This document shows positions 1-64,000 of a DNA stretch of 64,000 nucleotides, piece by piece (the first letter of the stretch is position 1; each line of letters opens with the position of its first letter). The translations under genes and the position numbers were made by a program. The notes under the pieces were generated by a model. It was not told where the DNA came from. It saw nothing but the letters and a program-made list of their open reading frames with translations, and made no database searches. The DNA comes from the human T2T-CHM13v2.0 reference genome, Homo sapiens, in assembly GCF_009914755.1 (NCBI RefSeq), contig NC_060929.1, one strand, 5' to 3'.

Positions 1-56
1 GGGTTAGGATTTCAACACATGAATTTGGCAGAGACACAAACATTCAGACCATAGTA
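1..56 (-). mobile_element. 5' end of a MaLR LTR (MLT1A/MST-like), truncated by the window edge
   Basis: Reverse complement reads TACTATGGTCTGAATGTTTGTGTCTCTGCCAAATTCATGTGTTGAAATCCTAACCC, the typical MaLR LTR start. Confidence 0.7.
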
Positions 57-107
57 CTGGATACAGCTATATTTAATTATGGGAAGGATGACGGACTGAC
101 TGAATGG

Positions 108-570
108 AATGGACAGTTTTATACGTCAGCTTGATTAGGCTATAGTACTCACTTATTAATCTAATACTAATTTAGGTGTTACTGTGAATGTATTTTGCAG
201 GTGGGGTTAATAGCTACAATCAGTTGACTTTAAGTGCAAGAGATTACCCTCAACAATGTGTATGGGCATTATTCAATCAGTTAAAGGACTGTAGGAACAA
301 ATCCTGAATTTTTCTGGAAAGGAGGAACCTTTGCTTCACAACTACATCAACTCCTGCCTGAGTTTTCAGTCTGCTGACCTGCCCTACATTTAATTTAAGA
401 CCCACCAGCCCCAACAATTGCATGAGCCAATTCCTGAAAATAAATCTCTTTATGTATGTATCACTTATACAAACATTCACACATACGTTAACATACATAC
501 ATATATATGTGTACGTACATACTTATGCCCCCTATTGGTTCAGTTTCTCTGGAGATTCCTCACTGATATT
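108..570 (+). mobile_element. MLT2 (MLT2D-like) ERVL solo LTR
   Basis: CAGTTGACTTTAAG...AGATTACCCTC, CTCCTGCCTGAGTTTTCAGTCTGCTG, GAGCCAATTCCTGAAAATAAATCTC, a TA/CA-rich stretch, then CCTATTGGTTCAGTTTCTCTGGAG. Confidence 0.8.
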
Positions 571-659
571 CTTGCCTCATGAAGTGAAAGAGTACTGGGG
601 AATTGGAGTTGTTCTGGTTTTCCCATTAACCAGTAAGGTGAACTCAAACAGTCTACGGG

Positions 660-775
660 CTTCTTGAGAGCAAGGACTACATTTTCCTTACTGATATTTC
701 TCTGACATCTACATAGCTCCTAGTGCACATTAGGTGCTCAGTAAGTATTTGATGAGTGAATGAATAGATGAATAG
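660..775 (+). mobile_element. L2 3' end fragment
   Basis: CTTGAGAGCAAGGAC...TAGGTGCTCAGTAAGTATTTGATGAGTGAATGAAT, the characteristic L2 tail. Confidence 0.65.
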
Positions 776-864
776 TCTGCCTTTTCCTTGGGCTCAGTTG
801 TCTTTTCTAGAAAAGAAGGAGGTTGATCTAACTACATTCCCTTAGGCTCTTCCAGAAATGTAGA

Positions 865-965
865 GTAGCAATTAAGAAATTCAGGTCTGGATTCAGGCAC
901 AATGGGTTTGAATCCCAGCCATGCCACTTAATAGCTATATGACTTTGGGTAATTTAGTTTAACCA
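865..965 (+). mobile_element. MIR fragment
   Basis: GGGTTTGAATCCCAGCCATGCCACTTAATAGCTATATGACTTTGGG core. Confidence 0.6.
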
Positions 966-1639
966 ATCAGTATGGGTATTCCCACCAAACATTACCTCAT
1001 TTAATCCTTACCACAAGTCTAAATGATATATATATAGTGTTTATTCTCCTTGGAACTCACCCTGCTCTGACCCAATATACTTCAACTCTTCTGTGGGCAA
1101 AGCAGGTGGACGGACATGCATGTGTGATTCTGTTCCACACAGCAAAGACATCAATGCCTCCTCCTGTTCTCCTGGCTAATCTGAGCTACAGCCACATGTG
1201 CTGCCAGAGGCATTTGGCAGACTAACCCAATGTTCAGTTAGGTGTGTAAAGAGTAAGTCAGTAGCTCAATGGGGCAGCATAATTAGTTCAAATATGTGGG
1301 CCCAGTCCTCATAGATATCGTGCCCTGAGCAGTGGGATTTGGTGTTAAATGGAGTTGGAGACATGCTGGGTCACAAACAGAAGCTACACCTCAGGCTTGA
1401 TTTCTGGTCTGTGAAATGGGAGTCGAGTGGGCAAGGAGCCCCCAGGATTTTCCATGAGGAGGCACTGAGCACTATTCCAAGGGGAGAACCATAAGATCTG
1501 TCTGGGTTTAATGCTAAGTCAGAAACCAGAGTGGAAGCCCTATCCAAAATTCATCCAATGTCTGCGGTTATTTCAGACAGCTGCATGCTCTGTATCACAT
1601 TGTTCCATTTTACTGTCATCACATCACCTAACCTCACTG

Positions 1640-1800
1640 GACATTATTTTGTTCATTTACTCACTTACTTATTTACTCTCTGTCTCACTGACCAGACTTA
1701 AGCATCTGAGAATAAGAACCTTACATTTTTTGTTCACTGTTGGATCATCAGCTTCTAGAATAGTTGATTTGATATATACTTGTCAAATGAATGAATGAAA
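1640..1800 (+). mobile_element. L2 3' end fragment
   Basis: TTGTTCACTG...CTAGAATAG...AAATGAATGAATGAA tail. Confidence 0.6.
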
Positions 1801-2319
1801 AAATCCTTTCTCTTAGGGACATCTGAAAAGCACCAGGCAACTAGCAGAGATGTAAATTAGTTTTGTTCTTTTTTTTTTGGCCACTGACCGAACACCTTTC
1901 AAGATCATGATATTATAAGGGAAAAGGAAAGTTGGATTAAAAGTAACTATGCACTCCCTCCATTGCCCATCTAAGCTTCAATACACTATAATTTGTTTTC
2001 TTAAAGCTCCCTTCTAATCCTAGTCAATTATTTTTCATGCTTAAAGTTACAAGTGGCCAGGATACATCTGTGTGGAGTTATGAATGGTTACAGAGAGTGG
2101 TGAGGGAAAAGAGGGTTAAACTGGTCAATTATTAATTTAAAAATGAGTATGAATGGTTTTATTTAGACTACCTTTTCCTTCTGCAATAACTGGGAGTACA
2201 AACCAACCAACCCTGACTTTAGAGTTAGAATTGGGGCTCTAGCCTTGGCTCTGTTACTCTTGGATGACCTTGAGAAGGTTGCTCTACCCCTCTAGATTTT
2301 GGTTTATGTTCATTCCTCA

Positions 2320-2840
2320 GCTATAAGTTGAGCACTTACTAGGTAATGGTTGCCAATCTAGGTAACGGAGATACATTTGTGTGGAGTCAACAAAACAACC
2401 TGGAGTCTTTACCCTCATTAAGTTTACCTGGCCAGAGTTGGGGGTGGGTGTAATAGACAGTAAAAATGGAAACTAAGGTAAGAAAATTACGATAGTGATA
2501 AGTGCAATAGAATAAAAAGAGCTAGACAGGCACACAAAGGTAAAGGAAAATGTGAACTGAGCAGGATGGGGCATTTCTCTTTTTGGAATCAACATAAAAA
2601 TTCAGAGACTTGAGTGACACATAGTTAGTTACAAGGATTGAAAGAAGATCTCTCCAGGCAAGTTCAAAGCTTTGAAAGAAGAATGAGTTTCATTGATTTG
2701 AGGACCAAAATGGCGTCCAGTATGGCTGGCTGGTGCTTAGTGAATAGAAGAGAAAGCAGGAGATAAAGTTGACTGGGCCAGATCATGTAAAGCCTGCAGA
2801 CAAGGTATCTGAATTGTTTTCTAGTGCAATGGGAAGTTAA
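2320..2840 (-). mobile_element. L2 fragment
   Basis: TTGAGCACTTACTAGG...; GGGCCAGATCATGTAAAGCC...TGCAATGGGAAG, L2 antisense motifs. Confidence 0.6.
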
Positions 2841-2869
2841 TCCATCTTTTCTTGCTAATTGATTACTCC

Positions 2870-3910
2870 TTTTAACCTATATCTCTTAACTTTGGAGTAT
2901 CCCAGGGTCTGTGGATCCCTCTCTTCTTATTTCTACCAAAGATCACACCCCAGGTGATCTCATCCAGTCCCCTGACTTTAAATACCATCTATATGCTGAT
3001 AATTCCCAGATTTATACCCATAGAGCAACTTCTGCATTCTAGACCTGTGTATACAACTGCCTACTCAATGCTTTTACTTCATGTCTAAAAGGAAACTCAA
3101 ACTTTACATGCAAAAGTGAACCTCCTTCTGTCCCTACAAATCTACCTCCCCAGCAGTCTCCCCTGTCTTTGGGAAGGATGAGTCCATCTATTTAGTTTTT
3201 TTGAGCCAAAATACCTGGAGTCATTCTTGATGCCTCAGTTCCCAGACATCCACTCTGTCTGCAAACTCTGTGGGTTCTGTCTTCAAATTATGTCTGGGGT
3301 CTGATTACCCATCACTTGCCACGAAGTTATTCCTTAGTTCAAACCCCATCATCTCTTGCTTGGATTATTGCACTAACCTCTCACCTTTTCTTCCTGCTTT
3401 AACTTCCTTCACTCTATTATCAGCATAGCAACCAGAGTGTTCCTTTACAAATGTAAGTCAGATCATGCTGGCTTTTAATCTATGTTTTAATCAGTACAGT
3501 CCAAGGTCTTCTCATCTCACTCAGAGCAAAGGCCAAGCCCTCACAATGTCTTACCTGGCGTTTCCTTGCTGTTTCTTGAACATGCCAGGCATGCTTCTGC
3601 TTCCAGGCCCTTGCCCTGGCTGTTTCCTCAGTCTAAAGAGCTTTCCCCAGATATTCACATGGCTCATTCCCTTACTTGCTCAATTCGTTGCTCAAACACA
3701 ACCTTCTGCTTGAGACTGTTCCTGACTGCCCATATAAAAATTGCACCCCCGGCACTAGCCACTTTGTTTATCGTCAGCATCCCTAAGTAGGACGTATACT
3801 CCCCAAGGTCAGGCATTTTTGTTTGGTTTCTTCGCTGCTATATTTCTAACAGCTAGAACAGTGCCTAGCACATAAGGCAGCTCCATAAATGCTGAATGTT
3901 GACAAATGAG
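2870..3910 (+). mobile_element. L2 (about 1 kb including the 3' end)
   Basis: GATCTCATCCAGTCCC...TTTAAATACCATCTATATGCTGAT...CCTGGAGTCATTCTTGA...AAGTCAGATCATG...CTAGAACAGTGCCTAGCACATA. Confidence 0.8.
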
Positions 3911-3911
3911 A

Positions 3912-4109
3912 AGGTTTCAAACAGGGGAATGATATGACATATTTTATGAAGATTGTTTGGCTATATATGATGTGTGGATTGCAGGGGAGAATGGGAGGGA
4001 GCACAGACATCCCTTAACGGCTGTTGTGGTAGTTAAGGAGTGAGATGATAGTAGCATATTCTAAGATGTTATGGGGAAGCTGCTGAGAAATAGCTAGGTT
4101 TGGAATATA
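3912..4109 (-). mobile_element. L2 fragment, left half; continues at ~10295
   Basis: L2 antisense text stops at GGTTTGGAATATA and resumes after the MER2 right half (TTTTGACAGAACTGACAAGACTGGCTGATGGATT). Confidence 0.6.
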
Positions 4110-4348
4110 CAGTTGGCCCCCTGTATCCATGGGTTCTGCATTCGTGGATTCAACCAATCACACATTGAAAATATTCAGAAAAAAATTGTGTCTCTACTGA
4201 CAAACTTGTTATTATTTTTTGGTCATTATTCTCTAAACATAGTATAACAACTATTTACATGGCATCTACATTGTACTAAGTATTAGAAGTAGTCTAGAGG
4301 TAATTTAAAGTATCTGGGAGGATGTGCTTAGGTTATATGCAAATACTA
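4110..4348 (-). mobile_element. MER2 (TcMar-Tigger MITE), left part
   Basis: TA|CAGTTGGCCCCCTGTATCCATGGGTTCTGCATTCGTGGATTCAACC...GGTTATATGCAAATACTA; TA target at 4108-4109. Confidence 0.85.
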
Positions 4349-4599
4349 TTTTATTTTTATTATTTTAATAGGTTTTTGGGGAACAGGTGGTGTTTGGTTA
4401 CGTGGCTAAGTTCTTCAGTGGTAATTTCCAAGATTTTGATGCATCTATCACCTAAGCAGTGTGTACTGTACCCAATGTGTAGTCTTTTATCCCTCACTCT
4501 CCACCCACCCTTTCCTCCACATCCCCAAAATCCATTCATTGTATCATTCTTATGCCTTTGCATCCTCATAGCTTAGCTCCCACTTATGAGTGAGAACAT

Positions 4600-4736
4600 A
4601 TGATGTTTGGTTTTCCATTCTTGAGTTACTTCACTTAGAATAATGGTTTCCAACTCCATCTACGTTGTTGCAAATGCCATTATTTTGTTCCTTTTTATGG
4701 CTGAGTAGTATATCATGGTGTGTGTGTGTATGTATA

Positions 4737-4775
<39 letters not shown>

Positions 4776-7700
4776 CACATTTTCCTTATCCACTTGTTGA
4801 TTGATAGACATATGAGCTGGTTCCATAGTTTTGGAATTACAAATTATGCAACTATAAACATGTGTATCCAAGTATCTTTTTCGTGCAATGACTTCTTTGC
4901 CTTTGGTTAGATACTCAGTAGTGAGATTGCTGGAACAAATGGTATATCTACTTTTAGTTCTTCAAGAAATCTCCACACTGTTTTCTATAGTGGTTGTACC
5001 ACTTTACATTCCCATCAACAGTGTAAAAGTGTTCCCTTTTCACCACATCCACGCCCACATCTATTATTTTTTGATTTTTTCATTATGGCCATTCTTGCAG
5101 GAGTAAGGTGGTATCACATTGTGGTTTGATTTGCAGTTCCCTGATCATTAGCAATGCTGAGCATTTTTTCATATGTATGTTGGCCATTTGTATATCTTCT
5201 TTTGCGAACTGTTTATTCAGGTCCTTAGCCCACTTTTTGATGGGATTATTTGTTTTTTCTTGCTGTTTTGTTTGAGTTCTTTGTAGGTTCTGGATAATAG
5301 TCCTTTCTCAGATGCATAGTTTGCGAAGGTTTACTCCCACTCTGTGGGGTGTCTGTTTACTCTGCTGACTGTTCTTTTGCTGTGCAAAAGCTCTTTAGTT
5401 TAATTAAATCCCACCTATTTATCTTTTTTTTTTTGTTGCATTTGCTTTTGGGTTCTGGGTCAAGAAGTCTTTGCGTAAGCTGATATCTAGAAGGGTTTTT
5501 CCAATGTTATCTTCTAGGATTTTTATGGTTTCAGGTCTTAGATTTTAGTCTTTGATCCATCTTGAGTTGACTTTTTTTTATATAAGGTGAGAGATGAGGA
5601 TCCAGTTTCATTCTTCTACATGTGGCTAGCCAATTATCCCAGCACCATTTGGTAAATAGGTTTTCCTTTCCCCAACTTATGTTTTTGTTTGCTTTGTCAA
5701 AGATCAGTTAGCTGTAAGTATTTGAGTTTATTTCTGGGTTCTCTATTCTGTTCCATGGGTCTGTGTGCCTATTTTTTATACCAGTGTCATGATGTTTTGG
5801 TGACTATAGCCTTATAGTATAGTTTGAAGTCAGGTAGTGTGATGGCTCCAGATTTGTTCTTTTTGCTTAGTCTTGCTTTGGCTATGTGGGCTCTGCTTTT
5901 GTTTCATATGAATTGTAGGTTTGTTTTTTCTAGTTCTGTGAAGAATGATGGTGGTATTTTGATGATAATTGCATTGGATTTGTACATTGTTTTTGGCAAT
6001 ATGGTCATTTTCACAATATTGATTCTACCCATCCATGAGCATAGGATGTCTTTCCATTTGTTTGTGTCATCGATGATTTTTTTCAACAGTGTTTTGTAGT
6101 TTTCTTTGTAGAGGACTTTTACCTCCTTGGTTAGGTATATTCCTAAGTGTTTTATTTTATTTTTTTTTTGCAGCTGTTGTGAAAGGGGTTGAGTTCTTGA
6201 TTAGATTCTCAGCTTGGTCTCTGTTGGTGGATAGCAGTGCTACTGATTTGTGTACATTAATTTTGTATCCAGAAACTTTACTGCATTCATTTATCAGATC
6301 TATTAATAGAAGCTTCTTGGATGAGTCTTTAGGATTTTCTAGGTATATGATCATAGCATTGGCAAACAGTGACAGGTTGACTTCCTCTTTACCAATTTGA
6401 ATGACCTTTATTTCTTTCTCATGTCTGATTGCTCTGGTTAGGACTTCCAGTACTATGTTGAATAGAAGTGGTAAAAGTGGGCATCTTTATCTTGTTCCCA
6501 TTCTCAGGGAGAATGCTTTCAACTGTTCCCCATTCAGTATAATGTTGCCTGTGGGATTGTCATAAATGGCTTTTATTATTTATGGTATGTCCCTTGTATG
6601 CCAATTTTGCTGAGTTTTAATCATAAAGGGATGCTGGATTTTGTCAAATGCTTTTCCTGCATCTATTGAGATGATCATGTGATTTTTATTTTTAATTCTG
6701 TTTATGTAGTGTATGACATTTATTAATTTGCTTACATTAAACTATCCCTGCATTCTTGGTATGAAACCCACTTGATCATGGTGGATTATCTTTTTGATAT
6801 ACTGTTGGGTTCAGTAAGCTAGTATTTTTGTTGAGGATTTTTACATCTATGTTCATCAGGGATATTGATCTGTAGTTTTCTTTCTTGTTATGCCCATTTC
6901 TGGTTTTGCTATTAGGGTGATACTGCCTTCACAGAATGATTTAGGGAGGATTCTCTTTCTCTACCTTTGGAAATAGTGTCAATAGGATTGGTACAGATTC
7001 TTCTATGAATGTCTGATAGAATTCACCTATGAAGACATCTGGTCTTGGACTTTTTTTTCTTGGTAATTATTTTTATTACCATTCAATGTTGCTGCTTGTT
7101 ATTGGTCTGTTCAGAGTTTCTTTTTCTTCCTGGTTTAATCTAGGAGGGTTGTATATCTCCAGAAATTTATTCATCTCCTCTAGGTTTTCTAGTTTGTGTG
7201 CATAAAGGTATTCATAGTAGTCTTGAATGATCTTTTGTATTTCTTTGCTATCAGTTGTAATATCTCTTGTTTCATTTCTAATTTGAGCTTATTTGGATCT
7301 TCTCTCTTCTTTTCTTGGTTAATTTCACTAATAGTCTATCAATTTTATCTTTTCAAAGAACCAGCTTTTTGTTTCATTTATCTTTCATATTTTGTTTCAA
7401 TTTCATTTAGTCCTGCTCTGTTCTTTGTTATTTCTTTTCTTCTTCTGGGTTTGGGTTCGCTTTGTTCTTATTTCTCTAGTTTCTTGAGGTGTGACCTTAG
7501 ATTGTTCATTTGTGCTTTTTCAAAAATTTTTATGTAGGCATTCAATGCTATGAACTTTCCTCTTAGCACTGCTTTTGCTGTATCTCAGAGGTTTTGATAG
7601 GTTTTATCACTATTATTGTTCAGTTCAAATAATTATTAAATTTCCACCTTGATTTTATTGACCCAATGATCATTCAGGAGGAAGATATTTAATTTCTATG

Positions 7701-8460
7701 TATTTGCATGGTTTTGAGGGTTCTTTTTGGAGTTGATTTCCAATTTTATTCCACTGTGGTCTCAGAGAGTACTTGATATAATTTTGATTTTCTTAAATTT
7801 ATTGAGACTTGTTTTGTGGCCTATCATATGGTCTATCTTGGAGAATGTTCTAAGTGCTAATGAATAGATTCTATGTTCTGCAGTTGTTGGGTAGAATGTT
7901 CTGTAAATATCTGGTAAGTCTGTTTGTTCTAGGGTATAGTTTAAGTCCATTGTTTCTTTGTTGAGTTTCTGTCTTGATTTCCTGTCTAGTGCTGTCAGTG
8001 GAGTATTGAAGTCCCCCACTATTGTGTTGCCATCTATCTCATTTCTTAGGTCTAGTAGTAATTGTTTTATAAACTTGTGAGCACCAGTGTTAGGTGCATA
8101 TATATTCAGGATTGTTATATTTTCCTGTTGGACTAGTCCTTGTATCATTATATAATGTCCCTCTTTGTCTTTTTTAACTGTTGTTGCTTTAAAGTCTGTT
8201 TTGTCTAATGATAGCTACTCCTGCTTGCTTTTGGTGTTCATTTACATGGAATATCTTTTTCTACCCCTTTACCTTAAGTTTATGTGAGTCTTTATGTGTC
8301 AGGTGAGTTTCTTGAAGACAGCAGATACTTGGTAGGTGAATTCTTATCCATTCTTCCATTCTGTATCTTTTAAGTGGAGCGTTTAGGCCATTTACCCTCA
8401 TCGTTAGTATTGAGATATGAGGTACTATTCTGTTTATCATGTTAGTTGTTGCCTGAATAA
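4600..8460 (-). pseudogene. Disrupted L1 ORF2 (APE endonuclease + reverse transcriptase)
   Basis: ORF fragments PHISILTMRVNGLNAPLKR...CCLQETHL (8261-8485), NIYAPNTGA...VGDFNTPL (7762-8148), MIIYLENP (6157-6354), [18 protein letters not shown] (5904-6086). The RT FADD motif reads FANA at 6355-6366. Many stops and frameshifts. Confidence 0.9.
4718..4772. repeat. (TG)n microsatellite inside the L1 3' region
   Basis: Directly visible interrupted TG run. Confidence 0.95.
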
Positions 8461-9897
8461 CTTGGGTCTTTTTTTTTTTTTTCATTTTGTTATTGTTTTA
8501 CAGGTCCTGTAAGATTTGTGCTTTAAGGAGGTTTTATTTTGGTGTATTTCAAGCATTTGTTTCAAGATTTAGAGTTCCTTTTAGCAGTGCCTGTAGTACT
8601 GGTGTGGTAGTTGGTGAATTCTCTCAGCATTTGTTTGTCTGAAAAGGACTGTATCTTTCCTTTATTTATGAAGCTTAATTTTGCTGGATACAAAATTCTT
8701 GGCTGATAATCATTTTGTTTAAAGAGGCAAAATATAAGACACCAATCCCTTCTAGCTTGTAGAGTTTCTGCTGAGAAATCTGATGTTAATTTGATAGATT
8801 TTCCTTTGTAGGTTACCTGATGCTTTTGCTTGAATAAGTACTTCGGTTTCTTAGGTGGTAGGTGGGACCATAGAGGCTCACAAGAGATTGTGTCCTTTGT
8901 CTTTGGCTACTTGGGGCTGGTAGAGAAAGACCATCAGGTAGAAGCAGGGTTAGGCATGTCTGAGCTCAGACTTTCCTTGGGCGGCACTTGCTGTGGCTGC
9001 TGTTGTGGATCGGGAGGTAGTTCTCAGGCTGATGGAGTTACATTCCCAGGGGGATTATGGCTGCATCACACAGGTCACCAGGGAAGTAGGGGAAAGCCGA
9101 CAGTGACAGGCCTCACCCAGCTCCCATGCAGCCTAAAAGGCTAGTCTCATTCGCACTGTGCCACAACCCCCCCGCCCCCCACACGCCCGTCCCCACCCCT
9201 GCCCCAACAGCACTGAGTTCCACCCCCAACAACAGCACTGAGTTTATTTCCAGGCAATCAGTGAGCAGGGCTGAGAACTTGCCCTCAAGCTACAAGCCTC
9301 CCTGCTGAGAAAGCAAGCAGGGCTTTCAGATTTTACGCCTCCCTGCCTGTGGTAGCTTCTGTGCTGGTATCTGCACTCCTGGTTTGCCTCCTGCCCTGGA
9401 TTCTGTCCGGGGAATCTTTGCATTTGGTCAAAATTGTTACAAAGTTCAGCTGGAAGTTTTCTTCTCCCTGTGGTCTTTCCCCAGTTCCACTGGCAGCCCT
9501 CCCCAAGCAACTGTGAGAGACAGTCAGGAATGGCTTTTCTGGGGACTGAGAGCGCCCACAGGGCTTTTACTGCTGCTTCCTCTACCCCTATATTTTGCTC
9601 AGTTCTCTAAATTCATCTCACCTCCACATAAGGTCAAATGCTTCTCCTGTCATCTGGACCTTCAGGTTCCCCATTGAGGATGTGTGTTCGAGGGCAGACA
9701 TTCCTCCTCTCACACTCTGGGCACTCACAGTGTTTTGGCTGTCTCACCGAGCTTGCAGTGGCACACCCCTTCCTTCAGAGGGTCTGTGGATTCTCTCAGC
9801 TTTCCTGGTATGTTCCCACAGTAGTTCTTGGAGCAAAAGTTTACAATGTGAGTCTACACACACTGTTCTGTCTGTCTGAGTGGGAGCTTCAAGTTAG

Positions 9898-10192
<295 letters not shown>

Positions 10193-10197
10193 TCTCT

Positions 10198-10293
10198 GCC
10201 ATTTTATATCAAGGCCTTGAGCATCTGTGGATTGGATTTTATATCTGAGGGAGGTCCTAGAACCAATCCCCTGTGGTTACTGAGGGAAGGCTC
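10198..10293 (-). mobile_element. MER2, right part
   Basis: GCCATTTTATATCAAGGCCTTGAGCATCTGTGGATT...GTCCTAGAACCAATCCCCTGTGGTTACTGAGGGA continues the MER2 interrupted at 4348. Confidence 0.85.
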
Positions 10294-10294
10294 C

Positions 10295-10650
10295 ATTTTG
10301 ACAGAACTGACAAGACTGGCTGATGGATTAAATGTAGATTGATAATGAGGAATCAAGAATGAATTTTAGATTTTTTAAATCTAAACAATTAGACAGATGA
10401 TGGTATCATTATTTAAGATGAGGAAAATGGGGGGTGGGCTGGCTTTTATTTATTCATTTGTTTGAAGGTAGATTTAAGATTTCTTTGGGGGCATATTCAG
10501 GGTCCTTTGAAGTATTTATTTATTTTGGATTAAACACCTAGACTAGGCAAAAAGTTGGATATGTAAATCTAGAGCTCATGGGTGAGGTCTGGGCTGCAAA
10601 TATAAATTTGGTAATATTAACATGTCTGAAATAAAGGAAATTAGATGAGT
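10295..10650 (-). mobile_element. L2 fragment, right half
   Basis: GCTGATGGATT...GAGGAATCAAGAATGA...GTTGGATATGTAAATCTAGAGCTCA...GAGGTCTGGGCTG. Confidence 0.65.
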
Positions 10651-11169
10651 ATGTCATCCTCTGCTCTGGAGTTTATGTTCTTAGGAGTAAAGGTGGAGGA
10701 ATGGGGGCAAAGGATACCCAAGTAAAAAGTAAAGTGACAGAGAAGTGGCATTATTAATCAGGGACCTATCTATAGAGCACTCACAATGTATGCACCGTGC
10801 TTGGTGCTGGTATTCCTGCGGTAAAAAAGATGAATGCAATCCTTCCCCTGAGGGAACTTACCAGTTATAAAGCAGTCTACTTCTATTACAAAAGCTAATA
10901 GGATTATAAGGGAAAGAAAGCTCTATTGTTTATTTTGATAGAATGAGTGGATTTTTCCCCACCCTCCTGTGTTTGAGAATCCTAATTATTAAGTTTGGAG
11001 TGGGTCCCAAATTTGGTATAGATGCATGTGAATATACAATAATTATAGCCAGGGTGAGGGTTGCATTCAAGTAAATGGTACAAAATCCTTAAGCTATCCA
11101 GGTCTCCCTTTGGTCGAGGTCATGGTATGGAGCAATTGTCCATTATTTCTAATTCTCTGTGGATAAAGA

Positions 11170-11400
11170 AGAAATAAACATTTATTGAGCTCTTAGTGTG
11201 TGTTATGTACTTAATACCATTTACCTACATTAATTGAGCCCTCCCTGTAATGTATGAGGTAGGTGGCATTATCCCTATTTTGCAGGCCAGAAAACTGAGG
11301 CCAAGGAGGGTTAATAAATGTTCTAATGTCAAAAAGTGAGGCACTGGCAGATCCAGTACTCACCCTGAGGTCTGATGTAATTTCATGCTCTTTCAACTCT
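11170..11400 (-). mobile_element. MIR
   Basis: AACATTTATTGAGC...TATGAGGTAGG...CCCTATTTTGCAGG...AAACTGAGGCC. Confidence 0.75.
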
Positions 11401-12880
11401 AAAGCCTAAAGGAACACAAAATAAACTTAGTATTTCTTTCACATTATAGTACATACTTAAATTCATCTTACTTTTCCTTCCCAGTCTGCTTTTCCTTGGG
11501 CTAAACAACTTCAGTTCTTTCAAATAATCTACGTGTTACATATTAACTGTTACAGTGCTTGGCATAGTACCTGGCACACAGTCAGTGCCTTACAATTGCT
11601 AGTGAATATGATTCTGCCATGTGGCAGCTAAAGAAACTGAGTCTTACAGAAGCAAAGGGGCTTATCCAGTGTCTTACACCTAATCATCTGCTCTGCTTCC
11701 AAGTTCTAGCCACATTTTACTTCTATCAGTTTTTGTTTCTTGAATGCAGTTCAACTAGAATAAGGCCATCCTTTTCCCCTCCTATATTTAGGCCTCTATA
11801 CTCCTTTTAATATGGTTTCAATTGACTTGGCCTTCAGGGAACTCTCCTTGTACCCAAGGGTGTGTCTTCTCCTTTGGTTTAGTGCAGCAGTTTGTTTATT
11901 CATTCACTTTCTGAAACTGGAGCTGGCTGGCTGGCAGAATTTAATCAGAAGATTGTGTAACCATGGCAAGAAGCTGCCCAAATCCATAACTATAACGAGA
12001 GAGTGGGAGACAGGAGAATTGGATTAAAAGGCAGCTCGCTTTGCAAAGAAGGAATCTTCAACTTTTCCTCCCTTTCACCTCTTATTACCCACCTATGAGA
12101 AGAAGGATGAAAACCAAAGGTAAAACTGTGAAGTGAGGTCAGCTCTGAGAGACCCCAGGGAATTTCTAAAGTGATGGGGTTAATTAGACATGTGGAAGTA
12201 TATCCTGTTTGGTAGGGTCTCTATAAAAAGAGATGGGTATTACTATTCATCCATCTCTCCATCCCTCCACCTACCATCAATTCAACAATTCTAACAATCA
12301 AGTCAACATGTTTGTCTCTAACTTCTCTACCCTCTAATCCATGACAGACCTATCTTCCTCCCCTAAGCCCACCATCCAAGCTTCAGCAACATCAGTCCAA
12401 CTAGGAGAAAACTTCAGTGTGACCTACATGGTTCTGGGTGAGCCAGAGATTGCTATGGACTTTAGCTGGGTATATCCAGGGCAGAAGGTAAGCAGCAGGT
12501 AATGGAGGCTGTGTATATGTGTGTACGTGGTGGTGGAGTGTTGGGGCAGGGAGGTGGGAGTGAGGGATTAGTTAGGGCCATGAGATTACAGAGAAGTGGA
12601 ATCGAGAGATGTTTAAGTCTAAGGCTCCCTGAGAAGAACCCCAATTCCTCCTTGTTTAACCCCCCTACTCTTGTGCGTGAGATTTCTCTGCTTGGCATTC
12701 ATTGCTTTACCATAACAATCACAACAATATGTATACAGCACTTAGGAATATGAAGTGATTTTCACATCTACCTTATTATTTGAATCATAACAGAAATTCT
12801 GTGAATGCTACAGAGTAAGAAAAGGTGGTTTAATGCAAGGGTTTTGAGCAAAAGTTTGGAGTTGAGAAGACCAACTTGAC

Positions 12881-13015
12881 AGCCAGGCATGGTGGCACAT
12901 GCCTGCAATGCCAGCTACTCAGGAGGCTGAGGTGGGAGGATTGCTTGAACCTAGGAGTTTGAGACCAGCCTGGACAGCATAGTGAGACCCCCATCTCAAA
13001 AAAAAAAAAAAAAAA
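12881..13015 (+). mobile_element. FLAM_A-like Alu monomer inserted in a MIR (~12820-13190)
   Basis: Single monomer GCCAGGCATGGTGGCACATGCCTG...GAGACCCCCATCTC plus A tail; MIR core resumes TTTCTCATCTGTAAA. Confidence 0.8.
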
Positions 13016-14199
13016 GATGGCCAATTTGTTATGGGGCTTTTCCATGGTGTTAAACCTCCCCAAGTTGTGGTTTTCTCATCTGTAAATTAGGTAACATGGT
13101 ACAAATAGATTAGGGCATTTGTGAAGATTAAATAGCAATAAAAACAATAGTGCCTGCCATATATTATGTACTCAATACATGTTTGCTATTATTATCTCCA
13201 TTTGATGGATGAAGAAACTGAGAATCAGACTTGTCTGATGCTGCCAGAGCTGGACTAGAGCCCGGATCTCCTGATTTCCAGCTGGCTCTGGCCGTTCCAG
13301 CCCGTGGAATCAGCATCATTGCATCTCCCCTCACAGTAAGGACAGGGCCGCTGGGGTGAAGATACTTTTAAGTTGGCAGGGAAAATAAGCCTTATTATTT
13401 TATTTTTTTTTCCAAATCAGGATTTACTTCAGGGTCATTAAAACGCTGCTATGGTTTGTAAGATTTGTTGGAGTTTCTAAGTATATTTTAGTTGCTAAAC
13501 CTTGCTTGAGGCTCTAGGGCAAAGGTGTTTGGGGTCCTTTGTTTTAAACAAGATGAATAAACAAGGAGGAGCATGATAATCAATGAAGAGGTTGGACTGG
13601 CTGGGTGCTGTGGTCCTTTAAGCACAGACACTTTGAGTCTTACTGCTCATCCGTCACTTCCCATCACAAACCTGGTGGGAAATTGGCTAAGTACCCAAGC
13701 CATACCTCTATGCCTTCTAGATTTGTATTCCCCTAACCTTCCAAGGAAGAAAGTGGATCTTGGGGCAAGGTGGCAAGATGGCTTTTGTGAGAAGCTTTTA
13801 GACTATGCTCGCTTCAGGGTAGGATCCTTTTAGGAGGAAGTAGACAAACTGGAGTGTCTTGGCCAAGATCACACAGAAAGTTGAAGAGGCAAGGCTAGAA
13901 GTCAGGTTTCTTAATTCCCAGGTTAGTGTGCTATCTGCCAAACCATACAAATACCCCTAAAAGCCTGAAAAGAGTCTCTGAATGTGTGCATGAGTGAGTG
14001 CGTGCGTGCATGCAGCTATGTGCGGAGGGGTACAGGAAAGGGAGAAGACTATCATACTGCATGCCCTCTCCTGTTCTTCTTTCCAACACATGTGTGCTCA
14101 AGGGACAGCTTTGGGACAGGATCGACATTCCTAAAGAGTATCAGTTTGAGGCTTGTGTACACAGAGAGGTGGAGCATCTCCACCACATCCCCTAGGAAT

Positions 14200-14362
14200 C
14201 TGCCACCCAATATGTGGTCTTTGAACCTACGGCAGCTGCGGCACCTGGGAGCTTGGTAGAAATGCAGCACTTGGGCTACAACCTGGACCTACCGAATGTG
14301 AATCTGCATTTTAACAAGATGCAGATGTGATTTGTAGGCATGTTCAAGCTTGAGAACCACAA
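14200..14362 (+). mobile_element. MER5A-family hAT-Charlie MITE
   Basis: CACCTGGGAGCTTGGTAGAAATGCAG...GAATCTGCATTTTAACAAGAT...TTGAGAACCAC. Confidence 0.75.
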
Positions 14363-15864
14363 ACTAAGAGATGTTAGAAACTCATAGGCTGGCAATATAT
14401 GTCTGGACTGTAGATTGCCAACCTCTGGTCTGGATGGGAAAAGAATGATGAGTTTGTCCCATGTGCAGCTTTGATTCAGTGGTAAATTCTTGGATCACTG
14501 TGCTGAGAAATATTGATAGAATTATTTTCATGTTCAATTAGTGATACCTGCCATAGATTTGGAATGGAGAAGAGGCTCTTATGGGCTAGGTAGTCACCAT
14601 CACTGAATGAGACTACCTAGAAAGCTCTCCCAGCTCTGAAATTCTCTAACTTTCATGCTGGCAAACTACTCTTGGGCTGGAGGCTGGGTGATGCCTTCTG
14701 GAAGTTGTGCTGGTTCTGCCCTTAGCTAGCTCTGTGATCTTTGGGAAAGTCTCTTACATCCTTGGAGCCTCAAATACCATGTCTGCCCCCGATCTAGGTT
14801 TACTGGGAAGCCTAAATAAGATAGGGAATATCAAACAGATCTGTGGACCAAAATAGGTTGTAGAAATAAAAAGTTTTTTATGTAACAGTGATGAGGAGAA
14901 TGAAGACAATTAAACAGGCTCAAAGAATATGTGTGGCATTCCTAGAACATAGAGAATTAATGGCCAAATCAGAGTCAGAATTCAAATTTCCCAACTCCCA
15001 GGTGGATTGACTGTGTCTTGGGATTAGTTCTACATTCCATACCTAAACACTTGAAAAAGGAAATCATATAAATGAACACATCCAAATTTAGTGATGGTGA
15101 TGTGGTAACTGCTAATATCTATCGTGTATGTATATTGCGCCAGGAACAAAACATAAAGTTTGTAACATGTATGATCTCTTTTAGTTCTCACATCAACCCT
15201 CTGAAGTGGGTATTGTGTATAATCCCACTGTACGGGAAGAAACTGAGGCTTAGACTGTGACTTTTCATTGAACATCTTGCTTTTTAATGTGGGATAATGT
15301 CTTACATCAAAGGGTTACAGTTATAATGGTGGAAATTCAGGCCCCAAGATAAGCCAGTTGAATGGGGGGAAGGAAAGGTACTTTTTGGGTAGAAGCAGAT
15401 TGGCATATTCCAGTGCTCCTGAAATTGCGCCAGAAAGTGGTGGCAGGTTCTGCCAAGAAGGCGTGGCGTGAGCTGAGTTTGTCACCTTGTAGCAGTATGT
15501 GCTGCCCTGGCCCCTTTCAGGCTGAAGATACTGTAGCTGGCAGTCCTAGTGTGGGGAAGTGCCAAGTCAAGTTGGAAAGCAAGACTTTTAGACAAGATGA
15601 CCAGCAAAGGTGGGGCCACAGAGCTGGGCTCGACCAGACTGCTGTGCTCCGTGTTTATAGCACGGAGCCCATCTCCAAATTAAATCTCCTGGACTTGTCA
15701 CTTGGGGTAAGGTGAGGGAGAGCAAATCAACAGAACACAGAAGCAAGGGAACATGAGCCCTTTTCCTAATCTCGATAGCTGGAGGCCCAAGGAATCCCGA
15801 GAACATTAGTTCTAAGTTTAACCAGTAGGGTCCATAAAGAAGTTTTCTCCCACCATTAAGCAAA

Positions 15865-16130
15865 ACGGTATAGTGGGGAAGTGTTTGGGCTCTGAATTGA
15901 TCAAGGCAGTTCAAGTCCTCTGCCGCCATTTGCTAGCTGCGTGGTGGTGGGCAAGTTTATTAGTCTTTAAACCTCAATTTTCTCATCTGTAACATAGAGA
16001 CAACAATGGAACCTGCCTCAAAGATGTGTCAGGGAGATTCAGTAAGATCACGCATTTAAATTCATCACAGTGCCTGACACAGTAAATATTCAAAACATTG
16101 ATGGCTTTGAACAAAGTTATTATTGTTAGC
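15865..16130 (+). mobile_element. MIR, near full length
   Basis: GTATAGTGG...GGCAAGTT...CCTCAATTTTCTCATCTGTAA...ACAGTGCCTGACACAGTAA. Confidence 0.75.
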
Positions 16131-16816
16131 ATCATTATTATCATCCTGATTGTTAGGGTATGAGGGGTCTAATAAATCGTAACTCTTTGGCTTGAGTTCT
16201 GTGTCAGAAATCTGCATTAAGAAATAAGACAAAGAAATAAATCAGAAGTGAGATCAAAATGCCACTTTTACTACTGGAAAGCTAACACTGGAGGATGTAG
16301 CCTGAATGGACAGAATAACAAAGCCCTGCTACTCCATCCTGGCCGGCACAAGCTCCTTTCTTGGGAAAACCTACTTTTGTACAATTCACTGCCAAGACGA
16401 TGGGTGTGAGTTCTCTGTAGGTCACCTGGCCCAATAAGGAAGAGAAACAATTGTAGAGCTTTGTATACCTGTCCTCAATCCTTATTTATAAGCTCCTCTC
16501 TGCAAAGAGTGCAGAGATCAGGGGAGTGGGGAGGGTTGAGATGGGGCAAAAGAGGCTGGGGAAAGGTTTAGGTTTTATAACAAGGAAGACTGCTCCGAGT
16601 AAAAGGAAATATCAGGAGTGAGCAGTAAGAGCTTCTTCCAACCTTCATATATTACTGTGTAACAAAAACAGTGGCGTACTTAGCGTATTTGACATTTGGA
16701 GAAGATCATTTAATATTGCCTCCCTCAATTAGACAACAGAATTATTTTCAGAAATAACTATATAACGATCAGAAACAACCTTTGGTTTTAAAACAATCAA
16801 CACATCAGAATCATTC

Positions 16817-16991
16817 ATTTTACTTATTTACTTATTTTTTAGAGACAGGAGATCTCGCTCTGTCATCTAGGCTAGAGTTCAGTGCTGTAACCTCAGCTCA
16901 CTGCAGCCTTGAGCTCCTGAGATCAAGCGATCCTCCAGCCTCAGCCTCCTGAGAAGCTGGGATTACAGGTTGCTTACCACCATGCCTGGTT
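16817..16991 (-). mobile_element. Alu monomer (FRAM/FAM-like)
   Basis: T-rich tail then a single monomer ending CCACCATGCCTGGTT; flanks share ATTCATTTT. Confidence 0.75.
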
Positions 16992-17465
16992 AGAATTCAT
17001 TTTATTTTTAAAGGTGTTATTCAAACTCGGTAATAGTTGACATCTGCACTAAATTTTTCACTTACCAAACAAAGATGCTATACTTTACATTTTGTACCTG
17101 TCTCAGTGTTTTACATTTTAAACCAAAATAGGAGCATTAAGTGATTCCATAGAATGACAGAACTGAATGATCTCAACTTCTGTTTTCCCTGCTTTACAAT
17201 CACTGTGCTATCCTTGTTTATTCCAAATCTACTGTTTAAATGCTGGAATATGTAGTGCAACAGGGGCTGGAGGCAGGAACCAGGCCCAAATTTCAAACTG
17301 TCACAAACTTTCTTTTGAAATTAATCTGTGGGGCTGAGCCTAAACATTCCAAACTTATTTATATATTATCAAAGTTCCACAGTAACCTCAGCAATTATTT
17401 TGATCTTAGACCAACCAAGATTTTTCGGGGAGGAAGGAGGCATATTTTATCACTGGCATTGTTTA

Positions 17466-17872
<407 letters not shown>

Positions 17873-18399
17873 CTACAGACAATGCACGTCCTTATTGCCC
17901 ATATATCTGGGACAGATTGCGTCCCTTTTTTGTCTCCCGTTATGCCACTGAGTAAATACTATGCAGGGCTGGGAATCAGGATTTCTGGGTCCTAGACTTA
18001 TCTTTGCAATTCTCAGTTTCTAATTGGGCAACTCTCATTTCCTCTCTGGGCCTCAGTGCTCCTAACTGTAAACTGAGGGGGCTGACCTGGGTCATCTCTA
18101 AAAATTTCTTTTCCGCTCTAAACTCTGCTTTGAGAAGTCATCTTTCACCAGAGAGAGGGTAGACTGGAAAATGAATTTGAAATCTGAATCTGTCTCTGTT
18201 TGGGGAGTGATGCTGATTTATGGGGACCAGTCAGTGAAGGGAGATCATGTGCTTTTGATTTATACCAGTGGCATGATGTGCTTGGGCTTACGCAGTTCTG
18301 AAGGAGCTGAGAATAAAATAAGAGGAAGTTTCAGGGTTGGCTGCACTTGACAGGAAGAGGAGGAAACTATGACCCAGTGGCGGTGTTGATGGTGATGAT

Positions 18400-18605
18400 G
18401 GTGCTAGCAAACACTTTATTGAGCACTTATTATATGCTAGGCATGAAATCTTCATAATGTCATCATGATGAAGATAACCACTATTTATCACCAGTTTGCA
18501 GATAAAGAAATTGGAGCTGTGCTCAAGGTCACATAGTTGACAAATGGCAGTTGTGGGGTTTGAATCCAGGTTGTCTGACTCTAGACTCTGTATTTTAACC
18601 ATTGT
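18400..18605 (-). mobile_element. MIR
   Basis: TTTATTGAGCACTTA...TTGCAGATAAAGAAA...CAAGGTCACATAG...TTTGAATCCAGG. Confidence 0.7.
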
Positions 18606-20074
18606 GGTAGAAGGCTGGGATGTGAGTAGTTGTTTCCCCTGGACAGTGTCTCTGCTGTGGGCTGGCCATATCCAGGGAAGGGGGTTACTGGGTCCTGGCA
18701 TTACAGAAAGGGCCTAGGAGGCTCTGTTAAAGCAGAGTTTGGCTTGGTTTCAGAGCTTTCCTGTTTCTGGCACATTGTAAAACCACTAATTGTTAATGTT
18801 CTGAGGGGGGCTTTGAATCTCTGATCTACCTTCCTCTTCTTTGAGGCTATAGAGACTGAAGTTTCGAGGAGGGCAAGTGACTTATTTAAGGTGACCCAGA
18901 TTTAGGGGCAGGTTCGGAACCAGGATTTCATCAACTGGTCCTGCCTTGACAGGCAAAGTCTGGCCTAGCTTCTTCCCATAATCTCCACCTTTGCTCTTGG
19001 GGTTCCCAGGCCACATTTTTCTAGGAATTATCTGGGTCTGGCACTTAGCTACCTCCACTGTTAAGTGCTGGGTTAAACAGAGAGATGACATTCAACCCCT
19101 TCTCATCCCACTGCAGGGATCTTTTGTCCATGGGTGAACTCTATTGTTCTTGTACTGAGTTTCACGATGATTTTGAAATTTAATGATTCTACGAAGCGTT
19201 ATTTCCTCCTGTAAAGAACCCAAGAGGCTTGTATTACACATTACTATTCCATTCATTAGAGTACAAGCTCTCTCTGCTACGCACTGGAGTCATAGACAGA
19301 CATAGTCCCTGCTTTTATGAAGCTTATAGTCTAGTGCAAGATAAATGTTAAATAAGCCACAAAATAATTAGTTAATTACCCTTGTTGTTATTTAATTTGT
19401 ATTTGCATATGAGGGTATGGAGATTTTTTTCCCCTAAATATGTGCAGTCTAAAAAGAGCTATGAGCTCTTTTCTAATCTTAGCTTTTCTCTGAAATCTTA
19501 TATTTCATTTTTATTATATCTCACTTTGTTTAAAAAATGTGGCATATTTTACAGTACATTGTCAAAAATGTCACATTGTTCTTTATCCCAAACAAATGAA
19601 ATTTACCTTGTAACCAAGTCTCTCTTTCTGGAATAGCTACAGATCTGAGCAGAGAACAATGGAAGGTAATACATCTTCTACTGCAATTGCCTTAACATTC
19701 ATCATCTTTCCTCAATTTTTTTATTAAAAACTAGAGATTAGAAAGTCTATTTTGTTTCTATTTCAGCCAAAGTTTGTTGAAGATTGCAACAGTCTGGGGG
19801 CTTCCTGGATATGCGTGCAATAAGTTGTAATACCTGATATATGTTATGGGTTTTTTTTTCCTCTCTGGATGTTTCAGTTGTGACCACCAGTCTTCTAATT
19901 GAGCTTCACAGTGCACCATAGTAATCCCATTTTATAGAGCAAAATGGGTGAGATGTTTCTCATGTAACACAATGAAGAATAGAATTACTGACTATAAGTT
20001 TGGGAATCTTGCCACAAGTGATATTTAGTCTCTTAACATCTAAGCAGATCTAAATCAGAATCCTATCATCTCTG

Positions 20075-20790
20075 CTTTCATCCATCCATTCAACAAATAT
20101 TTCTTATCTGCATGTATCTTCCACAATCCTGGCACCCTGATAGATGCTGAGAATACCCTGGGGCACAGAACAGGCCAAGTCTCAGATTTCATGGAGCTTC
20201 TATTCTAGTAGGGCTGACTACTATACACAAGTAAATAAATACACAAGATAACATCAAATTGTGATGAGGGCAGTGCAATAAAATCACTAGGGTTATGGAA
20301 ATAAGACTAACTCAGTGGTGATGGCCACATCTTTATTGAGGAAATGACATTCAAGTTGAATCCCAAAGGAAAAGAAGAAACCAGCCAGGTGGGGAGTGGA
20401 GCATTATAGCACACGCAAAGGCTCTGAGGCAGGAGCTGGCTTAGTGTGTTTGAAATACCAGAGAAAACCAAGATTTGTTGTCTAAAGAGCAGTGGTGGTG
20501 GTAGGGAGAGTAATGGGATGGGTGGCTGCAGAGGAAGCAAGGTCAGATCATCTGCAGCCTTTAGGGCAAAACTAGGGAGTTTGGAATATTCTAAGTATAG
20601 CTGGGAAGCCAATGAGAATTTAACAAGGGAGCCATAATTATACCATTCAATGGGATAGTTTAAGGGGAGCAAATCTGAAAGAAAGAAAGAATGCATTTGG
20701 AGGCTGTCACAGTGGTCCAGGCAAGAGATGATGGTGGCTTGGCCTATGACGGTGGAATGGAAATGGAGAGATGGAAAGTTTCAAGACAAA
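20075..20790 (-). mobile_element. L2
   Basis: CATCCATCCATTCAACAAATATTT...CATGGAGCTT...TTCTAGTAGGG...GGTCAGATCA...GGTCCAGGCAAGAGATGATGGTGGCTTGG. Confidence 0.8.
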
Positions 20791-21182
20791 TTTAGGGACC
20801 AGGGCAAGGGAAAGAGATTTAAGGCTATCTCTGAAGTCTGGCTTGAGAAATTTATTAGTTACATTGTCTTGGGAAAGATTCTTATCCTTTCTGAATCAGA
20901 GGATTGGCTGGGGCATGACGTGAGACCCTGGGAGGAGACTGAAGACCTAGGTGGGATAAACCCAGGGCAGGGAAGGGAAGATGGCGAATGCTGTTGGGCA
21001 TCTGTGCAGTGGCTTAAATTGCTTCTCCACCAAGAATTATAAAATGTCACAACCTGAAGAAACCTAAACTACCAATAGCGTCAGTTACTCAAGGAAAACG
21101 ACAGTGACATATATTGCTTCAGCTTATACCCACAATACCTAGTTAGTAGAAATTGAATAAAGACTTTTTCTTACTAAAATAT

Positions 21183-21715
21183 GTATTATTCAAGACTTTT
21201 GGGGTTACAAGGAAAAGAAATGCAGCTTGAACTGGTCAAAAAAGAAGAAAAATTATTTGCCATTACCATGAAAAGATAAAGGGCTAAACTTCAGGCTTGG
21301 TGAAATCTAGGTGCTCCAGTACTGTTATCCATCATCTGATTCCTGTGAGTACAGGATCTTCCTTCCTTTGTGTTGGCTTTTCTCAGACAAATTTTCCTGC
21401 AGGGGTAGCTAAGTTGGAAATATTTACTTCAGGTTGGTATGTGAGCAGCTCCAACAGAAAGTAAGCACCTGTTTCCCAATAGTTACAACATTAAGTCCAG
21501 GGGTAGGTTCTTTTTGACCTGGCCTGGATTGCATGCTCATCCCTAAGCCACTCTCAAAGGTCAGTGGGTGAACTATGTGGATGGCTCAAGGTCTGGCTGG
21601 TAAGAGGGATCGCCCCTGTTTAAACCATACGAATGGAAAATAGACGATTCCCAAGGAAAATGGAGCTGCTGTTGCTGGAAGCTATAATACATGCTGGGGA
21701 GGCAAGAATGACAGA
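21183..21715. mobile_element. Old MaLR LTR (MLT1J/K/L-like)
   Basis: GACTTTTTGGGGTTACAAG..AGAAA...CTTCAGGCTTGG...ATGCTCATCCCTAAGCCA...TTCCCAAGGAAAATGGAGCTGCTGTT. Confidence 0.6.
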
Positions 21716-22550
21716 CCCAACAGGGGCCCCATGAATTCCAATTCAGAATCTCATCTGCCAAACAGATAAACGCTGCATCTCCCTTCACTCATTGATTCCC
21801 CAGAGGTGGTCAGAACGGGGACGTGTACAGTCTGACAATGCACAGAAGGCAGAAACAATGCTTTCCATATTACTACGGCTTCAAACCTGGGTAATATGGA
21901 CATTAAGCCAGGTACAGAAACTTCTGAAACCAAGAGTTGGGTAGTTTGGCTTTTCGTGCATGTTGGGGGAAGATGGAGGTAAATGGCACTGAGGTGGTTT
22001 TACTCAGCTCTTCTCCAAAGCAGACATTTCTTAAATCTTCCAAACGCTTGTCAGTTTCCTTAGAAAGCATTTTATGACATTATCATAGATTGTCAGAGCT
22101 GGAAGGCAACTCAGAAATTTTTCAGTCCGAACTGGTTCTCTATTCAGATGAGAAAACTGAGGCCTGGAGCAGTGAGTCTGGAGAAAGGTCTTGAATCCAG
22201 GCCTGTGGCTTTGTTCCTATGAATAGTATGTTGAGTTTCTTAATTGCTTCCCTGGGTGAATTTGCTTCACATATGAGCTGTCTTTTCACTTTTTTCCTAC
22301 AAAAAGAATCTGTTTAGTTTCCTGTGGGAGATTATCTTGGCCCATATTTCACTTTGCTAATTCTTGAGTTTAAAAATCTCTCTGAGAACTGAAGGTGCTT
22401 TTGAAGATGATGTGTGGGTGACAATCACCCATGAGTCACTTTGCCCACAAAGAACTTAAGACCATGGATAGTCTCTGCTGGACTCCATATACCCCCAGAT
22501 TCACTTTCATCCAAACCTCAGGAAGAAAATGTCTTCTTCAGAAGCACCGC

Positions 22551-22639
22551 TTTATCCAGTAACAAACCTGCACATTCTGCACACATATCCCAGAATTTAA
22601 AGTATAATAAAAATTAAAGTAAAAAATAAAAAAAATAAA
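22551..22639 (+). mobile_element. Very short 5'-truncated L1PA 3' end
   Basis: GTAACAAACCTGCACATTCTGCACACATATCCCAGAATTTAAAGTATAAT plus A-rich tail; imperfect TSD AGAAGCACCGC (22540-22550) / AGAAGCATCTC (22640-22650). Confidence 0.8.
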
Positions 22640-22729
22640 AGAAGCATCTCACACATATGTCTTATGATGGAGCATCTCCTCCTGAATGAGGGCAGACCAG
22701 CCACATTGGATGAGAAACTGGAATAAATG

Positions 22730-22975
22730 TCCTGATTAAGATCCTGAATGATAGACTCAAATACCCTTGCCTGTGAATTTAGGCTCTGACATTTATCAGT
22801 TGTGTGATCTTGACCAAATTATTAAAGTTTGTTGAACCTCAGATTCATTATATTTAAAATGAACAGATTCATATAAGTCTACCTTATTACATAGTTGAGG
22901 TAATTAAACGAATGCTTAAAAATACTGAGCACACTGCCTGGGAGATTTTAAGGGCTGAATTTATGTGTTAGCTGG
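22730..22975 (+). mobile_element. MIR
   Basis: GGCTCTGACATTTATCAGTTGTGTGATCTTGACCAA...GAACCTCAG. Confidence 0.6.
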
Positions 22976-24599
22976 GTGGTAGTGGTGGTTGTTTTAGGTA
23001 ACACTGGAAGAGAGCTTGAAATACTGTGTAATTCATTCAAGATAGATGGGGATTCAGAGTGGAGTGTGTACAGTGTGGGTTTGTTGAAAGAATAACTTTA
23101 CTTGGCCCAAATCCCACTCTGTCCATCTCTCTCTGGAGTCTCTAAAATGTAGACATTTAGTGCAGTTTCTGCCACAGTACCCCTTTATTTTATCATACAA
23201 TCTCAGTGACTTGTACATGCTCCCTTGAATTCATTGACCAACCCTGATATCTTCCTCTCCTTCAATGGAATAGATTCCTCCTCTGATCAATACCTGTCAC
23301 TCAACAAAGACTCAGTGAGATAATGCACATATAGCATTTAGTCCACAGTGGCTGGCACATGGTAACTAATCAATAAAATGTTAGCTACTGATATTACTCT
23401 TACGACCACTCCTGGAATTATTATCAAGTACCTGGCACAGTGATAGCAATGAGAGTGAGAATGATGATGATGAGGGATATCTGGGGCCACCAAGGCACAC
23501 TTCCTAGTTTTTACAAAAGGCTAAGCTTTATTCACATTTATCATCCTATTTTTTTTCCTGGCAGGAGAAATAATTTATTAGGTCAACTTCTTCTCATCCC
23601 TCTTTTTAAGGTGAATTAACGTCAATCTTTAAAAAACAAAACGTTTCTCATAGATCCTGTTTGTTACCTGCTGCTTCCAATCATTTTCTCTTCACTAATC
23701 TGGTTTGGTGCTTGAAATAGATCTGAGTGGCTCAACGTCATCCATTAGAGAGACAAGATTTCCCACATATAAGTTTGATTTCATCATTGATGTAAGTTTT
23801 CAGGGCATCCTCTCAAGCATTCTATGATTTAATCCTGAAAATAGTCCAGGGTGCAAGCATGTTACTGTTCCTGTTTTTCAGAGATGGGTTAAGTAACTTG
23901 CCCAGTGCCAAAGAGGAGTAAGTGTTCCCTATTTGGATGGAAATTCGCTCTGCTGTATCACAAGGGCTCTCATGGGGTTTGGTGTAAGTTGTCTCTTATA
24001 ATAGGTCAGCATGGGGGTGAAGTCATTACAGCCATTCTTCATATTGCCCAGGGGACTAATGTAGGGAGAAAACAAGGCAGAGACACTGACATTCACCAGA
24101 GGCTGAGCATGTGGGCTGCAGCGACATTAGTTGTAGGAGTTTAGTTGGTGTCTTTTACCATTACCCTCGATGGTCCTTCCACTGGCTCAACTCACTGCCT
24201 TGTATTTGTTAGGTTTAGTAGTGCTTGTTATTTCTCTGTGTCAGTACTGTGATGGATATAGAGAAGCCAAGCTAAGAGGAATATTTTTGAAATAAGATAT
24301 ATCTAGGCTTGAAATCAGCCGTTTACTAGCTGTGTGAGCTTGGGCAAATATAATATTTTCTAAGCCTTAATATCCACATTTGTAAAGTGGAGACAAGAGT
24401 GCTTGGGCATATCTTCATATTACAGGGAAGAGTAAGTTAATAGTAAGGACAAATAAATAAAGCTGATCATCATCACTGCTTTTATTATTTTAAAAAGGAG
24501 AGCCCTTGAAGCATGAGAGTTGAATAGAGGAATTGGTTTGCATTCTGCAAACCCAATCATAGGCCCTCACTTCTCACTTCTTGTATAATCTTGTTATTG

Positions 24600-25630
24600 C
24601 CTTTAGATTCAATTCAATTCATTATACACTAATAATTTCCAAATGTGTATTTTGAGCCCCAGATATGCGTATATAACTGCCTAATTAACATTTTTCTTAG
24701 GTGCTTCAAAGGCACTGCAAATTGCTGTGTTGAAAAGCAGGAGTTATAATCAACTCCCAAACCTAATCATGTTCAGGTTTCTATCTCGGAGTGAATGGCC
24801 CCTCTGTTTGGCCAGTTGTGCAGGCCAGAAGCCTGAGGCTATTCTTAAACACCTTTTCCGATGTGGCCCATTAGAAAGTTCTGTAGGTTTGGCCTCTTTG
24901 ATATACACTGAATGTATCCATTTCTTGCCATGCCCAGCACCTCCCTGGTCAAATCTGGCACTATCTCTTGGCTAGACTGCTACAACAGTCTCCAGGCTAG
25001 TTACCCTACAGTTACTCTAGCCTCTTTCAGGCCAGTCAGAGGGATTTTTTTGGGGTAGGTAATGATCCTGTGTCCAGCCCCTACTACCCAGTCTTACACC
25101 TGAATATCTCTTTAGTGGTTTCTCCTTCATTTTAGGATTAAAACATGTTCAAGGACATGGCCTATAAGACCTATCAGGATCTGGGCCCTGGCTCTCCCTG
25201 AGGCTCATTTTCCATTATGCTGTCTCTTGTGTTTTCTCTGCTCAGACTTACTGATCATCTTATTGAACTTCCTGCTCACCATGTTTCAATCATAGGTGCT
25301 TTGTTCATGGTCGTATCTCTGCCTGGAGTGGTTTTTCCATCCCATCTTCTACCTAAACCGCACCTACTCCTCCTGCAGATCTTAGATTAAGCCTTCCCTG
25401 ACCTCTACAACTAGTTCAAATCCTTCTTTTATAGGCTTTCACATTATCCTGAACCTCTCCTTCATGGCACATGGGAGAGTTGCAATTTTATATATACATA
25501 CAATATTTTTATTTTATGTCAGTCTTTCCTGATTAGTCTTTCTCTGTTTTGCTCGTCACTGTTTTCCAGCACCCAGCACAGTACCTGGCACTTAATAGAT
25601 GGTCAATGAATATTTGTCCAGTGAATGAGA
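24600..25630 (+). mobile_element. L2 (about 1 kb including the 3' end)
   Basis: TATATAACTGCCTA...GGCCAGAAGCCTGAGG...AAGCCTTCCCTGACC...CAGCACAGTACCTGGCAC...AATATTTG...GAATGA. Confidence 0.8.
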
Positions 25631-25656
25631 ATCCTCAAGGAGAATTCATGTTTCTG

Positions 25657-25741
25657 GTCTCAACCTCCTGGCTTCAAGTGATTCTCCTGCCTTAGGCTCC
25701 TAAAATGCTGGGACTACAGGTGTGAGCCACTGCACCCGGCC
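25657..25741 (-). mobile_element. Tailless, 3'-truncated Alu left arm with TSD
   Basis: First ~85 nt of Alu (GGCCGGGTGCAGTGGCTCAC...GAGGTTGAGAC) between two copies of ATTCATGTTTCTG (25644-25656, 25744-25756); no poly(A). Confidence 0.85.
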
Positions 25742-26684
25742 CGATTCATGTTTCTGTACCATTGCTCTAGTTCATTGATCTCTAAGTGGTGTTTTGTATA
25801 TCACTAGCTAATGTGCATGGTGATTAACTGCTAATAAATGTCAAAGCTGGGACTTGAACCCAGGTCTTCTGCATGACAAGCAAGCAACTTAAGAGTTTAA
25901 CTGGAAGGCTTGCTGCTTAAATGGCTCCCTCTTGATTCAAGAGTGAAAGGGGTATGGTGATTAGAGGCTTGCCCTAGGAGTACTCCTGCTCCAAAGTCAA
26001 TGATCTAGAACTGTAGGTTTAGAGATGTGGATAAGTAAATGATTCATTGGGAAATGGCTCTGAGCCTTCTGAGAACCTTAAGAAACATATTCTTTTTTAC
26101 TCCTGGCTGGTCATGCATAGGACTTAGAAACGAATGATAACAGAATATATTTTCTGTCCCTCTTTGACATCACCTGAGTTTCAGTAAAATGTAATCTTCT
26201 ATGGGTGGAAGAGAGTTTATAGAGCCGGCCAAGTCTGATCGCCACCTGTGTCTTCCACCAACCCAGATGTATGTCCCTACCTGCTTATTAACTTTTGATG
26301 AGAAACGTTCCGGGAAGAACCTGCATCCATATGTCCCCTTGATTTATGTCTTCCTCTGCATTCTCACTGCTACCATCATGAGACCCTTGCCACCTCAAGC
26401 ACTGGTCCTGTTTGGAGTATTCATAATATTCGGGGTAGAGCATCAGTTCTCCCTGAGCTGATTTATTTCTCATCTCAATATTATTAGTCTTCCTTATTCA
26501 GAGAAGCTCAAGGAACTACAGTAGTTCCCTGTTACCTGCAACATCAACATGAGGCTTTTCTCCAGGGTCTTCAAGTAACGTCTTAATCTTTTTCCATTTG
26601 TCTTCATCTCCTATTACTCCTTAGTATATGCCATTAGAATGCTTTTTCTCCCATTATCTATCAACCAGTTATATAACTCACATG

Positions 26685-26960
26685 TTCAAATACTTACTGA
26701 GCCCTACTATATGCTAGGCACTGTATTGCACACTAGGGTACAGCAGGAGCAAGATAGTCACAGCACCTTCCCTCATGGACCTATGATCCATAAGGAGAGA
26801 CAAACATTTAAACAACTCCATTCACCGTTGCTTGTTTCGTTAAAATGGTAGTAAGGGCTACAAAGAAGGGAGGGGTGCTCAAAGTGTGTTACAGGGGAAC
26901 CTTACTTTGTAAGGAGAATCAGGGAAGTCTTCTTTGGGAGGAAATGGTGAAGTTGAATCA
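26685..26960 (-). mobile_element. L2 3' fragment
   Basis: TACTTACTGAGCCCTACTATATGCTAGGCACTGT...ATCAGGGAAG. Confidence 0.7.
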
Positions 26961-27109
26961 GAGATAATTCCTTATATTCATTCCCATTTTCTATCTAGTC
27001 CTGTGCTTTTTGAATCCCTAGGAAAAGCAGCCTTTCTTTCCTCTTTCTACACAAAAGCTACTCATTCCTTAGTTGTAACTTATTTCAGTGAGTTGACGGA
27101 AAAATATGA

Positions 27110-27320
27110 CAGTTAAAAGCTCAGATGCTTAAATCAGAGAATTGAAGTCGAAACCCAGCTCCACCATCTCTTGGCCTGGTGTCTTTATGCAAGTTATTTA
27201 CATTGCTAAGCCATAATTTGCTCAAATGCCAGGTGAGGATTGTAATACATTCCTCTCAGAATCATTCTGGGTGTGAAGTACTTAGCACCGTGCTGACACT
27301 TAGTAAATGCTCAATTAATA
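27110..27320 (+). mobile_element. MIR
   Basis: AAACCCAGCTCCACC...GCAAGTTATTTA...TAGTAAATGCTCAAT. Confidence 0.6.
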
Positions 27321-29799
27321 ATGGCCAAAATTACCATAATGATCAACTCCTGGGTTGACGTCCAGGACCTGCTTCCTTCTGTTTTTTCAAAAAAACTCAG
27401 TCTGTACACACTAGCCAGATACTCTGCCAGATGTTGGAGACACATCAATAAATAAGGTGGCCCTGCCCTCAACCCTGGAAAATCCTTTTGGATCTCAGCT
27501 TCATCTTCATGGTGAGGGCCAAACCTACTCTTAGGCTCAAATGACATGAACCCAGGCCCTAAAGTGACATGGTATGGCACCTATTCCCACACCTACTTTG
27601 GAGACTTGGTTCTGAAACTTTTCTCTGCCTGGTGCCCTGTGCCTGAACCCCTGCCTGGATTACCTGCCTCTACCTGAATTTCCCACAGGGCTGGTGGTAG
27701 CCTTTTGCTTACTGGTTCCTCTATCTTGTATCACACTCAACACACAGCTCTGCTTGCGGTAGCTCCTAGGCAAAGGCTGGTTCACTGATCATGCTGAGAG
27801 CTCCAAGATTAACTTTGCTTCTTTGTCAGTCTTATCTTCTGGTACATGGGATTTTTACCAAGCAGCTCAAGTTGACTTTGTAGCTTTCACTCCCCAGGTT
27901 GGGCAGCACTGAGTGGATGCTAGGAGTGCTGACTACTTGGCTGGGCAAAACAAAACCTGCTGTCTCCAGCTCAGGCCCACTAATCAAGAGGTCCGTGGGC
28001 CTCTTGATTGTCCACTGATGAGAACTAGCTTTGAGAATATGGGATTGAATCTTCCTTTGTGGGAACAACTCCTGTATAGCCTGACTTGGATATCCATAGA
28101 GTTGGGGGTGAAGTATTCTGTATGAGAACCTTCTAGGGGTAGGGCAGAAATCTTTAACTCTTACTTAACAGAATAACCCTTTCTTTTTTAATGAACTCTG
28201 TATACAACAGATAAAGGGATGCTTCTTGGAGGGGGTGAGGCTTGGCTAGGAGGGTAGAACACAGACTGTGGTTTATGTCCTTGTCCACCTGCCCTCCTCA
28301 ACTTTAGGTCTGCATTTGAGACCCATCTTTGATATGTGCTAACTTAGGACTTGGGGAAAACATTGCCCAAGTCTTGACTTTGGGTTCCTCATCTGTGGGG
28401 ATTCATTCATTCATTCAACTATATTCTTAACACCAGATATGTACCAAGACTATGCTAGGAATACTGAAATGCACAAAACAGACATTGGGGTCATGGGACT
28501 TACTCAGGTGAGGGAGACACAGTCACGAAAACGAAGCCTATGACAAAATGAGTGAAGGAGAGTTTTGCTGTCCTGAGAGAGGTGTGGTGTGGCAAGGGTG
28601 GGTGTGGGGGCAGACCTTGAGTGCTAAGGAATAGTCTATCCTAACAGTATAAACAGGGGGCAATGATACTATCCCTTTTAACCTTACAGGTATTGATTGT
28701 GTGGCTAAGTGAGATAATTTGAGAACTCTTTGGCTTCAGACACATGTAAAAACTGCTTCTCAAAAGTCACTTTCCAAAGATAGTAGCCCCTTTTCTTACA
28801 CAATCTAATGAGAACTAACCCTCATGAAATCCTAAACTTACCCTTTATCGCCTTAATTGTAGTTGTTAGTTAATTATATATTTAGCATCTGCTTTCTCTC
28901 TAAAGCTAGAAGGATGGGGGTTGTATCTGTCTTCATCTGTCTAACCCCAGCCCTGACTATAACTGAGTAGATGCTTGATAAATATTTATTGAATGAATCA
29001 ATAAAGTGATTAGAGAGGACACTGAGATCTAATATGTGGTTTGGAAAATTATAGTATTCTGCAGATTTGGGAAATGTCTCATTTGGGGATTTAGAGGCCA
29101 CCGAATCAACCTTATCTTATGCATGAGGAAAAAAGACCCAGAGAGGGGAGGCAACCTGGCCAAGCCACACACTGAGTCACTGGCTCACTGTGTTATTGTT
29201 CTCTTAGTTCATGGTTGTTTTCTTCATAGCTATAGCTGTTTTATCTGAAGTGAGATAAGCTCTTAGGATTGTCTCTTAAAGTATAAGTCTGTGCCTCTGT
29301 ATTAGGACTCAGGCAAGCAAAGTAGCCACCCTTGGAAATTCCTCTCTCCTGGCCTGCTGTCAATGCCTGGCACCCTGCCATTAGGGAAGCATCACATTGC
29401 ATTCAGTTTTGTCCTCTACAGCTGCCTGTTTGAGAAGGCGTGTGTGATTGGGAGAGGTAGCCAAAACCCCATTTGGTAAAACGTGTATCTAAGTGATCTG
29501 CTGCTTGGAATGTGAAATTCAGATGAACATGAATGTTTGTTTAAAGAATGCTAGCACTGTAAAGAGAGCTATAAACATAAGGGATAGCTAACTGATGGGT
29601 AGAGAGGAGGCGTAGGGTATGTGAACTCAGTTGGATGCAGAGGGGATGTCACACAGACACAAAGAACCAAAGGGAAATGTTTGTAGAAATGAAGCATTGG
29701 CAAGCAACATGAGTTGCTGCAAGTTGCAGGCACTGCACTGCATGGAGGAAAAGGATGGCACAGATGAACCAGAGGCAGCTGGGTCAGTTTGTTTTTGCA

Positions 29800-30790
29800 C
29801 TCCCCAAATTGTTATTGAATGTTCCCAGGTGCCCAAGCCCTGTGCCAATGCCTGGAGTCTGGGCAGAGCAGAGAGAGATGGCAGTCCCTCCTCTCATCGT
29901 GATTGTAAAGTGGAGGGAGAGACAGATATTAAGCAAATAATCGTGGTAAAAAATTATATAAACTTTGATAATTGTGCCAAAGGAATAGGATGTGATCCTG
30001 TGAGAACAAGTAATATGGAAACTCCCCAAGACTGTGTGCAATGGGGAAAGTGGAGGGGTAGGGGTGTGTGTGTGTGTGTGAGGAGTGAGCAACCTTTCCT
30101 GAGAACGTGAGCTAAAACCTAAAGGATGAGCTGAAGCTAACTAGATGGATGAAGGCCTGAGGAAAAGCAAGAGTTCCAAGTAGAGGGAACAGCATGTTAA
30201 AAAGCCATGAGTCAGAAGGAAGCAGGTAGCAGGAAACAGAGGAAAGTAAGGGAGCGAGGGGGTTAATTTCTGCAATAAAAGGCTTGGGAGGGCAAGCAGG
30301 GATGCCGACCTTGCTGATCCTAGAGGCCCAGTGCTACTCAGAGTGGTCTCTGTGTGGGGGCCGCACTCCAACTGTGAATTATAGACCTGTAGGGAGCTAG
30401 GCACAGAATGGAGAATAAGCTTTTAGTGCAACTTGACAGAGCAACTTTATGTCTGCTGAAGCTAGTATTTTGTATGTCTTTTTAATTCATTTTCAAGCAA
30501 TTCATTGTTATTTTACAACTTTTCAATTGTTTTCAACGGATTGGGGTCGAGGAAACCTGGTCGTTTACTCTAGAATTTGGTCTTTATTCAGAAGCCGTGG
30601 AATGATTTTGAATAGGGGGCATGACAGAATCATATGCTCAGTTTTGCAAGGCTGTTGTGGGCACAGCAGAAGGCCGGGAGGCAGCAAGGGGGCCAACCTA
30701 GGGGGTCTGGAGAGAGGAGGGTGCAGCTTAGGCCAGGGAGCTGGCTGAAAGGATGGAGAAACATGAATGGATTTAGGATTGGGCAGAACT
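29800..30790 (-). mobile_element. L2 interrupted by a hAT-Charlie MITE
   Basis: GTTATTGAATG...GTGCCAAGCCCTGTGC...GAGGGAACAGCATG...; resumes GGGGCATGACAGAATC after the MITE. Confidence 0.65.
30329..30590 (+). mobile_element. hAT-Charlie non-autonomous element (Charlie18a-like)
   Basis: Starts CAGTGCTACTCAGAGTG (Charlie terminus); internal GCAACTTGACAGAG..ACTTTATGTCTG..GTATTTTGTATGTC. Confidence 0.55.
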
Positions 30791-32319
30791 GACTTCTTTG
30801 GCAGGAATTTTTGTCAAGGCAGACAAAAGAGAACGGGAAAGAAGACTTTATTTAGAGAGAGCCTGGTGGGTTGGTAGTAGAAAGTTTTATTGCTGGCAGT
30901 ACAGAGGGGCCAACATTTCCCAGAAAGAAAGGTTCTCTTTCCCTCAATGGGCAAGAGAGCTGGGAGCACTTGTCTGGGTGAAGGAAGAAACAGGGAGCTG
31001 CCACCCATGACTCGTCCACAAGTGCTGGGTGCTGGGCCAGAGAAGGGCATTGGAGAGGTTTGACCCTTGACAGTGCTCACTAGCTCTCTACAACCTGCAG
31101 GTTCATATATAATGTGATTAGTGCTTCCTGGGGCATGTGGGCAAGTGAAGAGCTCAGTAGATTGAGTTGCCATGGTAGGGGAAGACCATGTCCCAAAAAA
31201 TAGGTTACTTTGTGTGAAGAGGGAACTCTACTCCAGTCCTTGCCAACAAAGCATCACCATTTTGACCTTTGTTTTGGATCCCAGGTGCTGTCTAGCAGTA
31301 GCCTAACCAAGCTTCAAGGATAGTTTGGCAGAGGAGAGGCAGACATGGTGGGGTGCACCTGAGTGAGCTGTTATTGGTGTTATCTGGGCCCCTAAAAGGC
31401 TCTAGAAGACTGGCTTCTTTTAAATATTTCTCAGTTAAGTACTGGTCCTTCTGTGAATTTTGCTGCATTTGAGATATTTCATTTATCAGCCACATTGCTG
31501 CAATAAATCAAATTTGCTCTGGTCATACTCTTTACCTAGTGGCAGTTGGAAAATGGATTCAGGTCTTTGTCAATTTAATCTCAGATCTGTTTTGCTGAAG
31601 GCAAAGCCAAGAGGGTGACAGAATCACAGGTCATTGCCACAATAGAAGGGTACTGGTCCTATCTGGTAGAAGTCAGAGGCAGTGGTTAGGTGGAAGGCAT
31701 GACCCTCTGTCCACACTTCTCCTATTCACAATGCCTTTACTCCTGTCAGGGCATGCGGATTTAATATGATAGAATTATGTATTATCAGTGCATAAAGACA
31801 TCTTAATGATTATCTATAGCTTAGGAATGGCAAAAACAAGGCATCCTTGCCATTACTTCCTTTTCTCTTTCAGGCAGATATCAAGAATTGATCCCCGTAT
31901 TCTATGTAGCCTCAGAATCCTTCTCAACACACCACTCCAAGCAGATACTACTGATCAGCTGGAGTTAGCATGTAATCTAAGGAGACTTACATTAGTTTCC
32001 TTGGACTGCTTTAATAAAGTACCACAAACCGAATGGCTTAAAGCAGCAAACCCTTTTCCTTTCACAGTGCTGGCAACTAGAAGTCCAAAATTGAGGTGTT
32101 AGCAGGGCCATGCCCTCTCCAAAAGGTCTAGGAAAGAATTCTTTTTTGCCTCTGAGTTTCTGTTGGTTGACATCAACCCTTGGTGTTCCTTGGCTTGTAG
32201 GTGCATTACTCCAGGCTCTGCCTCTGTCTTCATGTGGCCTCTTTCCCTATTTGTCTGTGCCCAAATTTGCTTCCTTTTATTAGGATACCAGTTACAGGAT
32301 TAGAATCCACCCTAGTTCA

Positions 32320-32478
32320 ATTGAATAGAGACTTGAACATGTCGAAAATTCATAAAATCGTACATGAAAATGATAATCTACATTTAGGATGGTGATGAAC
32401 TCCAGGGAAGAAAAAGAGGGATTGAAATTGAGAAGAGGTCCCCAGAGTGATTTGAATCTATTTGTAATCCATTACTGT
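32320..32478 (-). repeat. Inverted copy of 37331-37489
   Basis: Manual ungapped alignment: 151/159 identical to the reverse complement of 37331-37489. Confidence 0.95.
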
Positions 32479-32615
32479 GCCTAGCTCCCCACAGATCAAT
32501 AATTCACAGCTGGAGTACAGCCCCCCAACACAGACCACTCTGAGTAGCACTGGGCCTCTAGCATCAGCAAGGTCTGCATCCCTGCTTTTCCTCCCAAGCC
32601 TTGTGTTGCAGAAAT
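32475..32615 (-). repeat. Inverted copy of 30266-30406
   Basis: Manual ungapped alignment: 126/141 identical. Also visible as paralogous ORF-track peptides at 30141..30404(-) and 32477..32740(+). Confidence 0.95.
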
Positions 32616-32737
32616 CCACCCTAGTTTACCCTCATCTTAACTTGATTACATTTGCACATTTATCCCAGGTGAACAGACATTTTGGGGGGTACACTATTCA
32701 ACCCAGTATAAGACCCAGAGCTATCCAGATCCCATTC

Positions 32738-32870
32738 TAAATTCCCATTTTGCAGATGAGAAATCTGAGGTTTAGAGAGAAAAAGGGACTTGCTGAAAAT
32801 TACATGATTATTAACAATAGGTGCAAGATAGGACTTAGAATTCCAGACTGCCAGTCTAGTGTTTTTCTGG
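32738..32870 (-). mobile_element. MIR
   Basis: CCCATTTTGCAGATGAGAAATCTGAGG...GGACTTGC. Confidence 0.65.
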
Positions 32871-33842
32871 TGTATATCTGAATGAAGCATTAGAAAAAAG
32901 ACTGCTCCTCTTTCCCAGGAAAGGCTTAAATAATCTAGTTTGATTATGTAAGTTTGGTTTGTTTCTGTGAATTTCTACCCTCCAGAGTAACCCAACTGAG
33001 CAAGAAAAGTGACGATTCTTGCTTTCAAGTTATGATGCTTTCCATGAGACTGAGTCTGAAAGGAGATTGTGGTAAAGTGAAGTCCTGACCTGCCATGTGC
33101 TGAGTGTTCCTAGCCTGGTTCCAAGCACCACTCTGGACGTACACAGATAGATGCTTGACAGGTATTTGGTGAATTTGATGTGCAACACATGTTTGGTAAA
33201 TAAAAATTTCATATATCATTTGCTTTTGCCTGTTTTGACACAGAAGAAACTTCGGAATAATAAAGCTGATTTGGGAAAGGTAGAGAGAACTGGAAGTATC
33301 TCTAGACAGACTGTAAAAGATATAGACCAGAAAGAAATGGGAAGTGGCAAAACTGGGGACTGCCTTTACCTATTTCATTCACTTCATGCTTATTCTGACT
33401 CTAGTTACCAGGGAAGGAGGGAAGAGAGCAAACATAGAATACCTTTGCAGTGTTTCTTGGCTTGCATTATGCCAAGCATTGGGCTGGGTGCTTTATAAAC
33501 ATCCTTGATGTAATTCTCTTAACTTAGATAGATGCTATTATGCCTACTTTATAGGTTAGGAAAAAGTAATTCATTTGTCCAAAGTCACACAGCTAGTAAA
33601 TCTTGGGGTCTGGACTGAAAGCAATTCTTTTCCAAAACCATTTTCTTTTTAAAATGTATACCTAAGTGAGTTGTGGGTATCACTTCTGTTTCAGGAGCAA
33701 GGCATGAGAAGCTCTATCTTTGCAAATAATTTGCTTTTGATAAAGCTATTTCTTTTGCAGAAGCATCACATGTCATCTGAACATTTAAAAAATATTTTTC
33801 GTGTCTCTTAGAAATTCTCATGACATTTCCATCATATAGCCT

Positions 33843-33889
33843 TTAGATAGTGTGGTCTTCAAAATTAGATAGTGTGGTCTTCAAAATTA
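33843..33889. repeat. Perfect 22-bp tandem duplication
   Basis: TTAGATAGTGTGGTCTTCAAAA x2 (33843-33864, 33865-33886) plus TTA. Confidence 0.95.
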
Positions 33890-33924
33890 CATGGTGGACA
33901 CTTACAACCCTTAGGTGACTTAAA

Positions 33925-34030
33925 AGAAAAGCTTTACTGAGATATAATTTACTTATAAAATTCATCCACTTTAAGTATGAAATTCAATGATTATTATTAT
34001 ATTACAGAATTGTGCAACTGTCACCTAAAT
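33925..34030 (-). mobile_element. L1M 3' end fragment
   Basis: AGCTTTACTGAGATATAATTTAC...TTAAGT...AATTCAATGA...TTGTGCAAC. Confidence 0.65.
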
Positions 34031-35299
34031 TGAATTCCTTTGGTAACTTAGTTTGTACGCTGTAACGGATCAATTATCCAAGAGGATGAGAGAAGTCATT
34101 GCAGATATAAGGAACGACATGAATAAAGGTGTCAGGATGGGGACATAGAGATCATATGAAGAGGAGTGGATAGTCCTATTTGGCTGGGTATAAAATGAGT
34201 AAAAAGAGAAAAATAAATAATACTAGGGCTGGGTAATAACAATGAACAGATCATTTCCAGAGAGCTGGTTTGGTGGGAAGAAGGCACGGACTATTTGTTG
34301 TCCAAGGCAAAGCTGGTGGAGAAAGAAAGGAGGGAGGGTTAGTGACAGTTCCTCTGCTTTTCTCTATACTGTAGAGGGGACCCCGGTGGGGCCTCCAGCC
34401 AAGTTGGATGACAGCCAGTATGCCGAATGATGGATTTGCCAGATGAGCGAGTCATTAATTCCCTGAGGATATGTTATCTTGGCTTGCTCATGGCTTTATC
34501 TGTGAATGAATGAGCTTTGTCTGACCAGAACTTTGTTGTCTCTTAATTTTGTCACATATGGCCCATTCTTGCTGTTTATCTTCTGCCCCTTGTCTTCATC
34601 CTGCTTGTTCCCCTCTATCTCCTTCTCCTGCCTCTATCCTGGAGGTAAAATGGCAGTGGGCAGTTCTCCTAGAGTGAATTTGGGTATTTGTCTGACAGTT
34701 TTATATGAACAATCCTTTGCTGAATTGATTTTCACTGTACTAGCTTCTGTCTATCAGCTTTCGAGCCCAGACAGTTGGCTTTGATAGATACTTTGCCACT
34801 CCGTGATTTCTGCATTGACCTTTTGGTGCTTTCTTTTTTCCCTGCATATAAGGACAAAGGCCACAGCCATCCTCAGCAGGTCACGAACTTCAAGAAGGAA
34901 GAATTGTAATAGCAATTGTGAACTGCTTAGGCTTCCTCCAAAGGAAAGGGTGAGGTAAATGGAAGGCATTGTACAGTTATTATGTGATATCACATATATT
35001 AGTTTTTCTCTCCAAATCATTGCCTAGGGCTCTGTTTTGAAATTGGTTTTTACCCTCCTTGCTCTTATTGCAGCCTTCGATGTTCCCATTCCATATTTAA
35101 CTTTTCTGCAATTCAGCACCTGCTCTGTTAGCACACTTCCCTTCCAGGCTTTTAGCGTGAAGCACCTGCATTTAGATCAGCCTAAGCTGTGTGGGATCAG
35201 GGTGTACTCACAGCCCAAACTTCTAGAACTTCCTCTCATTCCAAGGAGGGTGAGGGCCAAGGAACCTGGACCCCAGAAAGACTGCTTCTCCTGCCCTAT

Positions 35300-35555
35300 T
35301 TAGTGTAGTGATTGAGAGTATGAATTCTGGTTTGAGCCATAGCTCTGCCACTTACCTGCTGTGTGACCTCAGGTAAGTACCTTAAACTCTCTGTACCTTA
35401 GTTCCCTTATCTGTAAAACGAAAGCCACAGTAGCACCCACCTCATAGGGCTGTGAGAAGAACTAAATGAGTTAATGCATGTAAAACACTTAGAGCAATGT
35501 CTGGCATATAATAAGTGCCCTGAAAGTATTAGTAATGTTGATTTTCTTAGCTATT
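35300..35555 (+). mobile_element. MIR, near full length
   Basis: GCTCTGCCACTTACCTGCTGTGTGACCTCAGG...CTGTAAAA...CCTCATAGGG...AAATGAGTTAATGCATGTAAAACACTTAG. Confidence 0.85.
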
Positions 35556-35994
35556 AATTCTTATTTCCTTTTAAGCATATTGGGATGGCATCAGGAGGCC
35601 TGGATTCTGCTCCAGGCACAGCTGTCAAGTTTCCGCGCGACTCAGAGACGTCATTTCTCCAAAATTTGGCTTCCTCTTCAATTAAATGAGACTTACAGTC
35701 TCAGGCCTGCCCTGCTCATTGCCCAGAGTTGCTCTGAGGATAAAATGACACAGCAGACATAAACAGGCTTTGTAAATATGAAAGAGCTGCCTGCAGAAAT
35801 GGTGGTGAGATGTTCCATGTTCTGTAAAGGGATGACCTTGTGAAGGTATTTCTTGGAAAAGGTGGCTTGGTCTCAGGGAACAAGAGTCCTCCTTGGAAAC
35901 AGTGAGATCCTGATTATTCTCAGCCCTGATTGGCTTAGCATTGTTTTGAGATATCTTCTTTCTGGGGTCTCCTGGGAGAACAGTGGTGGTATTA

Positions 35995-36660
35995 CCTCTT
36001 AGCATCAGCATTCTTAGTTGTAAACAACAGAAACCAGTGCTTGTTAATTTAAGCAGTAAAGTGGCAAAGGATTTAATTAGATGGAGTTGGGTAGCTCAGA
36101 GTGTCCTGGAGCACCAGAGAACCAGGAGGCTGTGGATCAGTGGCCAAAGTCACACAGCAGAACTGGTCCAGAATGGATGCCATGGTAGCACTGCTGGGCA
36201 CAGGCTCTGCAGCTTATACTCACACAAGACAAGAGTGTTGTAGGGGGCACCCAGAACTGGAACTCATCATGGTCCAGGAATCTCTTAGCACAGCTACCCT
36301 CTGTGGGGAGGCTTTATTCTCTACCACCCCTGACTAGCTTTTCTTTTGGGTGGGAAACAGGGCCACATAGAGCGTTGCACCCATTTTTAAGTTCCACCAC
36401 CAGAGGAAAGGATCATCTTCTTTTGGTTCTCATTCAAAGAAGGCAGCCCAGGAAAAGGATTGTCTCTGGTTGGCTGAGCTTTGGGCTATTGCCCATTCTT
36501 GGACCAATCAGTATAGAGCTTGGTGGTGAAATGTCAGGATTGGCCCAGCTTGCTGCCATGGGAAGTTTACAGCCCTGGGTGGAAGGATGCCATTGGAATG
36601 GTGCAAAGAGGAGGATAGATTTCTCAGAGGTGGGGATGGGAGATGGGAAGGGCTGATCTC
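35995..36660. mobile_element. Old MaLR LTR (MLT1L/N-like)
   Basis: ATTCTTAGTTGTAAACAACAGAAACC...TTAAGCAG...GGTTGGCTGAGC...GGACCAATCAG. Confidence 0.5.
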
Positions 36661-36879
36661 GGTCATACTTTCACCATCAGGCACTACAGGGGGATTTGCA
36701 GTCTGCCCTTTTTTTTTTTTGTTTACACTATGCTATGGCACTGACCAGGCCTTCATAATTCCATGTTAGCATCTCCCTGTCTATGCAGGGCTGTTTGATC
36801 ACATCTCTCCTTGCACAAAAAACCTTCATTACTTTCAAACTAGAGTCCACGATCCTTATTATAAACACTGAAGATTTAA

Positions 36880-37190
<311 letters not shown>

Positions 37191-37204
37191 AACCCCATTC
37201 TTTT

Positions 37205-37760
37205 TTTAAAAATTTTTTTATAATAATATATTTCAAACATAAAGAATAATAACATGAGTACATATGTACCCCCAATTGACCTTTAACAGATTTAACATTT
37301 TGCTATATTTGTTTAATGCTTTTTAAATAAACAGTAATGGATTACAAATAGATTCAAATCACTCTGGGGACCTCTTCTCAATTTCATTCCCTCCTTTTCT
37401 TCCTTGGAGTTCATCACCATCCTAAATGTAGGTTATCATTTTCATGTACGACTTTATGAATTTTTTGCATGTTCAAGTCTCTATTCAATGCATAGTATTG
37501 CTTTGCATATTTGTAAACTTTATAGAAATACTGCCCTACTATACATATCCTTTTGCAGTCTCCCTTTTGCATTGAACATTATTTTTGAGATTTATTCACA
37601 CTGGTATGTGTAGATCTAGTATATATTCATTTTATCCGCCATATAGTGTTTTATTCATCTATCTCTGATTGATGGGTTTTTCTTTTTCTTTTTTTCTACC
37701 GTGAGCCCTGCAGCAGTGAGCATTCTTGTGCAAACCTTGGGGAGTATACGCAGGAGTGGA
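37205..37760 (-). mobile_element. Old L1M (L1MC/ME-like) 3' region; donor of the inverted copy at 32320
   Basis: TATTTCAAACATA...TTAACATTTTGC...TTTTTGAGATTTATTCA...TAGATCTAGT...TTCATTTT. Confidence 0.7.
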
Positions 37761-38719
37761 ATCACATCAGGGAGAAGGACAGGCAAAACAAAGTCATAGC
37801 CCAACAACTTTCCCACCATGCAGAGCTAGCAGGTGATTAAACCCAGGAAATCCCTGGCAGGACTGATCAAACAGGGTTTAGCAGCTTGTGAAATGGGACT
37901 TTATTTCTTTAGCTAATCCCTTGTTGGGGAGGGGGAGGGAGATCTGAGATCTGACTTCAGCATGATCTGGAGGTAGGCGAGCCCAGACTACTTAAAATAT
38001 TTGCTGATCACAGAGATGGGCCTTTTGAGTGACAAGAGAATGGCAGAGTGTACCTTTACTCCCCTTTCTTTGAGTCATGCCATAAACAGCATTTACTCTG
38101 CTTTGGAAAAATGCAGGGGTAAGAAAAAGCATAGAGTTTGGAGTCAGAGAGAGCCAAGTTTGTGTCTGTATGTCTGCCATTTACCAGTTGCATGACCATG
38201 TTAATTATTTACATTCTCTGAACCTCAATTTTCTTATCTGTGAAATGAGTCCCACTGATGTCCCCTGCTTTCAGCATCAGTAGTGCCACTGCCCTGAGTT
38301 GTCTGGATTGGGCTGTAGCCAGAAACCTCAAGTCCACCATGCCACGGTTCCTTGAGTCAAGTCCTGTTGGCTATAGACCTTCAGGTGAGCTCTGAATGTT
38401 GACGTTTCCTCCTCACCCAGGATTTACTGCATCTGCAAAGCACTCTGACTGCCTGCCAGGGCCTGAGCCTGTCTTGGAACTCTCTATGCATGACTGGATA
38501 CCCAGCTAATTCTTACCAGGCCTCTTCTCTGTGGGACTTGACCCTAATTCTTATCTATTCCTTCCCTCTGGCCTTGCCATTGGATGTGGAATTTCCAAGA
38601 ACTCATGTCATATTTGTATCATCATGACTCTCATATAGGCAGCTCCATATGTGGCACCCTTACTGTAAACCTGATGGTGAGCTCAGCCCTCTACATCTAC
38701 ATGTGTTTATATTGAAGTG

Positions 38720-38960
38720 TGTAGGAAGGGGTTGAGAGCACATTTCACTTTTTGGAGCCAGATACATTTGGTTTCAGAGTGTGAGCTTCCTTATCTTTTT
38801 TTTTTTTTAAGGTAATATGTTTCTGGATGACTAGATAAATTTTAAAAAAGATAATAAAACTTTTCTCCTGGGGTTATTATAAAGAGTAAAAATGTCATAA
38901 GAGTAATGCTTTTAGTATAGTGTCCAGCTCACACTCAGCACTCAATAAATTACAAGTCAA
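38720..38960 (+). mobile_element. MIR
   Basis: GGTTGAGAGCAC..TTTGGAGCCAGA...GCACTCAATAAAT. Confidence 0.55.
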
Positions 38961-39004
38961 CATGCTATAATAGGTTGAAGGCTACATGTAGAAGCGAGAT
39001 AGCC

Positions 39005-39260
39005 AGAGTGATGAAAGGCATGGGCTCTGCAACCAGATGGGCTGAGTTTATATTCTGAACTCTCCACTTCTATGATACAGCCCTGGGCAGGTGATCGAAC
39101 CTCTCTGTGCTTCAGCTCATTTATTCTCCAGAGGAGGATAATCATACAAACTCACAGGTCTTCAACTGTGAGAAACAAATGATGTTACCTATATAAAGCA
39201 GTGGGAACAGTGCCTGGCACACAGGAAATGTTCAATGCATGTCAATAAATTCATTACATT
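39005..39260 (+). mobile_element. MIR
   Basis: GGGCTCTG...CCTGGGCAGGTGA...CCTCTCTGTGCTTCAG...AACAGTGCCTGGCACACAGG. Confidence 0.75.
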
Positions 39261-40565
39261 TATTATTTTATTTTACCATTATTTTAAATATATGTGTATA
39301 TATAAATGTATAGGCATATATGCCATGAACTCAGGTTACAAGAACATAACTTTATTTTCCTAAAACTGAATCTACTTTCCTTCTTGAAGTCTATTCCATC
39401 AGAAGGCATAACATGGATTCTCATTACTGCCAGAGGAACTCAGTCATTTCAGTTATTTGGGACTTACAGGCTTAAACTCAGACAAATTCAGGATTTCCCT
39501 GTTTCCTTCCTTTCCCCTGGAGTTGATGTGGCAAGATGGCGGCATCCTCAGACAGGCATATTTGCCACGACCTGGGCTTTGTCGTCAGTACCCGTGGTGC
39601 TTGGCTGGTGGGACCATGCTGGGCTGTCACTTGGTCCTGTCTTTCACTGCATGTGGCTTTCTCATTTCTGCTGCCCTCAGAATGGCATAGAGGTTGATAT
39701 GAGGGGTTTTCTGTCCTCCCAGAACTCCAGAGAAATTGGGAGACGAGAAGGGTGGTAAGGAAAGGGGCATAGGGCCCGTTATAAGTGTCTGAAGTCTTTC
39801 CTTTTCTTTCAACAGTTTTCTCCCCACCGAGCTGGGAGAACATTGTAACTTCGTGGTAGGGTGGAGGGGTGTGTGTGTTGATTTGCATTCTTCCTAGTCT
39901 TTCCTGTATTGTTCTTGAAACAAGGCTAAAAGTGAGGAAATTTTAGTGTCATTTTTTTCTGAGTTTGTTGTTATACTTCTCATTTTCAGGAGGCTTCAAA
40001 TGTTTTGACCTAGACCTTGGACTTAGGGGATTGAAGGGGAAAAACACATCACAGTATTTTACTCACTGTTCCACCTGGAATACAGTTTCACAAGCTGGCT
40101 AACTAAGTACTGCCACTGTTTCCCCAATCATCCAGAAGAGGAAACAAACTCAGAAGTTGAGTAACTTGCTTACAGTCATCTAGGTAGAAAGGAGTGACTT
40201 AAAACCAGGTATGTGAGGCTCCAAACACATGCTTCACAACCTCTTTCTATGTAATGAGCCACCTGAGACAACAGCATCACTTCCCCACTGACTGTGGGCA
40301 TTGCCAGCCTCCTAATTCTTCATCAGCCATAATGATGAAGGCCCTGCTAGGAGTCCCACTCCACTCCCTCATCAGGGATGGGCTGAGCCATCCCTGAAGC
40401 TGCACAATGTGCTGATCACTGAACATTGGACGGTCCAACTACCCTGTAGCAGAACAGCATTGATAATAATGTGTCTTCTCTCCTATTGTCTCATTCAGTC
40501 CCAGATTTCTCCATTTCCTGCTTGATGTGTGCATGCTAAGCACACGGAAACACATGATTTATGTA

Positions 40566-40647
40566 TTAGGTTGATGCAAAAGTAATTGTGTTTTTTTCCC
40601 ATTACTTTTAATAGCAAAAACTGCAATTACTTTTACACCAGCCTTAA
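40566..40647. mobile_element. MADE1 (Hsmar1 mariner MITE)
   Basis: TA|TTAGGTTGATGCAAAAGTAATTG...GCAATTACTTTTACACCAGCCTTAA|TA: ~80-bp palindrome with TA duplication. Confidence 0.9.
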
Positions 40648-41439
40648 TAAATCTCTGTTAATAGTGAATAAATGTGTATCAAAGGGTTAAAGGCCTCTAA
40701 AGGGGCTGGCTCTTAGTCCTCTCGGTCTGTGGTGCAACAGGGCTCCTGGGCTCTGCTCATCCTAGCTGTCAGATTAATGGCAGGGACTTCTGCAGTGATC
40801 TCAGCCACACATGCTGCCTCTTCTATGTGACCCAGAACAGAGCTCAGAGTGAGGTCGTATTGATTTCATGAGAAGCTGGGCCTGCATCTTTTCTTTCACT
40901 CTAGGTTTGTTGGCTCCTGCCTGTAAGATGGCTGAAGGCTATCATTTTTGTTTGGAGGATTAATTAGAATAGATTTCTTTGACTTGGGATGCCAATAAAA
41001 CCTGTGGTCTCCAGCTATTGATTTATGATGCTAAGCAGGAAGTGTTGGTCCCTGAACAGGCCCCAAGAAAGTAGTGGTATTGGGCATTTTGATGCTCGGG
41101 TGGTTAATTGTGGCAAACTGGAAAAGAATAAGAACACATAGGAGCTTTGGGGGGTACCGTGGTGGAAGGGAGATTGGTACAAGGGCCACCCTGATTCAGT
41201 GAATGAAAAGAGAATCTCATTTCCTGTGAATGATGTGGCTGAGAAATTGAAAGGGACATTTGTGAACTTTGGAGACTGAGATGATTGTGAGCAAATTAAT
41301 AGCTAGATATCTGAGACGTTTGTTCTTATGCAGATAATTGAGTTCTGAAGAGAGAGAGGTCACTGGTCCTTCAACTTCTCCATCGTCTCAGAGTCCAAGT
41401 TATGATAAATTTCTAACTTTTATTCCCCAGATGACCTCT

Positions 41440-42240
41440 CAATTTAATTCAATTCAACAAGCATTTATTAGCACCTACTGTGGTGGTGGGAGGGAAGAGG
41501 GTATAAGAAAGCAAAAGTCAGCCCCAAGTGTGACAAACTCCTTAAGAGAATGGAACATGCCATTTTCAAACCCGTGATTAGAATACAAAGTGGACTCTCG
41601 GAGGATGAGGGTGGCATAGGAGGAGAGATTTAGACTGAGAGTGAATGAGAACTTTTCATGATGGGTGGCATTTGAGCACAGTTTCAAGCACAGTGGCATG
41701 TGGCAAGGGGTTCCACATGAAGGAATCATCATCATGAAGAGGGTGGGCTTAGGACTTACTCGGGCTCTTTCCTTGGGTACTACTGTGACTGGAGCTTAGG
41801 TAAATGTAATAAAAATAGGTCAAAATATAGGTGTGGCCAAATCATGGAGAAACTGAAGAGCAGACTAGGGAGTTGGGGATTTGATTCTGTAAGTAGCGGG
41901 GAGCTATTGAAAGTCTTTGAGGAGGAGAGGGCCATGAATGATAAGACAGCCATCCAGGAAGCATGGTCCTGCATCCTGTGCCAATGAGATCAATGCAGCA
42001 AGGGAGGGGCAAAAGATGCCACTGAAGAAGTTACCACCACAGTCAGGGGAGAAAAAGATAGATATGTTAGGGGAGGCAGGGCAGGAAGGAGACCAATGAT
42101 GTGGACTTTCAATCCTCAGTTTTGTCATCAGTAAAATGGGGGATCTATTATTGTTTCTAGGGTTTGAGAGTTGGTAGACTTAGGCGATGAAAGGAAAGGA
42201 TGCATCAGAAATTTTTACTAGGTTTGCAGCCTGAGCATCA
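41440..42240 (-). mobile_element. L2
   Basis: ATTCAATTCAACAAGCATTTATTAGCACCTACTGTG...GGCCAAATCATGGAG...GAGCTATTGAAAG. Confidence 0.65.
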
Positions 42241-42659
42241 TCTTTCTTAATCCCTTTTTCCTTCTGGCGCCCCCCCCCCTTTTTTTTTTTAAACCTGGGA
42301 AGTTGCTGGCTATAAATAGGGTATATCTGGGACCTCGGTGTGTACGAATGAGTGGCCAGTTTGCAGGCACAAGATTAACAAGGTGCTGTCTTCCTGCCTA
42401 AATACTTGGCTTAGGAGTTGTAGAGAAACCAGGCAGTGTGGGAGCAAGAGGAGGACATGTGGGCAGAGCACCAGGAGGCTCTGCTTCAGACTACTGGCTA
42501 GAGATAAACAAGTCCTCCTCCTTCCTGACCCTCTGTCCCCAATTTGTCATTTAGTGATAACTTCCTGGCCTCAGGAGTCTTCTGTAAGGATGAAAGAGAT
42601 TGTGCTCTCTTTTTAAAAGATAAAATACTAAAACTGCAATTAGTTATTATAGCCCTTTT

Positions 42660-42890
42660 GGGAAGCAGCATGATGGAGGCAGTGAAGAGCACTGGCTCTG
42701 GAGTCAGGCAGCCTGGGTTTGAGTCTTGTCTGCATTACTTACCAGCTTTGTGATGATAGGTAACCTAAATTCTCTGTGCTTCAATTTCCTCCTCAGTTAA
42801 CATGAACGTAATAATAGTCGTCTGTTAGGTATGATGTGAGGAGGACTCACACAGTGCCTGGCACACTTGTTGCCGGATAAATGTTTGCAA
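42660..42890 (+). mobile_element. MIR
   Basis: GGCTCTGGAGTCAGGCAGCCTGGGTTTGAGTC...CACAGTGCCTGGCACAC. Confidence 0.8.
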
Positions 42891-44615
42891 TGATGAGAAT
42901 GATGCTGCCCTGCACTGCCAATGATGGGCTCTCTGAATACTAGTGTGCCTTTGATACCCATAAACCCAGCAAAACTATGCTGCTTGCATCTTTCCTTCCA
43001 GCTCCTGCCTCAATTTCTATTCAAGGTGGGCATCTCATTGCATCACAGAACATCACAGCAGTTAAGCAAGGAGGTTTCTCTCATCTAATACTTTATCTGT
43101 TCTTTCAACTACTGATCAGAAGGAATCTTACCTCCTGGTTATAGGGAATGCTCTACCTCTATAGACAGCCAAGTCCACGTATAGATAGCTTTGAAGATTA
43201 AAGTGCAAATCTACTTACTGATCTCTTCCTTTTTTGTTTGTGTGTATGTGCATGTATGTGTAAAACACACCCAAAAAATTACTTCCAGATACTCTCACTA
43301 ATGCAAGAAGTGAGTCCTTAATAAAACATTGACTGTTGAGAAGGGAACAGTGGTAGAAAAAATAGTAAGATATGTACTCAAGATTTGGAAATGTAGAGAA
43401 ATAAGTAAAATCAATTGAGAACAACCACCACATCTATAATGAGCTTCCCCTTCCCTGCCAGCTCACCCTTAGCTGAGGGGACTTACAAATGTAATGAGAA
43501 GAAATGGACTTTATGCTGTAGGCAGGATTTGGATTAGATGTTCAAGAGCTTCCTGCCTGGGAAGTGATCAGGGAATGTCCAGGCTTCTCCGGATTGTTCA
43601 CATGTCTTCCCTGTATGTGCCAGGAGGTGCTTTCATACCAGGAACTTACTAATTGCAAGAAGGAGAGGAAGGAGAAGGAGAGGAGAGTCTATCAAAATCC
43701 ACTCTGTTAAGGAGAAGTTCAATAGAGAGGCCAGTATTCAGAATGACTCATGCCCTGTCTGACTTCTCAACAGCTAGAGGTGCTTGGCTGGCTTGGGTTT
43801 CCCAGCTGCCTTGTGCTCAGAAGGCATTCAGGGGAGGCCTCAAACTGGCTTTAAGATTGATCTGGTTAGCACCAATATCACCTACTATGGGTTGTGAAAA
43901 CTCTTTGGTCATAAAAATAATAGCAATACAGTAAAAACCTTGGCTATCTAAGAGGCCTCAGGAAATGAAGCATTTTGAATAGTGGAATTTTCCATAAAAC
44001 TGAGGATTTAAAACCATTTAAGTAGAGGCTATTATTTTTGTATTTTAGATGGATTGAATCAATATAACATAACATTTCTTGTTTGCTTGGAGACAACAAA
44101 CAAATGATAGTTATTGTTCTATGTCATTAATATAGTAGTTCCCTAGGGGATTAATGAATCACACAGTTTACCCCAAGACTAAATGCTGAAACCTTTGTGC
44201 CTGTTGAGATCTTCTGTCTGCTTTTTAGTTTTTCTGACCCTCTTTGCTACAAGACATCTTTGCCTCTCATTTCTTGCTAATCTCAGTACATCTGCCTGAA
44301 ATGGTTTCTATTTTTTCTCTGATTTCTCTTGTCTTCATTTTCATATTATAAAGTACCATTGATCTTGCATATCATTGTTGTAACTGGTATCAGATCATTC
44401 AAGTAGAGGCTCTCTATATTTATATTAATTTATTTGTTTAACAAATGAGTATTGGGCATCTACTCTGTAGTAGGCAGCATGGTAAGTGCCAAAGATTCAA
44501 TGATGAAAAACTGAGATGACATAAGTTGTTTATTGTTACAATCTGGCAACTGGCTTATAAAGGGTGCGTTGGCTCCACCCTTTATGCAAGTCCCTGTTTG
44601 TCAGTATATTCTAGC

Positions 44616-44785
44616 TTAGTGGTTCTCATATTTGAATGTGCCTCAGAATAACTTGGAGCACTTGTTAAACACACATAGCTGAGCTCCACTCCTGGAGTTT
44701 CTGGTTCTTGGGCGAGAAGGTGAGAATGTGCGTCTCTACTAAATTCCCATGGCATGGCCTGGGACTATACTTGGAGCGACACTTC
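44616..44785 (-). mobile_element. MER5A-like MITE
   Basis: AGTGGTTCTCA...TCAGAATAACTTGGAG..CTTGTTAAACACACATAGCTG...GAGAATGTGC. Confidence 0.65.
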
Positions 44786-46410
44786 CTTCGCCACATGACC
44801 TTCCCTTTGTTGTTCGAATGTCAGTCTTGTTTCTACCTCAAGGCATTTGCATTGAGGCACTTAGCGGGTGTGTACCCTCTGTCTGATCTTGGCCTGGCTG
44901 CCACTTGTCATCATGTTTTTAGGGAGGCCTCCCCTGAGCATCCTTATTTATGTTGCTCCCGTCTTCCCAGGCACTCAATGTCACTGCACTTGGTTTTGTT
45001 CCCTTCTTGGGCCTTTGCCACTCTTTGAAATTATCTCTATAGGATTGTCTCAGGGGTGGCTGTGATTGAAGAGATACTAACAGACCCAGGCAAAGAATGC
45101 ATGTCTCTTTAATGCAATTAAAAGAAGTAAGAGTTTAAGTTCATGAAGACAGCTACACAAAGCAGAGGGCAGAGCAGCATTTTTTTTCACTGGAAGTCCC
45201 AGCCCTTCAAGTCCCTGTGGCTAGTAGTGTCAGCTGACTGAGGCAGAGGTCCCATAAGTCTCCCGAGCAGCTGCAACTCATCCATTCTCAGGGTCTTTAT
45301 ACACACCAGTCTCCTGTTTACTGATCTGCAGACACAGAGGAGTGTTTCCTGCAAGGTCGATTTCCCAGGTGAAAGATCTCCCAAGCAGGATGGAACTTCA
45401 AACTTTCCTGAGTCTTATATTTGTATTTATCTGTGTGATCTATTTTATTTTATTTGATAGCTGTCTTTTCTCCCACTAGCATATAAGCACCATGAGAACA
45501 GGGGCATGTCTGTGTTCTCTTCCAGCATTTTCCAAGCACCTAGACAGGACCTGGCAGAAAATGGGCACTTAATATATATAAGCTCCCTCCTCCTTCCCTC
45601 ACCTAATAGCAAAGTAAGTATGTGCCTCTTGAATGTAATTTAATTCTTTCAGGGAACTGAACAGACATGTTCTCAAAGAAAGCCTCTTCTGTTACCCTGT
45701 AGCTCATTTCAGAGCATGCCGAAGAAGGAGAAAGGCAAATACAAGTGAGAGAAATGTTTTTCCCTCTGTATCTTAATGTGGCAAGAGCTCTTGGGCAAGA
45801 AACCATCTCCTCATGTTCAGCTTTCTTTTTCCTTCCTCTCATTTCTCCTGTTCTTGTGTCGCTCTGACTTCAGAGCCATAATAACAAACCTATTACTGCA
45901 ATAAGATGCCAGAAGGGGAAAATGAGACTAAGTTACCGAGGAAGAAAGAGATGCAGCACCAACCCCAAGCCTCTCTGAAGAGCCTGCAGGCTGTTGAATA
46001 AGGGATGTCAGTTTAATTGCTTCTTTTCTCCCTTGGTATGGTATAGATGCGTCTGTTCTTTTTCTCTTTTTGTTCTCTATTAGGTTCACAAATTATTTTG
46101 CCATAGATGCTAATAGCATCTGCGAAGAGGCAGTGTAATTCTGGAGTGGCCATTCCTTGGGTTTCTCTCTGCCCCCACTGCTCCTTATGTTAACTTTCTC
46201 CAGCCAGATGAGCAGCTCTTTGAAGACAGGAGCTACATCTTGCTGAGGGTTACCTGATGATTCTGTTGCTCACAGAAGCATGCACAAGGTTGCATACTAC
46301 AAGCATCTGAAAATTCTCATAGAAGCAAAGTCTCTATGTCTTTTCCTAGCCCCTTCTCCTCCCGCTTTGTGGTTGACTTAACCAAGGGAGATACTGAGTG
46401 AATTCTGACT

Positions 46411-46517
46411 TTTTTTTTTTTTTTTTTTTTTGCGACGGAGTCTCGCTCTGTCGCCCAGGCTGGAGTGCAGTGGCGCGATCTGGGCTTGCTGCAAGCTCCG
46501 CCTCCCGGGCTCACTCC
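46411..46517 (-). mobile_element. 5'-truncated AluY with intact CpGs
   Basis: T22 tail then GACGGAGTCTCGCTCTGTCGCCC...GGCGCGATC...CAAGCTCCGCCTCCCGGG; TSD AGTGAATTCTGACT (46397-46410) / AGTGAATGCTGACT (46518-46531). Confidence 0.85.
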
Positions 46518-46734
46518 AGTGAATGCTGACTTTTTTTTCTGATTTTCCCAAGGAAGGCTGACAGGTAAGTGCCCGCATTATGATGATTTATTTGTTTATA
46601 CAAATATGATTATTGCAAACCCTGCTAGGTGTTAGGCTCTGTGCCAGGCATGTGGAAGGTAATAGTGATCAAGACAGATAGGCCCTTACTTTCTTGAGCC
46701 TATTTTCCATAGGAAAGCTGACAAAAGCAAGTTA

Positions 46735-47075
<341 letters not shown>

Positions 47076-47509
47076 CAAGGTGATCAGAATAGTGGATAAT
47101 GAGAGAGATAACCTTCTTTCCATGGAATGGTACGGGAAGGACCCTGGGAAAGTCATCTGAGACTCTGAAAGTTAATCTGGGACCTAAAAATGGAGAATCA
47201 GCCAGTTCTGTTGAAGAATAAGAGGATAAACACATGCAAATGTACTAAGGTGAGCGAAGTCCTATTGAGGAACTAAAAGAGGCTTAGTTTGGGAGAGGGA
47301 GAAAATGACATCAATCCAAGCTGGAGGAGAAAGCAAGGACTAGATCATGAGTTGGATATTCATTTTGTTTAAGTCCAACATCCTGTTCTGTTGCTCCTTT
47401 TGTCAATTAGAGCATGAAGAAACCACAGATTAATTCTCAAACTTTCATATACATCGGTCTCTCCCAGGGAGCTTATAAAAGTGCAATACTTGCTCAGAGC
47501 TTCTGACAC

Positions 47510-48215
47510 AGTAGCCATAATAAGCACAGGTTCTTTCTGTTGGAAGTCATAGAAATTCAACTAAAATCAACTTAAGCAAAGCCAAAACAGAAGTAATGGC
47601 TTCTCTATTTTGGAATCAAAGAGGTGGTGTTAGCTTCAGGCATGACTCCATCTAGCAGTTAAAATAATATCCCTAATGCTAGATGACACATTAGTGGGTG
47701 CAGCGCACCAGCATGGCACATGTATACATATGTAACTAACCTGCACAATGTGCACATGTACCCTAAAACTTAGAGTATAATAAAAAAAAAAAAATATCAT
47801 TAAAGCTCCCTCTCTCTTTTCTAAAAAGTTGTTCTTCTAATTTATTTATTGGCTTCATCCTTAGGAATGCTTTCTCCACATGGTAGTAAAAATAGGCATC
47901 AGAACTCCAGGCTTGTATTATCCTCATAGGTAGTGATCCCAGAGGAAAGGGTGCTATGTTCTCTTTTTCATTTCCACGTTAACCCCTCTAATGGATTTGG
48001 ATTGGCCCTGCTCGGGTCAAATTCCCACAGTGGAAGTGTCCAAAGAGATGTACATCATCTCTTTGGACACTCTCTTTAGTTTGCTGCCTAAGCAGAGAAA
48101 GCAGGGTCACTTGAGTGATAGAATCACCAGATTCACTTGGCTTGGGGAAAGGATAGTTTCCATAAAGAAGAAATGTTCAAACAGGAAAGACTAAAAGTAG
48201 CAGACATTCCCCACA
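47510..48215. mobile_element. Old MaLR LTR (MLT1J/K-like), host of the L1HS insertion
   Basis: TTCTTTCTGTTGGAAGT..AGAAATTCAACT..GCTTCAGGCATG...GATTGGCCCTGCTCGGGTCA. Confidence 0.6.
47672..47794 (+). mobile_element. L1HS Ta-subfamily 3' end, extremely 5'-truncated
   Basis: CCTAATGCTAGATGACACATTAGTGGGTGCAGCGCACCAGCATGGCACATG...CCCTAAAACTTAGAGTATAAT plus A13. Diagnostic ACA (47688-47690) and G (47773). TSD core AATATC (47666-47671, 47793-47798). Confidence 0.92.
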
Positions 48216-48559
48216 AAAGGCCTGGGCAGGGCAGAATTCTGACCTCCTAACACTAGCACCATGACTCCTTTATGTTGGTAAATAACAGACAGTGCTTTGA
48301 AAAACATTGCCAGAGATCACTTTGCGGGTTGAGAAACTGAAACTGAGTTCATAGAGAATGGGAATTCACCACAATGACAGACAAGAATGCTATGAAAATT
48401 GTTAAAAGACTTACAAGAGTCTCATAGTCATTGTCTTGGTTTCTAGGTCTCCCTTCTTGAATGTTAGTAATGTTATACATGGTAGGTTCCCACCCCACTC
48501 TTTATTATATACAGAAAGCAGAAATCAACTTGCTTATTTTTACAAAGAGAACTCATTTG

Positions 48560-50550
48560 AAAGATATGATTTGTCAAATAGTTCAGAAAATTCTGCTGAA
48601 ATTTTAGTTAAAGTTGCACTGAAAAATAAGGGGAAAATTAACATTATTTCAAATGTGAAATATCTGATCCATGACTATAACTCTCTCTTTCTTGGTCTTC
48701 TTTATGCCATTAAGTGAATTTAAAAATATGGTGTTATACACTATTCCTTCATAGTACCTAGCTATTTTATTATTTTTGCTATTATGAATGAATTTCTGTT
48801 TTCTATTGGTTATTGCTGGTGTAGACACATATTACTGCATTTTATATGTTTACTGAAATCTGGTCACCCTACTGAATTCTATTCTATTAGTTTGTTTCCT
48901 GATTCTGTTGGGTTTTATAGATAGATAATCATATAATCTGCTAATACGAAAGTTTTGTCTCTCTTCTCCTAATAGTATGCTTTTATTTTTCTTGTGTTAC
49001 TAAATTGGGCATAGCTTTCAGTATTATTTTGAACGGTACTGGTGATATACGAAATCTTGGCTTATTCTTGATTTGAAGATTTGAAGACTATATATAGGAT
49101 TTTCATTAAGTAGGATATTATATTGGATATAGGTTAATGGAATATAGCCTTTATCAGTGGAAGCTCTTTCATCTCTGTTTTTCAAAAGGTTTTTATAATT
49201 AAATAGATATTGAATTTTATAAAATGTTTTAAAAAACGTATTGAGATAACAATGTGATTTTCCTCCTTGCATCCATGATTGTGGAGAATTACATGGATAG
49301 TTTTTTCTAATGTTAAACCATTTAACAATTGCCTTTCTTGAATAAATCCTACCTAATCATAATGGATTGTCTGAAAAATTATTTAAAGCTAACATTTTTT
49401 TGGGGGGCTTTTATATGTGTTTGAATGGATAGATATATAATTCTCTTTTACTTGTAATGTTCTTTCTCAGTTTTTATGTAAAGTTTATATAAGTCACCTA
49501 AAAATTCATTGAAAATATTTTCCTCTTTTTTTCTTTTACAATTTGTACAGTGAGGGATTATTATCTCTTCCTTGAAAGTTTATTAGAACTCTTTTGTAGA
49601 ATTATCTGAACCTAAGGCTTTTTTTTTTTTTCGAGAGAGCAAAGGACTTTTATTGTTATCTCAATTCTTTAAATGTCTAATTAGATTATTTAATTTTTTA
49701 TATTTCTTTCTTGTATCAATTTTGATATATATTTATATTTTTTAAATTTTATATTTCATTTAGATTTCTGATTTTATGTATGGTTTATAATTTTGGAATT
49801 AAAAATTCTGTTTGACCTGTTCTCAATTTGTGGCTTAAAAAATTTATATACTATCTTTAAAATGTCTTAATCTGCCATTTCAGAGGTGTTCTCACATTAT
49901 TATTTTCAAACATCCATATTTTAGATTTTTTAAATTTTTGTAATTACTTTTTTCTTTATTACTTTCTATATATAAAAATATATCCATCCTACTTTTTTGG
50001 TATATCTGATATTCTTTTTTATTTTCTTGAGTTGAACACTTAGCTTGCTTACTTTTAATTATTATTGCTTTCTGTTAATTACATTTAAAGTTAGAATTTT
50101 TTCTTCTAGTACAGCTTTGGCCATTTTCTACAATTATCAATGTGTATTGATTTCATTGTTTTTGATAAAAAAGTGTTTTATAATTTCACTCATAAATTTC
50201 TCTTTAACTCAAGGACTGTTCAGTAGCATTTTTTGTTTTAGTTTGTAGATATATATAACTTTTAAGTTATAATTAAAATTATTAATTTTATTCTACTGTG
50301 ATCAGACTCTGTAAGATGTTGATTCTTTGGGATATCTTGAGCCTTCCTTTGTGTCTTTTAGTTTTGTAAATTCCCCATGAATGCTTGAAAGCATCAATGT
50401 ACTTCATTTGATAGGTACGAACTTTCGTACATGTTTACTAGGTCTAGCTCATTAATTGCATTAGGAAAATCTTCTATATCTTTATTTTTTGTTTACTTGA
50501 TCTATCAGTTTCTGAGAAGGGTGTATAAAAATTTCTTATTTCTTGATATA
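48560..50550 (-). mobile_element. Old, degenerate L1M ORF2 region
   Basis: T-rich L1 antisense text: TTTTCTATTGGTTATTGCTGGTGTA, GATATTGAATTTTAT, TTGAAAGTTTATTAGAACTC, TTTCTGAGAAGG. Confidence 0.75.
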
Positions 50551-51149
50551 GTTCTGTACACTCCAACAATTAAATATCAAGTCCAGTTTTCAAATTTTCT
50601 TTTTTTTTTAAGCAGCAGAATAATTTTGTCACATAAAGTCTTGTCCAAGATTCCAGTTCAAAAATAGATAAAAGCAGATCTATTCTTGTTGAAGGGAGGG
50701 AGGGTTGTGGGGACTGTATCCCTTCCTTAGTCCCCAACAACCCTCCCCAAAACACTGCAAAACCCCAGTACAGTAGGGAGCAGGGTTTGAAAACCACTGG
50801 GAAAGGGATGGGAGAGCCAGACTTAAAGTCAACCCCATTTCTGTTTTCAATTGGCTTTGTCTCTTTAACCAGATTATTCTTCTTCTCCATAAAATGAGAG
50901 GGTTGAGACAGATGCTTTTTTGAAATCTTCTCCAGATATGAAATTCTATCATTCTAAATATTTACTGGGTGCCGACTAAGTGCCCAGCACTAAAATCATA
51001 TGAACTTATATATTTTACCAATATGTCATTTGCTTTTCCTCCGTTATCTCATTTGATCTTCAGATCAGCAGGGAAAAGTGGGCTAATCCTTATGTAGAGA
51101 TCTGTTTCCAATTCATTGGAAATGGTCATTAGAAGACAGACAAGAATCT

Positions 51150-51335
51150 TAGTAGTTAAGACTATGGGGTTTGAGGTCAGGATTCAAATCTCATCCCTGT
51201 GACTTACTAGCCATGGATCCTTAGGCAAGCTACTTAACTCCTCTGAGGCTGAGACCCTTTTTCCTCTGTAAAATGGTGGTGATAATGATGTCCAGTACGT
51301 GCCTGGTACATTGTAGGTGGTCAATAAGTATTAAG
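51150..51335 (+). mobile_element. MIR
   Basis: GTAGTTAAGA...GACTTACTAGC...GGCAAGCTACTTAAC..CTGTAAAATGG...TCAATAA. Confidence 0.7.
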
Positions 51336-52054
51336 ATGTCTTCTTGTAAGAAGTAGAAATTCTAGGGTAGGAGACAGAAACAACAGATGGAAAACACACT
51401 GTGGAAGAATGCTGCACTCGAACATCAATAGAAATGACAGTTGGTGCTTCCTGACTTCCAGGTTAGATGTGTAAATCTCAGACAGGTTTTTCCTGGGACC
51501 TCTGGCCTTAATGTGTCTGAACCTTCCTTGGCTTCAAGGCCTCTGTTTTGATTGCCAAGAGAAATGACACAGAAACTCTAGAAGCCCTGGCTTGGAGTCT
51601 CTCTGTGGGTCTGCTCACAGCACAGCACTGCATAGGTTCATTATACAGTCATGAGGAGACTTTGGGTAATGTGCTGACCTTGTTATAATTAATGGATAGT
51701 GGGGTAATGGGTCTGTGTGACTCATTAGATAGAGAAAAGAGATCCAGCTCTTCTCATTTTGTTTAATTGAAATTCTAAAACATTTATTACTTTGGGCACA
51801 TGATAGTAACTGGGTTTTTAAATATCAAAGTGATGATTTCAGCTGTTCCCCAAAGGGAAAACAGGATTGGAAGTTTCAAAGCAATAAAAAGAAACAACCT
51901 GAAGGGGCAGAGACAGGAAATTTGGAGGATTGGGGTTTGTTTGGGTAAATGACTTGGACAAGTTCCTTCACTTCTTGGGGCCACAATTTACTCATGGTGA
52001 GATGAGGAGATTGAAAATGCCACCATCACAATGACCCCCGACACCCCCACCATC

Positions 52055-52280
52055 ATAGTTGCTGAAAACTCGTTAGGTACGGCACTAAGCCAAGCACTTC
52101 ATGTGCATTGCTTATTTGATCTTCATGCATGGTAGAATAGGTACTATGCTTACTGCCAATTAACTAAGGAAGAAGTAGAGTTTTAAAGAGGTTGAATCAC
52201 TCACCCGAAGCCACCCAGGAAGTAAAGAGTGATGCTGGGATTTGAACTTTGGTCCATGTAACTCCAGAACTCTTGTTCTT
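52055..52280 (-). mobile_element. MIR
   Basis: GGCACTAAGCCAAGCACTTCA...GCTGGGATTTGAAC...ACTCCAGA. Confidence 0.6.
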
Positions 52281-53935
52281 CCCCCATGCATCATATCTCC
52301 CTTAATTATTCTTCCTGTTTAAATGTTCTGTAAGTTCTGTTAGCAGAGGGCTGTTCTTGTCCCCATGTTTTAGGAGGCTGTCCTCTATTCCCTGAAAATT
52401 TACATTCCATGGAACCTCTTTGAGGGAGTGAAATTTAGAAGTAGGAAGAAGGAAGAAGGTATTAGCTAACATTTTGTTAGAATTTCTTCTAGGCTCATTT
52501 GCTCCATCCCCACCATTTTTTTTTTTTTGGCCATAGTTGAGAGTATTTATATATGATATTGTGTCCTTTTTATTACCTCCCTAACTTAGGAGCATTAGCG
52601 TTTCTGCAAGTTATTAAAATTACTCAGAATCATAATTTTTAATTTCCGTAAGATGCTCAATCATATGAGGGCCTTATCACTTACCTAATCCACTCCTTAC
52701 TGTTATACATTGAAGTTATACCAATTTGTCATTATTATAATGATAGTATGAACATCTTGGGGCATAAGCTTAAAAAAGTTTAGATTATTTCTTTGGGATT
52801 GACATCTCTATTTAAGTTTTCTTTTCTGATTATAAATATAATACAAAAATACTTTAGAAGTTTTTAAAGGGAGGAGGAATTTGAAGAGGGAAATAATAAC
52901 AGTTGTTATTATTGTTATTATCAGCTAACATTTATACGGGGCTTTCTGGCTACTACCTGGAACTAAATGATGTTCTAAACATGTCATATAAACATCTAAA
53001 TGATTGTTCTAAACATCTTATATGAATTAACTTACTAATTCCCACAATAAATATGTGAGATATATACATGTTTATTTTCGGTATATCTTGATTATTTCCT
53101 TAGGAAATTTTTTTTAAATATATGAACATTTTTAAGGTTCTCATACCTTTCGCCAAACTGCTATTCAGAGATGTGGTAGCTATTTCTTCTCACACCATCA
53201 TGGTTAAAGAGTGTTCTTCTCTCTACATGCTCACTAGCATAGTGTTTTATTATTTTAAAAAGTGTTCGAGTCCTGAGTGCTTTCTGTTGCATCATACTAC
53301 ATCCCAAGGATCTCTGAAGCTTTGTTACTAATCTGTCATAAGTTTCCAACTGGTAAAACATAATAGCTGCATGTGGTAGCTACTAACGTGTCCTGAAGCT
53401 GAGTAGAGGAAAAGAGCACGGTGCCAGGAAGCAAATACCAATGCACACATCTCTGATGTCACACTAAGGTCTCAGAAATACAGGAGTCTCCATGTGTCTG
53501 TTCCTCTAGGGGTGAGTCTGAAAAAACTCTAAGGGGATGAGAAACTCATACATTAGGTAGAAAAAGATAAAAGTGGTAGGCAAAGGAATTTTACATTTAA
53601 GATTCAAGGAAAATGACATAAACATTCAGCTCAGAAAATAAAAACTTATACTGAACTGTAACAGCAAAGAAATTCTCTCTGGATCCCATGGAACATTGCA
53701 GACTCTGATAGAAGGAGGAAATATGTGATTCAAAAAGGCATACTCTGTTAGGTCAATGTGATGTCCTAAAATTCCCAATATCCATAAAGGACAGAGTGTG
53801 ATTCTTGAAATCTTGTGGGTATATAAGGTACTTCCCTATACTTTGATCAAAGATAACAGATCTCTCTTTCTCCCTGCTTCCTCCTTCTTTCTTTTTGCTT
53901 CTTCTTTCTTTCCCTTCCTTCCAGCTTTATGGATT

Positions 53936-54312
53936 TGATATGGTTTGGCTGTGTCCTCACCCAAATCTCATCTTGAATTGTAGTTCCCATAATCCCCACA
54001 AGTTGTGGGGAAGGACCAGGTGGAGATAATTGAATCATGGTGGGGGACTTTCCCCCATCCTGTTCTCATGGTAGTGAGTGAGTTCTCATGAGATCTGATG
54101 GTTTCATAAGGGGCTTCCCCTTTGCTCAGTTTTCATTCTCCTTCCTGCCGCCATGTGAAGAAGCTCATGTTTGCTTCCCCTTCTGCCATGATTGTAAGTT
54201 TCCTGAGGCCTCCCCAGCCATGCTGAACTGTGAGTCAATTAAACCTCTTTCCTTTATAAATAACCCAATCTCGGGTATGTCTTTATTAGCAGTGTGAGAA
54301 TGGACTAATACA
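53936..54312 (+). mobile_element. THE1 (C/D-like) MaLR solo LTR, complete
   Basis: TGATATGGTTTGGCTGTGTCC...GAGATCTGATGG...CTGTGAGTCAATTAAACCTCTTTCC...GGACTAATACA; TG...CA termini. Confidence 0.92.
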
Positions 54313-54726
54313 GGGATTCTTCAAGTTACCAAATTAATGGATATTTATTTTACTATGTTAAACAATTCAGAGGTGCATGAAGATGTTAATAATCTTCCTC
54401 TGTCTTCCTTTAATTTCACCTTGCCCAGATAATCAATGGTTACAGTTTGATCTGTATTTTTCCACACATTTAGGAAATGTTCCTATAAAGATAAAAATTT
54501 ATTCCACTTCTTTCTTAAAAGAACAGGACAAAACTCTCTATATTATTTGCTTTTCTGACTTAAAAATATATCAGAGAAACTGTTCTAGGTCAGGATACAT
54601 AAATCAAACTCATGTAATAATAGCTTCATAATATTGTACAGTATGGCTGTACCATAAATTTTTTTGACCAGTCCCCTACTAAGGGACAGTCAAATAATTT
54701 TCAAGTTTGTTTTCTCCCTCTTTCCC

Positions 54727-54784
54727 TTCCTTCTTGGACCCGCTGAACTGTTTCCTTCTTGGACCCGCTGAACTGTTTCCTTCT
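54727..54784. repeat. Perfect 25-bp tandem duplication
   Basis: TTCCTTCTTGGACCCGCTGAACTGT x2 (54727-54751, 54752-54776) plus TTCCTTCT. Confidence 0.95.
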
Positions 54785-55849
54785 CTACAGGTGCTTATTT
54801 TTTGGTCAGATAGAGTCCCAACACATGAGATTGTTTGGAAAAAGGAAATGTAAATGTTAATTTTTAATGGCTGTTTTGTCTTTTTAATTACTTACTTTTG
54901 TTGAACACTGTCACGTATGTATTTAAGTTGGTATTCATGGCAACTTCTTTCACTAGGTAAGGTAAGGGGCATTATCTCCATTTTGCAGATGCACCTCACT
55001 GAGATTAAATGACGTGTTCAAGGTCACTCAGTTAGCACATGGCTGAGCCTATTCTTAAAGCTCTTGTGCCTTTGAGGCTTATACTTTTTCCATTAAGTAT
55101 TTCTCCTCTGCTTCTCCCTGGCTAAATTTTTTTGAAGTTTACCTAGGAGAATAAAATGAGGCTCCATTAGAAAAATGGCCACACTAATTTAAAGATAATG
55201 ATGCTAACAATGAAGGTGGTACTGACACATAATTAAACAGTTGTCAAAGGGGAAAAAAGAAGAGATTTCCACAGTGTGGTATCGGGTTTTTAAGAGTGGT
55301 TGTTAAGCTTTTAGGATTTTCAGTCCCCTGCTTCTGTTCTTCCATGCTTGAATGCTCAGAAGGATGAGGAGACAAAAGCTGGCCTTTGGCTTCTTTCCGT
55401 CATCTGTTTTGGCTCCTTCCTTCTGGTGCCTTCCCAGTGTCCAATTTCTTCCATTCATGAGGCTGTCTGTGAATGCCTGATGCCGTTTAGGGCTGAAGCC
55501 TGCTGAGGATGTTCAATTTCTAAGCAAAGAGTAATATCAGGTCCTTAGGGGAAACAAACCTGGATTCAACACTGAGAAAAATTGAGGAAGGAGAACATAC
55601 CTCTGACCTCAGTCCTATCCTTTTCCCTCCTAGATTTGGCCCAACTACTTTTTCCATCATTGTATACTGTTTGTGCATTGTGATCCATCCCCTCTTCCTC
55701 TATTAGTCTTTATACCTGAGTGTGACCACCAGTCTGTGGTTCTCTCTCCCTGAAGTATTTGCATTTTATGACTTACAAGAAAGAATGAAAAAATAAGTGA
55801 ATGAATGATTTGGAGTGTCCTTTTAGTGTTCCTGAAATAATTAATCAGG

Positions 55850-56225
55850 ATAGCTAACATTTGCTGAGCACTTACATTGTGCCAGGAACAATTTAACATA
55901 CACATCTACTCTATGCAGTAATCTTTCCCTTTTGCCAATGAGGAAACTGAGGCACAGTGGTTAAGTGACTAGCTCAAAGTCATGTACTGTATTTTACCAA
56001 GTCTAAATATCTTGCTAAATAACTAATGGTGCATTAATTATAAGATGTACCATTACTTTGTTTACACTAAAAAATGCTGCTAATAAAACTAAAACATGTA
56101 ACTGATTTTAAGAAATGATAAATGTGAAAAAATATGCACATTAGAATCAGTGACTGTACATGACAGAGCTGGGATTTGAACCCAAGTAGATCAACAGCAG
56201 TACTTACAGCTTTCTACCATGCTCT
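55850..56225 (-). mobile_element. MIR split by a MER104/Kanga-like TcMar MITE (~55985-56157)
   Basis: MIR ...GAGGAAACTGAGGCACAG..CAAAGTCA | insert with AATGTGAAAAAATATGCACATTAGAATC | ACAGAGCTGGGATTTGAACCCA. Confidence 0.65.
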
Positions 56226-56403
56226 GTTTATGCCAAAAGATAGTCTTGACTACCATTTTATTAAGTCAGCATTTTTTTCAAGTGTTTTGAAAGGGAGTAG
56301 TGGGTATCAAGGAGGAAAGTGTTCTGTGAACAAGTAAGTTTAGGAAAGGCTTCATCAGACAGAATATAATTTTTCTACCACAGGACTTCTCCGAGCTGTT
56401 AAT

Positions 56404-56717
<314 letters not shown>

Positions 56718-57699
56718 TAGAGCTGTTAATATTAACATGTATTTTGTACCTTCTGCATCATTTCTCAAAGTTTTTTTTTTTTTTTTTTTTTGTGGTGGAG
56801 TATTTTATGGAACTTCAGTTTCTTGGAACACATTTGGAGTACACAGTAATTAGTAATTTCTCTAATCTGGTAACAAATGTGTCCAGAAGGTCGAGTTTCA
56901 TTTTGCCTAACTAGTCTGTGGGGGTAATTATTGCATATTAGGCATGATGGGTCTGTAAAGATGGAATTGAAATTAACCCTACATCTTCAGGAAATTTTTC
57001 TCCTGGTCCACATATTTTATTCAGTATTAATTTTTTAAAAAGGTATTTAATACCAAGAACAGTATTTTTCAAAGCATGCTTTTTGGCAATGGATTTCAAA
57101 CTTTTTCGGTCAGGTATCCCTACCAGTAGAAAAAAAAATAAGCGAATGTTATGGTTCCTTTAAGGACAAAATGTACCAATGATTATAAAGATGACTTGCA
57201 TACTGGGAGGCACTCATTGCCATTGTTTGATTATTTAAAAAAATTGTTTTGCAGAAACTTTTTGTAAAGGTTATAATTGCTTTTATCTACAGGTAACAGA
57301 GTACCTGCCTAATGATGCTTAAGCAATAAAGGTTGTTCAAATTCCTAAAATAGGAAGAAGTTTGGAGATAGGTTGTCCAGGGCTAACGCAGGGCCTCAAC
57401 TATGTCCTGAATGACTCAGATGTTTCTTTTATGCCACCACCCCTCCCTAAAATGTTGTCTTGTTGTCTCAGGGACACAATGTCTGCTGCAGTCCCAGGCA
57501 TCACATCTCTGGACAAAGCAGGACAAAGAGGTTATAGTGGCATCAACTATACCTACCTTTTTTTTTTTTTTTAATCGAGAAAGGAAAATGTTCCTGAAGT
57601 CCCCAGTAGCCTTCTCTTTATGTGCTGAAAGTGCTGAGAGACATAGCCACACCTGGTTGCAAGCAAGCTGGAGCCAGGACTGTCATGATCAGTGTGTGC

Positions 57700-57890
57700 C
57701 AGTGGCTCTCCCAGTGAGGCCTCCAGGCCAGCATCATCACCATCACCTAGGAACTTGTTACACATGCAAATTCTCACTCCCCGCCATCCCCCAGACCTAC
57801 TGAATCAGAAACCCTGGAAGTGGGCCCAGCAGTTTGTATTTTAACAAGCTCTCTGGGTGATTCAGATACACTAGATTTTGAGAAAAACTG
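57700..57890 (+). mobile_element. MER5A inserted in an old MLT1 LTR (~57270-58010)
   Basis: CAGTGGCTCTC...CATCACCTAGGAACTTGTTA...ATGCAAATTCTC...AGACCTACTGAATCAGAAAC...TTTAACAAGC...TTTGAGAAAAACTG. Confidence 0.85.
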
Positions 57891-59724
57891 TCTCAGACCA
57901 ATGATTTGTTGTTCCAGACTGGGGTCATTGTTGCCCTGAGCAGACCTGAGATTCCATTTGTAACACAAAAGTTAGGGATGGATATCGGGCAGGTGTCTAA
58001 GTGTCCAACACAGAGACATTAATGTTTGACTGTTTTATATGTTATAAACAGGGATTATTTTTATTAATGTAAAAAGCCGCAGCAAAAACCAGCATTCTTA
58101 GCCTTGAGAACCAGCACTTTCTATCTTGTTTGCTGTGTAACCTTGAGCAAATCACTGAACCTTTCTGAGTTTGCTTCCTGCTCTTTTAAGAAGAGAAATC
58201 TTTGCAGGGTTTCTATAGGAACCATCTAATACAATGCACATAGAAGGACTCCAAAAACCCTCACACTTTGTGTGGTGTCTGCTCCCATGCGTGGGTGGAT
58301 CACTGTCCCCCTGCATCTTAAGCCTTTGGCACTATTCCTCCTGCCTGGCTCAGGCAATCTCTGTGCATTGCTAATAGGGTTCCTGCAAGCACAGCACACC
58401 AGACTCCACCAGCAACGTCTAGGTCTCCCACTTGCTCATGGCAGGGGGTAATGTCTTGGGAGAGCAATAGAGAAGGGGGAGGAGCACTTCTGTAATGTAC
58501 CACGCTTGTGTTTTATTGTTGCTGCTGCTGTTTTTCTCCTGGCTTCTTATATGAATTCCTTGAATTTAACAACCTGGGGGCTTTCAAAACAGCTTGCCAA
58601 GTAGCTTGCAGCCAAACAATGACAGTAAAGAGGTTCAAGATGGGATATTGACAGTGGACATGGGTAGGTAATTCTCCCCTACCTTCCATCTCTCTGGCAT
58701 TTGCAGTAAGAGAGGCAGAATGGGATTTATTTAGGATGCACTAAGCATTTAAATGGCTAGAAGCTGTTTCTTTCAGTCTGCATGCCTATAACATCTTCCA
58801 CTGTACTGTAATCTCAAGCCTGTTTACAAGCTTTGAAAGTGTTATAACCATAAAGACCAACTGAGCATAGCTCTCCATGATTCAACCAATTCACTGACAA
58901 GGATTTATGTAGTGCCTGGGAGAGGATATACACTGATATCCAAGCCTAAAGGGGCACAAAGATGATTATTTTGGTGTGTTAGGCTGGTTGCTGATATATC
59001 AGCAGTCATCTGCCCACAAGTTGTAGGAGCCATCCCCATCTCTGAGTGTCAGGCAGGGGGAGAGAGGATGGCAGAGCCCTGGAGAGCTGGGAGGATCTAT
59101 CGTACAACCTTTGGAAACGAAGGTGGCAATCTGAGACAAAGATGGCCTTGTCAGACTGACATGTGTGATTGTTTTAGATTGTAGGAAGGAAGGCTGGTGA
59201 ATCCAATCCTCATAGCAGACAGAAGCCCTATGTTACCATCTCAGGAGGGAGTCAGAAATTATGGACCAAGGACCATAATCATGAATTCTTGTGAAATTCT
59301 GGAATTCTTATAAATTTTGTTAACTCTTGGATGTGTCCACATAGCAACTAGCAGTCAATTGTGAAGAAGGCCTGTGTTTTATTTTCCTTTTTTTTTTTTT
59401 TTTTTTTTTCCTGGCAGAAGGTAGAGAGGCAGCAAAGAATTAAGGAGAGACTGGGTTGAGGAGGCAGTGATGGCTTCTGGTAGGGAAGCAGAGGGAGGGT
59501 GGATGGCAGTGACTGACAGAAAATTATCTGGAAAATGGTGGAGGGAACTGGTTTGCACTTGAGAAAGATCTTTGAGTTTGAGCAGTAGAAATTCTGGGTG
59601 GAATCCCCTTCGGCTTCAACTGAGTTGGGTGTCACTTGGGTCAGTGTCTCTTTTTCTCCTTATACCTCAGCAGGTTAGGGATTGGAAACATGTCATACCT
59701 TTTACCAAATATTAGACCAGTAAT

Positions 59725-60500
59725 TAATTTATTCAACACATATTTTGTATTTCCTGAGCACCAATAAGTGCTGAGTGCCATAAGTAGTACTTGGTACACA
59801 CACAATGGTGAAAAGTCATGCAAGATTTCTGCCTCAGGGTTCTTTTCTAATGAAGGAGACTCATACTAACTAAAAAAAAAAACTATATTTATCAGTATAG
59901 GTGACAGGAAAGAAATACAGTGATGAATGAGAGGCTTACCAGTGAGCCATATTGGAGGGGGGTGGTCAGTGGGGTCTTTCTTGAAGACATACATTTGAGC
60001 TGAGAGTTGAGAATGAGAATGAGCCACACAAGGTGCTATGGGGAGACCATTCCTGACAGACAGGGGAATAACCAATGCAAGGGCCTGGAGTTGGGAGAGA
60101 GCTTGGCAGTTTCCAGCAGTGGAAAGAAGGCTAGGATGTTTGAAGCATCGTGAGCAAAGGCAAGGTAGAGAGAAAGGTATGAAATGGGATGGGGAATTGG
60201 GGAGATCCCAGATCATGAGGCCTTCATAGGCCATGATGAGGAGTTAGGAGTTTATTTTATGACCAGTGGGAAATCATTAAAAGATTTTAAGCAGTAGGTT
60301 GACAAGGACTATTGATAAAGGTCATTCCAGTGCTGACTGAAGACTGGATTGAAAGGGTCTAAAAGAAGTGGGGAGATAAATCAAGAGGCTGTCATAATAG
60401 CACTGAGAGAGAGTATGAGGATTTGGAATGGGGAGAACAGTGAAGATGGAGGGATGTGGATGGATATAAGACAGATTGTATTTAGGATGGCATGTGGACT
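59725..60500 (-). mobile_element. L2
   Basis: TTTATTCAACACATATT...CATTTGAGCTGAGA...TGCAAGGGCCTGGAG...CCAGATCATGAGGCCTT...GATTTTAAGCAG. Confidence 0.8.
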
Positions 60501-60873
60501 GTAAGGATTTAAGCAGGTGGTGACAGCTACTAATAGCAACTCATCGAGAGGGGCTATCTGGAAAGAACTGAAAGAGGATACAGGCGTACCTCCAGGAACC
60601 CCTCCAGGGTTCAGTTCCACACCACCAACATAAAGTGAATATTGCAATAAAGCAAGTCACACTAGGTTTTTGGTTTCCCAGTATACATAAAAGTTATGTT
60701 TACACTATACTGTAGTCTATTAAGTGTGTAATAGCATTGTCTAAAAAATGTACTTAACTTAATTAAAAATACTTTATTGGTAAAAATGCTAATGATCATC
60801 TGAGCCTTCAACAAGTTATCATCTTTTTACTATAGGATGATCTTGCCTCCATGTTGATGACACTGTTGATTGA

Positions 60874-61211
<338 letters not shown>

Positions 61212-61229
61212 AGCTGTGGCAATTTTTTA

Positions 61230-61389
61230 AAATAAGACAATGAAGTTTGCTGCATCTGCCGACTCTTCCCTGAAAAATTTCCTTGTACCATGAAATGTTG
61301 TTTGATAGAATTTTTACCAACAGTAGAACTTCTTTCAAAACTGGAGTCAATCCTCTTGAACCCAGCCACTTACTTGTCAACTACATATG

Positions 61390-61438
<49 letters not shown>

Positions 61439-62905
61439 TCTTCTAAACCCTTTGTTGTCATTTCAACAATGTTTTACATCATCTTCACTAGGATTAGGTT
61501 CCGGCTGAAGAAAATATTTTCTTTGCTCATCCATAAAGAGCAGCTCTTTATTTGTTCAAGTTTTATCATAAATTGCAGCAATTCAGCCACATTTTCAGGC
61601 TCCACTTCTAATTCTTGTTCTTTTGCTATTTCTACCACATCCACAGTCACTTCCTCCACTGAAGTCTTAAACCCCTCAAAGTCATCCATAAGGGTTGGAA
61701 TCAGTTTCTTCCAAGCTCTTGTTAATGTTGCTATTTGGACCTTCCTCTATGAGTCCTTCTTAATGGCATTTAGAATGGTGAATCCTTTCCAGAAGGTTTT
61801 TAATTTATCCAGATCCATCAGAGGAGTCATGATCTATGGTAGCTATAGCCTTATACAATGTATTTCTTAAATAAGAAGACTTGAAAGTTGAAATGACTTC
61901 TTGGTTTATGAGTTGCAGAATGGATGTTGTGTTAGCAGGCATAAAAACAACATTCATCTTCTTGTGTATCTTTATCAGAGCCCATAGGTGACCAGGCCAT
62001 TGCAAAGAAGCAGTAATATTTCAAAAGGAATCTTTCTGAGCAGTAGGGCTCAACAGTAGGCTTAAAATATTCAATAAACTATGCCGTAAACAGATGTGCT
62101 GTCACCCCAGCTTTGTTGTTCCATTCATAGGGAACAGGCACAGTAGATTTAGCATAATTCTGAAGGGCCCTAGGATTTTTGGAATGGTCAATGGGCATTG
62201 GCTTCAACTTGAAGTTACAAGTTACATTAGCCCCTAACAAGACAGTTTATCTTTTGAAGCTTTGAAGCCAGGCATTGACTTCTTCTCTCTAGCTATGAAA
62301 GTCCAAATGGTGTCTTTTTTTTTTTTTTTAAATAATAAGGCTGTTTTATCTATATTGAAAATCCATTGTTTAGTGTAGCCATTTTCATGAATGCTCTTAG
62401 CCAGATCTTCTGGATAAGTTGCTGCAGCTTCTACATTAGTACTTGCTGCTTCACTTTGTACTTTTATGTTATGTAAATGGCTCCTTTCCTTAAACCTCAT
62501 GAATCAACCTCTGCTAGCTTCCAACTTTAACTTTACTCCTGCAGCCTCTTCACCTTTCTCAGCCTTCATAGAACTGAAGAGAGTTAGGGCCTTCCTGTGG
62601 ATTAGGCTTTGACTTAAGGGAATGTTATGGCTTGTTTGGTCTTCTCTCCAGACCACTAAAACTTTATATCAGTAATAAGGCTGTTTTGCTTCCTTATTAT
62701 TCATGTGTTCACTGGAGTAGCACTCAGTTTCTTTCAAGAACTTTTGTTTTGCATTCACAACTTGCCTGTTTGGCACAAAAAGCCTAACTTTTGGCCTGTG
62801 TTGGCTTTTGACATGCTTTCCTCACTAGGCTTAATCATTTCTAGCTTTTTATTTAAAGTGAGAGATGTGCAACTCTTCCTTCCACTTGAACACTTAGAGG
62901 CCATT
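61230..62905 (-). pseudogene. Disrupted Tigger1 (pogo/CENP-B-like) transposase
   Basis: MASKCSSGRKSCTSLTLNKKLEMIK (62755..63033), [19 protein letters not shown]...IFNIDKT (62234..62500), [14 protein letters not shown] (61805..62005), [14 protein letters not shown] (61474..61689); split by stops and frameshifts. Left boundary approximate. Confidence 0.88.
61395..61437. repeat. (TA)n microsatellite within Tigger1
   Basis: About 21 uninterrupted TA units. Confidence 0.95.
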
Positions 62906-63474
62906 GTAGCATTCTTAAGTGACCTAATTTCAATAGTGTTGTGTCTTAGGCAATAGGGAGGCCTGAGGAGCAGGAGGAAGAGACAAGAATGACCAGTTGG
63001 TGGGACAATCAGAACATATGCAATATTTATCAATTAAGTTTGCTGTCTTATATGAGTGTGGTTCTTGGAGCCCCAAAACAATTATGATAGTAATATCAAA
63101 GATCACTGATCTGAAATATAAGATATAAGAATAATAAAAAAAGTTTGAAACATTTTGAGAATTGCCAAAATGTGACAGAGACACAGAGTGAGCACATGCC
63201 TTTGGAAAAATGGTGTCAATAGATTTGCTCAATGCAGGGTTGCCTCAAACCTTCAGTTTGTAAACAAATGGAATATCTGTGAAGCTCAATTAAAGTGTAG
63301 TACAATAAAACAAGGTATGCCTATACAGGGAAGTGTCTGTACTTGGGATAGACCCTTGAGTCTGAGCCATAGAATATCCAGGGTAGAATTCCCTGAAAAT
63401 AAGTGTTGTACCACCTCTTACTCTGTAACTTCAACTATTTCACTGTGGAGTTAGTGATGGATTGGATATATAAA

Positions 63475-64000
<526 letters not shown>

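What the first reader, a model, noticed from the sequence alone, without database searches (positions are those of the whole stretch)
32304..32626. Composite insert stitched from two inverted local templates (+5 kb and -2 kb): a fossil multi-step template switch
Seen: the MLT1C LTR is interrupted between two copies of AATCCACCCTAGTT (32304-32317 and 32613-32626). The insert is (A) 32320-32478, the reverse complement of 37331-37489 (151/159, no gaps), then (B) 32475-32615, the reverse complement of 30266-30406 (126/141, no gaps). A and B overlap by CTGT, inside a longer imperfect match (CCATTACTGT vs CCATT-CTGT). B overlaps the returning host by AAT. Two bases (32318-32319) are unassigned. B crosses the L2/Charlie junction at ~30329, and A is far closer to its neighbour than old L1M copies normally are to each other, so both were copied from this locus rather than transposed. 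There is no poly(A). Established: microhomology-joined, inverted, locally templated segments with a short flanking duplication are the signature of FoSTeS/MMBIR or polymerase-theta templated insertion. Inference: a three-switch event fixed long ago (5-11% divergence). Repeat annotation would hide it as unrelated fragments.
Basis: partly seen in the sequence, partly recalled or inferred. Interest (0 to 1): 0.8.

Follow-up and report, generated by a model that had tools for sequence, protein, structure and literature searches.

The report
Old patch copied from two neighbours
A 295-base patch inside an old repeat on human chromosome 5 was copied, backwards, from two unique stretches 2 and 5 kb away when a break was mended tens of millions of years ago; it is a clean example of a repair scar that is already described in print.

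Summary
A 295-bp insert (32318-32612) sits between two perfect copies of a 14-mer. It consists of 2 unassigned bases, then a reverse-complement copy of 37331-37489 (151/159), then a reverse-complement copy of 30266-30406 (126/141). The two copies share CTGT inside a 10-of-11 imperfect match.

A search of the whole T2T genome finds only the insert itself and these two local donors. Other copies of the flanking LTR family carry one copy of the 14-mer stretch and no insert. Donor A lies inside an older repeat that continues past its ends. There is no poly(A), no GT-AG at the A/B joint and no good L1 nick site.

The twofold difference in divergence between A and B disappears once base composition is allowed for, so one event is enough.

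Best reading: one ancient DNA-templated break repair that copied two nearby templates. This is the "repair-mediated duplication" class of Pace et al. 2009, which lists 824 proximal cases, 20 of them chimeric. It overlaps mechanistically with FoSTeS/MMBIR. Serial switching and two-ended copying cannot be told apart here. Polymerase theta alone fits poorly. The locus is not in their table, probably because both donors are repeat-derived. It is a new member of a known kind, of modest interest. Dating by orthologues could not be done.

The parts
32000..32317 (.). Left part of the interrupted host repeat, a high-copy LTR-type family.
   Evidence: 1661 first-look candidates genome-wide, with 70-77% identity among the 37 scored hits to this flank; all 17 fetched copies align to it.
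32304..32317 (.). Left copy of the 14-bp flanking duplication AATCCACCCTAGTT.
   Evidence: D20, 100% identity; in two uninterrupted family copies (L026, L029), both window copies align onto the same single stretch.
32318..32319 (.). Two bases (CA) with no assigned template: either filler, or donor bases with a 1-nt insertion.
32320..32478 (+). Segment A, a reverse-complement copy of 37331-37489.
   Evidence: 151/159 without gaps. E 3e-64 in the whole-genome search.
32468..32478 (+). A/B joint. CTGT (32475-32478) is shared exactly by both donors. The full 11 nt match donor A exactly and donor B 10 of 11 with a 1-nt bulge.
32475..32615 (+). Segment B, a reverse-complement copy of 30266-30406. 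Its last 3 nt (AAT) are shared with the host.
   Evidence: 126/141 without gaps. E 4.4e-47 in the whole-genome search.
32613..32626 (.). Right copy of the 14-bp flanking duplication. Its first 9 nt resemble the sequence next to donor B in 7 of 9 positions.
   Evidence: D20 and I2.
32627..32710 (.). Right part of the interrupted host repeat.
   Evidence: in 7 of 17 family copies it aligns next to the end of the left flank. One search shows this at base level for L026 and L029.
37331..37489 (-). Donor A, 4852 bp downstream of the insert, still in place inside an older repeat.
   Evidence: a chr3 family copy (L009) aligns over 37327-37620, and a chr15 copy (L007) over 37249-37612.
30266..30406 (-). 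Donor B, 2068 bp upstream of the insert, still in place. Imperfect similarity to the host continues to 30260.

Best explanation
A single ancient germline break or stalled-replication repair event at 32317/32318 in an old LTR was mended by DNA synthesis that copied two nearby chromosomal templates, each about 150 nt long.

**What was copied.** Both pieces are copies of the + strand read backwards: first 37489 down to 37331, then 30406 down to 30266. The donors were left intact, so this was a conservative copy.

**Two sub-models fit.**
- (a) One growing 3' end switched template three times: host to A, A to B at the 10/11 match ending in CTGT, and B back to the host at AAT. It landed 14 nt behind its point of departure, which duplicated the 14-mer.
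- (b) A staggered break left the 14-mer on both ends. The left end copied donor A. The right end primed at a 7/9 match beside donor B and copied it. The two new strands then annealed at the 10/11 match.

**What is shown.** The anatomy, the uniqueness of the donors, the direction of copying and the lack of retrotransposition marks.

**What is inferred.** The pathway, the single-event reading and the age. The age is about 35-40 million years from 8% divergence at the 2.2e-9 per year pairwise rate used by Pace et al. The two segments taken alone give a range of about 24-55 million years.
For: - **Anatomy.** Searches give the anatomy and identities. The homology ends sharply at each boundary.
- **Unique donors.**: 3 of 3 whole-genome candidates are self and the two local donors; with flanks added, the other hits were 4 (donor A) and 1 (donor B), each 55-150 nt long at 69-82% identity, against 95% and 88% for the insert.
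- **Interrupted host repeat.**. The flanks belong to one high-copy family. 0 of 17 fetched copies contain the insert. In 7 of 17 the right flank aligns next to the left flank: offsets are 0-10 bp in six and 41 bp in one. The other 10 gave no right-flank hit. In L026 and L029 the two 14-mers map to one stretch.
- **Direction of copying.**: donor A sits inside a longer family alignment, so it is the source.
- **One age is enough.** One search gives differences of 8/155 for A and 15/134 for B (Fisher p=0.08). Per G/C-containing site this becomes 7/56 against 14/80 (p=0.48).
- **No retrotransposition marks.** No A or T run longer than 5. No GT-AG at the joint.
- **Literature.** Pace et al. 2009 (PMC2671141; abstract, sections 6-8, passages and Table S1 read) describe the same class:
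  - insertions inside TEs copied from less than 5 kb away, mean length 162 bp;
  - no poly(A) in 39 of 39 inspected cases;
  - microhomology plus target-site duplication in 5 of 39;
  - duplications of 4-21 nt;
  - 20 chimeric acceptors.
Against: - The host/A joint has no microhomology and carries 2 unassigned bases.
- A 14-bp flanking duplication is also what L1-type nicking gives.
- Uncorrected, B is about twice as diverged as A (p=0.08), and B has an unusual 7 transitions to 8 transversions.
- Both pieces could equally be copied from one + strand RNA. The sequence alone does not separate DNA from RNA templates.
- Sub-models (a) and (b) cannot be separated. Similarity at the B/host joint lies on both sides of the junction. 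The 7/9 primer match is not rare: 17 sites in 12.3 kb, of which 2 are the duplication itself.
- A BLAST alignment of one family copy (L007) stops exactly at the donor A boundary, 37330. The gapped alignment runs on through A, but weakly.
- No orthologous empty site was seen, because no primate genomes are held.
Confidence: 0.72

Rival explanations
1. RNA-templated repair. A + strand RNA from this locus was reverse-transcribed from the broken top-strand 3' end. The window lies in an intron of LINC01933, which is on the + strand. The enzyme would have jumped 6.9 kb along the same RNA at the 10/11 match, and the cDNA end was then joined to the other break end at AAT. The enzyme could be L1 ORF2p or a cellular polymerase with reverse-transcriptase activity.
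For: - Both pieces are complementary to the + strand and lie in 3'-to-5' order along it, as a single cDNA of one + strand RNA would (strand of LINC01933 from the hub annotation).
- The 14-bp flanking duplication is in the range of L1-type insertions.
- RNA-derived patches at breaks are described. Onozawa and Aplan 2016 (PMC5110952; abstract and section 9 read).
- RNA-templated break repair in human cells is reported (PMC12065846, PMC10011834; search listing and abstract starts only).
Against: - There is no poly(A) or poly(T): runs reach 5 at most and none is at an end.
- Neither strand shows a good TTTT/A nick site at the duplication borders (context; the consensus is as quoted).
- The A/B joint is not a GT-AG splice.
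- Pace et al. saw poly(A/T) in 0 of 39 proximal cases against 17 of 29 distant ones, and read the proximal class as DNA-templated.
- Nothing is known of germline transcription here at the time of the event.
Confidence: 0.12
2. Two separate events. B was inserted first, with the 14-bp duplication. Later a second break at B's left edge was patched with a copy of A, joined to B by CTGT.
For: Raw divergence differs: 5.2% for A and 11.2% for B (p=0.08). Microhomology at the A/B joint would also be expected if A were joined to an already resident B.
Against: - Per G/C-containing site the two segments do not differ: 7/56 against 14/80, p=0.48. The segments are 34% and 54-56% G+C.
- A single perfect 14-bp duplication brackets the whole composite. 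There is no second set of junction scars.
- Two independent local, inverted captures at the same nucleotide would be needed.
- Chimeric single events are documented, 20 cases.
Confidence: 0.1
3. Ordinary nested transposable-element fragments. A and B would be unrelated old repeat copies that landed here by transposition and merely resemble their neighbours.
For: Both donors lie in repeat-like sequence. Weak family hits exist for the donor A region.
Against: - The local donors match at 95% and 88-89%. Every other copy found in the genome matches at 69-82% over short stretches.
- Homology ends sharply at joints that share microhomology.
- No poly(A) and no terminal inverted repeats were reported.
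Confidence: 0.03

Closest known systems
[quoted passage not shown]
   Same: - An insertion of at least 50 bp inside a TE, copied from a unique donor within 5 kb on the same chromosome.
- Segment sizes of 159 and 141 nt, near their mean of 162 bp.
- No poly(A).
- Microhomology, filler and a short target-site duplication at the joints.
- A chimeric acceptor with two donors joined at microhomology.
- Divergence in the range of their older ("All primates" and catarrhine) cases.
   Different: - Not in their Table S1. None of the 20 MLT1C rows is at this locus, and there is no chr5 row at 151.0-152.8 Mb (the hg18 position is my rough estimate).
- The donors lie 6.9 kb apart on opposite sides of the acceptor. 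Their five all-local chimeras had donors 289-3432 bp apart.
- The main text gives no tally of donor orientation: the search terms found only one opposite-orientation example.
FoSTeS/MMBIR templated insertions, for example the MMB-TIs of Osia et al., NAR 2021 (PMC8421209; abstract and passages read)
   Same: Inverted copies of nearby templates, microhomology or imperfect microhomology at switches, several templates in one event, and germline examples.
   Different: Their search signature uses templates within 100 bp and short inserts. Here the templates are 2 and 5 kb away and about 150 nt each. No copy-number change or larger rearrangement accompanies the insert. One of the three joints has filler instead of microhomology.
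Polymerase theta (TMEJ) templated inserts: van Schendel et al., PLoS Genet 2016 (PMC5068794; passages read)
   Same: Template switching, reiterated priming, error-prone copying and reverse-complement inserts through fold-back.
   Different: Those inserts are mostly under 25 bp (average about 10 bp), and about 85% are primed within 10 bp of the break, in C. elegans. Simple fold-back of each resected end on itself would also put B next to the left flank and A next to the right flank, which is the opposite of what is seen (inference).
Templated sequence insertion polymorphisms, class 1 (L1-mediated) and class 2: Onozawa and Aplan 2016 (PMC5110952)
   Same: A non-repeat-like patch inserted at a break. 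Class 1 shares the target-site duplication. Class 2 shares the microhomology and added bases.
   Different: Class 1 requires poly(A), a polyadenylation signal and a TTTT/A site, none of which is seen here. Class 2 lacks target-site duplications. Both come from distant loci through RNA, whereas these donors are local.

Membership tests
Repair-mediated duplication (Pace et al. 2009) | Insertion of at least 50 bp that interrupts one TE copy whose two parts are adjacent in the family | tested here: met
   The insert is 295 bp. In 7 of 17 family copies the two flanks are adjacent, and 0 of 17 hold the insert. L026 and L029 were checked at base level.
Repair-mediated duplication (Pace et al. 2009) | [quoted passage not shown] | tested here: met
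   Whole-assembly search: each segment has exactly one other hit. The tool warns that its counts are lower bounds for repeats.
Repair-mediated duplication (Pace et al. 2009) | Donor on the same chromosome within 5 kb, and not tandem (more than 50 bp away) | tested here: met
   4852 bp and 2068 bp lie between the arms.
Repair-mediated duplication (Pace et al. 2009) | No poly(A/T) tract of 5 bp or more at an end of the insert | tested here: met
   The ends read CAATTG... and ...TTGCAGA. The longest runs, A5 and T4, are internal.
Repair-mediated duplication (Pace et al. 2009) | Junction scars: microhomology, filler, deletion or a short target-site duplication | tested here: met
   CTGT within a 10/11 match, AAT, a 2-nt filler and a 14-bp duplication.
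Repair-mediated duplication (Pace et al. 2009) | Empty orthologous site in an outgroup species | not testable with these tools
   No primate genomes other than the window's own assembly are held.
FoSTeS/MMBIR | Microhomology at every template switch | tested here: inconclusive
   Present at 2 of 3 joints. The host/A joint has 2 unassigned bases and no clear microhomology.
FoSTeS/MMBIR | Replicative origin (collapsed fork, break-induced replication) | not testable with these tools
   No sequence feature separates it from two-ended synthesis-dependent strand annealing.
FoSTeS/MMBIR | Associated copy-number change or complex rearrangement | tested here: not met
   A simple insertion. Both donors are intact and collinear.
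Polymerase theta templated insertion (TMEJ) | Short inserts (mostly under 25 bp) templated within about 10 bp of the break | tested here: not met
   Segments of 159 and 141 nt come from 2-5 kb away, against the figures read.
L1-mediated retrocopy / class 1 TSIP | Target-site duplication | tested here: met
   14 bp, perfect.
L1-mediated retrocopy / class 1 TSIP | Poly(A) tail and polyadenylation signal at the 3' end | tested here: not met
   None at either end.
L1-mediated retrocopy / class 1 TSIP | Insertion at a TTTT/A-like nick site | tested here: not met
   The borders read GGATT/CTAAT on the bottom strand and TAGTT/TACCC on the top strand (context). Only a shifted GTTT/A would fit, and it needs an extra mismatch.
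L1-mediated retrocopy / class 1 TSIP | If two-part, a joint at canonical splice sites | tested here: not met
   The only GT available within the overlap pairs with ...TTCT, not AG, at the acceptor side.

The most novel reading that the evidence does not exclude
The patch is a fossil of transcript-templated break repair. A nascent + strand RNA of the host lncRNA intron (LINC01933) served in cis as the template. A reverse-transcribing polymerase primed from the broken top strand and jumped 6.9 kb along the same RNA at a 10/11 match. If many local, inverted "repair-mediated duplications" prove to be complementary to the host transcript, the whole published class could be partly RNA-templated.
Probability: 0.1. 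Interest if true: 0.65.

Novelty: new member of a known kind. Interest (0 to 1): 0.27.

Why it matters
The locus itself has no annotated function. It lies deep in an intron of a lncRNA and away from the RefSeq enhancer and silencer marks.

Its value is as an unusually legible example of how breaks were patched in the primate germline. Both donors survive, all three joints can be read, and the whole genome contains no competing source.

It also points to a blind spot. Pipelines that discard insertions annotated as transposable-element fragments will miss repair copies whose donors are themselves repeat-derived. The published count of 824 proximal events is therefore likely a floor.

The strand logic (both pieces complementary to the + strand, in order) gives a simple genome-wide test of DNA against RNA templates.

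Tried and rejected
- **Spliced antisense transcript.** The insert reads like a minus-strand stretch from 37489 to 30266 with 6.9 kb removed. I rejected a retrocopy of a spliced transcript because no GT-AG is possible within the 4-nt overlap and there is no poly(A).
- **Fold-back of each resected end.** Rejected by reasoning: it predicts the order left flank-B...A-right flank, the opposite of the observed order.
- **Different ages for A and B.** The raw test gave p=0.08. After counting per G/C-containing site it gave p=0.48. 21 of the 23 differences lie at G/C sites.
- **Donor A boundary as a repeat boundary.** A BLAST hit to L007 ends exactly at 37330. A gapped alignment continues across the boundary, and L009 covers 37327-37620, so I did not take it as an element end.
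- **The claimed L2/Charlie junction inside donor B (about 30329).** Not checkable. The genome search returned only 3 candidates for the 771-bp donor B region, and no repeat library is held.
- **Pace et al. Table S1.** Searched for MLT1C (20 rows) and for coordinates beginning 1510-1527. No chr5 row fits. My hg18 position is a recalled rough offset.
- **Search for "short paired duplications/doublets".** The search gave only Pace et al. and unrelated single-cell papers.
- **Orthologue dating.** Not possible with the collections held.
Full report
**Observation**

- The 14-mer AATCCACCCTAGTT occurs twice, at 32304-32317 and 32613-32626, with 14/14 identity.
- Between the two copies lie 295 bp.
- An ungapped comparison gives 151/159 for 32320-32478 against the reverse complement of 37331-37489.
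- The same comparison gives 126/141 for 32475-32615 against the reverse complement of 30266-30406.
- In the 40 nt beyond each end, identity falls to 10/40 and 9/40 for A, and to 8/40 and 18/40 for B. The boundaries are therefore sharp.
- The somewhat raised value to the right of B lies in pyrimidine-rich sequence.

The two segments share CTGT. Gapped BLAST extends B back to 32468. The 11 nt at 32468-32478 therefore match donor A exactly and donor B in 10 of 11 positions with one bulged base. B and the returning host share AAT. Imperfect similarity runs on to 30260/32621 (I2). Bases 32318-32319 (CA) have no template, unless they are read as donor bases with a 1-nt insertion.

**More than chance, and local**

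The held assembly is the whole 3.1-Gb T2T genome. A search with 32290-32640 returned three candidates, and all three were scored: the locus itself, donor A (E 3e-64, 95%) and donor B (E 4.4e-47, 88%).

Searches with each donor plus its flanks found little more.
- For donor A: four other hits of 58-148 nt at 69-82% identity.
- For donor B: one other hit, a 55-nt stretch at 82%.

The tool warns that its counts are lower bounds for repeats. "No better copy exists" is therefore well supported, while "no weaker relatives exist" is not claimed.

In a self-BLAST of the window, A and B are the two most identical pairs of the 45 pairs of 60 nt or more that were listed (51 kept in all). By their coordinates, most of the other listed pairs join NCBI-masked stretches that I read as Alu-like. 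After pairs lying in the masked stretches were removed, A and B were the only pairs at 85% or more.

One perfect 14-mer pair somewhere in 9.5 kb is not rare in itself. I estimate about 0.2 expected by chance. What cannot be chance is its position, abutting both ends of the composite.

**The insert is the copy and the distant stretches are the sources**

The left flank, 32000-32317, belongs to a high-copy family: 1661 first-look candidates, with 70-77% identity among the 37 scored hits to this flank. I fetched 17 copies and aligned the left flank, the right flank and the insert to them separately.
- All 17 match the left flank.
- None of the 17 matches the insert.
- In 7 of 17 the right flank aligns directly after the left flank. 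Offsets from the expected position are 0-10 bp in six and 41 bp in one weak case.
- The other 10 gave no right-flank hit at the threshold. This fits the short, diverged end of the element.

At base level, both window copies of the 14-mer align onto one single stretch in L026 and in L029. The duplication therefore arose with the insertion.

Donor A lies inside an older repeat. A chr3 copy (L009) aligns over 37327-37620, and a chr15 copy (L007) over 37249-37612, past both ends of A. One caveat: the BLAST hit of L007 stops exactly at 37330, and its gapped alignment through A is weak.

**Not retrotransposition, not splicing**

The insert reads like the minus strand from 37489 to 30266 with 6.9 kb removed. 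I therefore tested whether it could be a retrocopy of a spliced antisense RNA.
- Within the 4-nt overlap, the only possible donor GT pairs with an acceptor ending in CT rather than AG.
- The longest A run is 5 and the longest T run is 4, and neither is at an end.
- The borders of the duplication do not resemble the TTTT/A nick site of L1 on either strand (consensus as quoted).

**One event or two**

Differences are 8/155 in A (6 transitions, 2 transversions) and 15/134 in B (7 transitions, 8 transversions). Fisher's test gives p=0.08.

A is 34% G+C and B is 54-56%. Of the 23 differences, 21 lie at sites that are G or C in one of the two copies. Per such site the counts are 7/56 for A and 14/80 for B, p=0.48. 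At A/T-only sites they are 1/99 and 1/54. Composition therefore accounts for the gap, and one age suffices.

This does not exclude two events. However, a single perfect duplication brackets the composite, and there is no second set of scars.

**Age**

Pooled divergence is 23/289, or 8.0%. At the 2.2e-9 per year donor-acceptor rate used by Pace et al., this is about 36-39 million years. The two segments taken alone give 24 and 55 million years.

Two effects would make the true age differ from this figure, in opposite directions.
- Error-prone synthesis at the event would make the true age younger than the estimate. Several differences are adjacent: 32342-32344, 32526-32527 and 32588-32589.
- Later gene conversion between the inverted copies would make the true age older than the estimate.

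**Mechanism**

Both pieces are complementary to the + strand, and they follow each other in descending order along it. Two DNA readings fit.

(a) Serial switching. One 3' end leaves the host at 32317, copies the + strand at donor A, then moves to donor B, where its last 11 nt can pair in 10 positions. It returns to the host at AAT, 14 nt behind its point of departure.

(b) Two-ended copying, as proposed for the published chimeric cases. A staggered break leaves the 14-mer on both 3' ends. The left end copies A. The right end's last 9 nt pair 7/9 beside donor B, including the terminal ATT, and it copies B. The new strands then anneal at the 10/11 match.

I could not separate the two. Similarity at the B/host joint lies on both sides of the junction. 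The 7/9 primer match is also common: 17 sites in 12.3 kb, of which 2 are the duplication itself.

Simple fold-back of each resected end on its own strand is excluded, because it predicts the order B then A.

Polymerase theta alone fits poorly. In the C. elegans study I read, its templated inserts were mostly under 25 bp and about 85% were primed within 10 bp of the break.

A + strand RNA would serve as a template just as well as + strand DNA, and the window lies in a + strand lncRNA intron. Nothing specific supports this, and the proximal class lacks poly(A) throughout (0 of 39). I give it about 0.1.

**Comparison with what is known**

Pace, Sen, Batzer and Feschotte (2009) searched the human genome for TEs interrupted by unique sequence. 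They reported the following.
- 1,136 duplications, of which 824 have a donor within 5 kb.
- Mean length 162 bp.
- Microhomology, filler, deletions, and in some cases target-site duplications of 4-21 nt.
- 20 chimeric acceptors. In five of these both donors were local, 289-3432 bp apart.

Every definable feature of that class that I could test is met here. The locus is absent from their Table S1: none of the 20 MLT1C rows is at this locus, and there is no chr5 row at 151.0-152.8 Mb. My hg18 position is a rough recalled offset.

Their method removed insertions annotated as nested TEs. It also required a BLAST hit over 80% of the query. A two-donor, repeat-derived insert would fail both conditions.

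MMBIR-type templated insertions with several inverted templates and microhomology are also described in germline DNA. Those were sought within 100 bp of the insertion and at shorter lengths.

**Verdict**

The inference of a locally templated, microhomology-joined composite is supported. The specific "three-switch FoSTeS/MMBIR or polymerase theta" label is only partly supported.

The finding is a new, very clean member of a kind known since 2009. It has no annotated functional consequence. Its interest is modest: as a teaching example, as evidence that published counts are a floor, and as a prompt for a strand-bias test of RNA against DNA templates.

Noticed in passing
window 33843-33886: A perfect tandem duplication of a 22-nt unit, TTAGATAGTGTGGTCTTCAAAA x2 (D5). 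This looks like a young slippage-type duplication, unrelated to the insert.
   Followed up: no
window 30266-30406 / 32320-32615 / 37331-37489: The insertion created two interleaved inverted-repeat pairs in the + strand intron of LINC01933: donor B with segment B, and segment A with donor A. They are 141-159 nt long and 89-95% complementary. In the pre-RNA they could form long double-stranded stems with a crossing (pseudoknot-like) topology. No function is claimed.
   Followed up: no
window 32320-32612 against the donors: The differences are strongly composition-biased: 21 of 136 sites holding G or C differ, against 2 of 153 A/T-only sites. Segment B has 7 transitions to 8 transversions, which is unusual for neutral decay and might reflect copying errors at the event.
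   Followed up: partly
window 36877-37240: An NCBI-masked stretch that I read as Alu-like lies 90 bp from donor A. It begins with a T-run followed by GAGATGGAGTCTC and matches other masked stretches of the window at 82-88%. It is not part of the copied segment.
   Followed up: no
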